Part shown: piece by piece, positions 1 through 54,742 of the stretch
How the letters are laid out: every line of letters starts with the position of its first letter
Numbering within the stretch: position 1 is the stretch's first letter
Sequence record: SRR22947727_354
Length of the DNA: 54,742 nucleotides
Direction: 5' to 3' (one strand)
Program-made: the position numbers and the translations under genes
Notes under the pieces: model-generated
Told to the model about the DNA's origin: nothing
The model's database searches: none
The model's input: only the letters and a program-made list of their open reading frames with translations

Positions 1-48
1 TCAGGCATCAAATCAGGCATCAAATCAGGCGCCCAATCAAGCGCGTAA
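1..48 (+). repeat. 12-bp tandem repeat (TCAGGCATCAAA x2 plus 2 degenerate copies), in frame in proC (QASN-QASN-QAPN-QARN)
   Basis: Direct reading of positions 1-48. Confidence 0.85.
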
Positions 49-427
49 TCTGGCAAGCCAGCTTTTGGCGGCTGTCGGGCAGGTTGTGCATGTTCAAGAT
101 GAAGCCCTGATGGATGGCGTTACCGCCTTGTCCGGATCAGGGCCTGCCTATGTGTTTTTGCTGGTCGAAGCCATGACCGAGGCAGGCATCAAAGCAGGGC
201 TTCCCGATGATTTGGCAGCTGAATTGGCAAAGGCAACGGTTTGCGGGGCTGGCGCGCTGATGGCGGCGGTTGATACAGCACCTGCTATTTTGCGTGAGAA
301 TGTGACAAGCCAAGGCGGTACAACGGCGGCGGCACTGGCGGTTTTGATGGCCGATGACGGGTTGACAAGTCTGACGACAAAGGCGGTTGCCGCGGCAAAA
401 GCGCGATCAATCGAACTTGGCGAATAG
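1..427 (+). CDS. proC: Pyrroline-5-carboxylate reductase, 5'-truncated by window edge
   Basis: Frame open from position 2; motifs TALSGSGPAYVF and LRENVTSQGGTT. Confidence 0.95.
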   Translation, partial: QASNQASNQAPNQARNLASQLLAAVGQVVHVQDEALMDGVTALSGSGPAYVFLLVEAMTEAGIKAGLPDDLAAELAKATVCGAGALMAAVDTAPAILRENVTSQGGTTAAALAVLMADDGLTSLTTKAVAAAKARSIELGE

Positions 428-553
428 GCCAAAAGATGGCCAAAATATCCTCAATTTAGATTCCATGCTGAATCTGTGCTATATTCGTCGTATCTGCTGA
501 ATGGCGCCATCGTCTGTTCAGACTGTTTTAGAATTTTATGAAAAGGATGTCTG

Positions 554-1237
554 ATGTTGCAGGATTCTGCCTCGCCGCACTCAAATGATGAAAAACGCGC
601 CGCGCTTGCCGATGCGGCATGGGCACTTTTGGCCACGCATGATATCGATAAGATTGGCCTTGATATGGTTGCCGATATGGCAGGTACTGACCATGGTTTG
701 GCAGGCGCGCTTGGCGGCAATGTGCAAAGGCTGGTTCTGGCCAAGATGGCCGCGCTGGATCACCAATCAGTCATGGAAAGTTTTGACGATATTGAAGATG
801 CTGGCGAGGTATCTATTCGTGAGAAAATCATCGAAGGCCTGCTTCACCGATTTGAAACCTATGCCCCATATCGCGCGCAGATCGATCAGTTGAACCGGTC
901 GGCGCGCCGCCATCCTGAATTGGCGTTGCGTTTGCTTGATGGGCTGGAAGCCGTGGTGTGGCGTGTTCTGGTGATGGCTGGTGATCCGGCGCAGGGGCTA
1001 AAAGGCATGTTGCGGGTCAAAGGGGTTGTTGCGGTATTTTTGGCAACGGCGCGCGTTTGGATGAAAGATGACAGTCCTGATCTTGCAGCAACGATGAAAA
1101 TGCTCGATCAACGGATGGTGAAAGCCGAAGAATGGGGCGTCAGCCTTCGCCTGTTTGGCGGCAAGCATGGCGATCACGCCGATCAAGATCATCATGATGA
1201 CGCATCGGTGGGGCGGTATGGAGTTGATAATGACTGA
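554..1237 (+). CDS. TetR-like helical protein, probable transcriptional regulator
   Basis: N-terminal TetR-like HTH region (ALADAAWALLATHDIDKIGLDMVADMAG); C-terminal WMKDDSPDLAATMKMLD motif typical of alphaproteobacterial TetR-like proteins next to proC. Confidence 0.7.
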   Translation: MLQDSASPHSNDEKRAALADAAWALLATHDIDKIGLDMVADMAGTDHGLAGALGGNVQRLVLAKMAALDHQSVMESFDDIEDAGEVSIREKIIEGLLHRFETYAPYRAQIDQLNRSARRHPELALRLLDGLEAVVWRVLVMAGDPAQGLKGMLRVKGVVAVFLATARVWMKDDSPDLAATMKMLDQRMVKAEEWGVSLRLFGGKHGDHADQDHHDDASVGRYGVDND

Positions 1238-1568
1238 GGCGTCATTCGAAGATTTTCTGAAACTCGATATCAGATGCGGAACGATTGTTGCGGCCATGCC
1301 TTTTCCCGAAGCGCGCAAACCCGCCTATAAGTTGGAGATTGATTTTGGCGCGCCGCTGGGAACGCGCAAATCATCCGCGCAAATCACCACCCATTACCAG
1401 CTAGATGAATTGATTGGCAAAAAAGTCATGGCTGTGGTTAATTTTCCACCGCGCCAGATTGGGCCATTTATGTCAGAAGTCTTGACGCTTGGCGTGCCGG
1501 ATGCCGCAGGCGAGGTCGTGCTGGTCATGCCAGATCAGCCGGTGCCAGATGGTGGAAAACTGTTTTAG
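1230..1568 (+). CDS. csaA: tRNA-binding protein / chaperone CsaA
   Basis: ATG at 1230; FEDFLKLDIRCGTI, KSSAQIT, VVNFPPRQIG motifs. Confidence 0.92.
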   Translation: MTEASFEDFLKLDIRCGTIVAAMPFPEARKPAYKLEIDFGAPLGTRKSSAQITTHYQLDELIGKKVMAVVNFPPRQIGPFMSEVLTLGVPDAAGEVVLVMPDQPVPDGGKLF

Positions 1569-2884
1569 ACAGGTAATTTGATCGCAACACGAAGCCCGCC
1601 AAGCGGCGAGTCACCAAGCGTTAGCTCGCCGCCATGGCTTAGGATCACATCACTGGTAATCGACAGGCCAAGACCGGCACCGCCGGTGCGTCGGTTGCGG
1701 GATTCCTCAAGCCGGATAAAGGGGCGAATTGCATCGGCGCGGCGTTCTTGGGGAATGCCAGCACCATTATCATCAAAGGTAATGATTACCTCATCATTGC
1801 GCATGTGGATTGCCACAATGGTTTTGGTTGAATAGCGAATGGCATTGGAAATGATGTTGGAAAAGGCGCGCTGGATGGCATTGCGCCGCATCGGGAACGC
1901 TGGAATCTCATCCTTGACCGGTGATAGGGTGATATCAAATTTGTGGCTTTTTTGCGCTTGTGTCACCAGCCGATTTAAAAGCTCATCAACCGCCAATTCT
2001 TGCGGAGCCTCGTCACCTTCGCCAGCGGCAAAGGCAAGGTAGCCGTCAATCATTTCTTCCATCTCGCTGATATCGCTGCTGATGGCTTTGGTATCTTCAT
2101 TATTGGTCATCAAGGCCAATTGAAGACGCATGCGAGTCAGTGGCGTGCGTAAATCATGGCTAACGCCGGCAAGCATTTCGGTGCGTTCATTCAATTGCCG
2201 CATGATTCGATAGCGCATTGCTTGAAAGGCGCGGCCAGCAAGCCGAACCTCGCGCGCCCCTTCAAGCCGGTAATCGGGGGCAGCGCGCCCAAGCCCAAGC
2301 TGGCGTGCCGCTGCGGCCAAACGATGGATTGGGCGCACCTGTCCGCGAAGAAACATCAAGGCAATGCCAAACAGAATGATTGAACTGCCAACCGTCCAAC
2401 CAATAAAGGTCCAGCTTGTTGAGCTAAAGATTCGTTTACGACCTGCATAAATCCGCAAAACGCCATTTTCCATTTGCAGAGCAATGAAAATCAAATTTGG
2501 GTCTGTGCTGATATCAAGAATCCAGGGCAATTTGATCTGTCGTTTCAATTCCCGCCGAAGCATGGTTTCGGCATAGGTTTCCGGTGGGGCAATCGAGGTG
2601 GCAGGCAAAACCGCACCCGCCTGAAAATCGATCGGAAAGCTGAAATATTGCCAGCCTTTTTCGGTGATGGCCGTGATGCTGTCAGGATCCGGATTGGTGC
2701 CGATATCACTAACCAGCAAGGCCATTTCGCCAGCTAGGTTTTGCGCCATATGGCGGGTAACGGTATCCCAGTGACGTTCATAGAAAATGAAAACGGTGAT
2801 GACCTGCACAAAAATCATCGGCACCAAAATGATTGACAGCATGCGGCCAAACAGGGTTTTGGGAAGAAATTCGCGCAATTGCAT
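1565..2884 (-). CDS. EnvZ-like sensor histidine kinase
   Basis: Two TM segments, HAMP domain, H-box GVSHDLRTPL, N/G boxes (NAIRY, DNGAGI, GAGLGL). Confidence 0.93.
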   Translation of the reverse strand: MQLREFLPKTLFGRMLSIILVPMIFVQVITVFIFYERHWDTVTRHMAQNLAGEMALLVSDIGTNPDPDSITAITEKGWQYFSFPIDFQAGAVLPATSIAPPETYAETMLRRELKRQIKLPWILDISTDPNLIFIALQMENGVLRIYAGRKRIFSSTSWTFIGWTVGSSIILFGIALMFLRGQVRPIHRLAAAARQLGLGRAAPDYRLEGAREVRLAGRAFQAMRYRIMRQLNERTEMLAGVSHDLRTPLTRMRLQLALMTNNEDTKAISSDISEMEEMIDGYLAFAAGEGDEAPQELAVDELLNRLVTQAQKSHKFDITLSPVKDEIPAFPMRRNAIQRAFSNIISNAIRYSTKTIVAIHMRNDEVIITFDDNGAGIPQERRADAIRPFIRLEESRNRRTGGAGLGLSITSDVILSHGGELTLGDSPLGGLRVAIKLPV

Positions 2885-2896
2885 GATCAGCCCTGC

Positions 2897-3592
2897 CTAA
2901 CGTTTTGGTGAAGCAGTGTCGGTGCGCAGCATCCAGCCGCGGTTCCGCACAGTTTGCAGGTAAACAGGATGGCGCGGGTTAGGCTCTAGCTTGCGGCGAA
3001 GTCGGGCAACAGCCACATCAATTGACCGGCCTTCCATGCGCCCATCAAGCGCTGCACCAAGATCGTCACGCGATAGGATTTGATTGGGGCGTTTGCCAAA
3101 ACTGGTCAAAAGCTGTTGTTCGGCGGTTGTGATATGCAGCCGGTCGCCTGATTTCGATAACATGCCGGTATCGGGATCAAACAGAAAGGGGCCAAAATTG
3201 ATTTGCATGTCAAAATGGTCACTGCTGCGGTTGCGCTGGAGAATACGTTTGATCCGCAGCACAAGTTCGCGCGGCTCAAACGGCTTTGACATATAGTCAT
3301 CAGCGCCGGCTTCTAGCCCCTCAATGCGGTTTTCCGTATCCGACATTGCTGTCAGAAACAGCGCAGGCACGGCATTGTCTTTGCGAATATCAGCCAGAAA
3401 TTCAAGCCCTGTCTCACCGGGCATCATGATATCGACAACCAAAAGATCGAAGGCAACGCCTTGCAGAATTTTGCGCGCTTCGCTGGCATTGCCAGCATCA
3501 GTGACGCGAAAGCCGCTTTCTTCAAGAAACCGGCGAAGCAGAATGCGAAGCCGTTCATCATCATCGATGACAAGGATGTGATGCTCTGACAT
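2897..3592 (-). CDS. OmpR-family response regulator (PetR-like)
   Basis: Receiver domain (ILVIDDD, DIMMPG, KPF) plus winged HTH (RSIDVAVARLRRKLE). Confidence 0.93.
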   Translation of the reverse strand: MSEHHILVIDDDERLRILLRRFLEESGFRVTDAGNASEARKILQGVAFDLLVVDIMMPGETGLEFLADIRKDNAVPALFLTAMSDTENRIEGLEAGADDYMSKPFEPRELVLRIKRILQRNRSSDHFDMQINFGPFLFDPDTGMLSKSGDRLHITTAEQQLLTSFGKRPNQILSRDDLGAALDGRMEGRSIDVAVARLRRKLEPNPRHPVYLQTVRNRGWMLRTDTASPKR

Positions 3593-3640
3593 AAAGCCCC
3601 TCTATGATTGAATGCTGGGTTAAGTGAATTTAAAGCTCGT

Positions 3641-3696
3641 CAATTCAACTCAATTTCAAGTCAATTCAATTTAGCGCAATCCAATTTAGCGCAATT
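3641..3696. repeat. Intergenic tandem repeat: CAATTTAGCGCAAT at 3667 and 3682 (15-bp period), preceded by degenerate CAATT(C/T)AA units
   Basis: Direct reading. Confidence 0.75.
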
Positions 3697-3732
3697 CTGG
3701 TCATTTCGATTCGACTGGCGCAATAATCGTAA

Positions 3733-4233
3733 TCAGATGTCACTTGCCTGGTCTTGCTGGGCGATCTGGTCAATCGTATCGCTGTCGAGTAATCCTCGCA
3801 ATACCCGTTGGAAGCCATCAACTGCATCACCACCGGCTTCACGATAGGCAGCGGCAAAACGGCGCCCCTGCAACGAGGTTAGGCGTGATTCAAGCGCGAT
3901 GCCGGTTTCGGTAAGATATAGCAAACGCTGGCGGCGATCAGTTGCCCCCGGTTTTTGCGTGACATAGCCATCTTGCATTAACCAAGACAGAACACGCGAC
4001 AAGCTTTGTTTGGTGATGCAAAGGATGGTCAAAAGATCACTAACCGTGATTCCGGGATTGCGACCAATAAAATAGATTGCCCGATGATGCGCGCGCCCCA
4101 TATTCTGTTCGGCAAGAATCGAGTCGGCTTCACCGGTGAAATCGCGGTAAGCGAAAAACATCAATTCAATGCCGCGGCGCAATTCTTCTTCGCGGAGAAA
4201 AAGAGCCTTGCCAATTGGTTTTACGTCAGCCAT
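3733..4233 (-). CDS. MarR-family transcriptional regulator (PetP-like)
   Basis: ATG at 4233 (MADVKPIG); ITKQSLSRVL HTH and DRRQRLLYLT wing; upstream of the OmpR/EnvZ pair. Confidence 0.9.
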   Translation of the reverse strand: MADVKPIGKALFLREEELRRGIELMFFAYRDFTGEADSILAEQNMGRAHHRAIYFIGRNPGITVSDLLTILCITKQSLSRVLSWLMQDGYVTQKPGATDRRQRLLYLTETGIALESRLTSLQGRRFAAAYREAGGDAVDGFQRVLRGLLDSDTIDQIAQQDQASDI

Positions 4234-4354
4234 GTTGACCAATATAGAATGTAAGTGGTAAAAAAGACATCTAGTCTTTAGCATGAAATGGCCGAAATGG
4301 AACCATTTAAATTCGTGAGATAAACGCTTTGGCTGTTTTTAGGGAGAGCAGGAT

Positions 4355-5230
4355 ATGGCATTGATTCCGTTTGATGATCGCGATGGTAGCATTTGGATGG
4401 ATGGCGAAATTGTGCCATGGCGTGACGCAAAAGCGCATACGTTAAGTCACGGGCTGCATTATGCCAGTCTGGTGTTCGAAGGCGAGCGCGTCTATGCCGG
4501 TAAAATCTTCAAAGGGCGCGAACATACGGTTCGGCTCCGCCAATCAAGCAAATTGTTGGATTTTGATCTGCCGATTTCAGATGATGCGGTGGATGCTGCC
4601 AAACAGGCGGTTATCGAAGCCAATAACATTGTTGATGGTTATGTGCGGGCCTATTGTTGGCGCGGTTCCGAAATGATGGCGATTTCAGCGCAGCAAACAA
4701 CCGCGCATCTGGCGATTGCTGCATGGGAATGGCCAAGCTATTTTGACCCTGAAACCAAAATGAAGGGAATTACGCTTGATATTGCGAGCTGGAAACGGCC
4801 ATCGCCCGAATCAGCACCGGTTCATGCCAAGGCAGCGGGTCTTTATATGATTTGCACGCTGTCGAAACATGAGGCTGAGCGCAAGGGCTTTCAAGATGCA
4901 TTGATGATGGATTATCGCGGCTATGTTGCCGAAGCTACCGGCGCCAATGTGTTTTTTGTTGATGATGCCGGCACGCTTCATACACCGATTGCCGATTGTT
5001 TCTTGAATGGCATCACGCGCCAAAGCGTGATTTCGATGGCCAAATCAATGCAAATTGAAGTGGTCGAACGGCACATTAAGCCAGATGAGTTAGGCGCAAT
5101 GCGGGAATGTTTTTTAACCGGCACAGCAGCCGAGGTTACGCCGGTTTCCAGAATCGGTGACCATCAATTCACTCCGGGTGAAATTTGCCGCAAAATGGTT
5201 GAAGGCTATAGCGCATTGGTTCACGCCTAA
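4355..5230 (+). CDS. ilvE: Branched-chain amino acid aminotransferase
   Basis: HGLHYASLVFEG, AKAAGLY (PLP Lys), EATGAN, LNGITR, GTAAEV motifs. Confidence 0.95.
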   Translation: MALIPFDDRDGSIWMDGEIVPWRDAKAHTLSHGLHYASLVFEGERVYAGKIFKGREHTVRLRQSSKLLDFDLPISDDAVDAAKQAVIEANNIVDGYVRAYCWRGSEMMAISAQQTTAHLAIAAWEWPSYFDPETKMKGITLDIASWKRPSPESAPVHAKAAGLYMICTLSKHEAERKGFQDALMMDYRGYVAEATGANVFFVDDAGTLHTPIADCFLNGITRQSVISMAKSMQIEVVERHIKPDELGAMRECFLTGTAAEVTPVSRIGDHQFTPGEICRKMVEGYSALVHA

Positions 5231-5263
5231 TTGATCCAACGTCCGAAATGATCTGAAGATTGC

Positions 5264-5298
5264 AAAAGCCACGAACCGCATGCGGTTGGTGGCTTTTT
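5264..5298. terminator. Bidirectional intrinsic terminator between convergent ilvE and moaD
   Basis: Inverted repeat AAAAGCCAC-GAACCGCATGCGGTT-GGTGGCTTTTT with A/T tails. Confidence 0.8.
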
Positions 5299-5299
5299 C

Positions 5300-5551
5300 T
5301 TAGCCGCCGGTAACGGGCGGGAAAAAGGCAACTTCGTCACGATCGCCAATCGGCGTGGCAAGGTCACCATAAACACGGTTGACCGCAACCCGAACCGCAT
5401 CAAGATTTTGTAAAGCGGTTTTATGACCAGCTGATTTACATGTGATATGCGGGATCAGGGCGCCAACAGTATCAACGCCATCTGGGATCGGCATATCCTC
5501 AAATGAACAGCCGGTATGTTCCTTTAGCCATGCAAAATACATAATTTTCAT
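5300..5551 (-). CDS. moaD: Molybdopterin synthase sulfur carrier subunit
   Basis: MKIMYFAWLKE start; C-terminal DEVAFFPPVTGG. Confidence 0.95.
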   Translation of the reverse strand: MKIMYFAWLKEHTGCSFEDMPIPDGVDTVGALIPHITCKSAGHKTALQNLDAVRVAVNRVYGDLATPIGDRDEVAFFPPVTGG

Positions 5552-5680
5552 TATCTATGGTCTCATTTATCATTGTTGGGCAGTCGGTAATCACGAAGCT
5601 GCCAATTTTTGCCTTGCTATGATTCAACAGCCAATGCGGCCAATCAAGGCCTAATCGTGATTTTGCGGTAATGATGCAGC

Positions 5681-6250
5681 CTAGCGAAGACTATTTACAT
5701 GCCCCAAGGCACCCCTGACATAGCCTGACCCTGTCTGCACGGTCAGAATTGCGGCAATCCATAAAAGGATTAGCCCAATCTCATGCGCGAAAGGAAAGCC
5801 CGGAAAGCCCGGCGCACCCATCAAAAAGCCAAGCGCCAGAATCTGCGCGGTTGTTTTCCATTTAGCAAGCTTGGTGACGGGTGCTGATACATTTTGTTTC
5901 GCCAGATATTCGCGCAATCCCGAAATCATAAATTCACGAATGAGAATTATCAAAGCTGGTACCAAAAACATCCATCCACTTGTTTGCACACTGGCAAGCG
6001 CCAGCAATACCGCCGCGATCAGCAATTTATCGGCGATGGGATCCAACATCTCGCCAAACGGCGATTCAACTTTAAGCCGCCGCGCAATATAGCCGTCAAC
6101 ATAATCGGTGAGGCTGGCGATTGTATAGAGATAGAGCGCCAATTGGTAATAGAATGGCGCGACGTCACTCCAGATCAAAACCGCAATCAGCGGTGTGATG
6201 GCAATGCGCATAACGGTCATCCAATTTGGAAGCGAAGCAAGTGTAAACAT
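5681..6250 (-). CDS. pgsA: CDP-diacylglycerol--glycerol-3-phosphate 3-phosphatidyltransferase
   Basis: CDP-alcohol phosphotransferase motif DYVDGYIARR...GEMLDPIADK; follows uvrC. Confidence 0.95.
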   Translation of the reverse strand: MFTLASLPNWMTVMRIAITPLIAVLIWSDVAPFYYQLALYLYTIASLTDYVDGYIARRLKVESPFGEMLDPIADKLLIAAVLLALASVQTSGWMFLVPALIILIREFMISGLREYLAKQNVSAPVTKLAKWKTTAQILALGFLMGAPGFPGFPFAHEIGLILLWIAAILTVQTGSGYVRGALGHVNSLR

Positions 6251-6331
6251 GAATGCGCCTGCGATCCTTTGCGAAAAGCCTTGTTTATAATTTAGCCCTT
6301 ACAGATGGTTCAGGTGAACCAACTGGACTAT

Positions 6332-8227
6332 TTAAGAGCCACTATAGAACCAATCATAGATTTGTTGAGCATATTTTTTCGAAATTCCCTCAACCGCTTC
6401 TAAATCGCTAAGCCCAGCGGCAGAAACCGCGCGCGCCGAGCCAAAATGCGCCAAAAGTGCCTTTTTGCGTTTTGGCCCAATGCCCGGAACCGCGTCTAAC
6501 GGATTGGTGAATTCGGTCTTGGTTCGTTTGGCGCGATGCGTGCCGATGGCATAGCGATGTGATTCGTCACGAAGCCGTTGCAGAAAATGCATTGCTGCGC
6601 TGTCGGGTGCAAGGGTAAAGCTGGCGCGGCCACGGATATGAAATTGTTCGCGTCCGGCATGCCGGTCAGGCCCTTTTGAAATGGCAACAACGTTTAGATC
6701 AACAAGCCCAAGATCATCAAGTGCCTCATGCACGGCCGATAGCTGGCCAACGCCGCCATCAATCAACAGCAAATCAGGCCAATTGCCCGACTGCCGGTCG
6801 GCATCTTCTTTCAAGGCGCGTGAAAATCGCCGATGGATCACCTGCCGCATCATGGCAAAATCATCACCAATGGCCGTTGCAAATTTGCCTTCATCCTTGA
6901 TGTTAAAGCGGCGATAGGCGCCCTTTTCGAAACCTTCTGGTCCCGCAACAACCATGCCGCCAACCGCATGTTTGCCTTGAATATGCGAATTATCATAAAT
7001 TTCAATGCGCGTTGGTGGTTTACCCAGATCAAGCGCGGCTGCCAGTTCGCGCAAAAGACGGCGTTGTGATGATGCGTTGGCAAGATGGCGGGCAAGCGCT
7101 TCTTCGGCATTTTTAAGCGCCATTGTTGTGACTTTGCGCCGATTGCCGCGCATTGGACAGCTAAGCGTGACCTTATGGCCTGCATTACGGGTCAATGCCT
7201 CGCTTAACAGGCGGTGACCTTCGGGCATTTCGCTAAGCATGATTTTGGCAGGCGGTTCTTTATCTTCATAAAATTGGCCGATAAAGGCACCAATCACCTC
7301 ATGGGCTGGGGTATCAGCAAGATGCGTCAGAAAATAGGACCGGTTGCCATAATTTGATCCGCCACGGATAAAGAAAATCTGAATGCAGCTTCGCTCGCCA
7401 CTTCGCGCCGCAGCGATGATATCAGCATCACTGACAGTTGGTAGATTGATGTCTTGATTGGCCTGAATACCGGTCAAGGCGCGAATGCGGTTGCGCCAGA
7501 TCGCCGCCGTTTCAAATTCCAGCGTTTCAGCCGCCGCATGCATGCGGGCGGCATATTCACGCTGCACATTGGCGGATTCGCCATTTAGGAAACGGCGGGC
7601 TTGCGCCATTTGCTTGGCGTAATCTTCGCGGCTAACAAGCCCGACACAAGGCCCCGAACAACGTTTGATCTGATATTGCAAACAGGGGCGCGTGCGACTT
7701 GCAAACACATTGTCAGAACAGGTGCGAAGCATAAAGGCGCGGGCAAGGTCGGCCACGGTGCGGTTGACCGATCCGGCCGAGGCAAATGGTCCGAAATAGT
7801 CGCCTTTGCGGTTTTTCCGGCCACGATGTTTGGTCAATTGGCCAAATTCATGATCGTCGGTTAGCAGAATTTGCGGCAGACTTTTATCGTCACGAAGCAG
7901 GATATTATATCGTGGCTGCATTTTCTTGATCAGATTTGATTCAAGCAGCAGCGCTTCGATTTCGGATTTTGTGACAATGACTTCTAATTTTTGGGTTTCG
8001 CCAACCATGCGCATGATCCGGTTGGATAGGCGATTTGGCTGGGTGTAGTTTGTAACGCGGCGAACAAGATTGCGCGCCTTACCAACATAAAGCACCTCGC
8101 CAGCCGCATTTTGCATACGGTAAACCCCGGGCTGACTTGGCAAGGTCTTAAGCTCGGTTTTCAAATAGGCAATACCGCGTTTCAAATTTGGCGGCATGTT
8201 CTGTGCGTCTTCCACTTTATGTCTCAC
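6332..8227 (-). CDS. uvrC: Excinuclease ABC subunit C (alternative start ATG 8197)
   Basis: GIY-YIG region (PGVYRM...LYVGKA), RIEIYDNSH, LIDGG, C-terminal HhH (GIGPKR). Confidence 0.97.
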   Translation of the reverse strand: MRHKVEDAQNMPPNLKRGIAYLKTELKTLPSQPGVYRMQNAAGEVLYVGKARNLVRRVTNYTQPNRLSNRIMRMVGETQKLEVIVTKSEIEALLLESNLIKKMQPRYNILLRDDKSLPQILLTDDHEFGQLTKHRGRKNRKGDYFGPFASAGSVNRTVADLARAFMLRTCSDNVFASRTRPCLQYQIKRCSGPCVGLVSREDYAKQMAQARRFLNGESANVQREYAARMHAAAETLEFETAAIWRNRIRALTGIQANQDINLPTVSDADIIAAARSGERSCIQIFFIRGGSNYGNRSYFLTHLADTPAHEVIGAFIGQFYEDKEPPAKIMLSEMPEGHRLLSEALTRNAGHKVTLSCPMRGNRRKVTTMALKNAEEALARHLANASSQRRLLRELAAALDLGKPPTRIEIYDNSHIQGKHAVGGMVVAGPEGFEKGAYRRFNIKDEGKFATAIGDDFAMMRQVIHRRFSRALKEDADRQSGNWPDLLLIDGGVGQLSAVHEALDDLGLVDLNVVAISKGPDRHAGREQFHIRGRASFTLAPDSAAMHFLQRLRDESHRYAIGTHRAKRTKTEFTNPLDAVPGIGPKRKKALLAHFGSARAVSAAGLSDLEAVEGISKKYAQQIYDWFYSGS

Positions 8228-8524
8228 CTAATGGGGTTTGGCCGCGGTTCTGGCGTTGTTTGCTGGCTTATGATTGCCGAATTCTTGACGGCGGTTTGGT
8301 GCGCGTCCCAACACGAATAGCAGTATAAAAAATTTCCCAAGCAAAGTCATTGCCGCAGTCGGAAATGTGACGATTTTCAAATCATGCCAATGATCCTCGA
8401 CCTCGATTCATTAGTGACCGATCGATGATTTGCGCCGGAATACAAGGATATGGTTGCTGCCTTGCGGCGCAAATGCGGAATTTGCGAATCAGCTAGATTT
8501 CATCTTCGGAAAAGGTTGAAATTG

Positions 8525-8559
8525 TTTTCCCCGATTGCTGTGGATAAACCTGTGGAAAA
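8525..8559. promoter_or_regulatory. Cluster of three DnaA boxes (DARS-like core)
   Basis: TTTTCCCCG (8525-8533, 2 mismatches to TTWTNCACA), 5 bp, TGTGGATAA (8539-8547, perfect, reverse), 3 bp, TGTGGAAAA (8551-8559, fits reverse TTWTNCACA). Confidence 0.75.
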
Positions 8560-8609
8560 ACCCCTAAATTTTTTTACGGCGTACTGTTTTTCTACGAAAA
8601 ATTACCCTT

Positions 8610-8660
8610 TGCCTAAAAAATAGGCATAAAATTAAAATTAAATTAATACAGATAGTTAAC
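8610..8660. promoter_or_regulatory. Palindrome TGCCTA-AAAAA-TAGGCA (Fis-like) followed by an AT-rich tract with an IHF-like site
   Basis: Perfect 6-bp inverted repeat at 8610-8626; ATACAGATAGTTA (8646-8658) has 2 mismatches to WATCARNNNNTTR and an upstream A/T tract. Confidence 0.5.
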
Positions 8661-8835
8661 ATATTTCAAGGGCAAAAAGACGTTCAATCGGCGTAAATTC
8701 TAAAGCCAGCTAACCGAATCAAGGCATTTTTGCAGAACTTGTGCAAAACCACTGGCGATTAGCCGCTGTTTTACAGTGATTTTTGCAATTGGCGCAAAGC
8801 GGTGTGACACCTTGGTTCTTTGGCTTTTATCAGCT

Positions 8836-10965
8836 TTACCGCCGCCGTCCACGCTTTTTAATTGGCGCGCCGGGGGTGCCAGCAGGAAACCCATGCCTTT
8901 CGGCGATGGCGGATGGAACCCCGGGTTCAAACAAACCAAGCTGGGTGGCTTCCATGCGGCGAATTTCATCGCGCAATCGTGCCGCTTCCTCAAATTCAAG
9001 ATTGGCCGCAGCGGCTTTCATATTGGTTTCAAGATCAGCAAGCACGGTTTTGAAATTGCTGCCGATCAGATCGCCTGATTTGGCACCCGCTTGCGGCGTT
9101 AGATGGTCACCACGTTCATAAACCGAATCCAGAACATCAGCGATGTCTTTGCGAACCGATTCAGGCGTAATGCCATGGGCTTTGTTATAGGCTGTTTGGC
9201 GCTCGCGCCGCCGGTTGGTTTCATCCAGCGCATATTGCATTGAATCGGTCACGCGGTCGCCGTAAAGGATAACACGGCCATCAAGATTTCGCGCGGCGCG
9301 CCCGATGGTCTGGATAAGTGACGTTCGCGACCGAAGATAGCCTTCCTTATCAGCGTCCAGAATACCGACAAGCGAACATTCGGGGATATCAAGCCCCTCA
9401 CGAAGCAGGTTAATGCCGATCAGCACATCAAATACGCCAAGGCGCAGATCGCGCATGATTTCGATCCGTTCAAGCGTATCAATGTCTGAATGTAGGTAGC
9501 GAACGCGCAATCCTGACTCATACATATATTCGGACAAGGCTTCGGCCATCTTTTTGGTCAGGGTCGTAATCAGCGCACGCTGACCCTTGGCGGCAACGTC
9601 ACGGCATTCGGCAATGATATCATCAACCTGATTGACCGTTGGCCGAACAATACAATCTGGATCAATCAATCCTGTTGGCCGCACCACCTGTTCACTAAAG
9701 ACACCGCCGGTTCGCTCTAGCTCCCATTTGCCCGGGGTGGCCGAAACAAAAATGGTTTGTGGCCTGAATCCTTCCCATTCTTCGAATTTCAAAGGCCGGT
9801 TATCAAGGCATGATGGCAACCTAAAGCCATAATTTGACAAGGTTGATTTGCGCGCAAAATCGCCCTTATACATCGCGCCAAGCTGGGGAACGGTGACATG
9901 GCTTTCATCAATGATCAAAAGTGCATTTTCTGGCAGATATTCAAACAGCGTTGGCGGTGGTTCGCCCGGCCCACGACCAGAAAGATAGCGCGAATAATTT
10001 TCAATTCCGGCACAAGCGCCCGTCGCCTCAATCATCTCAACATCAAATTGCGTGCGTTGTTCGATACGCTGGGCTTCGAGAAGCTGGTTATTGGCGGTGA
10101 ATTCGGCAATGCGGCTTTTGAGTTCCTGTTTGATCTGCTTGCAGGCCTGCTGCAAGGTTGGCCGCGGCGTCACATAATGCGAATTGGCGAAAATTGTGAT
10201 GCTGTCCAGTTTCGCATTTTTCGAACCAGTTAGCGGGTCAAATTCAAAAATGGCTTCGATCTCTTCGCCAAAAAGCGAAATGCGCCAGGCGCTATCTTCA
10301 AGATGCGCCGGAAATAATTCAACCGAGTCACCGCGAACTCGAAATGCGCCACGCACAAAATTTGTATCATTGCGGCGATATTGAAGCTCGGTCAGCTGGC
10401 GCAGCAAATCTTGTCGTGAGACCGTTTCACCAGCACTCAATTTCATCGTCATGCTGAAATAGGTTTCAACCGAACCAATGCCATAGATACATGATACCGA
10501 CGCGACAATGATAACATCGTCACGTTCAAGAAGGGCGCGGGTTGCCGAATGGCGCATCCGGTCAATCTGTTCATTGATTGACGATTCTTTTTCGATATAG
10601 GTATCGGATCTCGGCACATAGGCTTCGGGCTGGTAATAATCATAATAGGAAACGAAATATTCGACAGCATTATTGGGGAATAACGACTTCATCTCGCCAT
10701 AGAGCTGGGCGGCCAATGTTTTGTTTGGCGCTAGAATCAGCGTTGGCCGTTTGATCTGCTGGATGACATGCGCGGCCGTAAAGGTTTTGCCTGATCCTGT
10801 CACCCCAAGCAGAACCTGATCGCGTTCACCCGTTTGAATGCCTTCGATCAATTCGGCAATCGCAGTTGGCTGATCACCAGCCGGTTTAAATTCTGAGGTT
10901 AGGTCAAAATTTGCCGGGCCGCTTGATCGGGTGATGATCAAATTGTCGTTACTGGTTTCGTTCAT
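8836..10965 (-). CDS. uvrB: Excinuclease ABC subunit B
   Basis: [24 protein letters not shown] beta-hairpin, DESH, C-terminal UVR domain; ATG at 10965 chosen. Confidence 0.97.
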
Positions 10966-11076
10966 GCCCCTAAGATAGGCATGTTCGCCCAAAGAAGAAA
11001 GGGGGCGCGGCGAAAAGCACTTGTCCTAAACCACAAAGCACCCCATAAATTTCAAAGGGAAAAGGAGACCGGATCA

Positions 11077-12279
11077 ATGGGCCTTATTTCGGACAGGCTA
11101 AACCGCATCGCGCCATCACCAACCGTGTCGATTACCGACATGGCATTGAATATGAAAGCTGCAGGCCGCAAGGTAATTGGGCTTGCTGCTGGTGAGCCTG
11201 ATTTTGATACGCCGCAGCATATCAAAGATGCTGCGAATGCGGCGATGAAAGCAGGCAAAACAAAATATACGCAAGTTGACGGTATCCCCGAATTGAAGCA
11301 AGCGATCTGCCGCAAATTTGCGCGTGAAAACAACGTTACCTTTACAGCGGATATGATTACGGTAAGCACCGGTGGCAAGCAGGTTTTGTTTAACGCGCTA
11401 ATGGCCAGTCTGAACCCAAGCGATGAAGTAATTATTCCAACACCTTACTGGGTTAGCTTTGCCGGCATTGTCGAAATTTGCGAGGCAAAACCGGTCTTTG
11501 TAAGGGGAAGCGGTGCCAATCCCATGAAGATTAGCGCCGAAGATCTGGAAGCGGCCATCACGCCAAATAGCAAATGGCTTATCCTGAACAGCCCGTCAAA
11601 CCCGGGCGGGGTTGGCTATGATGCGGATGATTTGATGGCGTTTGCCGCGGTCATGCGTCGCCACCCGCAATTGCATTTGATCAGTGACGATATCTATGAA
11701 CATCTGGTTTATGACGATTTCAAATTTGTGACCATGGCAACGATTGCGCCCGATCTGCAAGACCGTATTCTAACCGTCAATGGCGTGTCAAAATCCTATT
11801 GCATGACTGGCTGGCGTATTGGCTATGGCAGTGGGCCGGTGCCATTGATCAAGGCAATGGCAAAGGTGCAATCGCAATCAACATCAAGTCCAAATTCAAT
11901 GGCACAATATGCGGCGATTGCCGCACTGGACGGGCCGTTGGATTTCATGGCTGAAAACCGCGCTGCCTTTGCCCGTCGTCGCCAGCTTGTTTGTGAAGCG
12001 CTGAACAAAATTGACGGGATTGATTGCCCGCTTCCCGATGGGGCTTTTTATGTCTATCCCTCGATTGCCAAATTGATTGGGAAAAAGCGGCCTGATGGTA
12101 AAATTATCGAAAGCGATAGCGATTTTGTCAGCTATCTTCTTGAGGCGGGTGAAGTGGCGGTGGTGCCGGGAGTTGCGTTTGGTCTGTCGCCCTATTTCCG
12201 AATCTCATATGCCGCGGCGGATGATGTTTTGGCCGATGCGATGCAAAGAATTGCGAAAGTAACCGCCAGCCTGTCGTGA
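11077..12279 (+). CDS. Aspartate aminotransferase (class I PLP-dependent)
   Basis: AGGAG RBS and ATG 11077; GEPDFDTP, NSPSNP, DDIYE, GVSKSYCMTGWRIG. Confidence 0.92.
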   Translation: MGLISDRLNRIAPSPTVSITDMALNMKAAGRKVIGLAAGEPDFDTPQHIKDAANAAMKAGKTKYTQVDGIPELKQAICRKFARENNVTFTADMITVSTGGKQVLFNALMASLNPSDEVIIPTPYWVSFAGIVEICEAKPVFVRGSGANPMKISAEDLEAAITPNSKWLILNSPSNPGGVGYDADDLMAFAAVMRRHPQLHLISDDIYEHLVYDDFKFVTMATIAPDLQDRILTVNGVSKSYCMTGWRIGYGSGPVPLIKAMAKVQSQSTSSPNSMAQYAAIAALDGPLDFMAENRAAFARRRQLVCEALNKIDGIDCPLPDGAFYVYPSIAKLIGKKRPDGKIIESDSDFVSYLLEAGEVAVVPGVAFGLSPYFRISYAAADDVLADAMQRIAKVTASLS

Positions 12280-12391
12280 GATATCTGATGTCACGATCGG
12301 CGCAGGTGCCGCAAGATTATGCCGCATCTTTGCCATATTGACCCGGTAGACATAGAGATCACCAAAGCCTTATCGCCGAAGGAGATAGCTA

Positions 12392-13369
12392 ATGCTGATC
12401 AAAAAACGCCCAAGCTGGGCTATGGCTGAAGCTGATGCAACATCTGAACATATCTACCTCAACCGCCGAGAATGGCTTCGCGCTGCAGGCTTTGCCGGTC
12501 TTGGACTAACGACGGCCTTGACTGGTGTTAGCGGGTTTGCGGCGGCGGCGGTTGCTGCCATCGAAGGATATCCAGCGCCGCGCAATATGGCCTATCGGCT
12601 AGACCGCGATATTACACCCGAAGATGATGCAACAACCTATACGAATTTCTATGAATTTGGATCATCAAAGAATATCTGGAAACGGGCGCAAAAGCTGGTT
12701 ACCGATCCATGGATGGTCACAATTGACGGCTTGGTTGAAACTGAAATGCAGCTTGATGCCGAAGATTTGATTGCCAAGGCAGGCGGGTTGGAAGAACGCC
12801 TTTACCGGCATCGCTGTGTTGAGGCATGGGCGATGGCGGTGCCGTGGAGCGGGGTACCATTGGCCAATTTGGTCAAACTGGCAAAGCCAAAGCCCGAAGC
12901 CAAATATTTGCAAATGGAAACCTTCCTTGACCCATCAATTGCCCCCGGGCAAAAGCAAAGCTGGTATCCATGGCCCTATGTTGAGGGGCTAACCCTTGCC
13001 GAAGCCACAAATGAACTGGCCTTTTTGGCAACCGGCATTTACGGCAAGCCAATGCCAGCGCAGAACGGTGCGCCAATCCGGTTGGTGACACCGTGGAAAT
13101 ATGGATTTAAATCGGTCAAATCAATTACGCGCTTTACCTTTACCGACAAACAGCCCGTGTCTTTTTGGGAACAGTTGAATGGGAATGAATATGGATTTTG
13201 GGCGAATGTGAATCCCGATGTGCCGCATCCGCGTTGGCCGCAAAAAACCGAACGGCTGCTTGGTAGTAATAAGAATGTAAGAACGCAAATCTATAACGGA
13301 TATGCTGAACAGGTTGCCGGTCTTTATGACGGGATGTTCCCAAATGATGGCCGCAAATTATTTCACTGA
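12392..13369 (+). CDS. msrP: Periplasmic protein-methionine-sulfoxide reductase catalytic subunit
   Basis: Tat motif NRREWL; NFYEFG, RHRCVEAW (Moco Cys), QNGAPIRLVTPWKYGFKS, EYGFWANVNP. Confidence 0.95.
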   Translation: MLIKKRPSWAMAEADATSEHIYLNRREWLRAAGFAGLGLTTALTGVSGFAAAAVAAIEGYPAPRNMAYRLDRDITPEDDATTYTNFYEFGSSKNIWKRAQKLVTDPWMVTIDGLVETEMQLDAEDLIAKAGGLEERLYRHRCVEAWAMAVPWSGVPLANLVKLAKPKPEAKYLQMETFLDPSIAPGQKQSWYPWPYVEGLTLAEATNELAFLATGIYGKPMPAQNGAPIRLVTPWKYGFKSVKSITRFTFTDKQPVSFWEQLNGNEYGFWANVNPDVPHPRWPQKTERLLGSNKNVRTQIYNGYAEQVAGLYDGMFPNDGRKLFH

Positions 13370-13414
13370 TTACTTTTTATTTCACCAATTACCTTTGGCG
13401 CGGATGACGGCACT

Positions 13415-14524
13415 TTAGCTGTTAAGCCGCGCCAAAACCGATTTTACAATCGCGGGCATTTCAACAAGCGGGGTAAAGCCGTCTTGCGGAAGCTGGTCGC
13501 GCATTGGAGCAATATGCCCCGCTGCCATCATCGCATCATGAAATGCGCCAATCCGACCGGTCTCGCTTTGCCATTCGGCAATCAGAACTGGCAGGCCGGT
13601 GATTGTCGCCTCAGAAATCATATTGACCGAATCAGATGTAGCAATCACCGCATCAACGAGCCCCAAAATTCCCGGATAGGGATTGTTTTCGGCCTGATCC
13701 ATGACTGCATAGGGCAATGACCCAAGCGCGGCAGTAAGCTGGGTCACAAGATTAGCTGGTGTGCGCCGTGATGGGATGAGCGCAAGGCTAGCCCCTGTTT
13801 TGGTGGCAAAATCGGCAAGCCGTTTTGCCATATCCTTTGCCATCATCGCCGAAACCCCATAGCGACGGTTGGTTCCGCCAAGCAGCACCGCCACGCGCGG
13901 CGCGGGAAGGGCGTGCCATTTCTCATTAAGCTGACTTGCCGCATCGGCGATCTTGGACATATCAAGACGGTTTAACGATGCTAGGCTTGTCACAACATTT
14001 GCGCCGCGTGCAGGATCATGTTTGGGCACGATCAAAATATCAAAATAATGCGGCGGCAAGCGCGGATCTTGAATATGGATTGTACGGGTGCCAACCGCAT
14101 ATGCCTTTGAAAGCCGGTTAAGCGCAATCGACGTTCCCGCCATGCGCCGACCGCAAGTGATGATAATTGCCGGTTTGTCCTTGTTTAGGCGACCCCCAAT
14201 TGACCCAAGCCATGGTGATAACAATGCCTTTGGCAGGAAAGGAACAAGCCGCGGCAAATGCCGAAGCCACCAAGACGGTTTGATGACGATATCGGCAAGG
14301 CTGGTCTGGTTTGTTATGTTGGTGGCGATCAACGCCTCCCCAAGCGCAATTGCCTGCAGCCGCATGCCTGCCGTGCCATCGCTAATCACCCAAATCTGGG
14401 GTTTTTTACCATTGGTTTCGGCGGTTTTGCCCAAAGGGGGCAAAGGGATGGATGTGGGCAAGGCGATGTCTCCATCTTGGTTGGGTTGATAACTATAAGT
14501 AACTTGAGCGCAGTCTTCAGGCAA
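13415..14524 (-). CDS. ELM1/GtrOC1-family protein (mitochondrial fission ELM1-like; start uncertain)
   Basis: WVISDGTAGM, IHIQDPR, IVPKHD, VLLGG, NPYPGILG, TSDSVNMISEA motifs. Confidence 0.85.
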   Translation of the reverse strand: MPEDCAQVTYSYQPNQDGDIALPTSIPLPPLGKTAETNGKKPQIWVISDGTAGMRLQAIALGEALIATNITNQTSLADIVIKPSWWLRHLPRLVPFLPKALLSPWLGSIGGRLNKDKPAIIITCGRRMAGTSIALNRLSKAYAVGTRTIHIQDPRLPPHYFDILIVPKHDPARGANVVTSLASLNRLDMSKIADAASQLNEKWHALPAPRVAVLLGGTNRRYGVSAMMAKDMAKRLADFATKTGASLALIPSRRTPANLVTQLTAALGSLPYAVMDQAENNPYPGILGLVDAVIATSDSVNMISEATITGLPVLIAEWQSETGRIGAFHDAMMAAGHIAPMRDQLPQDGFTPLVEMPAIVKSVLARLNS

Positions 14525-14616
14525 TAATATTACGCAATATCGCTTGTCGAATGATGTGTGGCGCGTCTATTATGCAGGCCGTAACGTAACGCTTTATCAC
14601 TGCTGGCGCTGTATTT

Positions 14617-15096
14617 ATGGCTGAAAAAATCAAACTGGACTCGGTTGATCGACAAATTTTGCATGATTTGCAAGATCATGGACGCATGACGAATGTCGAT
14701 CTTGCCAAAAATGCCGGTATTTCGGCACCGCCATGCCTTCGGCGGGTTCGCGCGCTGGAAGATGCGGGTATTATCAAAGGCTATCATGCCGACATTGATT
14801 CGGACGCGCTTGGCTATAGCGTTCAGGTATTTGCCTTTGTCGGGCTGACCAGCCAGGCCGAAACCGATTTGCAGGATTTTGAAACGCTGGTATCGACATG
14901 GCCGCAAGTGCGCGAATGCCATATGCTGATGGGTGAAACCGATTTTCTATTGAAAATCGTTGCGCATGATTGGGATGATTTCCAGAAATTCCTGACCAGC
15001 CATCTGACTCCAGCAAAAAATGTCAGCCATGTGAAAACCGCCTTGTCGATCCGGTCGGCAAAACAGCTTGTTGGCGTGCCAATCAGCCAAACCTAG
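14617..15096 (+). CDS. Lrp/AsnC-family transcriptional regulator
   Basis: LDSVDRQIL...SAPPCLRRVRALE HTH; ECHMLMGETDFLLKI. Confidence 0.93.
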   Translation: MAEKIKLDSVDRQILHDLQDHGRMTNVDLAKNAGISAPPCLRRVRALEDAGIIKGYHADIDSDALGYSVQVFAFVGLTSQAETDLQDFETLVSTWPQVRECHMLMGETDFLLKIVAHDWDDFQKFLTSHLTPAKNVSHVKTALSIRSAKQLVGVPISQT

Positions 15097-15128
15097 AGCC
15101 TGCCAAACCTAGCAACCGCCAAGCCTAG
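15086..15128 (+). repeat. Three copies of GCCAA(A/G)CCTAG at 16-bp period; the first contains the Lrp gene stop codon
   Basis: Copies at 15086, 15102, 15118. Confidence 0.8.
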
Positions 15129-15158
15129 TTCGGTTTTGCTCAAGCTTGGTTGATTTTC

Positions 15159-15647
15159 CTAAACCTTGGTGATGTCAAACAAGGCGATTGACAATATCTC
15201 ATAAGACCGCACGCCGCCCGGGGTTTGCACCTCAACCGAGTCACCAACGCTTTTGCCAATGACGGCCCGCGCAATAGGTGATGATGTTGAAATCATGCGT
15301 TTGGAAATATCGGTCTCGTAAGGCCCGACAATATGATAAAGCGCTTCTTCGTCGGTTTCTTCGTCAACAACACCAACGCTTGTGCCGAATGTCACTTTTT
15401 CGCCATTTAACTTATCGGCATCGATAACTTCAGCGCGGCTTGTCACATCTTCAAGCTCGGAAATACGCCCTTCGATGAATGACTGTTTTTCACGCGCAGC
15501 GTGATATTCGGCGTTTTCCGACAGATCACCATGTTCGCGGGCAACGGCAATGGCATTAATCACTGCCTGACGCTCGGTGCCTTTGAGGTGCGCAAGCTCT
15601 TCTTTAATGACATCCAGCCCCTGTGGGGTGAAAGGTATTTTTTCCAT
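15159..15647 (-). CDS. greA: Transcription elongation factor GreA
   Basis: AREHGDLSENAEYHAARE motif. Confidence 0.97.
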   Translation of the reverse strand: MEKIPFTPQGLDVIKEELAHLKGTERQAVINAIAVAREHGDLSENAEYHAAREKQSFIEGRISELEDVTSRAEVIDADKLNGEKVTFGTSVGVVDEETDEEALYHIVGPYETDISKRMISTSSPIARAVIGKSVGDSVEVQTPGGVRSYEILSIALFDITKV

Positions 15648-15715
15648 CGTTTTACAAATCCATTTACGCGAGCCGCGAAGCGGCGTTACCCAATAGTATT
15701 ACCGTAGGTTAACGG

Positions 15716-18700
15716 TTAACGCTTAATATCTGCAAGATAATCCTGCAAGGTGCGAACACCAAGCTGTCCTTGACGAAGGGCGCGAATGGCTTCAGCCGCG
15801 GCGCGGCTTCCAGAAACCGTTGTGTAATAGGGGATTTTATTGGTGAGGGCATTATGCCGAAGCGAGAAGGAATCCTTGATAGCCCCAGCACCCTTGGCGG
15901 TGTTGAAAACAAGCTGAATTTCGCCAGACAGCATCGCATCAACAGCATGTGGCCTGCCTTCCATCACCTTATTGATCCGTGTTGCCGGAACCCCTGCCGC
16001 GTTCAAAGCATCGGTAGTACCGCCGGTTGCCAGAATCTTAAAGCCGTCTTCGACAAGGTTTTGGCAAATTTCGACAAAGGCTTGTTTGTCTTCATCCTTG
16101 ACCGAAATAAAGACAGTGCCTGATAGCGGCAAATCAACACCGGCCCCTTGCTGACTTTTGGCAAATGCCGCGCCAAAGCTGCGGTCAATGCCCATGACCT
16201 CGCCCGTTGATTTCATTTCAGGGCCAAGGAACACATCAACACCGGGGAAGCGGGCAAACGGGAAAACCGCTTCTTTCACAGCGACATGCGGCAAATCAAG
16301 ATCCTTGAGATTAAAGCTTGCCAGCTTTTCACCAGCCATCACGCGTGAGGCGATTTTGGCAAGCGGAACGCCGGTGGTTTTCGCCACAAACGGCACCGTG
16401 CGGCTGCCGCGCGGATTCACCTCAAGAAGATAGATCTTATCTTCGCGGATGGCGAATTGGATATTCATCAAACCGACAACATTCAAAGCAAAGGCAAGCG
16501 CGGAGGTTTGGCGGCGAATTTCAGCAAGAATTTCGTCAGACAAATGCTGTGGCGGTAACGAACAAGCCGAATCGCCGGAATGAATACCAGCTTCTTCGAT
16601 ATGTTCCATGATGCCACCAATATAGACATCAGTACCATCGCATAGCGCATCGACATCAACTTCGATAGCATTGTTGAGAAAACGGTCAATCAAGACAGGG
16701 TTGGTTCCCGATACAACAACGGCATCACGCATGTAGCGTTCAAGGTCGGTGATCTGGTGAACGACTTCCATCGCCCGCCCACCAAGAACATAGGATGGCC
16801 GGATGACAACCGGCAGGCCAATACGGTCAACAATTGCGCGGGCTTCTTCAGCCGAATGGGCGATGCCATTTTCGGGCTGCAACAGGTCCAGCTTTTGCAA
16901 TAGTTTTTGAAAACGTTCACGGTCTTCGGCAAGGTCGATTGCATCCGGGCTGGTGCCAAGGATGGGGATCCCTTCGGCTTCCAAGGCGGCGGCGATTTTC
17001 AGCGGTGTTTGCCCACCAAGCTGGACGATCACACCGCGCAAATCGCCATTTTCGGCCTCGCGCTTGATAACCGAAATCACATCTTCGTCGGTCAAAGGTT
17101 CAAAATACAGCCGGTCGGACGTGTCATAATCGGTTGAAACCGTTTCCGGGTTACAATTGATCATGATGGTTTCATAGCCTGCCTCGGACAGCGCATAGCA
17201 AGCATGAACACAGCAATAGTCAAATTCGATTCCCTGACCAATCCGGTTTGGCCCGCCGCCAAGGATGACAATTTTTTTCCGGTCGCTTGGGTCAGATTCG
17301 CATTCGGCCTGATCGGTGACTTCATAGGTTGAATACATATAGGCGGTATCAGATGCAAATTCGGCAGCGCAAGTATCAATCCGCTTATAGACAGGTTTGA
17401 CCCCTGCGGTTACGCGCATCGCCCGAACCGTGGTAACATCAAGATTGGCAAGTTCGGCAAGGCGGCTATCGGCAAAGCCAAGTGATTTCAGATGGCGAAG
17501 CGATACCGCATCATCTGGCAAACCATTATCAATGACGGCGTTTTCAGCCTCAATGATGGCTGCAATCCGCTCCAGAAACCAGATATCCCAGCTTGTTGCG
17601 CTATGCACTTCGGCAATTGACATGCCGCTTCGCAATGCCATCGCAATGCGTAAAATCCGGTTTGGAACCAGCTCGCCAAGCCAGCCGCGAAGCGGGTCTT
17701 CGCCAAGCGCGCTATCAGGTGCCGGCATATCGACATTATTCAAACCGGTTAGGCCAATTTCCATTGAGCGAAGCGCTTTTTGCAGACTTTCTTCAAATGA
17801 CCGGCCAACCGCCATGGCCTCGCCAACCGACTTCATCGAGGTCGAAAGATTCTGTTCGGCACCGGCAAATTTTTCAAAGGTAAAGCGCGGGATTTTGGTC
17901 ACAACATAGTCAATGGTTGGCTCAAAACTGGCCGGGGTGACGCCGGTAATGTCATTGGCCAGCTCGTCAAGCCGATACCCAACCGCCAATTTGGCAGCGA
18001 CTTTGGCAATCGGAAAACCGGTTGCTTTTGAGGCAAGAGCTGACGAACGGCTGACGCGCGGGTTCATCTCGATCACAATGACACGGCCGGTGTTTGGGCA
18101 AACGGCAAATTGCACATTTGACCCGCCAGTATCGACGCCAATTTCACGAAGCACCGCCAATGACGCATCACGAAGTACTTGATATTCCTTGTCGGTCAGG
18201 GTCAGCGCGGGGGCAACGGTAAGCGAATCGCCAGTATGGACACCCATCGGATCAATATTCTCGATTGAACAGATGATGATGCAATTATCGGTCGTGTCGC
18301 GCACAACCTCCATCTCAAATTCTTTCCAGCCAAGAAGCGATTCTTCGATCAGCACTTCTGACACTGGCGACAGGCGAAGACCATTGCCAACGATGGTTTC
18401 AAATTCGGCGCGGTTATAAGCAATACCGCCACCTTCGCCACCAAGGGTGAAAGATGGACGAATAATCGCTGGCAAACCAACTTTATCAAGGGCAGCCAGC
18501 GCATCGGCGAAATTATTGACCGTGCTGGCGCGGGCGCATTCAAGCCCGATCCGTTCCATCGCCAGACGGAATAATTCGCGGTCTTCGGCCATTTCGATTG
18601 AGGCAGTTCGGGCGCCAATCATTTCAACGCCGTATTTTTCCAAAGTGCCGTCATTATAAAGTGAAAGCGCGGTATTCAGCGCGGTTTGGCCGCCCATTGT

Positions 18701-18964
18701 CGGCAACAGCGCATCGGGGCGCTCGGCTTCGATGATTTTGGCAACGGTGCCTGGGGTGATTGGCTCGATATAGGTGGCATCGGCCATGTCCGGATCAGTC
18801 ATGATCGTTGCTGGATTGGAATTGACCAGAATGATGTGATAGCCATCGGCCTTCAGTGCCTTACAGGCCTGTGCGCCAGAATAGTCGAATTCGCAGGCCT
18901 GCCCGATAATAATGGGGCCGGCGCCGATAATGAGAATAGATTTAATATCGTTGCGGCGCGGCAT
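15716..18964 (-). CDS. carB: Carbamoyl-phosphate synthase large subunit
   Basis: [17 protein letters not shown], duplicated ATP-grasp domains, C-terminal MGS domain. Confidence 0.98.
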
Positions 18965-18967
18965 ATC

Positions 18968-20161
18968 TTAAGCTCTCGTTTTTTCCATCAGGTCGATAAA
19001 TCGTTCAAACAGATACCGCGAATCATGTGGTCCGGGTGATGATTCGGGGTGATATTGAACACAAAAGGCAGGTTTGCTGGAATGGCGCAGCCCTTCGACC
19101 GATTGATCGAACAGCGAAATATGCGACACTTCCAATTCGGCAGGCAGGCTGTCTGGATCGACCACAAACCCATGATTCTGGCTGGTGATCTCGATCTTGC
19201 CAGTGGCAAGGTCTTTGACCGGATGATTGGCACCGCGATGGCCACGGTTCATTTTGTGGGTTTTGGCACCAAGCGCCAGGGCCATAAGCTGATGACCAAT
19301 ACAAATGCCAAAAACCGGCATATTTTGATCAATCAGCTTGGCAATCTGCGGGCCAGCATAAGCGGCGGTTGCAGCTGGATCACCCGGGCCATTTGATAAA
19401 AACACCCCGTCTGGTTGCAAAGCCATAATTTCGTCAGCTGTTGCGTTAGCTGGCACAACATGAACCGCACAGCCGGCGTCTTCAAGGCTACGCAAAATAT
19501 TGTGTTTGCAGCCAAAATCCATGGCCACAACTTTATATTTGGATGGGGTTTCAAGGTGAGCTGATTTGTCCATCTGCCAGCTTCCCTGATGCCAATCATG
19601 TGGATTGTCACAGGTGACATCAACTGCAAGATCCATGTTTTTCAGGCCAGGCCATGCGACGGCCTGTGCCTTTAGCGCGTCAACATCAATGTTGCCATCA
19701 GGCGCGTAACATAAAGCGCCGCGCGGTGCGCCAAGATCACGGATGCGGCGGGTTAGCGCGCGCGTGTCAATGCCGCTAATGCCGGGCAGATTATGTATTT
19801 TCAGCCAGCTATCAAGATCGCTTGTTGCCCGCCAGCTTGCCGGATTGGTGACGGCTTGCCGAACGATCAATCCCAAGGCAGATGGCGTAATGGTCTCGAA
19901 ATCCTGATCATTAGCGCCAACATTGCCAATATGCGGAAAGGTAAAGGTGATGATCTGTCCGGCATAGGAAGGATCGGTCAGAATTTCCTGATAGCCAGTC
20001 ATCGATGTGTTGAAACATATTTCGCCAACATTGGTGGTGGCGGCACCGAATCCATAGCCGGTGAAGACAGATCCATCTTCAAGAACGAGGGCTGCTGTCG
20101 GGTTATCCCGATTGGCGCGAAGCGCAGCAAAATACTGGCCAGACTTGATTTTCTGCCCCAT
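18968..20161 (-). CDS. carA: Carbamoyl-phosphate synthase small subunit
   Basis: FNTSMTGYQEILTDPSY, SNGPGDP, GICIGHQ, QYHPE. Confidence 0.98.
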   Translation of the reverse strand: MGQKIKSGQYFAALRANRDNPTAALVLEDGSVFTGYGFGAATTNVGEICFNTSMTGYQEILTDPSYAGQIITFTFPHIGNVGANDQDFETITPSALGLIVRQAVTNPASWRATSDLDSWLKIHNLPGISGIDTRALTRRIRDLGAPRGALCYAPDGNIDVDALKAQAVAWPGLKNMDLAVDVTCDNPHDWHQGSWQMDKSAHLETPSKYKVVAMDFGCKHNILRSLEDAGCAVHVVPANATADEIMALQPDGVFLSNGPGDPAATAAYAGPQIAKLIDQNMPVFGICIGHQLMALALGAKTHKMNRGHRGANHPVKDLATGKIEITSQNHGFVVDPDSLPAELEVSHISLFDQSVEGLRHSSKPAFCVQYHPESSPGPHDSRYLFERFIDLMEKTRA

Positions 20162-20222
20162 TTGATCCCATATCCTGTTATAAGAAACCCGCTAGCAAAC
20201 CAACGTCTGCCAAGCGGCTGTT

Positions 20223-20251
20223 GTCTTACCCGAGCAGACGCCATTGGTCAA
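20223..20251 (-). promoter_or_regulatory. Putative sigma70 promoter of carAB-greA
   Basis: TTGACC-N17-TAAGAC on the minus strand, about 60 bp upstream of carA. Confidence 0.5.
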
Positions 20252-20351
20252 GCCAAAGCAGGAGGGCTTGCGGCATTTGCTTTAGTCGCGTAAAAGCGCG
20301 ACGTTTGGTTGGGGCGATACCTCGATTGGTTTCATAAAGGATTACATTCTC

Positions 20352-20813
20352 ATGCGCGAAAATATTGCAGCAGCAATGAAGCAGGCATTAAAGGATAAAG
20401 ATCAGGCAGCACTAGGCACGATGCGGCTTATCATGGCTGCCCTGAAAGATCGTGACATCGCTGCAAGAGGCAATGGCAATCCTGATGGCATCAGCGATGA
20501 TGATATCCTTGGCCTGTTACAGACAATGATCAAGCAACGCACCGAATCAGCAAAAATGTATAATGATGGTGGGCGTCCCGAACTGGCCGCCGCTGAAGAA
20601 GCCGAAATTGCCATCATCAAAGAATTTTTGCCAGCCCAGCTAAGTGATGATGAAATGAGCGCGGCAATTGCCGCTGCCATCGAACAGACAGGCGCAGCAT
20701 CGGTTAAGGATATGGGACAGGTCATGGGCTTTTTGAAAAGCAATTACGCTGGCCAGATGGATTTTTCGGCTGCCAGTCAGGCGGTCAAGACAGCCCTGAT
20801 GGGAAAAGGCTGA
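20352..20813 (+). CDS. GatB/YqeY domain protein
   Basis: AMKQALKDKD...RLIMAALKD, MIKQRTES, DMGQVMG. Confidence 0.93.
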   Translation: MRENIAAAMKQALKDKDQAALGTMRLIMAALKDRDIAARGNGNPDGISDDDILGLLQTMIKQRTESAKMYNDGGRPELAAAEEAEIAIIKEFLPAQLSDDEMSAAIAAAIEQTGAASVKDMGQVMGFLKSNYAGQMDFSAASQAVKTALMGKG

Positions 20814-21035
20814 TTGGTCTTTTGACCCTGCCGAAGATTCTCGTTATTCGTTGCGGTATTCGGTACAGTTTTGCGGCATTCTGATCATGCTTGCCTGCTG
20901 CCATATTAATCGGCCTTGCCCAAATTTGGTGGTTTTGACGCCCGGGTTTATGTTATCGGTAACCCATGGTTGCTGGCGAACAGTGACCCCATCACTGAAC
21001 CCCTTTTGCTGACCAACCAAGCGGAGCTTTGAATT

Positions 21036-22718
21036 ATGGCGGTGCCGCCCGAATTTATCGAAGATCTTCGCCAACGCGTGCCGCTGTCTGATGTTGTCGG
21101 GCGGCGGGTGAAATTGATCCGCAAAGGCCGCCGTCATAGCGGTCTATGCCCGTTCCATGCCGAAAAAACCCCGTCTTTTTCCGTTGTTGACGATGATGGA
21201 TTTTATCATTGTTTTGGGTGTGGCGTTCATGGCGACGCGATTTCGTTTCTTCGTGAAATGGATGGTTTGGAATTTATGGAAGCGGTTGAACGTCTTGCCG
21301 AAATGGCCGGATTGACCGTACCGCGCACCGTGCCGCAAGACCCGGCCGCATCACGTCAGCGCAAGGCCGCGCTTGATATTCTGGAAGAAACGACCTTGTT
21401 TTTCGAAGCCGCATTGCGGCGTGATGATGGCCGCGATGCAACCCGCTATTTAAAGCAGCGCGGGCTTGATTCGGCGATCGTGAAAACCTACCGAATCGGC
21501 TATTCGCCGCGGATGGGGCTGCGAGCCGCGTTAAAGGATAAGGGCTTTTCCGATGAGGATATGCTTGCCGCCGGTGTCATCCGCAAATCGGATCGTGATG
21601 GCAGTCTTTATGATTATTTTCGTGATCGCGTCATGTTTCCGATCGAAAACAGACAAGGCAAAGTGATTGCTTTTGGCGCACGGGCGCTTGGGGATGCCCA
21701 GCCAAAATATTTGAATTCGGGCGAGGGGCCGACTTTTTCGAAAAAAGCCGTTCTTTATGGCTGGGTTCAGGCGCGTGAAGGGCTTCGCCGGAACCTGCCG
21801 CTTGTCGTTGCTGAAGGCTATATGGATGTGATTGCCATTCATCACAGTGGCGCTGCCGCGGCAGTGGCACCGCTTGGCACCGCCTTGACGCCCGAACAGA
21901 TTGCGCTGTTATGGAAATTGCATGATGAACCGGTTTTGTGTTTTGACGGCGATGCTGCCGGACAGCGGGCGCAAACGCGCGCGCTCGAACGGATTTTGCC
22001 GCTTCTCGAGCCCGGACGATCGGCACGGTTGGCGGTGCTTCCCGAAGGCAAGGACCCAGACGATTTGATTGCGGCAAGCGGGCCTGAGGGGTTTCGCAAA
22101 GTGATTAGCATGGCGCGGTCACTTATCGATAGCCTATGGGAACAGGTTCAGGCCGAATTCGACATTCGCCAGCCCGAGGCGCGGGCGCAATTCTGGCAGG
22201 CGGTTCGCGGCCATGTTCGCAGCATTGGCAATAATCAGGTGCGGAGCGCCTATGGTGATGAAATCGAAAGCCGAATCGCCGCAATGCGTAATCAAATTCG
22301 TGGCATATCGTCAATGGTGGCACCGCGGCGTGCGTCTCGACCGCAAACAGGGCTGATTAATCGGCATCGTGCGGTTGTGGCATTATTATTGGCGCATCCA
22401 TCCTTGGTTTCTGCCAATTTTGAGGCCTTGTCGATGCTCGATTCGGGGGATCAATCACTCGAAAGCCTGAAAAAAGCACTTATTGACGCGGTAATCCGCG
22501 ATCCAGACCTTGACGCAGAAGCGATAAACTATCATCTAAAAGGATTGAATTTAGATGATGTATTGGCGGCAGTGACGGGGGATGACATGAAAGCCAGACT
22601 GCCATTTGATCCGCGCCAATTGTCAAATGACAAAGCCGCGATACATCTAGATGAATTACTTCAACTTGTCGGCGGTAAGTCCGGATTGTTTTCGCAGGCC
22701 GGCACCCCAAAAAAATAG
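21036..22718 (+). CDS. dnaG: DNA primase
   Basis: CPFHAEKTPSF...CFGC zinc finger; KYLNS, EGYMDV, TOPRIM CFDGDAAG. Confidence 0.97.
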   Translation: MAVPPEFIEDLRQRVPLSDVVGRRVKLIRKGRRHSGLCPFHAEKTPSFSVVDDDGFYHCFGCGVHGDAISFLREMDGLEFMEAVERLAEMAGLTVPRTVPQDPAASRQRKAALDILEETTLFFEAALRRDDGRDATRYLKQRGLDSAIVKTYRIGYSPRMGLRAALKDKGFSDEDMLAAGVIRKSDRDGSLYDYFRDRVMFPIENRQGKVIAFGARALGDAQPKYLNSGEGPTFSKKAVLYGWVQAREGLRRNLPLVVAEGYMDVIAIHHSGAAAAVAPLGTALTPEQIALLWKLHDEPVLCFDGDAAGQRAQTRALERILPLLEPGRSARLAVLPEGKDPDDLIAASGPEGFRKVISMARSLIDSLWEQVQAEFDIRQPEARAQFWQAVRGHVRSIGNNQVRSAYGDEIESRIAAMRNQIRGISSMVAPRRASRPQTGLINRHRAVVALLLAHPSLVSANFEALSMLDSGDQSLESLKKALIDAVIRDPDLDAEAINYHLKGLNLDDVLAAVTGDDMKARLPFDPRQLSNDKAAIHLDELLQLVGGKSGLFSQAGTPKK

Positions 22719-22828
22719 ATAATACCGGGCCTTTGCCCACAGGCTCTGCCGAAATGGCAGGCAAATGACATTTGATGCAACAACACCGGATCAAGCGCAT
22801 CTGGTTGCGTGCACAGCCGGACAGGGAT

Positions 22829-24850
22829 ATGAGCAACAAAATGGCCAGTAAAGCAAAAAAACAAGCCGAACCTGATCAGAACACGCCAGAAGCAGCCGAA
22901 GCGGCCAGCCTTGACGCAGCCCAGCAAACCATCAAAACCTTGATGAAGCTTGGCAAGGAACGCGGCTTTGTTACGCATGACGAGTTGAACGCGGCGCTTC
23001 CTGCCGAAGATTACACATCAGAACAGATTGATGATGTGATGTCATCGCTAAGCGAGATGGGCGTTTCGGTTGTTGATAGCGCCGAAAGCGATGGTGATGA
23101 TGACGCAGCCGAAGAAGGCCGCGCCGCCGGCAATCTGTCGGATAGTGATGTTTCGGGTACCGATGATCCGGTGCGGATGTATCTTCGTGAAATGGGTAGT
23201 GTCGAGCTGTTGTCGCGCGAGGGCGAAATCGCCATTGCCAAACGGATTGAAGCTGGCCGTGAAATGATGATTGGTGGCATTTGTGAATCGCCATTGACCA
23301 TTCGCGCCCTGATGCATTGGCGCGACCAGATCGCCGATGGCGTTGTCCCGCTTCGCGATATTATCGATCTTGAAGCCACCTATGCCAAAATCAATGGCAA
23401 CCCGCTGATCGACCAGAATACCGTCAACCCGCTTGGCGATGATATCCCGGATGATGATCTTGAGGATGATGAAGACGAAGAAGAAATTGAAGATGAAGAA
23501 CAAGACGAAGATGATGAAAGCGGCGATAGCGATACCGATACATCAACCCGTGATTCGTATAATGACAATGATGAAAATGATGATCTGAACCTATCGCTTG
23601 CCGCGCTGGAAGATGCCGTTCGTGATGATGTGATGGCGCTTCTTGACGATGTTGGCACAACCTACAAGGCCTTTGTCAAAAGTCAGGATCGTCGCCTTGC
23701 CCGCATGGCCAAGGAACAGCCGCTTGTCGCAAAAAGCGAAACCACGCATTTCGAAATTAAGGTCAAGCTGTGTGAATTGATGCAAGGGGTGATTTTCAAC
23801 CCGAACCGGATTGAAGCCTTGAGCGAGCAGGTCTTTACCCTTAACCGGCATGTTACCCAGATTGAAGGTCGCCTGATGCGCCTTGCCACCGATAATGGCG
23901 TGACCCGCGTTCAGATGATTGACGCATGGAACGGCCGCGAGGTTTGTGAAGATTGGCCCGGCACCGGCTATAACACCAAGGCATGGAAAAAGCTGTTGGC
24001 CAATAGTGCCGATGAAATTGCCGAACTGCGCGACAAGATCAAGCTTGTCGTCGATGATATTGGTCTGTCGGTTCCCGAATTTCGTGAAGTGATCCAAACC
24101 ATCCAGCGTGGCCAGCGCGAAGCAGCGCGCGCCAAACGCGAAATGGTCGAAGCCAATTTGCGGCTGGTGATTTCGATTGCCAAGAAATACACCAATCGCG
24201 GCCTGCAATTCCTCGATCTTATTCAAGAGGGCAATATCGGCCTGATGAAGGCGGTTGATAAATTTGAATATCGGCGAGGCTATAAATTTTCGACCTATGC
24301 AACATGGTGGATTAGACAGGCCATCACGCGCTCAATTGCAGATCAGGCACGCACGATCCGGATTCCGGTTCATATGATCGAAACAATCAATAAGCTGGTT
24401 CGCACTTCGCGCCAGATGCTGCATGAAATTGGCCGCGAGCCAACGCCTGAAGAGCTTGCCGAAAAGCTGTCAATGCCGATTGATAAAGTGCGCAAGGTTT
24501 TGAAGATTGCCAAAGAGCCAATCAGCCTTGAAACCCCAATTGGCGATGAAGAAGACAGCCATCTTGGTGATTTCATCGAAGATAAAAATGCCGTGCAGCC
24601 GCTTGACGCCGCCATCCATGCTAATTTGCGCGAAACCACAACGCGGGTTCTGGCCAGCCTGACGGCGCGTGAAGAGCGCGTCTTGCGCATGCGGTTTGGC
24701 ATTGGCATGAATACTGATCACACGCTGGAAGAAGTGGGTCAGCAATTTAGCGTGACGCGCGAACGTATCCGGCAAATTGAGGCCAAGGCGCTTCGCAAAC
24801 TAAAGCATCCGTCACGGTCGCGTAAATTGCGTAGCTTTCTTGAAAGCTAG
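22829..24850 (+). CDS. rpoD: Primary RNA polymerase sigma factor (start 22829 or 22841)
   Basis: Region 1.1, [25 protein letters not shown], region 4 [16 protein letters not shown]. Confidence 0.98.
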
Positions 24851-24946
24851 GTTGATGCGGCATGCCCTGATGGGGCGCGCCGTGAAAATATCTGTTGCGG
24901 GAAAAAGGGGCTGGCGCTTGCGCTTGTCATAACCCGCCAAAGGGTG

Positions 24947-25023
24947 GGGCCTGTAGTTCAATTGGTTAGAACCCACGGCTCATAACCGTGTTGTTGCAGG
25001 TTCGAGTCCTGCCGGGCCCACCA
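24947..25023 (+). tRNA. tRNA with CAT anticodon, most likely tRNA-Ile2 (lysidine-modified)
   Basis: Cloverleaf: acceptor GGGCCTG/CGGGCCC, anticodon arm CACGG-CTCATAA-CCGTG, GTTCGAG T-loop, encoded CCA. G1-C72 pair excludes initiator; position after rpoD matches ileX-type genes. Confidence 0.92.
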
Positions 25024-25393
25024 ACCCTTGCTTCTAAGCCCCCAGCTTTTGTTTGTTCTCGCCCATTTGCGACTCTTTTGCCGTGCCGCGTGAGGTCATC
25101 TCCCGGCCTTAACCTTTTTTTAAATGTTATTGCCTAGACTTCTCAACACCAGTTGGCAAACAGGTAAGTCACCCCTTGTATGACGTGCCCAGTCCCAACG
25201 AAAGGGAGATTGGTAGACCTGTGCCATGAGTGGTTCCGCGTCGTGTTCAGGTTGACTGGCATTGGCATGAGGTGCGTGATTATTTGCCGCTTGGTGCCAT
25301 TCGAAGCATCAAGAAACGCTATAGCGACCATAAATTATTCACCGCTGATTGTGATGTGATGCGCCAGCGTTTGTTTTAGTGGGCAAGCGCGCC

Positions 25394-27397
25394 TTACGTT
25401 GCGCGGCCTTCGGCAGTGGCATAGATAAGCGCCTCGATAAACAAATCCTTATTCGATGATAATGGCACCAGCTTTATATCTTCTTCAAGATGAAGGTCAA
25501 TTTTGGTGGCACCGGCGCTTTTGGCGCGTGCTTCGGCAAGCTGTTTGGCGGCAATCCGTGCGGCGGCAAGCGCGTCGTTAAGGCTGGATTTATCAATCGG
25601 GCCATCAGCAAGATGAATGCGAAATTTTGTTTCAGCAGGCTGGGTGATAGACACCATCACCCGTTGGCGAACCGATCCGGCCGCTGCGCCAACCGCGCCA
25701 GCAACATCGGCATGATCAGGAACCGTCAGCGCAACCCCCACCACGTTGGCGATTGGCGGATAATGGGTGGCGGCCGATGCGCCAAGCGCAATGAGGCCGG
25801 TATTTAATTTCACCCCAACCGAGACAAGCTGGTCGTTGCTGGCCGGTGTTTTGCGAAATGATTGTGCGAGCAGCGGGTTGCTGGAAACCGCCGCTTCGCC
25901 GCCGCCTTCATGCGCCAAGGCCGCATCCATCAAGGCCAAAGCCGACCGCCGGTGCAATTCGTCAAGCGTCATTTCGGCAAGATCCAGCGGCGTTGCCGCA
26001 ATTGCAATGCCGGCACCATTACGCTGGCGTGCCATTAATTTTGCGCCAAGCATGGCGGCCTCTTCGTCAAATTCGGTAAAGGCACCGGTGACATGCGCCG
26101 CATCGGTGGGGGTAAAGCTGGACAGGCCAAGAAGCCCGCGGCTGATCAAACGGTCAACCGCGCCAAGCGCCAATTGCGTTGCCGCCAATTCAGCAACCGG
26201 TGCGGGGCCAGCGGCAATGGCCTTTTCGGCAAGCCTGATTTCCGACCGCGTAAGCCATTGCGGAACACCATCAGGCATGATCGGAAAGACGAACCGTGCA
26301 TCTGTTGCCATTGGCACGGCAAGATCAAGCTGGCGCGAAAGATGGTCTTTTAATGTTGGCCAGCGCAGCGCCAGCAAAGACAATGGCGTCGCCCGTCTTG
26401 GGCCAAGGCTAAGCCCGCCCGTTCTGCCGCGCAAAATTGGCGTGACCTCGCTGTCGCCGCCAAGCCCGCAGGTTCGTATCTCGGCGGCCTCGACCATGGT
26501 TTGCCAGCCGCCAACAAAGGCACCGTCTTTTTTTAAACGCGGCGTGCCATTATGCAAAAAGGCAATATCGGTTGTGGTGCCACCAATATCGGCAATCAAG
26601 GCTGATTTGGCACCAGCCAGAAACGCCGCGCCCGACAGGCTGGCGGCCGGACCTGACAAAACGGTTTCAACCGGACGCGACAGGGCAAAATCGGCATGAA
26701 GCAGCGAGCCATCACCCTTGACCACCATCAATGGGCAGGTCAGGCCTTGTTGTGACATAATGTTTTGCGTGGCGGTAATCAGCCGTTCCAGAAGATTGAT
26801 CAGGCGGGCATTCAACACCGCGGTCAGGGCGCGTCGTGGCCCGCCAAGCGATGACGATAATTCATGGCTGCAAGTGATGGGAAGGCCGGTTATTTCGCGA
26901 AGCAAATCGCGGGTTTCGGTCTCGTGAAGCGGGTTTCGCGTGGCAAAATGACCAGCAACCGCAAAGGCCGAAACCTCGGATTTCAGCTTGTTTGCAGCGG
27001 CATCTAGCGCGGCAATGTCCAATGGTGCCTGAATGCCGCCATCGGGGCGATGGCCGCCATTGATGAAATAAACCGGATCCTGTCCAAGGGCGCGCGCCAG
27101 ATCGGCGCGTTCAAGCGCGGCCTCGTCAAATCCGATCAAAAACAGGCCAACACGCCCGCCAACACCCTCGACAACAGCGTTGGTGGCAAGCGTTGTTGAC
27201 AGTGACACCATTTTGATATCATCCGGCGTGCCGTCAAAATCGGCAAGAATTTTGGCAATGGCACCGCCAAGACCAACCGACAAATCATCGCGTGTGGTCA
27301 GTGCCTTGCCAGTTGCCAAGACAACACCGCGATCAACATCAAGAAGCGCCGCATCAGTGTAGGTGCCGCCGGTATCAAGGCCGATTACAAGTGACAT
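25394..27397 (-). CDS. Hydantoinase/oxoprolinase-family protein (HyuA-like N-terminal domain)
   Basis: GLDTGGTYTD, STTLATNA, SGPAAS, DIGGTTTD, GLGGDS motifs. Confidence 0.9.
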   Translation of the reverse strand: MSLVIGLDTGGTYTDAALLDVDRGVVLATGKALTTRDDLSVGLGGAIAKILADFDGTPDDIKMVSLSTTLATNAVVEGVGGRVGLFLIGFDEAALERADLARALGQDPVYFINGGHRPDGGIQAPLDIAALDAAANKLKSEVSAFAVAGHFATRNPLHETETRDLLREITGLPITCSHELSSSLGGPRRALTAVLNARLINLLERLITATQNIMSQQGLTCPLMVVKGDGSLLHADFALSRPVETVLSGPAASLSGAAFLAGAKSALIADIGGTTTDIAFLHNGTPRLKKDGAFVGGWQTMVEAAEIRTCGLGGDSEVTPILRGRTGGLSLGPRRATPLSLLALRWPTLKDHLSRQLDLAVPMATDARFVFPIMPDGVPQWLTRSEIRLAEKAIAAGPAPVAELAATQLALGAVDRLISRGLLGLSSFTPTDAAHVTGAFTEFDEEAAMLGAKLMARQRNGAGIAIAATPLDLAEMTLDELHRRSALALMDAALAHEGGGEAAVSSNPLLAQSFRKTPASNDQLVSVGVKLNTGLIALGASAATHYPPIANVVGVALTVPDHADVAGAVGAAAGSVRQRVMVSITQPAETKFRIHLADGPIDKSSLNDALAAARIAAKQLAEARAKSAGATKIDLHLEEDIKLVPLSSNKDLFIEALIYATAEGRAT

Positions 27398-27458
27398 GCG
27401 ATTATTCCTTTTGGTTTGGTGCCAGATCGCAAATTACGCCGGCCACCATAAAATGCGA

Positions 27459-28181
27459 CTATCCCGTTGGCGCATGTTTGGCAAAAAATGCCAAAATCCA
27501 GCTTGCAACCAATTTGCCATCATGCGGTGTGGCAAGTGATTGACGCGCTTCATTGACGCAATCGGTGCCGGCTCGATCAACCAGCAGGTTAGAAAGCGCA
27601 TCGGTATAGTCAGCGTCAAATTCGGGATGACCCTGAATGGCAAAAACATCATCTCCAATGACAAAAGCCGCATTTGTGCAATGGTCAGCGCTGGCAATGC
27701 GCCGCGCCCCATCGGGAAGGCTGGTCACCTGATCTTGATGAACATGAATCAGATTGATTTTGTCACGGCTTGTTTCAATCCAGTCCGGAAGGTCGGTTAA
27801 GGCCAGTTCCTTGACGCCAAGACCCCAGCCCTTATCCCATTTGCGGGCATGACCGCCAAGCGCATGCGCAATGATCTGATGGCCAAAACAAACGCCCGCC
27901 AGCGGCTTTTTGGCAGCATAGATCTGGCGCAGAAAATCCATTAATTTTGGAATGAATGGCGCATCGTCATAAACACCATAGGCGGAACCCGAAACAAGAT
28001 AGCCGTCATAATCGTCAATTTGCGCCGGAAACACGTCATCGACCACGGCCAATGTGGTAAAGCGGAAATTTTTGCCAAGCGGAAGGCTGGCAAAAAGATC
28101 GCTGAACATATCATTATAATCATGAAAGCGCTGGGGCATTGCCTTGTTGGTATGACCGGCCAAAAGAATTGCGATATGCAT
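27459..28181 (-). CDS. Class I glutamine amidotransferase-like protein
   Basis: GVCFGHQ nucleophile Cys and QGHPE. Confidence 0.92.
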   Translation of the reverse strand: MHIAILLAGHTNKAMPQRFHDYNDMFSDLFASLPLGKNFRFTTLAVVDDVFPAQIDDYDGYLVSGSAYGVYDDAPFIPKLMDFLRQIYAAKKPLAGVCFGHQIIAHALGGHARKWDKGWGLGVKELALTDLPDWIETSRDKINLIHVHQDQVTSLPDGARRIASADHCTNAAFVIGDDVFAIQGHPEFDADYTDALSNLLVDRAGTDCVNEARQSLATPHDGKLVASWILAFFAKHAPTG

Positions 28182-28238
28182 ATGTGATGCTTCCTATCTA
28201 TGCGCAGGGCTCGTTTATCCGTGGCACTAAAATGCTAA

Positions 28239-28274
28239 CCCAAAACAACCTATGATCCCAAAACGACTTATAAT
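28239..28274. repeat. Imperfect 18-bp tandem duplication (CCCAAAACAACCTATGAT / CCCAAAACGACTTATAAT)
   Basis: Direct reading; intergenic. Confidence 0.7.
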
Positions 28275-28284
28275 CCGGAAAAGG

Positions 28285-28527
28285 CTAGTGATCCAGCGGC
28301 TTTATATCTGTCTTAACAACGGCAGTTTCTTTTTTTAATTCGGCCAGAACGAATAGCCGCAAGGCCGAAGACAGCCCGCCATCACGTTTACGGTCAATCT
28401 TTTGCACAAGGCTGGCAAGCGATTGCCCGCGACTGGCTGCAATATCTTGCAGCATGTCCCAAAAAGGCTGTTCCAATGACACGCTTGTCCGGTGTCCGTG
28501 AATGGTCATGGATCGCTTGATCATCAT
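28285..28527 (-). CDS. Ribbon-helix-helix domain protein
   Basis: MIKRSMTIHGHRTSVSLEQPFW...LSSALRLFVL is the typical alphaproteobacterial RHH family pattern; start 28527 or 28524. Confidence 0.88.
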   Translation of the reverse strand: MMIKRSMTIHGHRTSVSLEQPFWDMLQDIAASRGQSLASLVQKIDRKRDGGLSSALRLFVLAELKKETAVVKTDIKPLDH

Positions 28528-28552
28528 CGTAATATCATGCGCTTTGAAGATT

Positions 28553-28591
28553 GTTTTTGGCAAACCCGTTTTTGGCAAAGGCATTTGGCAA
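28553..28591. repeat. GTTTTTGGCAAA x2 (15-bp period) plus a degenerate third copy
   Basis: Copies at 28553 and 28568, partial at about 28583. Confidence 0.7.
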
Positions 28592-28636
28592 TGTGGCCGT
28601 GGCCAAGATTTGTGATGCCGCCAATGACGATTGATG

Positions 28637-30037
28637 CTAGCGGCGGAAAGCGCCAATCAGTTCGAGATGATTGCTGAATGAGAATTGATCAATGACCTGA
28701 ATCCATTCAAGCTGAAACCCACTTTCTGTCAAAATGGCCGCATCCCGCGCAAAACTTGCCGGATTGCATGACACCATAGCGATTATTGCAATGCCCGATT
28801 GCGCCAGCATCTGGCATTGTGCAGCAGCGCCGCTTCGCGGCGGGTCAAGAATGGCCATGTCAAAGCCTTCCAGCTCGTCAGGCATTAATGGCGCGTCAAA
28901 CAAATTGCGGCTGGCGGTCTTTACTCGCCCGCCAATGCCTGCAGCATCAACGCCAAATTTCAACGCCGCAAGGGCGTCTTCGCTTTGTTCGACCGCCAGA
29001 AGATTGGTGATATTATCCAGCAGCGGCAGGCTAAGCGTCCCGCATCCGGCAAAAAGATCGACAATCTGGCGCGCTGATCCCGCGATTTCAGCAATGGCAT
29101 TTTGTAACATAGCCTCGCCATCACGGGTCGCTTGCAGAAAAGCACCCGGAGGCGGTGAAACGCCGATTTTGCCAAATTGAACCACAGGAATCTCAGGGGC
29201 GAAAAGCGTCATCGGACTGCCATGATCAGTAACTGACAGCCTTGCCAATCTTATGCTTGCCGCCCAATCGCCCAATTTGGCAAGCATATCCGGACTCCAA
29301 GGCTGCGCCCCTGAAATTGGCTCAATGTAAAGACAGATATTGCTGTCTTTTTCATTGCCGGTGCTGCGGTCAAGAAGGTTGGCATGTGCATCTGCAGCAA
29401 AGCCAGCGGGAAGATGGGCGCTGGCAAAGTCCTGCAAGGCGTCTTGCAGAGCCAACAGGTTTGGGTGAAGAACAGCGCAGCCGTCAGGGCTGACAATATG
29501 TTGACCCATATGTTCGCGAAAACCAACAATCGCCCCATCAGCAATACATTTCAAATGGAAGCTGGCGCGTCTTCGGCTTTTTAGCGGCGAGCTGTAAAGC
29601 GGCCTTATCGTGCCAGCCTTGATTTTGGCACGATCAAGGAAATTGGCAACAAGGGCGCTTTTCCAGCTGCTGATTTTGGTTTCATCCCAATGCTGGAACC
29701 GGCAGCCGCCACATGCTGGAAAGGCATCGCAGCGCGGTGAATGGCGATCGGGTGATGGCGTATATAGCTCGATAATGCGCGCCTTGATGCCTTGTGACGT
29801 CAGCGAGAGCGGCTGAACCAACAAGCGTTCGCCCGGAAGGCTGGCCGGAACAAATACATCATGTTCGGCTTCGCTGTAATTATGGGTGTAAAGCGCTTTG
29901 GCAATGCCATCGCCGCGCCCGCCAATATGGCTGATTGTCACCTCGATTGGCGGCGCATTGCGGGGCAGGCGGCCAGCCATCTGGTTCGATTTTGCCGACC
30001 GTTTCTTGCTTGGCCTTCGGTTGGATTGGCGTGCCAT
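28637..30037 (-). CDS. rlmD: RlmD/TrmA-type RNA (uracil-5)-methyltransferase (alternative start 30070)
   Basis: CDAFPACGGC Fe-S motif, FLQAT, DLFAGCG, LDPPRSG, VSCNPASFARD, HLE. Confidence 0.85.
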   Translation of the reverse strand: MARQSNRRPSKKRSAKSNQMAGRLPRNAPPIEVTISHIGGRGDGIAKALYTHNYSEAEHDVFVPASLPGERLLVQPLSLTSQGIKARIIELYTPSPDRHSPRCDAFPACGGCRFQHWDETKISSWKSALVANFLDRAKIKAGTIRPLYSSPLKSRRRASFHLKCIADGAIVGFREHMGQHIVSPDGCAVLHPNLLALQDALQDFASAHLPAGFAADAHANLLDRSTGNEKDSNICLYIEPISGAQPWSPDMLAKLGDWAASIRLARLSVTDHGSPMTLFAPEIPVVQFGKIGVSPPPGAFLQATRDGEAMLQNAIAEIAGSARQIVDLFAGCGTLSLPLLDNITNLLAVEQSEDALAALKFGVDAAGIGGRVKTASRNLFDAPLMPDELEGFDMAILDPPRSGAAAQCQMLAQSGIAIIAMVSCNPASFARDAAILTESGFQLEWIQVIDQFSFSNHLELIGAFRR

Positions 30038-30128
30038 TTGCTGATCGCCCTTATTGGTAAAATGTGACATGCGCTATATGCGCAAGAAAGAAAACGCCCA
30101 ATGCAAAACGCTTAATTAAAATGCTTCA

Positions 30129-30554
30129 TTATAGGCGACGCGCAAACCATACCACACGCCCGATGATATGTACCTCATCAATCCGCCGCTGGTAACTGCT
30201 ATAGGCCGAATTTTCCGACGAAATACGAAGCATTTGCGGTGTCGTGCTGGGAATAATTTCAATGCGTTTGGCAACAAGGCCAACACCATCATCAAGAATG
30301 AAAATACCCGGCGGTGACGGGTGGGTTTGACTGTAATCAAGCATCACCGTGTCATCATGTTCAAGAAGTGGAACCATCGAATCGCCGCTGATGGAAATCA
30401 TCCGCAAGGCGTCGGTCTGACGCCGGCCAAGCTTGGCAAGCCATTGGCATTCTGCTTGTTGCGGGCGGCTGATCGGGCGGGTTTGGCCGCCCAATCCTAA
30501 ATTATCAAAGCCCAAATCATTACAGCCCAAATCATTGCAGCCCAAATCATTCAA
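30129..30554 (-). CDS. S24 (LexA/CI-type) peptidase domain lacking an N-terminal HTH; probable truncated repressor
   Basis: SGDSMVP (Ser) and LVAKRIE (Lys) dyad; PSPPGIF and IIGRVVWFARRL. The N-terminus is the repeat NDLGC and its start is doubtful. Confidence 0.8.
   Translation of the reverse strand: MNDLGCNDLGCNDLGFDNLGLGGQTRPISRPQQAECQWLAKLGRRQTDALRMISISGDSMVPLLEHDDTVMLDYSQTHPSPPGIFILDDGVGLVAKRIEIIPSTTPQMLRISSENSAYSSYQRRIDEVHIIGRVVWFARRL
30494..30551. repeat. 15-bp tandem repeat AGCCCAAATCATT(A/G)C, 3 copies plus 1 degenerate
   Basis: Copies at 30509, 30524, 30539; degenerate at 30494. Confidence 0.85.
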
Positions 30555-30566
30555 GAAAGGAACGCT

Positions 30567-30986
30567 ATGACGTCTTTGTCATTACTGGCTTTGCTTGGCC
30601 GTATTTTTGATCCGCTTGCCGCGCTTTTGGACGAGGCAGCCACATCGGCAAGCGCGCGCGAGGCGGCGCGGGTGAAATTGGCCGCGGTCAAGGCCGATGC
30701 GTTTTCCGCCGCCCTCGTCTTTGAAGAAGACCGGCTTGCCACCGCTGCGCGTCTTGTTGCGGCCAAAGCTAACGGTCAATCATAGTTACAACGCAATTGG
30801 CGGCCGCTAACCATGCTGTGTTTTCTGTTTCTGGTGATGGCTGATTCATTCGGGCTTTTGGCGTTTCGCCTATCGGCCGAGGCATGGGGGCTGCTGCAAA
30901 TTGGCCTTGGTGGTTATGTTGTCGGCCGGTCAGTGGAAAAAATCGCGCCACAAATCAAATCCAGCCTGAATAGCAAAATGGGCTAG
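30567..30986 (+). pseudogene. 3TM holin-family gene interrupted by one in-frame TAG (30783-30785)
   Basis: RBS AAGGAA before ATG 30567; reading continues in frame as GQS*LQRNWRPLTMLCFLFLV...AWGLLQIGLGGYVVGRSVEK to TAG 30984-30986; WRP and GGYVxGRSxEK are 3TM-holin signatures. Confidence 0.82.
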
Positions 30987-30990
30987 CCAC

Positions 30991-31437
30991 ATGACCGCAG
31001 CCCGTAAAACTCCGTCAAATATTATTGCCGCCAGCCGTGATCTGGTGCAACTCCATGAAGGGCGGCGACAATTTTCCTATTATGACACGCGCGGTAAATT
31101 AACCATTGCGGTTGGGCGCAAGCTTACCGATCGCGGCCTTGCCGATGATGAAATTGACTATCTGTTTGCCAATGATCTGATCATTGCGTTGCAGATTTGC
31201 CAAGATTTATATCCATGTTTTGTCAGCGTTACACCGGCGCGGCAGGCTGCGCTTATTTCAATGGCCTTTAATCTTGGGAAACCGCGTCTTGCCGGTTTTC
31301 GGCGGATGCGCGCGGCGATTAATCGCGGCAATTGGCAGGGGGCGGCTGATGAAGCCGAAAACAGCCTTTGGGCGCGTCAAACACGGCACCGTGCCACCGA
31401 TATTGCCGCACGACTTCGCGGCGTGCATAAGCCTTAA
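30991..31437 (+). CDS. Phage-type lysozyme (GH24 / T4-lysozyme-like endolysin)
   Basis: E23-x8-D32-x5-T38 triad (HEGRRQFSYYDTRGKLTIAVGR), RQAALISMAFNLG, SLWARQT. Confidence 0.88.
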   Translation: MTAARKTPSNIIAASRDLVQLHEGRRQFSYYDTRGKLTIAVGRKLTDRGLADDEIDYLFANDLIIALQICQDLYPCFVSVTPARQAALISMAFNLGKPRLAGFRRMRAAINRGNWQGAADEAENSLWARQTRHRATDIAARLRGVHKP

Positions 31438-31499
31438 AAATGACGCGAACAGATGCCTCTTATTTGCTGCGGATTATTGGGCGAGGATAGATTGGGTGC

Positions 31500-32525
31500 C
31501 TAATTTTGCCGTGCTGCTGAAAACCTTGCGGCGGCGGCAAGCGCGGCGATGATGGGCATCTGACTTTGACCCGGTGATGACAGCCGTGACAGCGCGGCAA
31601 TGGCGGCATTGGCATAATCACCGGCAATCGCAATCGACCGGTCAATGGCATCATGGCTGGCAAGAATGGCCTGCGCGGTGGCAAGATCGCCATCGGCAAA
31701 ATTGCCATCACCCATTGTGTGTTGCCAGAATTCGCGGTCATTTGCATCGCCATCCTGCCATGCCAGAATGACCGGAAGGGTGATTTTCTGGTCAATGAAA
31801 TCATCGCCGGTATTTTTGCCCATCGCGCTGCTGCTGACGCAATAATCCATTGCATCATCCATGATCTGGAATGCCAGCCCAAGCTGCAGCCCGTAATCAT
31901 GCATCACCGCAACATCATCATCATTTGCGCCTGCCAATTTGGCACCGGCGGCGGCGGCGGCGGCGAATAAAATCGCGGTTTTGCCCGTAATCACATCGAA
32001 ATAGGCATCTTGCGGCGTGTCGGGCATGCCAGCGATGGTCATTTGTTTGATTTCGCCTTCGGTAATCCGCGCCGACGCATTGGCCAACTGGCCAAGAACC
32101 GTAATATCACCAGCCTCAACCATCAATTCAAAAGCGCGGGCAAACAGAAAATCACCCACCAGAACCGAAGCTTCATTTCCCCAAAGCGCATTTGCCGTAT
32201 CGCGGCCACGTCGCAAATTCGACTCATCAATCACATCATCATGAAGAAGCGTTGCCGAATGGATGAATTCGACGGCGGTTGCCAGCCCCACAGCATGCGC
32301 GCTGCCACCGGCAATTTGCGCGCCGGCAAGGGTTATCATCGGGCGGATGCGTTTACCGCCAGCGGCAATCAAATGTCCGGCCAGTTCGGGAATCAATGGC
32401 ACGTCACTGGCAAGCCGTTGCAAAATCATTGCATTGACGGCTTTCATATCATCGGCAAGCAGATTGACCAGCGGGTCAAGCGAAACCAGTTCGCCGTAAT
32501 TCTCGATTGCAGGATTAGCACTCAT
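31500..32525 (-). CDS. ispB: Polyprenyl (octa/decaprenyl) diphosphate synthase
   Basis: GGKRIRP, FARM LHDDVID, GKTA, SARM FQIMDDAMD. Confidence 0.93.
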   Translation of the reverse strand: MSANPAIENYGELVSLDPLVNLLADDMKAVNAMILQRLASDVPLIPELAGHLIAAGGKRIRPMITLAGAQIAGGSAHAVGLATAVEFIHSATLLHDDVIDESNLRRGRDTANALWGNEASVLVGDFLFARAFELMVEAGDITVLGQLANASARITEGEIKQMTIAGMPDTPQDAYFDVITGKTAILFAAAAAAGAKLAGANDDDVAVMHDYGLQLGLAFQIMDDAMDYCVSSSAMGKNTGDDFIDQKITLPVILAWQDGDANDREFWQHTMGDGNFADGDLATAQAILASHDAIDRSIAIAGDYANAAIAALSRLSSPGQSQMPIIAALAAAARFSAARQN

Positions 32526-32781
32526 TCTTTCAACCTATCAAATGGCGATTTGCCATCTTCCTAAAGGAAATATGTTTTTGCGCAATTTAAAGCCGTTTGG
32601 CTTTTTGGCCACAGCGTCATCGCGCCGACCATTGGCGGCGCGCATGGATGGCGTGTCTAAAATCTTTCCCATTCATTACGATGCCACATCACCGACTAGC
32701 AAGGAAAAAAGGCCAGCCCACGGCGGATTTTGTCGTTGCAATGCTTGGTAATTCGCCAAAAATGCGGCATGATGTGGGTTC

Positions 32782-32997
32782 GTGGAACATCTTGTTAGCA
32801 CAACCAATAATGTGCGCCTGTCATTTTTGCTGGCGCTGTTGCGTGATGCGGGCATTAAGGCGCATGTGTTTGATGCAAATATTTCGGCGCTTGAGGCTGG
32901 CATTGGGGCTTTTCCGCGCCGGATTATGGTGCCAACGAAACGGCTTTTGGCGGCAAAAACCTTGCTTGAGGATGCAAATGAATTTTATGATGATTGA
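32782..32997 (+). CDS. DUF2007-family small protein
   Basis: LSFLLALLRDAGI...DANISALEAGIGAFPRRIMV; usual position between ispB and the tRNA methyltransferase. Confidence 0.8.
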   Translation: MEHLVSTTNNVRLSFLLALLRDAGIKAHVFDANISALEAGIGAFPRRIMVPTKRLLAAKTLLEDANEFYDD

Positions 32998-33066
32998 TCA
33001 TGGACGTTTGTCCAGCGGCTGGCAGCAAAACCAGCCGAGCCAGCCCCTGTTAGGGGTGACAAAAAC

Positions 33067-33885
33067 ATGAGCCAAGATCCAACAATCGGGAATGATGCCA
33101 AAACAGGCGATGGCGCACCGCCTGATGGCCTTGATGATCTGGCGGTAACACATGATCATTTGCTTGGCAAAACCGTGTCGGTTATGCAGCCAAAAAGCGG
33201 GTTTCGCGTTGGCACGGATGCGGTGCTTCTGGCGGCGGCGATTGGGGTTAATCGTGGCCGTATTCTGGATATGGGGGCAGGGGTTGGCGGGGTCAGCCTG
33301 TGTTTGGCACGGCGGCTTGATGCGGTGCAGATCACCGCGATTGAGATTGATCCGGTGATGGCGGCATTGGCACAACGAAATGTCGCGGCCAATGGTTTTG
33401 ATGACCGGCTTCGTATTTTGCGCGATGATATTGCCAAAATGCCCCCCGTTCTGGCGGGCAGTTTTGATCATGTTGTCAGTAACCCGCCCTATCATTACGC
33501 AACTGGCACAAGGCCGCGCGACAAACGGCGGGCTTTGGCGCATATCGGCGAAGGATTGGCGCTTGGTGATTGGGTTAAATCGGCAATCTGGGCGGCAAAA
33601 CCGCGCGGACGGATCAGCTTTATTTGCCGGGCTGATCGGGCGGATGAATTGATCCATCTTTTTACCATGGTGGGTGCTTCAGAAATTCTGCAATTCCCGC
33701 TTTGGCCGCGGCCAATGGTGCCGGCTGGGCGGGTGATCATTCAGGTGCGCAAGGCGGTGTCTGGCCCGGGCGCGATTTTACCCGGCCTTATCATGCATAA
33801 TGATGATGGCAGCTTTACCGAAGCCGCTAGCCGCATTATGAATGGTGAAGGTCTGTATATGGTGCATCCTGCCCGCAGGGTCTAG
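33067..33885 (+). CDS. tRNA1(Val) A37 N6-methyltransferase-like SAM methyltransferase
   Basis: QPKSGFRVGTDAVLLAA, LDMGAGVG, NPPY. Confidence 0.88.
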   Translation: MSQDPTIGNDAKTGDGAPPDGLDDLAVTHDHLLGKTVSVMQPKSGFRVGTDAVLLAAAIGVNRGRILDMGAGVGGVSLCLARRLDAVQITAIEIDPVMAALAQRNVAANGFDDRLRILRDDIAKMPPVLAGSFDHVVSNPPYHYATGTRPRDKRRALAHIGEGLALGDWVKSAIWAAKPRGRISFICRADRADELIHLFTMVGASEILQFPLWPRPMVPAGRVIIQVRKAVSGPGAILPGLIMHNDDGSFTEAASRIMNGEGLYMVHPARRV

Positions 33886-33968
33886 GCGTGATTGCCAGTG
33901 GATGATCGGCATAGCGTAATCGGCAGGGTGTGATTGGCAGTGATGCCAGATGAAGGGAAATAGGCGAA

Positions 33969-34799
33969 ATGGGACTTTTGTCCAAAATAATGTTTTGGCG
34001 ACGCCGCAGGTCGGTTGTGCCGGTGGTGCGGTTAAGCGGTGTAATCTCGCAATCGGGCAGTCTTGGACGGCGCGGCCTATCGCTTGAATCGGTTGAACCG
34101 CAATTGAAAAAGGCCTTTTCGGTCAAGCATGCCAAGGCCGTCGCCATCCTCATTAACTCGCCTGGAGGCTCGCCGGTGCAATCATCATTGATTGGCCAGC
34201 GCATTCGTGACCTTGCCAACCGCGCCGATGTGCCGGTTTTGGCGTTTTGCGAAGATGTGGCGGCGAGTGGCGGCTATTGGCTGGCGGCATCAGCCGATGA
34301 GATTTATGCCAATCCGGCATCGGTGATCGGGTCTATTGGGGTGATATCGGCCGGTTTCGGTTTTGATAAAGCCATTGCCAAGCTTGGCATTGACCGGCGG
34401 GTTTACACCGCTGGCGAGGCCAAAATGACGCTTGACCCCTTTCAGCCTGAACGCGATGAAGAAATTGACCGGCTGAAAGGGTTGCAGGCCGATATTCACA
34501 AACAATTTATCACCCATATCGAACAGCGTCGTGGGTCACGGCTGAAAGGCGCGCATGATGAATTATTCAGCGGCGCGTTCTGGACAGGCCAACGTGCGCT
34601 TGAATTGGGATTGATTGATGGGCTTGGTGAATGTCGCCAAACATTGCTTCAACGTTTTGGTGATGACACTGATGTGATGTTTGTTGAGCCAAAGCGCAAA
34701 TTCCTGCCGCTTGGACTTCCGGCAATGAGCAGCCATCTTGTGCAGGAAACCGCCGATCTTGCGATTGAGCGCGCTTATTTTTCGCGTTTCGGGCTGTAA
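33969..34799 (+). CDS. S49-family (SppA/SohB-like) peptidase
   Basis: INSPGGSP, DVAASGGYW, GSIGV. Confidence 0.93.
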   Translation: MGLLSKIMFWRRRRSVVPVVRLSGVISQSGSLGRRGLSLESVEPQLKKAFSVKHAKAVAILINSPGGSPVQSSLIGQRIRDLANRADVPVLAFCEDVAASGGYWLAASADEIYANPASVIGSIGVISAGFGFDKAIAKLGIDRRVYTAGEAKMTLDPFQPERDEEIDRLKGLQADIHKQFITHIEQRRGSRLKGAHDELFSGAFWTGQRALELGLIDGLGECRQTLLQRFGDDTDVMFVEPKRKFLPLGLPAMSSHLVQETADLAIERAYFSRFGL

Positions 34800-34934
34800 A
34801 AGTCAAACTGGTTATGTCAGGATAACGCCATATTCGGCGTGGCTGGCAGACCAATCGCTGGCTTTCCGCAAAATCCAGCATCACGCCGGTTGCATTACAC
34901 ATGTCGGATTACGCCTCTAAAGGACGCTTGAATA

Positions 34935-35177
34935 ATGGTTCTCTCACTTCCGAAAATCCTTGGTCTTTTTGCCCTGATCTGGCTTGTCTGGATGGCATTT
35001 CGGTTTATCGAGGCGCGCCAGAAAAACCGTGCTGATCAGCCATTAGACAAAAATGGCAACACGGCGGGAGCAGCGAAAAAAGACCCGAATGACGCATCGG
35101 TTGATTTGCAGGAATGTACAATTTGCGGGGCATGGGTAAGCGGCGAGACCTGTGATCGGGAAAACTGTCCCTATTAG
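34935..35177 (+). CDS. Small membrane protein with C-terminal Cys4 motif
   Basis: AAGGA RBS; hydrophobic N-terminal helix; C-x2-C-x8-C-x4-C. Confidence 0.75.
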   Translation: MVLSLPKILGLFALIWLVWMAFRFIEARQKNRADQPLDKNGNTAGAAKKDPNDASVDLQECTICGAWVSGETCDRENCPY

Positions 35178-35252
35178 CGGCAGCAACAGCTTGCCTTTTG
35201 ATACGGTTTCCGGCTAATTTCCGTGCATCTTTTGCAATAGGAATCGTGACTG

Positions 35253-36167
35253 ATGCCAACATCACAAAGCGACGAAATTAGAACCGATTTCCAGTCGATA
35301 ATACTGAATTTACAACGCCATTGGGCAAAGCAGGGCGCGGTTGTCCTGCAGCCCTATGATATGGAGGTTGGCGCGGGTACATTTCACCCGGCAACAACGC
35401 TTCGTGCGCTTGGCCCCGATGATATTTGGCGCGCGGCCTATGTTCAGCCATCGCGGCGGCCGTCGGATGGGCGCTATGGTGAAAACCCAAACCGGATGCA
35501 GCATTTTTACCAGTTTCAGGTGATTTTCAAACCATCACCAGCGGAGTCGCAGGCGCTATATCTCGACTCGCTAAAGGCAATCGGGCTTGATCCCGACAAG
35601 CATGATATCCGGTTTGTCGAAGATGATTGGGAATCACCAACTCTTGGCGCATGGGGTCTTGGCTGGGAAGTCTGGTGTGATGGCATGGAAATTTCGCAAT
35701 TCACCTATTTCCAACAGGTTGGCGGGATTGAATGTAATCCGGTGCCGCTTGAACTTACCTACGGGTTGGAACGGCTGGCGATGTATATTCAAGGCGTTGA
35801 AAATGTCTATGACCTTGATTGGGATGGTGTGCCAGCTGTCGAAGGCGGCAAAACTTACGGCGATATTTTCAAACGCGCCGAGGTTGAATTTTCCGGCTGG
35901 AATTTTGAACATGCCGATACGGATATGCTTCTTGGGCATTTCCGCGATGCCGAAATTGAATGTGGCCGCTTGCTGGGGTTGGAGACGCCACTCGCATTGC
36001 CAGCCTATGATCAATGTATGAAAGCCAGCCATCTGTTTAATATGCTTGATGCGCGTGGGGTGATTTCGGTGACTGAACGCGCCGCCTATATCGGGCGTGT
36101 TCGGAACTTGGCCAAAGGATGCTGCGAAGCATGGATGGGAATAACGGAGACCACAACCAATGGCTGA
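35253..36167 (+). CDS. glyQ: Glycine--tRNA ligase alpha subunit
   Basis: [32 protein letters not shown]. Confidence 0.97.
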
Positions 36168-38229
36168 TCTGGTAATTGAATTTGTCTCAGAAGAAATTCC
36201 TGCCCGCATGCAGGCTGGTGCTGGCCGTGATCTGGCGCGGTTGATTGAATCGGCCTTAATAACGCTTGGCGTCTGGCATGATGACAGCGTGGCAACCGGC
36301 CTTTGTGCGCCGCGTCATTTGCTTGCCTATGTCACCAATATTGCTGCATCGCAGCCGGATCGCATTATCGAAAAACGTGGGCCGCGTGTTGATGCGCCCG
36401 CGGCGGCGATTGCCGGTTTTTTGAAATCGGCCAGGGTCAGCCGCGAAGAGCTTGTGGAAGAAGATACGCCAAAAGGCCGGTTCTTATTTGCACGAAGCGA
36501 AATCACTGGCGGTGATACAGCCGCGCTGTTGGCGCCGATCATTATTGATATTCTGACCCATTTTCCATGGCCAAAAAGCCAGCGATGGGGTCGTGGTAAA
36601 TTCCGCTGGGTGCGCCCGCTTCACCGGATCAATATTTTGTTTGATGGCAAACCGCTTGCCGGTGCGCTGGATCTGGGTGGCGGCGATGCAATCACTTTTG
36701 GCGCGACTAGCTGCGGCCATTATTTTGAGGCACCTGACGACATTGACCTTACCGGCATTACCAGTCTTGATGATGTTAAGGCCAGATTGCGGGCTGGCTA
36801 TGTGATGCTTGACCAAGATGAACGCCATGACGCGATTATCAGCGCGGCCAAAAAATTAGCTGCCAGCGAGTTATGTCATCTCAATGAGGCTCAGCTTGGA
36901 AGTTATCTTGCCGATATTGCTGGTTTGGTCGAATGGCCAACGCCGCTTATGGGGCAGATCGAAGACCGATTCATGGTGCTGCCGCCAGAATTGCTGCAAG
37001 CCACAATTGCAACGCATCAGAAATACATCACGCTGAGTGATGTTGATGGAAAATTCTCGTCACATTTCATCGTTCTATCAAACCGGCTTGGCGATGCGGA
37101 ACGCGATAAGGTGATTATCGCCGGTAATCAGCGTGTGTTGCGGGCGCGATTGGCCGATGCTGAATTTTTCTGGCAACAGGATCAGGCACGCCAGTTGGAA
37201 AGCTATCTTCCCGCACTTGGCGATGTCACATTCTATGAGGGGCTTGGCTCGATCCACGATAAGGCAATCCGGATGGAAGCGTTGGCAGGCGCTATTGCGC
37301 CGCATATGCCATCTGCCAACCCAAAAGCCGCATCACGCGCTGCCCGTCTCGCCAAGGCTGATCTTGTCACGGGTATGGTTGGTGAATTTCCTGAATTGCA
37401 GGGCATTATGGGCGGCTATTACGCGGCTGCCAGCGGCGAGGACAAAGCCGTTTGCGACGCCATTACCGCGCATTATCGGCCGCAAGGCCCGGCCGATGAT
37501 TTGCCAGCAACACCCGAAGCCATGGTTGTTGCGCTGGCGGATAAGATTGACACGCTTGTCGGGTTTTTTGGCATTGATGCCAAACCAACGGGCTCAAAAG
37601 ATCCGTTTGCGCTTCGCCGTGCGGCCTTGGGCGTTATCCGTATTATTGTTGATGGACAGCTAACCATCCCGCTTGGCAAGATTTTGCAGGCGAGTGCCAG
37701 CGGCTATGGCTTTGCCAAAGTTGATGCCGATCTGTTGCCCTTTATTCGTGACCGGCTTCGCGGCTATCTTCGTGATCAGAAAATGCGGCATGATGTGGTA
37801 GCCGCGGCCTTGGCCGATGATGATCGTGACGATATCTATTTGATGGCGACACGCGCATCAGCGCTTGCTGGCTTTTTGGCCGCTGCCGATGGCACCGGGT
37901 TGATGGCTGGTTGGCGGCGGGTCAGCAGCATCCTTGCTGCCGAGGAAAAAAAGGCCAAAACCGCCTTTGCCGCAACATCTGATCCGGCACTGTTTACCGA
38001 TGCTGAAAAAGCACTTTTTGATCCACTATCGACAATGGCTGTGAATCAAGACAATATTGAGTCGCAGCTTGCCGCGCTTGGTGCGCTGCGTTCCCCCATT
38101 GATTTGTTTTTTGAAAAAATCGTCGTGAATGACGATGATCCGGCGATCCGCCTGAACCGACTTGGGCTATTGGCAATGATTCGTGAAAAAATGCTGGCTG
38201 TTGCCGATTTCACGAAAATAGAAGGCTAG
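36160..38229 (+). CDS. glyS: Glycine--tRNA ligase beta subunit
   Basis: [33 protein letters not shown]; overlaps the glyQ stop. Confidence 0.96.
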
Positions 38230-38237
38230 ATAGAGAC

Positions 38238-40910
38238 ATGACACAATGGGTTTATAATTTTGGCAAAACAGGAACCGATGGCGATGCATCGCGTCGCAAC
38301 CTTCTTGGTGGCAAGGGTGCTAATCTTGCCGAAATGAGTGGCATTGGCCTGCCGGTTCCGCCCGGATTTACCCTTAGTACCGATGTCTGCACGCATTTTT
38401 ATGACCATGACAAAACCTATCCTGACACTTTAGATCAGCAGGTGCGTGACGCCATTGCGAAAATCGAAAGCGAAACCGGCACCCGTTTTGCCGATTCCGC
38501 TAACCCGCTTCTTGTTTCGGTGCGGTCAGGTGCGCGGGCCTCGATGCCGGGCATGATGGATACGGTTCTCAATCTTGGGCTGAATGACGCTACGGTCGAA
38601 GGCCTTGCCAACCGCGCCAATGATGCGCGTTTTGCCTATGACAGCTATCGCCGGTTTATCCAGATGTATAGCGATGTCGTGATGGAGGTCGATCACGGCC
38701 TGTTTGAAGATGCGCTTGAGGATATGAAGCTTCAACGCGGCGTTTATGAAGACACTGAATTGACTGGTGATGATTTAAAAGCACTTGTCGCCAGCTATAA
38801 GGACATTGTTCAAGATGAGGCTGGCACCGGCTTTCCCCAAGACCCGTGGAAACAGCTTTGGGGCGCGATTGGAGCGGTATTTACCAGCTGGATGAATACC
38901 CGCGCCATCACCTATCGGCGGCTGAATAACATTCCTGCCGCATGGGGAACAGCGGTCAATATTCAGGCCATGGTGTTTGGCAATATGGGTGATGATTGCG
39001 CGACCGGTGTTGCGTTTACGCGTGATCCATCAACCGGTGAAAACAGCTTTTACGGCGAGTTTTTGATCAATGCACAAGGCGAAGATGTTGTTGCCGGTAT
39101 TCGCACGCCATTGCCATTAACGGCGGCTGCCCGCGAAAAAGGCGGCGGTGATGCTTTGTCGATGCAAGAAGCCATGCCGGCGGCCTTTGATCAGCTTGAT
39201 GCGGTTCGCAAAAAGCTTGAGGCGCATTATCGCGATATGCAGGATCTTGAATTTACTGTCCAGCAGGGCGTGTTATATATGCTGCAAACTCGTAGCGGAA
39301 AACGCACTGCGGAAGCCGCGCTTCGCATGGCTGTTGAAATGGCTGATGAAGGGTTAATCACCCGCGACGAAGCCCTTTGTCGGGTTGATCCGAACGCGCT
39401 TGACCAGCTGCTTCATCCAACGCTAGATCCCGATGCTGAAAAGGTCATTCTGGCACGCGGTCTGCCCGCATCACCGGGCGCTGCATGCGGCAAGATTGTG
39501 CTGAATGCCGATCGTGCCGAGGAAATGGCGGCTAGCGGCGAGGCGGTGATACTGGTGCGCCATGAAACCAGCCCTGAAGATATTCACGGTATGCATGCTG
39601 CTGCCGGTATCCTGACAGCGCGTGGCGGCATGACAAGCCATGCGGCGGTGGTTGCGCGTGGCATGGGGCGAGCCTGTGTTTCGGGTGCAAGCGATGTACG
39701 CTTTGACGAGGTTAGCGGCAAGGTCTTTATCGCTGATCAGGTTTTGGTCGAAGGTGATGTTATCACCATTGATGGCACCAGCGGTGAGGTTTATGCCGGT
39801 AAAGTCGATACGATCCAGCCGAAAATGTCAGGTGCCTTTGCCATCGTTATGGGTTGGGCTGACGAGGTGCGCCGCATGGAAGTGCGTACCAATGCCGAAA
39901 CCCCTACCGAGGCGCGGGTTGCCCTTGATTTCGGTGCGCAGGGCATTGGCCTATGCCGAACCGAACATATGTTTTTCGATGCAGGCCGCATCATTGCCAT
40001 GCGCCAGATGATCATGGCTGCCGATACTGAAGGCCGTGAATTGGCGCTTGCCAAACTATTGCCGATGCAGCGCCGTGATTTTGAAGAATTATTTACCATC
40101 ATGGCTGGTTTGCCAGTCACCATCCGGCTTCTTGATCCGCCATTGCATGAGTTTTTACCGCATTCGGCCGATGAATTGGCCGAAGTTGCCGCCGCCGCTG
40201 GCGTCACAATCGAGACGGCACGCCAACGCTCGGTCAAGCTTGCCGAGACCAACCCGATGCTTGGTCATCGTGGCTGCCGCTTGGCAGTGACTTATCCGGA
40301 AATCTGCCGGATGCAAGCCCGCGCTATTTTTGAGGCGGCCTGCGCTGTTGCCAAAAACACTGGCGAGTCACCCATTCCCGAAGTGATGGTTCCGCTCGCG
40401 GCAACGGCACGGGAAATTTCGCTTTGCAAGGCCGAGATTGACGCGGCTGCGGCTGCGGTTATGGTGGAAACCGGTATCACGATATCATATCTTGTTGGCA
40501 CGATGGTTGAATTGCCCCGCGCGTCAATCTGTGCGGCTGATCTGGCGGTTGAGGCCGAATTCTTTTCCTTTGGGACGAATGATCTGACGCAAACCTCGCT
40601 TGGCATCAGCCGTGACGATGCCGGATCTTTCCTGCATGATTATGCTGATAAAGAGATTTATCCGGTTGATCCGTTTGTGTCGATTGACCTTGAAGGGGTT
40701 GGCACTCTGGTCGAAATGGGGGTTGAGCGTGGCCGCAAAACCCGTCCCGATATCAAGCTTGGCATCTGCGGTGAACATGGCGGCGATGGCGATTCAATTC
40801 TGTTTTTTGAAAAGGTCGGTCTTGATTATGTATCTTGTTCGCCTTACCGCGTTCCTGCGGCGCGTCTTGCCGCAGCACAGGCTACGATCAAAACCCGCCA
40901 AACCGATTAA
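38238..40910 (+). CDS. ppdK: Pyruvate phosphate dikinase
   Basis: LGGKGANL, GGMTSHAAVVARG (phospho-His), GICGEHGG. Confidence 0.97.
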   Translation: MTQWVYNFGKTGTDGDASRRNLLGGKGANLAEMSGIGLPVPPGFTLSTDVCTHFYDHDKTYPDTLDQQVRDAIAKIESETGTRFADSANPLLVSVRSGARASMPGMMDTVLNLGLNDATVEGLANRANDARFAYDSYRRFIQMYSDVVMEVDHGLFEDALEDMKLQRGVYEDTELTGDDLKALVASYKDIVQDEAGTGFPQDPWKQLWGAIGAVFTSWMNTRAITYRRLNNIPAAWGTAVNIQAMVFGNMGDDCATGVAFTRDPSTGENSFYGEFLINAQGEDVVAGIRTPLPLTAAAREKGGGDALSMQEAMPAAFDQLDAVRKKLEAHYRDMQDLEFTVQQGVLYMLQTRSGKRTAEAALRMAVEMADEGLITRDEALCRVDPNALDQLLHPTLDPDAEKVILARGLPASPGAACGKIVLNADRAEEMAASGEAVILVRHETSPEDIHGMHAAAGILTARGGMTSHAAVVARGMGRACVSGASDVRFDEVSGKVFIADQVLVEGDVITIDGTSGEVYAGKVDTIQPKMSGAFAIVMGWADEVRRMEVRTNAETPTEARVALDFGAQGIGLCRTEHMFFDAGRIIAMRQMIMAADTEGRELALAKLLPMQRRDFEELFTIMAGLPVTIRLLDPPLHEFLPHSADELAEVAAAAGVTIETARQRSVKLAETNPMLGHRGCRLAVTYPEICRMQARAIFEAACAVAKNTGESPIPEVMVPLAATAREISLCKAEIDAAAAAVMVETGITISYLVGTMVELPRASICAADLAVEAEFFSFGTNDLTQTSLGISRDDAGSFLHDYADKEIYPVDPFVSIDLEGVGTLVEMGVERGRKTRPDIKLGICGEHGGDGDSILFFEKVGLDYVSCSPYRVPAARLAAAQATIKTRQTD

Positions 40911-41024
40911 TCCTTGCCGGTTATCGGCATAAACCGCTGCTGCAAAAGCGCCGCTGGTTCAGTTGTGGTGCGGTCCCTTGCCATCAAAAGAGGCATTTCG
41001 CCATCAAAAGCGATAAGACAAGAA

Positions 41025-41048
41025 AAAAGCCAGTAATTGCTGGCTTTT
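41025..41048. terminator. Bidirectional intrinsic terminator between ppdK and rpmE
   Basis: AAAAGCCAG-TAATTG-CTGGCTTTT. Confidence 0.8.
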
Positions 41049-41090
41049 GTCGATGGGTAGATTTGGGTTTCAAATCGGGCTGGAACAGCC

Positions 41091-41312
41091 TTATTTGATG
41101 CCAAGACCGCCAAAGCGCTTGTTAAAGCGGGCAACCTGACCACCTGAGTCAAGGATACGATGCTGGCCAGTCCATGCTGGATGGGTCTTTGGGTCAATGT
41201 CGAGTTTCAACACATCGCCAGGCTTTCCCCAAGTCGAGCGCGTGGTATGTTCGCTGCCATCGGTCATTACAACGGTGATTTCGTGGTAATCTGGGTGAAT
41301 ATCTTTTTTCAT
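41091..41312 (-). CDS. rpmE: 50S ribosomal protein L31 (no Zn-binding cysteines)
   Basis: [10 protein letters not shown]...[13 protein letters not shown]...RFNKRF; ATG at 41312. Confidence 0.96.
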
Positions 41313-41491
41313 GCCGGTCTCCGGTTTTACGCTTAACTGCCTGTTCGTGATGCTAGATTTGCCATGCGGCAGAATGATCCTCGCCAACAAACAGCGCTGG
41401 TGGTATATCCCCTAAAGCGATGATAAGCAAGCCCCCCGACGTAGAAAATAAATGGTTCGCGGGTTGGGTGAACAAAAATTGGGGTTAATGA

Positions 41492-43315
41492 ATGAATAAC
41501 GGGCAGAAAACTGATCAGCAGACAGCATTTCCGGCGGATCAGACCTTGGAAACAAATCGCCGTTACACCAGCCGCCAGCTATTGGCCGTCTTTTGGCCCT
41601 ATCTTCAGCCGCATCGTCTCCGAATCGCGCTTGCCATTTTGGCGCTTGTGCTTGTTGCTGGTGCGCTTCTTGGAATGGGGCGCGGGCTTGCCTATCTTGT
41701 TGATGAAGGGCTTGGCAAACGCGACCCTGCCTTGCTTGACCGCGCGGTGATGGCAACAGCGATGATTGCGGTGGTTCTGGCCTTTGGCAGCTATCTTCGC
41801 ACCAGCATGGTGAATAAAATTGGTGAAATGGTGCTGGCTGATATTCGCCGTGCTATTTTTGGCCATGCCATTACCTTATCGGCTGGATGGTTTGAAAATG
41901 CCCGAACCGGTGATGTATTATCCAGAATCACAACCGATACCAGTATCGTTCAAACGGTCATGACCTCGACCCTGTCAATGGCAGCGCGTAATTTCCTGCT
42001 GTTGATTGGCGGGCTTGTGATGGTGGTTCTATCCAGTCCGAAAATGTCGCTTGTGGTGTTGATCGTTGTGCCGCTAGTTGTGTTGCCACTGATTTTCATG
42101 GGACGCCGGTTACGCGCTGCTTCAAGATTAGCACAAGATCGCCTTGCCGATGTCGGGGTTGAAGCCGAAGAAACGGTTAGCGCTATCCGCACGGTGCAGG
42201 CCTTTGGCCGCGAAGATTACGTCAAAGGGCATTTTGAACGGGCAGTTGATCTGTCGCTTGACGCTGGTCTTGCACGAGTTCGGCTTCGCGGTCTGTTAAG
42301 CGGCATTGTGATTTTTCTGGTCTTTAGCGGAATTGGCGTCATTCTGTGGGTTGGTGGGCAGGATTTGATGGCGGGACGGATTAGCGCTGGCGATCTGTCA
42401 TCTTTCATTTTCTATGCGTTTCTGGTGGCAAGCTCGACGGGTTTTCTATCCGAGCTTGCTGGCGATTTACAGCGGGCGGCGGGTGCGGCTGAACGCATTG
42501 CGCAATTGTTGGACACCAAGGCAAGCCTGCCCACCCCAGCATCGCCGCAACCGATCAATCGGGCGGCTGCCACAGCATGTGAATTTGCCGCTGTTCAATT
42601 TGCCTATCCGGCCGCGGTGAACCGGCCAGCAATCAGCGATGTAAGCTTTGCCATCAAGGCCGGCGAACGTGTGGCGATTGTCGGGCCAAGCGGGGCGGGG
42701 AAATCAACGATTTTTCATCTTCTTCTCAGATTTTATGATCCGGTGAATGGGGCGGTTCGGGTTGGTGGGATTGATCTTCGTGATTTGTCGCTTGCTGATT
42801 TGCGCGGCCATATCGGTTTGGTGCCGCAGGATTCGGCGCTGTTTTCGGCAACGCTTCGCGAAAATATCGCCTTTGGCCAGCCAGATGCTGATGATGCGGC
42901 CATTATCGCCGCAGCAAAACAGGCACAAGCGCATGATTTCATCATGGCCATTGATGGCGGCTATGAAGCCTTTGTCGGCGAAAAGGGCGTTCGGCTTTCA
43001 GGTGGGCAACGCCAGCGGATTGCCATCGCCCGCGCAATCCTTCGCAATCCTCGTCTGTTGCTTCTCGATGAGGCGACAAGCGCGCTTGATGCACAGTCCG
43101 AAGCGGCGGTTCAGCATGCTTTAGAAAACCTGATGGCCGATCGGACAAGCCTTGTGATCGCGCACCGTCTGGCAACCGTTGTTCGGGCTAATCGTATTTT
43201 GCTGATGGATCGGGGCAGATTACTGGCGGTTGGAACGCATGAATCGCTAATGGTTGAATCTGCGCTGTATCGCACACTTGCCGAATTACAGTTCTCAATC
43301 CCAAAAGTTCGGTAA
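41492..43315 (+). CDS. ABC exporter, fused permease/ATPase (MsbA-related)
   Basis: 6-TM domain; GPSGAGKST, LSGGQRQR, LLLDEATSALD, IAHRL. Confidence 0.93.
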   Translation: MNNGQKTDQQTAFPADQTLETNRRYTSRQLLAVFWPYLQPHRLRIALAILALVLVAGALLGMGRGLAYLVDEGLGKRDPALLDRAVMATAMIAVVLAFGSYLRTSMVNKIGEMVLADIRRAIFGHAITLSAGWFENARTGDVLSRITTDTSIVQTVMTSTLSMAARNFLLLIGGLVMVVLSSPKMSLVVLIVVPLVVLPLIFMGRRLRAASRLAQDRLADVGVEAEETVSAIRTVQAFGREDYVKGHFERAVDLSLDAGLARVRLRGLLSGIVIFLVFSGIGVILWVGGQDLMAGRISAGDLSSFIFYAFLVASSTGFLSELAGDLQRAAGAAERIAQLLDTKASLPTPASPQPINRAAATACEFAAVQFAYPAAVNRPAISDVSFAIKAGERVAIVGPSGAGKSTIFHLLLRFYDPVNGAVRVGGIDLRDLSLADLRGHIGLVPQDSALFSATLRENIAFGQPDADDAAIIAAAKQAQAHDFIMAIDGGYEAFVGEKGVRLSGGQRQRIAIARAILRNPRLLLLDEATSALDAQSEAAVQHALENLMADRTSLVIAHRLATVVRANRILLMDRGRLLAVGTHESLMVESALYRTLAELQFSIPKVR

Positions 43316-43432
43316 GCAGTTCAATAGCCAAGTTATTGGTTGTTGAATTGCCCGATCATTTTGATCGCCTTTGAACTGGATATGATGATGGATCGGCTGC
43401 TGATAGACAGTGCTTCCGGCGTTTACGGAGGG

Positions 43433-44749
43433 TTACTTAACTGCAACGCGCTGTGTAATTTTTAATTCAATTCGGCGGTTTTTACGACGAGCATCGTCAT
43501 TATCATTGTTATCAAGTGGCTGAAACTCGCCATAGCCAGCGGCGGCTAATCGATTAGCTGGCAAACCCTTCTGATTGAGAAAGCGTACCACTGATAGCGC
43601 TCTCTCGGTTGAAAGATCCCAGTTGTCAGCATAGCGGCCTGCGCGAATTGGTACATCATCCGTGTGGCCATCAATCTGCAAAATCCAATTGATATCGGCG
43701 GGAATTTTCGTTGCAATATCCGCAAGCGTAATGGCGAGTTTGGCAAGTTGGTCTTGGCCCTCTGCTGCAATTTCGGCCTGTCCTTGACCAAACAAAACTT
43801 CGGATTGAAATACAAACCGATCACCAACAATCTGAACATCATCACGCCCTTTCAGTACTTCACGCAAACGTCCGAAAAATTCTGATCGGAAGCGTTGTAA
43901 TTCCTGAACACGGCTTGCCAAGGCGTTATTCAATGAACGCCCAAGACTAGCAATGGCTACCTTATCGTGCGCCGTTTGCCTGTCTTTTTCAGCAAGAAGG
44001 CTGGTTAGTTCTTCGAGGCGAGTCCGCAAGGCTGCTAAGGCGCTAGTCATTTGCGCAATTTCAACTTTTGAAGCAGTGGTTTCGGCGCGGAGTCCATCAA
44101 TCGTGCCCGCGGCGCTCCTGTTCTGCGCTTGCGCCGTTTCTAGTTGTCTTTGGGCAAGCTGCAGCGCGCCTAAGCGTTCCGCAAGGTTGGAACGCGTAGC
44201 AGCAAGGGTGGTTTCTGATGTGTTGATTTTGGCACGCAGCGCATCAATCGTATCAGCAGCGCTCTTGTTCTTTTCTTGTGCGATTGCCAGTTGTCCTTCT
44301 GCAAGCTGCAGTGCGCCCAATCGTTCTTCAAGACTAGCACGCGCAGCGACAAGGGCGGCGTTGGTATCGGCTTGTTGTGCTGTCAGGTTTGCAATTTGGC
44401 TATTTCGCGCCGCAATGGCGGCTTGCACGTTTGCCAATTGGGCTTGCAACTCGTCACGATTGGCATTGCTGGCATTTAACTGGTTGGTGATTTGCGCCAG
44501 ATTGGCGGCAAGATCGGCGCTTGCACGGCGTTCAATATTCAACAGCTCGCCAAGCGAGGCTAATTGCTGGCGCATCTCGCCAAGCGAGGCATCTTGCCCG
44601 GACAAACGATAGGCCAAATTCACCTGTATAAGCACAAAGACCATGAGCACAAAAATGATGACCATAAGCAAAGTTGCCAATGCATCAACAAATCCAGGCC
44701 AGGTGAAATTCTCGACCCGCCGTGCGTTGCCAATTCGTGCCAGTGCCAT
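43433..44749 (-). CDS. MotB/OmpA-family peptidoglycan-binding protein with long coiled-coil stalk
   Basis: TM WPGFVDALATLL (conserved Asp); C-terminal DGHTD, NWDLSTERA, AGYGE, NRRIE. Confidence 0.9.
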   Translation of the reverse strand: MALARIGNARRVENFTWPGFVDALATLLMVIIFVLMVFVLIQVNLAYRLSGQDASLGEMRQQLASLGELLNIERRASADLAANLAQITNQLNASNANRDELQAQLANVQAAIAARNSQIANLTAQQADTNAALVAARASLEERLGALQLAEGQLAIAQEKNKSAADTIDALRAKINTSETTLAATRSNLAERLGALQLAQRQLETAQAQNRSAAGTIDGLRAETTASKVEIAQMTSALAALRTRLEELTSLLAEKDRQTAHDKVAIASLGRSLNNALASRVQELQRFRSEFFGRLREVLKGRDDVQIVGDRFVFQSEVLFGQGQAEIAAEGQDQLAKLAITLADIATKIPADINWILQIDGHTDDVPIRAGRYADNWDLSTERALSVVRFLNQKGLPANRLAAAGYGEFQPLDNNDNDDARRKNRRIELKITQRVAVK

Positions 44750-44754
44750 TACCG

Positions 44755-45810
44755 CTAGTCCTCTTTGGTGCGACGGGTTTTTAGATCCATCATCGTGGCA
44801 ATTGATGATGACAGGCCTCGCAATTCACTGGCAACAACATCTATGCACTGGTTTCGATCGGTGCGCAAATCGTCGGATAACTGAAGGATATTGGCGTTTA
44901 ATTGAGCCAGCTGGTCACGGATCCGCCGCTCGTCAACCAGTGCCTCATGCATCTGCGCGATCGTGCCGTTCAAAAGTGATACCTGCTCAAGCACACGCTC
45001 TCGGTTGGTCTCGCCCTTCTCGATAGATTGTGATAGTGCCAACAGGGCGCGTGCAGCTTCTTCGCTCATTCCGCTTGCAAGTGGGCTTTGTCCCTTTTCT
45101 CCTGATGGGCCTCCGTCGTTGAAACGAGCAAAGGCTGACAGCCAATCCTCCAGTTCGTTAAAAAACCGGCCCATCGCCTGACCAAGCTGTAGGTCAAGAA
45201 AGCCCAGTATCAAAGAGCCAGCAAGGCCAAATAATGAAGACGAAAATGCAGTCGCCATACCTGAAAGGGGTGCATCAAGGCCAACTCGCAATTGCTTCAT
45301 CATGGCCTCAAAATTGCCAGCATTCGTGTCAATTGACCCAACAACATTGCCAACGGCTCCAATTGTTTGAAGCAGCCCCCAAAAGGTGCCAAGCAATCCC
45401 AAAAAGACCAACAGGCCAATCATATAGCGGGAAATTTCGCGGCCTTCGTCGAGGCGGGCAGCGACGCCGTCCAGCACTGATCGCAATGACAACGCCGATA
45501 GCTGCGCATCATGGCGCGAGTCTGCCAACATCGCGTACACCGTTGCCAAAACAACGGGTCGGTGCTCTGCTAAATCCAATTTGCCGGTCGATTTGACCAC
45601 AAGCAGCCAATTACGCTCAGGCATCAGCCGTAATGTTTGCCGAATTACATATAGAACGCCAATAGCAAATGCACCAAGAATAACGCCATTTAATGCTGGA
45701 TTTCCCACAAAGGCGGCTTGTAACGGCGCAGCTAAAAGCGAAGCAATAATGCCAACCCCAAGCAAAAAGATGAACATTCTGACAAGATAACGTCTTGGGT
45801 TGGTTTCCAT
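44755..45810 (-). CDS. MotA/TolQ/ExbB proton-channel family protein
   Basis: AGGAG RBS and ATG 45810; LGLLGTFWGL and GMATAFSSSLFGL motifs. Confidence 0.88.
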   Translation of the reverse strand: METNPRRYLVRMFIFLLGVGIIASLLAAPLQAAFVGNPALNGVILGAFAIGVLYVIRQTLRLMPERNWLLVVKSTGKLDLAEHRPVVLATVYAMLADSRHDAQLSALSLRSVLDGVAARLDEGREISRYMIGLLVFLGLLGTFWGLLQTIGAVGNVVGSIDTNAGNFEAMMKQLRVGLDAPLSGMATAFSSSLFGLAGSLILGFLDLQLGQAMGRFFNELEDWLSAFARFNDGGPSGEKGQSPLASGMSEEAARALLALSQSIEKGETNRERVLEQVSLLNGTIAQMHEALVDERRIRDQLAQLNANILQLSDDLRTDRNQCIDVVASELRGLSSSIATMMDLKTRRTKED

Positions 45811-46051
45811 GATCTTATCTCCTAGGCATGGTCGGTCACGGCAGTTTTTTGCGGATGATCGCAATTGTCAGACAGGCACGAACATCCACATAGTATAAAT
45901 TCTTGCCATCAAACAATGGCAGGATTGTGAATATTCGCAAGTCTTGCCGGATGAAATTGCAATCACGGCGCGAAAATCACGCTGAGTCTGGACAGCAACA
46001 ACCAAGCAGCTTTTGGCCGCGTTCCAAAATATGGCAGGAAAAGAAAAGGGC

Positions 46052-46861
46052 CTATGCCCGCGCCTTGGCAAGATGCTTTAGCAATTCGGCATGGATGGCC
46101 GGATTGCCAGCAACAACATCGCCGCTTTGCAAAACACGGTCACGCGACGCAAAGTCAGACACAAAGCCACCAGCCTCACGAACCAACAGGATACCTGCGG
46201 CGATATCCCAGCTTTTCAACCCATGTTCCCAATAGCCGTCAAACCGCCCTGCGGCGACATAAGCAAGGTCAAGCGCGGCCGAACCAAACCGGCGCACGCC
46301 AGCGCTGACCCCCATGATGTTGAATAATTCGCGGGAAAAAAGCGCATGGTCTTCATCACTGCCGCGCCCGATAAATGGAATGCCGGTGGCAAAAATAGAT
46401 TCGCCCATCTGGCGGCGTCCGGAAACGCGCAATCTGCGGTCATTGACATAGGCACCTGATCCGGCCTCGGCAAAGAAATATTCATGGCGAAGCGGGTCAA
46501 AGACTAAGGCTGCGGTGATTTTGCCCTTGTCACGAACGGCAATCGAAATGGCAAAATGCGGAATGCCATGAAGATAGTTTGTGGTGCCGTCAAGCGGATC
46601 AACAATCCAGCAAGGCGCATCAGGATCAGCACCCGCGGTGATGCCGCTTTCTTCCATCTCAAATCCCCAATCGGGGCGTGCCTTTGATAATTCAGCCTTG
46701 ATGATGCGTTCGGCATTGGTGTCAACGCGCGAAACAAAATCGGCTGGCCCTTTGCGGCTAACCTGCAAATTTTCGACTTCGCCAAAATCGCGAAGCATAT
46801 TGCGGCTAGCGGCGGTGGCCGCCTTGTGCATGACATTGATGAGGGCGGAGCGGGTTGCCAT
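46052..46861 (-). CDS. suhB: Inositol monophosphatase family protein SuhB
   Basis: WIVDPLDGTTNY, RRFGSAALDL, WDIAAG. Confidence 0.94.
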   Translation of the reverse strand: MATRSALINVMHKAATAASRNMLRDFGEVENLQVSRKGPADFVSRVDTNAERIIKAELSKARPDWGFEMEESGITAGADPDAPCWIVDPLDGTTNYLHGIPHFAISIAVRDKGKITAALVFDPLRHEYFFAEAGSGAYVNDRRLRVSGRRQMGESIFATGIPFIGRGSDEDHALFSRELFNIMGVSAGVRRFGSAALDLAYVAAGRFDGYWEHGLKSWDIAAGILLVREAGGFVSDFASRDRVLQSGDVVAGNPAIHAELLKHLAKARA

Positions 46862-46884
46862 AAAAAGTCCTGTAACGCTAAAAA

Positions 46885-47451
46885 TTAATTCTTTGCACGC
46901 TCTACATAGCTTGCATCTTCCGGCCGCACAACAATGCGTGTACCAGATTCGATATGTGGTGGTACCATAACACGCTCGCCATTTTCCAAAATAGCGGGCT
47001 TGTATGATGATGATGCGGTTTGGCCTTTGACAACAGCATCGGCCTCGACAACTTCCATCACAACCGTATCGGGAAGCTCAACTGAAATTGGATCACCTTC
47101 ATGGCTGGACATGGTCACGACCATGCCATCTTGCAAATAGGCAGCGCGCTCGCCAACCATGTCTTTGATGATGCTGATTTGTTCAAAGGTTTCGGAATGC
47201 ATGAACACCAGATGGTCGCCTTCATCATAAAGAAAGGTGCAGGCCGCTTCATCAAGGATTACGCGTTCAACCGTTTCTGATGACCGAAAACGTTCATTCA
47301 ATTTGGTGCCATCGCGGATATCGCGCAATTCGATCTGGGCAAAGGCACCGCCTTTTCCGGGTTTGACATGCGCCACTTTTACCGCTGTCCAAAGACGACC
47401 ATTATGTTCGATCACATTGCCGGGTTTGACGGCATTTCCGTTGAGTTTCAT
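46885..47451 (-). CDS. efp: Elongation factor P (Lys-type loop)
   Basis: HVKPGKGGAF, KGQTASSSYKPA. Confidence 0.97.
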   Translation of the reverse strand: MKLNGNAVKPGNVIEHNGRLWTAVKVAHVKPGKGGAFAQIELRDIRDGTKLNERFRSSETVERVILDEAACTFLYDEGDHLVFMHSETFEQISIIKDMVGERAAYLQDGMVVTMSSHEGDPISVELPDTVVMEVVEADAVVKGQTASSSYKPAILENGERVMVPPHIESGTRIVVRPEDASYVERAKN

Positions 47452-47503
47452 CGCTAAATCCTTGTTCGCATCGCTGCGGTTTGCAGCAAAGGTCTATCCG
47501 TGT

Positions 47504-48511
47504 TTACAAAAATTTGCCAATGGCGATGGCATTATCCAACATTCGGCAGGAAAAGCCCCATTCATTGTCATACCATGCCAGCACCCGCACCAAACGCTTG
47601 TTCAATACGCTTGTTTGGGTCAGATCGGCAACCGAAGAATGCGGGTCATGGTTAAAATCAATCGAAACAAGCGGGCGTTCATTGATGCCAAGAACGCCTT
47701 TCATGGGGCCATTTGCAGCCGCGGTGAGTAGCTGGTTAATTTCTTCAAGTGATGTGTCGCGGCTTGTCGTGACCACCAGATCGACAACGGAAACATTGGC
47801 CGTTGGAACCCGAATGGCCGATCCCGACATCTTGCCCTGTAATTGGGGCAGAACCTCGCCAACAGCTTTTGTGGCACCGGTTGAGGTCGGAATCATTGAT
47901 ATGGCAGCGGCGCGGGCGCGGCGCAAATCCTTATGGCTTGAATCGAGTGTTGGCTGATCGCCAGTATAGGCGTGGATTGTCGTCATATAGCCGGCCTCAA
48001 TGCCAACGCTATCAGCCAGAACCTTGGCAACAGGGGCAAGACAATTGGTCGTGCAGGACGCGTTTGACACAACATCGGCATCAGCCGTTAACAGGCTGTC
48101 ATTGACGCCAAAAACAATGGTCTGGTCAGCGTTTTTGCATGGTGCGGACACAAGCACTTTTTTCGCGCCAGCGGCAAGATGCGCGGCCGATGCTTCGCGG
48201 CTGTTGAATTTTCCCGAACATTCCAGAACAATATCAACACCATGTGCGGCATGCGGAATATTGGCTGGATCGCGTTCGCGGCTCATATGGATTTTGCCAC
48301 TGCCAACATCCATCCAATCGTCGCCATGCGTCACCGTGCCGACAGCGCGTCCATGAACCGAGTCAAATTCATAAAGATGTGCCGAGGTTTCAACTGGCCC
48401 GGGGCTGTTGATCAGCACAATCTCCATATCCTGATGCCTCATTTCCTGAAAAGCACGAAGTGTCATCCGGCCAATACGGCCAAATCCGCTGATCGCCAAT
48501 CTTAATGTCAC
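47504..48511 (-). CDS. gap: Type I glyceraldehyde-3-phosphate dehydrogenase
   Basis: GTG start at 48511 after AAGGAG; GFGRIGR, SNASCTTNCL, WYDNEWG. Confidence 0.95.
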   Translation of the reverse strand: MTLRLAISGFGRIGRMTLRAFQEMRHQDMEIVLINSPGPVETSAHLYEFDSVHGRAVGTVTHGDDWMDVGSGKIHMSRERDPANIPHAAHGVDIVLECSGKFNSREASAAHLAAGAKKVLVSAPCKNADQTIVFGVNDSLLTADADVVSNASCTTNCLAPVAKVLADSVGIEAGYMTTIHAYTGDQPTLDSSHKDLRRARAAAISMIPTSTGATKAVGEVLPQLQGKMSGSAIRVPTANVSVVDLVVTTSRDTSLEEINQLLTAAANGPMKGVLGINERPLVSIDFNHDPHSSVADLTQTSVLNKRLVRVLAWYDNEWGFSCRMLDNAIAIGKFL

Positions 48512-48597
48512 GCGACTATCTCCTTGATTTTTTCGGCTGACCAATCATGGTTTGGCCATATATTGTCTAGAAATTATGCTGTTTTTATATCGTCTGT

Positions 48598-50574
48598 TTA
48601 TCCAATTTGGCGTTTTGCCGCCGCAACAACAGCGTCAGCGGTAATGCCAAAATGATGATACAGATCATCAATCGGTGCCGAGGCACCAAAACCAGTCATG
48701 CCGATAAAGCTGTCAGTCTCGTCAAGCAGCCAATCCCAGCTTTGCCGCAGCCCAGCCTCAATTGCAATGCGCGGCGTCTTGCCAAGCACCTGCGCGCGAT
48801 AGGCCGCATCCTGCATGGCAAAAAGATCAAGACAAGGCACCGAAACAACAGCAGCGTTGATACCGCTATCGGCAAGTTGTTTTTGCGCGTCAATGGCAAT
48901 GCCGACTTCGGATCCTGATGCCAGCAAAGTGATCTGGCGTGTGCCGTCACAATCAACTGCAACATAAGCGCCTTTTGCGGTTTTGTTTTCAGCCATATCA
49001 CCATGCCGGAATTGCGCCAGCCCTTGACGGCTCAATGCCAGAATTGATGGCGTGGATTTGACTTCAAGTGCGGTTTGCCATGTTTCGGCGGTTTCCACAG
49101 CATCGCCCGGACGGAATACGAATAAATTCGGCATCACGCGAAGCGCGGCAAGATGTTCGACCGGCTGATGCGTTGGGCCATCTTCGCCAAGGCCAATCGA
49201 ATCATGCGTCATGACATAGATGACGCGCTGTTCCATCAGGGCCGACAAACGAATGGAGGGGCGGCAATAATCGGTAAACACCATAAAGGTGCCACCATAA
49301 GGGATGGCACCGCCATGAAGGGCAATGCCGTTCATCGCTGCTGCCATACCATGTTCGCGAACGCCGTAATGAATATAAGTGCCGCCATAATTGCCATGAT
49401 CGAAAATTGTGTGATCGGCAACCCGGGTATTGTTTGATCCGGTCAGGTCGGCCGATCCACCAAATAGGGTTGGGCAGGCTGGCAAAATGGCTTCGATGGC
49501 TTTCTGGCTGGCAACGCGCGTCGCCAGTTTTTGTGGGGCGCTTGCCAATTGGGTTTTCCATGCAAGAACCGCCGCGGCAACATCCTTGTCAAAATCATTG
49601 GCAATGGCGGCGTCAAAGGCGGTTTTGTTTTGGCTTGCCGCATGCCGGTCTTGCCATGATTGATACGCCGCCGCGCCGCGGGCGCCAACAGCGCGCCATT
49701 CGGCCAGAATATCGGCGGGGATTTCAAACGCCGCATGTGGCCAGCCAAGTGTTTCGCGTGCCAGCGCAATTTCGGCATCGCCAAGCGGGGCACCGTGAAC
49801 GCCGGATGTGCCCTGTTTATTCGGCGCGCCAAGGCCGATTATGGTTTTGCAGCAGATCAGGCTTGGCCGGTCATCGGCTTGGGCGGCGCTGATCGCGGCG
49901 GAAACGGCGTCCATATCATGCCCATCACAGCTTAGCACCTGCCAGCCATAGGCCTCGAACCGGCCGCTTGTATCATCCGATGTTGACAGGTCAGTGCTGC
50001 CATCAATTGAAATATTATTATCGTCAAACAGCACGATCAACCGGCCAAGCTTCATATGACCTGCCATCGAGGCGGCTTCATGACTAACGCCTTCCATAAG
50101 ACAGCCATCACCAGCAATGACATAAGTGCGGTGATCAACCAGATCATCACCATAGCGTGCCGCCATATGGCGTTCAGCCATCGCCATGCCGACAGCATTG
50201 GCAATGCCCTGACCAAGTGGGCCAGTTGTGGTTTCAATACCCTTGGCATGACCAAATTCGGGATGTCCGGCGGTGCGGGCACCAAGCTGGCGGAAATTGC
50301 GAATCTGCTCGATGGTCATATCTTCGTAACCGGTCAGATGCAAAAGCGCATAAATCAGCATTGAACCATGTCCGGCAGATAGCACAAACCGGTCACGATC
50401 AGGCCAATCAGGGCTGGCCGCGTCAAATTTCAGATGGTCGCAAAATAGCGCGGTTGCCGCATCGGCCATGCCCATTGGCATGCCCGGATGGCCCGAATTG
50501 GCGGCCTGGACAGCATCCATTGCAAGAGCCCGAATCGCATTTGCCATTGTTTGACGTTGAGACGAATTCGGCAT
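48598..50574 (-). CDS. tkt: Transketolase
   Basis: SGHPG, GDGCLMEG, THDSIGLGEDGPTHQP; ATG 50574 after GGAGG. Confidence 0.97.
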   Translation of the reverse strand: MPNSSQRQTMANAIRALAMDAVQAANSGHPGMPMGMADAATALFCDHLKFDAASPDWPDRDRFVLSAGHGSMLIYALLHLTGYEDMTIEQIRNFRQLGARTAGHPEFGHAKGIETTTGPLGQGIANAVGMAMAERHMAARYGDDLVDHRTYVIAGDGCLMEGVSHEAASMAGHMKLGRLIVLFDDNNISIDGSTDLSTSDDTSGRFEAYGWQVLSCDGHDMDAVSAAISAAQADDRPSLICCKTIIGLGAPNKQGTSGVHGAPLGDAEIALARETLGWPHAAFEIPADILAEWRAVGARGAAAYQSWQDRHAASQNKTAFDAAIANDFDKDVAAAVLAWKTQLASAPQKLATRVASQKAIEAILPACPTLFGGSADLTGSNNTRVADHTIFDHGNYGGTYIHYGVREHGMAAAMNGIALHGGAIPYGGTFMVFTDYCRPSIRLSALMEQRVIYVMTHDSIGLGEDGPTHQPVEHLAALRVMPNLFVFRPGDAVETAETWQTALEVKSTPSILALSRQGLAQFRHGDMAENKTAKGAYVAVDCDGTRQITLLASGSEVGIAIDAQKQLADSGINAAVVSVPCLDLFAMQDAAYRAQVLGKTPRIAIEAGLRQSWDWLLDETDSFIGMTGFGASAPIDDLYHHFGITADAVVAAAKRQIG

Positions 50575-50904
50575 GATAGCCTCCAAAGATTGCTGGTTTG
50601 AGTGTCAGGCAAGATCATGCCCCTTTTTTTTGGGCATAATCGACAAGTAATTGATGAGCCGCAATTTGCCCTTGTTGGGCGCGTTCGTCAATGCGTCAAC
50701 GCCAAGATTACTGTGGTCAAACAGGGCGCCTTTCTGGGTTAAGTCATATTTTGCGCTTTATTTCGATTCGTGAATCAGGCAAGCTTCGTTTCATAACATA
50801 TTATGTTCTAGAGAAAAAACCGGCCTAATGTTTTGTCTGTTTTGACGGTAATGCACGCCATAGGAAAACAATAGGCACGGTTAGTAAGAGAGATTTGGCA
50901 GGTA

Positions 50905-51174
50905 ATGACGCGATTGCAAAATGCCGAAAAACAGCTAAGCGAGGCCCTTGCAGAATTGGAATCGGCAGTTGAGTCATCGATCGAGGCGTCTGCATCAAGT
51001 GCCATTGCGCCGACTCCCCCAACGGCTGATTTTGCCGCGCTGATTGACGAGGTTAGCGGAATTGAGGCCAAGCTTGGCGAAGCCATGCAGGTGATTGCCG
51101 ATATTGATGCGGCGCAAACAAACGCGGGCAATGCTGGCGACATCGGAAACGGAGACAGTGATGGGAACCAGTGA
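50905..51174 (+). CDS. Small coiled-coil protein upstream of zapA (DUF4164/ZauP-like)
   Basis: Heptad-rich RLQNAEKQLSEALAELESAV; conserved position before zapA. Confidence 0.65.
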   Translation: MTRLQNAEKQLSEALAELESAVESSIEASASSAIAPTPPTADFAALIDEVSGIEAKLGEAMQVIADIDAAQTNAGNAGDIGNGDSDGNQ

Positions 51175-51561
51175 ATGAGCCAGTCAGTTGTCACCATTCG
51201 GTTGAACGGCCACCCCTATCAGATCGGCTGCGGGGCTGGTGAAGAAGATCATGTTGCCAATTTAGGCGCTGAAGTTGAATCGATCATGCAGTCGCTTGTC
51301 GGTTCGGTTGGCCAGATTGGCGAAGCGCGGTTACTGGCGATGGTGGCTCTTATTCTGGCCGATCGCGCCAGCACGGCCGTAGCGGCAAATGGCGCATCCA
51401 ATGCGGCGGCGTCAACTGCGCCGCCAGCAAGCACATCAGCCGATGATGCGAGCGCTGCCGAGGATCGGGCCGCGGCGCTTTTGGAAGATGCAGCGGCAAA
51501 GATTGCCACGCTGACATCAAAGCTTGCATTTGATACGACAAAACCCTACATGATGCCCTAG
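51175..51561 (+). CDS. zapA: Cell division protein ZapA
   Basis: VTIRLNGHPYQIGCGAGEEDH, GQIGEARLLAMVALILAD. Confidence 0.9.
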   Translation: MSQSVVTIRLNGHPYQIGCGAGEEDHVANLGAEVESIMQSLVGSVGQIGEARLLAMVALILADRASTAVAANGASNAAASTAPPASTSADDASAAEDRAAALLEDAAAKIATLTSKLAFDTTKPYMMP

Positions 51562-51718
51562 GCGACGACTGCTTTTTCGCGATTAGTTTTTCAATCCCTG
51601 GGGCCATAAATTTTCTCTCGGGAGCTGCCTCTGGCCGAGCCGTGGTTTGGTTATGTGGCACCCACCTGCAAAGCAGGTCACAGAGGATGATACAACGACG
51701 GTTAAGGTGGTTGCCGCC
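51561..51718 (+). ncRNA. ssrS: 6S RNA
   Basis: Between zapA and ygfA; ends pair (GGCGACGACTGC / GTGGTTGCCGCC); alphaproteobacterial core motifs TCCCTGGGGCC, GGGAGCTG, GGCACCCACCTG. Confidence 0.85.
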
Positions 51719-51747
51719 GCTTTCTTGCTATTGGCCATGAGGCTTGC

Positions 51748-52371
51748 ATGTCACAAAAGACGTCTGGTTTGTCCAAAGCCAATCTTGATCCTGCCAAAGC
51801 CAAAGCGGCCTGCCGCAAGCTGGCGGCGCAAAACCGCAATCATCTTGCCGCAAGTCAAACCGATGCCGCCACCTTGCTGGCAACGCATGCCGAGCGTCTG
51901 ATTAATCGGTTTGGCAAAGGCATTTATGCTGCCTATTTCCCCATCCGAAGTGAATTATCGCCGCTTGATCTAATGGCGCGGCTTGCCGGTTTGGGCTGTG
52001 CGACCGCATTGCCCATCACGCCAGCCGAAGGCCAGCCTTTGCGCTTTCATCGCTGGGCCGTCGGTGATCGGCTTGATGATGGGCCTTATGGCACCAAACA
52101 ACCGCCTGCAGATCAGCCGCTTTGCCGTCCTGATGTGATTCTGGCACCGATGCTGGCGTTTGATGCGGCTGGCTGGCGGCTTGGCTATGGTGGTGGATTT
52201 TATGATCGCACGCTTGCTGTTCTCAGCGGCGCAGCGCATCATCTACCGGTGATCGGCATTGCCTATGATGGTCAAAAGCTGGACAAAATACCGGTTGGCC
52301 CCTATGACATGCCGCTTGATGCGGTTCTGTGCCCAACCGGTTTGTTCACGCCGGTGCCGTCGCAAAATTGA
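51748..52371 (+). CDS. ygfA: 5-formyltetrahydrofolate cyclo-ligase
   Basis: YFPIRSE, PMLAFD, RLGYGGGFYDRTL, DMPLD. Confidence 0.94.
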   Translation: MSQKTSGLSKANLDPAKAKAACRKLAAQNRNHLAASQTDAATLLATHAERLINRFGKGIYAAYFPIRSELSPLDLMARLAGLGCATALPITPAEGQPLRFHRWAVGDRLDDGPYGTKQPPADQPLCRPDVILAPMLAFDAAGWRLGYGGGFYDRTLAVLSGAAHHLPVIGIAYDGQKLDKIPVGPYDMPLDAVLCPTGLFTPVPSQN

Positions 52372-52488
52372 TTTGATGACCGTGGTTTGATTGCCGTTTT
52401 TGGATGTTTGCTGGCGGTAATCATTTCGGTGATCGTGATATGCCAAGCAATGCTGCAGAACAGCGGCATTGATTAAGGATAGAGTGTA

Positions 52489-53286
52489 ATGCGCGTTTTG
52501 TTTTTGGGAGATATTGTTGGCCGGACGGCGCGCAATGATGTGATTGAACAATTACCACTTCTTCGAGATGAACTGGTGCTCGATTTTATCGTGGTAAATT
52601 GTGAAAATGCGGCTGGCGGGTTTGGCATCACGCCGAAAATCTGTGATGCGCTTTTTGCCGCTGGTGCTGATGTTCTGACAACCGGCAATCACGTCTGGGA
52701 CAAAAAGGAAATTATTGATTATATCGCGTCTGAACCAAGGTTGCTGCGGCCGTTGAACATGGCTGAAGGCACCCCGGGGAACGGCATTGTTCAGGTGACG
52801 AATGCCGCTGGCAAGCGGCTTGTCGCGGTGAATTTGATGACCAATCTGTTTATGGCGGCAAATGATCCGGTTTTTCCGGCATTGAATGATGCGCTGGTTC
52901 GCAACAAGCTTGGCCGTGATGCCGATTTTATCTTGATTGATGTTCATGGCGAGGCAACATCGGAAAAAATGGCGCTTGGCCATTACGCGGATGGCCGAGC
53001 GTCGCTTGTGGTGGGAACGCATACGCATGTGCCAACCGCCGATCACCGTATTCTGGCGGGCGGCACGGCCTATCAGACCGATGCTGGTATGTGCGGTGAT
53101 TATGATAGTGTGATTGGCATGGATAAAGGCGCGGCAACCGACCGCTTTCTTGGGCGAGGCAATAGCCGTCTTTCGGTCGCACTTGGGCCGGTAACGCTGA
53201 GCGGTGTGATTGTTGAAACAGCGGAAACTGGCCTTGCAACCGCAATTTATCCGCTTCGCCGTGGCGGGGTTTTGTTGCCAGGCTAG
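52489..53286 (+). CDS. YmdB-family metallophosphoesterase
   Basis: LGDIVG, NCENAAGG, TGNHVWD, DVHGEATSEK, GTHTHV, TDAGMCG. Confidence 0.94.
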   Translation: MRVLFLGDIVGRTARNDVIEQLPLLRDELVLDFIVVNCENAAGGFGITPKICDALFAAGADVLTTGNHVWDKKEIIDYIASEPRLLRPLNMAEGTPGNGIVQVTNAAGKRLVAVNLMTNLFMAANDPVFPALNDALVRNKLGRDADFILIDVHGEATSEKMALGHYADGRASLVVGTHTHVPTADHRILAGGTAYQTDAGMCGDYDSVIGMDKGAATDRFLGRGNSRLSVALGPVTLSGVIVETAETGLATAIYPLRRGGVLLPG

Positions 53287-53473
53287 CTGATGCGGCATCT
53301 TTGCCAAACATGATGTCTACCATAATGCCAGCGATAATGATCGTGACGAAAAATGAGTGGCAAGGCTGGTTCCCCAAGCTTTGATCTGCTATACCTTTGC
53401 GCATCGGGTCTTGCCGTTGGCTTGAGCCGAAAAAAGCAAACCCGACAAACAAGCAGATAAGCAATAAGAGATC

Positions 53474-54214
53474 ATGGCAGGCCATTCCAAATTTAAAAAT
53501 ATCATGCATCGCAAAGGTGCGCAGGACAAAAAGCGCGCCAAGGTTTTTGGTCGTCTTATTAAAGAGCTGACCGTTGCCGCCCGCAGCAGCACTGATCCTG
53601 ATTCAAACCCACGCTTGCGCTCGGCCCTATCGGCGGCGCGCGCTGCCAATATGCCCAAGGATAATATCGAGCGCGTGCTTAAACGCGCCGAGGGTGGTGA
53701 GGGTGAAAATTATGATGAAATCCGCTATGAGGGCTATGGCCCGGGTGGCACCGCGCTAATCGTTGATGCGATGACCGATAACCGGAACCGCACCGCATCA
53801 GAAGTGCGCGCCGCCTTTAACAAATTCGGCGGGTCACTTGGCGAAACCGGATCGGTTAGCTTTATGTTTGATCGGGTTGGCCAAATCATCTATCCGGCTG
53901 ATGTGACCGATGCAGATACAATGTTCGAAGCGGTTCTTGAAGCCGGTGCCGAAAATGTGGAATCAGATGAAAACGGGCATGAAGTGACTTGCGCGCCAGA
54001 TGATTTCAACACCATTCGTGAAGCATTGGAAACTGTATTTGGTGCGCCCGAAGAATCGGGTCTGACATGGAAACCGCAAAATTTGATTGCCGTTGATGAG
54101 GGGCAGGCCGCAACCTTGTTAAAGCTTCTTGATGCGCTTGATGATAATGACGATGTGCAGAATGTGTCGTCGAATTTTGACATTTCGGATGACGTCATTG
54201 CCAAGCTTGCCTAA
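53474..54214 (+). CDS. yebC: YebC/PmpR-family protein
   Basis: [36 protein letters not shown]. Confidence 0.96.
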
Positions 54215-54223
54215 GTGGGGACG

Positions 54224-54742
54224 ATGATGCGGATTCTTGGCATCGATCCCGGATTGCGATGCACTGGCTGGGGCGTTATTGCCCTCGATGGTGGGCGGTT
54301 GCAGCATATTGCCAATGGTGCCATTCAGCCCAAACCCACGCTTGACGATGCCGCGCGGCTGCAAATCATTTTTGATGGGCTTTGCGAGGTGATTAATCTT
54401 CACCAACCCGATCAGGCGGCGATTGAACAGATCTTTGTGGCAAAATCAGCCGGATCGGCGCTTCGGCTTGGCATGGCGCGCGGCGTTGGTATTCTTGCTT
54501 GCGGCGTCAATAGGCTTGGCGTTGGCGAAATTTCGGCGCGTGCGGTCAAAAAGGCTGTTGCTGGCACTGGCACTGCCGATAAAAAACAAATCCAAGATAT
54601 GGTCACGCGCCTGTTGGCAGTCACGGCACAAAATGCCGATGCTGCCGATGCGCTGGCAATTGCAATCGCCGCCAGCAATGAGGCTGGTACAGCGGCGTCA
54701 GTCGGGGTAGAGTTGAGCCAAGGACAAATGAGCCAAGGACAA
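54224..54742 (+). CDS. ruvC: Holliday junction resolvase RuvC, runs off the window end (absent from the ORF track)
   Basis: ATG 54224/54227: MRILGIDPGLRCTGWG...AAIEQIF...LGMARG...DAADALAIAI; no stop before 54742. Confidence 0.95.
   Translation, partial: MMRILGIDPGLRCTGWGVIALDGGRLQHIANGAIQPKPTLDDAARLQIIFDGLCEVINLHQPDQAAIEQIFVAKSAGSALRLGMARGVGILACGVNRLGVGEISARAVKKAVAGTGTADKKQIQDMVTRLLAVTAQNADAADALAIAIAASNEAGTAASVGVELSQGQMSQGQ
54714..54742 (+). repeat. 15-bp tandem repeat TGAGCCAAGGACAAA (at least 2 copies) in the ruvC tail
   Basis: Copies at 54714 and 54729, cut by the window edge. Confidence 0.85.

Follow-up and report, generated by a model that had tools for sequence, protein, structure and literature searches.

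DnaA-reactivating sequences (DARS) have been characterised in E. coli, where DARS1 occupies the bioD-uvrB spacer and DARS2 the rppH-mutH spacer. Read directly from the K-12 genome, the DARS1 core is TTATCCACT-attcc-TGTGGATAA-cca-TGTGTATTA and that of DARS2 is TTATTCACC-ttttc-TGTGGATAG-agt-TGTGAAGAA. The features on which DARS function depends are described as boxes I and II facing opposite ways with 5 bp between them, and a consensus box II (Sugiyama 2019, PMC6868365). A third element, datA, is described as having the opposite effect to DARS, namely hydrolysis of the ATP on DnaA; read directly, it comprises a double DnaA box whose members are 3 bp apart, followed after about 57 bp by a perfect IHF site, with more DnaA boxes at a distance of about 150 bp. 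In the parts of the literature available to us, conservation of DARS is reported only in related gamma- and beta-proteobacteria. Furthermore, full-text searches returned no DnaA-reactivating DNA element for Alphaproteobacteria, the Caulobacter cell-cycle model included, and neither DARS nor datA is mentioned in a review of Caulobacter replication control.

The DNA analysed here (the window, 54,742 nucleotides of record SRR22947727_354) carries a set of DnaA boxes in the intergenic spacer between uvrB and uvrC, which measures 608 bp (8228-8835), in agreement with the approximately 600 bp of non-coding DNA given in an earlier reading of the same letters, hereafter the original prediction. We hypothesize, with a probability of roughly one half, that positions 8484-8749 form a self-contained DnaA-IHF nucleoprotein module that would act as a DARS2-like DnaA-reactivating element, the alphaproteobacterial counterpart of DARS2. 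Many alphaproteobacteria may own a replication-control element so far undescribed. The candidate is sharply defined, a stretch of 225 bp with four DnaA boxes, a predicted IHF site and a probable NtrC site, and it makes testable both ADP-DnaA recycling outside enterics and the route by which nutrient signals would reach initiation. Its features, with those of the flanking genes, are the following; the boxes, core spacers, palindrome, TTAA match and both IHF-like sites named in the original prediction all read as it had placed them.

6332-8227, minus strand: uvrC (TIGR00194, E 2.3e-163)
8322-8350, minus strand: candidate sigma-70 promoter of uvrC, ATGACT-17-TATACT, from a consensus scan, about 175 bp from box I
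8486-8490, no strand assigned: GAATC, inside GCGAATC (8484-8490), about 35 bp from box I; matches the GANTC motif
8525-8533, plus strand: DnaA box I, TTTTCCCCG, weak, opposed to boxes II and III
8534-8538: spacer ATTGC between boxes I and II, 5 bp
8539-8547, minus strand: DnaA box II, TGTGGATAA as written on the plus strand, perfect consensus
8548-8550: spacer ACC between boxes II and III, 3 bp
8551-8559, minus strand: DnaA box III, TGTGGAAAA, same orientation as box II
8610-8626, no strand assigned: palindrome TGCCTAAAAAATAGGCA, 17 bp, TGCCTA-N5-TAGGCA, 50 bp past box III
8632-8646: TTAA-N7-TTAA (CtrA-like), letters present, not conserved in the genus alignment
8646-8658, plus strand: IHF-like site ATACAGATAGTTA, offset +86, weak match (2-3 mismatches)
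8663-8670, no strand assigned: conserved ATTTCAAG, invariant in the genus
8717-8729: second IHF-like match AATCAAGGCATTT, letters present, kept in the closest relatives only
8740-8748, minus strand: DnaA box IV, TGTGCAAAA, with C as the next letter (8749); 180 bp past box III, invariant in the genus alignment
8836-10992, minus strand: uvrB (NF003673, 1057 bits), the gene end 87 bp past box IV

The three-box core

In box orientation and in its spacers of 5 and 3 bp, the core of the window agrees with the cores of both DARS1 and DARS2; the original prediction had given this spacing for DARS1, and the K-12 sequence bears it out. With DARS1 the likeness extends to an identical core layout and to the adjoining excision-repair gene, and some relatives come close to the DARS1 core letter for letter, with TTATCCACG-attcc-TGTGGATAA and, in one genus, TGTGTATTA as box III. 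The two differ in that DARS1 lies upstream of uvrB with box III toward the gene, whereas in the module it is box I that points toward uvrC. Likewise, accessory proteins are not needed by DARS1, whereas the module includes IHF-like, palindrome and distal-box parts. A BLAST search of the DARS1 core against plasmids gave enterobacterial records with the same DNA and nothing else.

Taken singly, DnaA boxes are no more frequent in the window than expected (6 matches at up to 1 mismatch, against 8.84), so that the evidence beyond chance lies in their arrangement and its conservation. When genomes were searched with a 35-bp three-box pattern, allowing up to 3 mismatches and taking the back-to-front pattern as control, matches were obtained in 40 of the family's 96 genomes and in 114 of the 401 sampled from the class, and the control matched none in either set. 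Across the phylum, 218 of 401 sampled genomes have the DARS core layout, which is thus far more widespread than reported. A further search of 401 genomes left the spacers free (3-7 bp between boxes I and II, 1-5 bp between boxes II and III); a hand tally found exactly 5 and 3 bp at 78 of 89 distinct places, again with no match to the control pattern. Judging by these sequence comparisons, the 5+3 bp spacing is under selection.

Closer to the window, box sequence and spacing are kept in the 16 spacers of the genus and at all eight loci from other genera of the family. Box II is unchanged in 15 of the 16 aligned genus spacers, the exception (L010) having TGGGGATAA, and box I, for which 32 module sequences give the consensus tT.TCC.Cg, appears among relatives as TTATCCACG, TTATCCACT or TTATCCCCG. 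The box spacing, whose conservation the original prediction had left to be checked, is therefore kept in genus, family and class.

The larger module and its genomic setting

The core opens a module of about 225 bp in which it is followed, in this order, by 50 bp, the palindrome, the IHF-like site and a fourth DnaA box at +180. Many alphaproteobacterial families have this module, in most cases upstream of uvrC. The gap between box III and the palindrome is 49-51 bp at 29 of 32 loci; the exact palindrome would be expected 0.12 times in the window. At 22 of the 32 loci a perfect TGTGNANAAC begins at +178 to +182; four more have it start at +168 to +170. The IHF-like site at +86 reads AATCAATATTTTA (0 mismatches) or AATCATATAGTTA (1 mismatch) in relatives, and in most other orders there is instead a reversed IHF-like site, such as TAAGCCATTGATT, at +73 to +75. 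Part of ATTTCAAG, namely TCAAG, is retained in the consensus of 32 sequences. Between these anchor sites the sequence is free to vary with its length maintained, and internal spacing is constant to about 1-2 bp across the 225 bp, whereas the distance to uvrC varies. Box IV had been overlooked in the original prediction, which listed the TTAA-N7-TTAA match and the second IHF-like site among the features downstream of the core; neither is conserved in the alignment of 16 spacers, and both are therefore probably due to chance or specific to the lineage.

At three loci with other neighbour genes (L202, L210 and L215), palindrome-like and box-IV-like sites also follow the core at the module offsets, box IV being perfect in L215 only. 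Five large families were missed by the three-box pattern: representatives of three have no module upstream of uvrC, and of the remaining two, one has a degenerate module and the other a single perfect DnaA box.

It is with DARS2 that this larger arrangement compares most directly. The IHF sites of DARS2 start at +59 and +75 (spanning to +87) and its perfect DnaA box is at +177, and the module has its IHF consensus at +73 to +75 or at +86 and box IV at +178 to +182, so that the layout is nearly the same. Common to both are, furthermore, a predicted site for a dimeric helix-turn-helix protein of the Fis/NtrC type and a location far from oriC. They differ in several respects: the palindrome of the module stands between core and IHF site, whereas the accessory site of DARS2 lies beyond the IHF site; box IV is oriented opposite to box V of DARS2; DARS2 is activated by Fis at FBS2-3, whereas the module has a different palindrome, probably an NtrC box; and the genomic neighbours are not the same.

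With respect to its own neighbours, the module precedes uvrC in most alphaproteobacterial families examined. At 18 of the 30 loci sampled at class level, and at 9 of another 12, the gene lies on the box-I side of the core and is transcribed away from it. Its start is 33-423 bp from the core, and frequently just 33-170 bp. By contrast, uvrB adjoins the module only in loci of the genus and is absent at the eight loci from other genera of the family, so the original idea of an element retained beside uvr genes stands for uvrC and falls for uvrB. The block with the candidate uvrC promoter is kept in part of the genus in the spacer alignment, a consensus-scan match of this kind being no evidence of function. 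CGAATC is invariant across the 16 aligned genus spacers and is found in other genera of the family too, often twice; the GAATC at 8486-8490, as a GANTC site, may provide a link to CcrM methylation. GANTC sites are also common in alphaproteobacterial oriC.

The palindrome as a candidate NtrC site

The original prediction had called the palindrome Fis-like, a label that now gives way to NtrC as the more likely match. Within the genus, 6 of 10 assessable genomes have the palindrome core ahead of glnB, at a distance of 199-212 bp, and 3 of 11 have it about 90-94 bp ahead of dusB-ntrBC; the counts for other families are three of five upstream of dusB and one of five upstream of glnB. As the palindrome is thus also found at the glnB-glnA and dusB-ntrBC promoters, NtrC is its likely binder and the palindrome a candidate NtrC site. 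The NtrC sites at glnBA and at (nifR3) dusB-ntrBC have in common with the module a GCCTA-N5-TAGGC core with an A+T-rich centre; unlike NtrC activating sites, the copy in the module stands among DnaA boxes. In Caulobacter, the NtrC motif from ChIP-seq is reported as Fis-like, and NtrC is described as activating glnBA and repressing its own operon (10.1101/2023.06.06.543975). An HTH_8 search of G035, a complete genome of the same genus as the window, found no Fis-sized gene; its matches were frames of 486, 466, 362 and 223 aa and two weak 94-aa frames only. The NtrC-like frame of G035 is without the GAFTGA motif, and by eye no sigma-54-type -24/-12 element was seen near the palindrome or box IV.

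Tentatively, and with more doubt than confidence, we propose that the module might be an alphaproteobacterial DARS2-type element in which NtrC, with its Fis-like DNA-binding domain, takes the role that Fis has in E. coli. If this were true, nitrogen status would gate the recharging of DnaA with ATP and hence the start of replication, and the gammaproteobacterial Fis-DARS2 pair would descend from, or parallel, an older NtrC-DARS pair. The dusB-fis and dusB-ntrBC operons are evolutionary counterparts.

Proposed assembly, rival explanations and chromosomal position

In the DARS2-like model, DnaA would bind the perfect box II first and then recruit further protomers, one to box III, head-to-tail over 3 bp, and one to the inverted box I, head-to-head over 5 bp. 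IHF would bend the DNA at about +80 to +92, by which DnaA at box IV (+180) would return beside the core, and the palindrome, 50 bp away from the core, would be occupied by a dimeric regulator, probably NtrC, at the place that Fis has in DARS2. The module may also tune transcription of uvrC, reminiscent of E. coli, in which DARS1 and the uvrB promoter share DNA. Each sequence-based check that the original prediction had suggested came out on its side, and it is at the level of architecture only that the DARS-like interpretation is supported: the sites, their spacing and conservation, the distance from oriC and the sharing of the palindrome with the glnBA and dusB-ntrBC promoters are observed, whereas protein binding, looping of the DNA and exchange of the nucleotide are what we infer. 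As for partner proteins, G035 and a second genome (G001) both have an Hda-like gene and IHF alpha. For E. coli DnaA, Gln208, a head-to-head contact residue, is described as required for DARS-dependent ADP release (Sugiyama 2019, PMC6868365); in the DnaA of G035, aligned to that of E. coli, this residue is Tyr and Leu290 is Met, with Phe239, Lys243 and Arg285 kept. Against the DARS2-like reading stand this Tyr in place of Gln208 and the Met at Leu290, the weakness of box I and of the IHF-like site in the window, the orientation of box IV and the placement of the accessory site, which both differ from DARS2, the families whose representatives have no module upstream of uvrC, the general use of 3-bp double boxes as DnaA targets, and a chromosomal position that is not conserved.

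The steady location upstream of one gene equally suits a promoter role, and the module might be nothing but the regulatory region of uvrC, where DnaA, IHF and the palindrome regulator would control transcription and the nucleotide state of DnaA would be unaffected; excision repair would then be coupled to the replication cycle. The core does stand on the start side of uvrC, often 33-170 bp from it, at the class-level and further loci counted above, and E. coli uvrB is reported to be repressed by DnaA, with DARS1 in the same spacer (PMC6015884). Likewise, double DnaA boxes 3 bp apart are described as a general high-affinity target, found also at ordinary E. coli promoters (Stringer 2024, PMC11317965), and the promoter targets of DnaA in E. 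coli as double boxes 2-3 bp apart, repair genes included (PMC11317965). Contigs from RNA libraries extend from uvrC into the spacer, a weak indication given that DNA carry-over is possible and strand is not recorded. We nevertheless think this explanation unlikely: across 225 bp the internal distances shift by no more than about 1-2 bp, against a range of 33 to 423 bp for the distance to uvrC, the candidate uvrC promoter in the window is about 175 bp from box I, palindrome-like and box-IV-like sites keep the module offsets beside unrelated genes too, and an inverted box I at 5 bp or a box at +180 has no stated role at known DnaA-regulated promoters. A datA-like function, in which the box cluster and IHF site would titrate DnaA or stimulate hydrolysis of DnaA-ATP and so brake initiation, appears to us quite improbable. 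The overall plan is common to datA and the module, since datA has its 3-bp double box, its IHF site about 57 bp on and its boxes about 150 bp away; both are non-coding, and in both the double box, the IHF site and the further boxes together take up about 200 bp. However, measured against the three-box pattern, DARS1 has 2 mismatches and DARS2 3, but datA has 6, all of them at the box-I position. datA is without an inverted box at 5 bp, a box conserved in the module, and it is this inverted box I that, by its sequence and placement, sets the module apart from datA. Furthermore, four boxes would offer little titration capacity.

That the spacer gives rise to a small RNA or structured leader, the conserved blocks being promoter, hairpin and terminator, is very improbable. 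A consensus scan gave a promoter-like TTGCCT-18-TAAAAT (8609-8638) and a terminator-like hairpin (8764-8778) on the plus strand, a 6-bp hairpin can be folded from the palindrome, and among four RNA-library runs compared with the window there are contigs that cover the spacer (e.g. 7600-8750 and 7600-8594); as these contigs carry neither strand nor ends and may stem from DNA carry-over, we do not take them as transcription. However, neither the -10-like hexamer nor the terminator-like hairpin is conserved beyond close relatives, no Rfam family matched either strand of 8000-9100 at E <= 1, RNAalifold applied to the 32 module sequences gave the two inverted repeats only, with covariation of about zero on either strand, and the sequence between the anchors varies freely with its length kept. 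We consider it scarcely credible that the locus serves as the origin of the chromosome, or as an additional or relict origin, as its DnaA-box cluster, IHF-like site and A+T-rich tract (8627-8660) might suggest, given that the tract is not retained in G+C-rich families and that GC skew is positive on both sides within the window. In G035, the minimum of cumulative GC skew is at about 1.50 Mb and the module at 0.73 Mb, a separation of 761 kb, and the minimum falls at the canonical spacer that separates hemE from a PpsR-like gene/maf/coaE and holds three DnaA boxes. Because GC skew and the hemE context put oriC 761 kb away, the module is not located at oriC; the original prediction, which had proposed GC skew as the means to exclude an origin, is borne out by the absence of a switch in the window and by the distant minimum in G035.

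Alphaproteobacterial oriC, in the hemE spacer, and the module both contain DnaA boxes and IHF sites, but they are separate loci in G035, where GC skew puts the module at 0.60 of the replichore. Measured from hemE, taken as a proxy for oriC, the distance of the module amounts to 0.16, 0.32 and 0.78 of the half-chromosome in three complete genomes and is not conserved, unlike that of DARS, for which the relative distance to oriC is conserved among E. coli strains. A second DnaA-box cluster is found in G035 at 2.20 Mb.

A three-box core between uvrB and uvrC

The module is best supported, on sequence comparison, as a DARS2-like DnaA-IHF element in which NtrC would stand in Fis's place. Its boxes, spacers, palindrome and IHF-like sites were read in the window sequence letter for letter and position for position as the original prediction had them.

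Features of the module and its flanking genes in the window
6332-8227, minus strand, uvrC
8228-8835, uvrC-uvrB spacer, 608 bp
8525-8533, DnaA box I, TTTTCCCCG, opposite to boxes II and III
between 8533 and 8539, box I-II spacer, ATTGC, 5 bp
8539-8547, DnaA box II, TGTGGATAA
between 8547 and 8551, box II-III spacer, ACC, 3 bp
8551-8559, DnaA box III, TGTGGAAAA
8610-8626, palindrome, TGCCTAAAAAATAGGCA
8632-8646, TTAA-N7-TTAA match
8646-8658, IHF-like site, ATACAGATAGTTA
8717-8729, second IHF-like site, AATCAAGGCATTT
8836-10992, minus strand, uvrB

As both genes are encoded on the minus strand, the spacer lies after uvrB and before uvrC. The window shows no excess of single DnaA boxes (6 observed, 8.84 expected); the signal beyond chance is the arrangement of the boxes, not their number. 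The longest uvrB ORF (8836-10992) has a TTG start codon 27 codons ahead of the family model's start, and its 5' end overlaps that of the divergent aspartate aminotransferase ORF (10981-12279), so that the real uvrB start is probably more internal.

In E. coli K-12, the DARS1 core reads TTATCCACT-attcc-TGTGGATAA-cca-TGTGTATTA and the DARS2 core TTATTCACC-ttttc-TGTGGATAG-agt-TGTGAAGAA; box orientation and both spacer lengths equal those of the window core, and the 5-bp and 3-bp spacing that the original prediction gave for DARS1 proved correct. According to excerpts of Sugiyama 2019 (PMC6868365), box II of DARS is a full consensus and stands opposed to box I at a distance of 5 bp; the protomers bound to these two boxes release ADP by way of a Gln208-dependent head-to-head contact, while DnaA bound at box III releases no ADP of its own; box III is described as essential to DARS function in excerpts of Kasho 2025 (PMC11724364).

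Conservation and layout of the module

A DNA search of the family recovered the spacer in 17 of 20 genus genomes (99% identity in the nearest, G001), the conserved part of the match starting precisely at the DnaA boxes. Across an alignment of 16 genus spacers, from which L002 (a duplicate) and L008 (truncated) were left out, there is little or no variation in boxes I-III and the lengths of their spacers, in the palindrome, in ATTTCAAG or in a fourth DnaA box, TTGTG(C/T)AAAAC (8738-8749). In eight loci of other family genera the same parts are found ahead of uvrC, with uvrB not adjoining; four more from this search had no uvrC match and were dropped.

The pattern TTWTNCACA-N5-TGTGGATAA-N3-TGTGNAWAA (at most 3 mismatches; the back-to-front pattern as control) was present in 40/96 genomes of the family sample (control 0 hits), in 114/401 genomes and 88/295 genera of an evenly drawn class sample (control 0) and in 218/401 genomes of the phylum sample (control 1). 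One class genome, G128, positive in this and the following scan, is unpublished; the class tally without it is 113/400. When spacing was set free in the same 401 class genomes (ATCCMC-N{4,8}-TGTGGATAA-N{1,5}-TGTG, no mismatches), 99 rows, amounting to 89 distinct places by hand tally, were obtained against 0 control hits: 78 places had 5+3 bp, two could be read as 5+1 or 5+3, and nine had other spacings. The box spacing is thus kept in relatives as anticipated, and we conclude from these comparisons that it is under selection. In the phylum sample, genomes of some beta- and gammaproteobacterial families contain 2-7 copies of the three-box core each.

The 32 core-oriented loci comprise the window, 11 from its own family and 20 from outside it. 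In 29 of them the palindrome follows box III after 49-51 bp, and box IV, a perfect TGTGNANAAC, starts at +178 to +182 from box III in 22 and at +168 to +170 in four more. A reverse IHF consensus such as TAAGCCATTGATT starts at +73 to +75 in most orders, with at most one mismatch in ten of the 32 loci; the window's family, like one other genus, has a forward IHF-like site that starts at +86. In the window this site departs from the consensus at 2-3 positions, and its centre (8652) lies 93 bp from the core end and 92 bp from the box IV centre; with a U-turn there, box IV would come to lie next to the core. In E. coli DARS2, IHF-type sites are found at +59 and +75 (IBS1-2, 3 bp apart in excerpts of Kasho 2014, as read here), along with a perfect DnaA box at +177. 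The two layouts are thus nearly alike, although the module's distal box is inverted and its accessory site lies on the opposite side of the IHF site. For DARS2, excerpts of Kasho 2025 (PMC11724364) propose that the IHF loop carries Fis, bound next to box V, onto core DnaA. Three loci with very different neighbour genes (L202, L210, L215) also have palindrome-like and box-IV-like sites at module offsets after the core, box IV being perfect in L215 only.

The box I-II spacer is GAATC or GATTC in many families (L197, L198, L207 and L214, among other loci); the window's family instead has a conserved GCGAATC (8484-8490) about 35 bp outside box I. Both match GANTC, the motif methylated by CcrM, and the element could accordingly be timed by replication-dependent hemimethylation. 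Many families further share a (T)TCAAG about 15-30 bp past the IHF-like site (8663-8670 in the window, +105 to +115 elsewhere).

The palindrome and its candidate binder

The palindrome had been called Fis-like, and its core GCCTAAAAAATAGGC does fit the 15-bp Fis consensus; however, no Fis-sized HTH_8 gene was found in G035, a complete genome of the genus, and copies stand upstream of glnB and dusB. The exact 17-mer occurs twice in G035 (0.15 expected), in the module and about 205 bp upstream of glnB-glnA (392,485; L053), and dusB, the first gene of dusB-ntrB-(ntrC), is preceded at 56 bp by a copy with one mismatch (296,361; L048). The exact 15-bp core is in the module in 12/12 genus genomes, 199-212 bp upstream of glnB in 6/10 assessable ones and about 90-94 bp upstream of the dusB match in 3/11. 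As it is overall no commoner in these 12 genomes than its back-to-front control, the signal is one of location, not frequency. Among five genomes of four other families, copies with at most one mismatch lie within about 110 bp upstream of dusB in three and 226 bp upstream of glnB in one.

In excerpts of a Caulobacter study (10.1101/2023.06.06.543975), NtrC is reported as an activator of glnBA and a repressor of its own operon that also binds upstream of hdaA; the ChIP-seq motif of NtrC is reported to resemble the E. coli Fis and NtrC motifs. Together with the copies at glnB and dusB, this makes NtrC the best candidate binder; NtrX may bind instead. A pattern search of the NtrC-like and NtrX-like frames in G035 turned up a Walker A motif and no GAFTGA motif. 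TGCCTA-N5-TAGGCA at glnB-glnA and dusB-ntrB of G035 is thus a candidate NtrC operator motif for the lineage.

Rival readings and genome position

That the module is an origin is highly improbable. GC skew is positive on either side of the spacer, without a switch in the window, and in G035 (a single contig of 2,592,803 bp, element at about 730.3 kb) cumulative skew over the whole contig has its maximum near 0.22 Mb and its minimum near 1.50 Mb. The minimum coincides with a spacer that has hemE on one side and a PpsR-like gene, then maf and coaE, on the other, the canonical alphaproteobacterial origin context; three DnaA boxes at one mismatch or fewer (two perfect) are found in this spacer, and dnaA is at 1.566 Mb. 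The element thus lies 761 kb off oriC, about 60% down one replichore, and the GC-skew check excludes oriC here. An RNA gene in this region is scarcely more credible. A datA-like brake, for its part, is doubtful. Double boxes 2-3 bp apart are a general DnaA target in excerpts of Stringer 2024 (PMC11317965), so that the box II-III pair alone is not diagnostic; what is diagnostic is box I, inverted and 5 bp away. E. coli datA combines a double box with a perfect IHF site, lacks the inverted box and shows 6 mismatches to the three-box pattern (DARS1 2, DARS2 3).

A purely uvrC regulatory region is the least improbable rival, if still unlikely. The uvrC start lies on the box-I side, 33-423 bp off the core and transcribed away from it, in 18/30 class-level loci, and the same arrangement recurs in 9/12 further alphaproteobacterial loci; neither uvrB nor uvrC adjoins the core in any of 17 non-alphaproteobacterial loci (L237-L253). 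For one large family without a pattern match, the representative has a degenerate module copy ahead of uvrC. The DARS2-like reading draws on a core identical to the DARS core, the selected spacing, the DARS2-like geometry, the module's autonomy, its large distance to oriC and the presence of an Hda-like gene and IHF. Counting against it are Tyr for Gln208 and Met for Leu290 in the DnaA of this lineage, the weak box I and IHF-like site in the window itself, a distance from hemE that is not conserved (0.16, 0.32 and 0.78 of a half-chromosome), three large families whose representatives have no module at the uvrC locus, and the steady linkage to one gene, uvrC, for which the module may double as operator.

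In the published accounts consulted (PMC4245941, PMC5742627, PMC6090056), DARS are confined to E. coli and its relatives among the gamma- or beta-proteobacteria; our full-text literature searches found no alphaproteobacterial DARS-type element, and a Caulobacter replication review contains neither the word DARS nor datA.

Rejected both as oriC and as uvrC module, a second cluster in G035 (2,200,232-2,200,425; L144:232-425) adjoins a FliL gene and small ORFs without family match; its four DnaA boxes (at most one mismatch) share a single orientation, and two perfect ones lie 67 bp apart.
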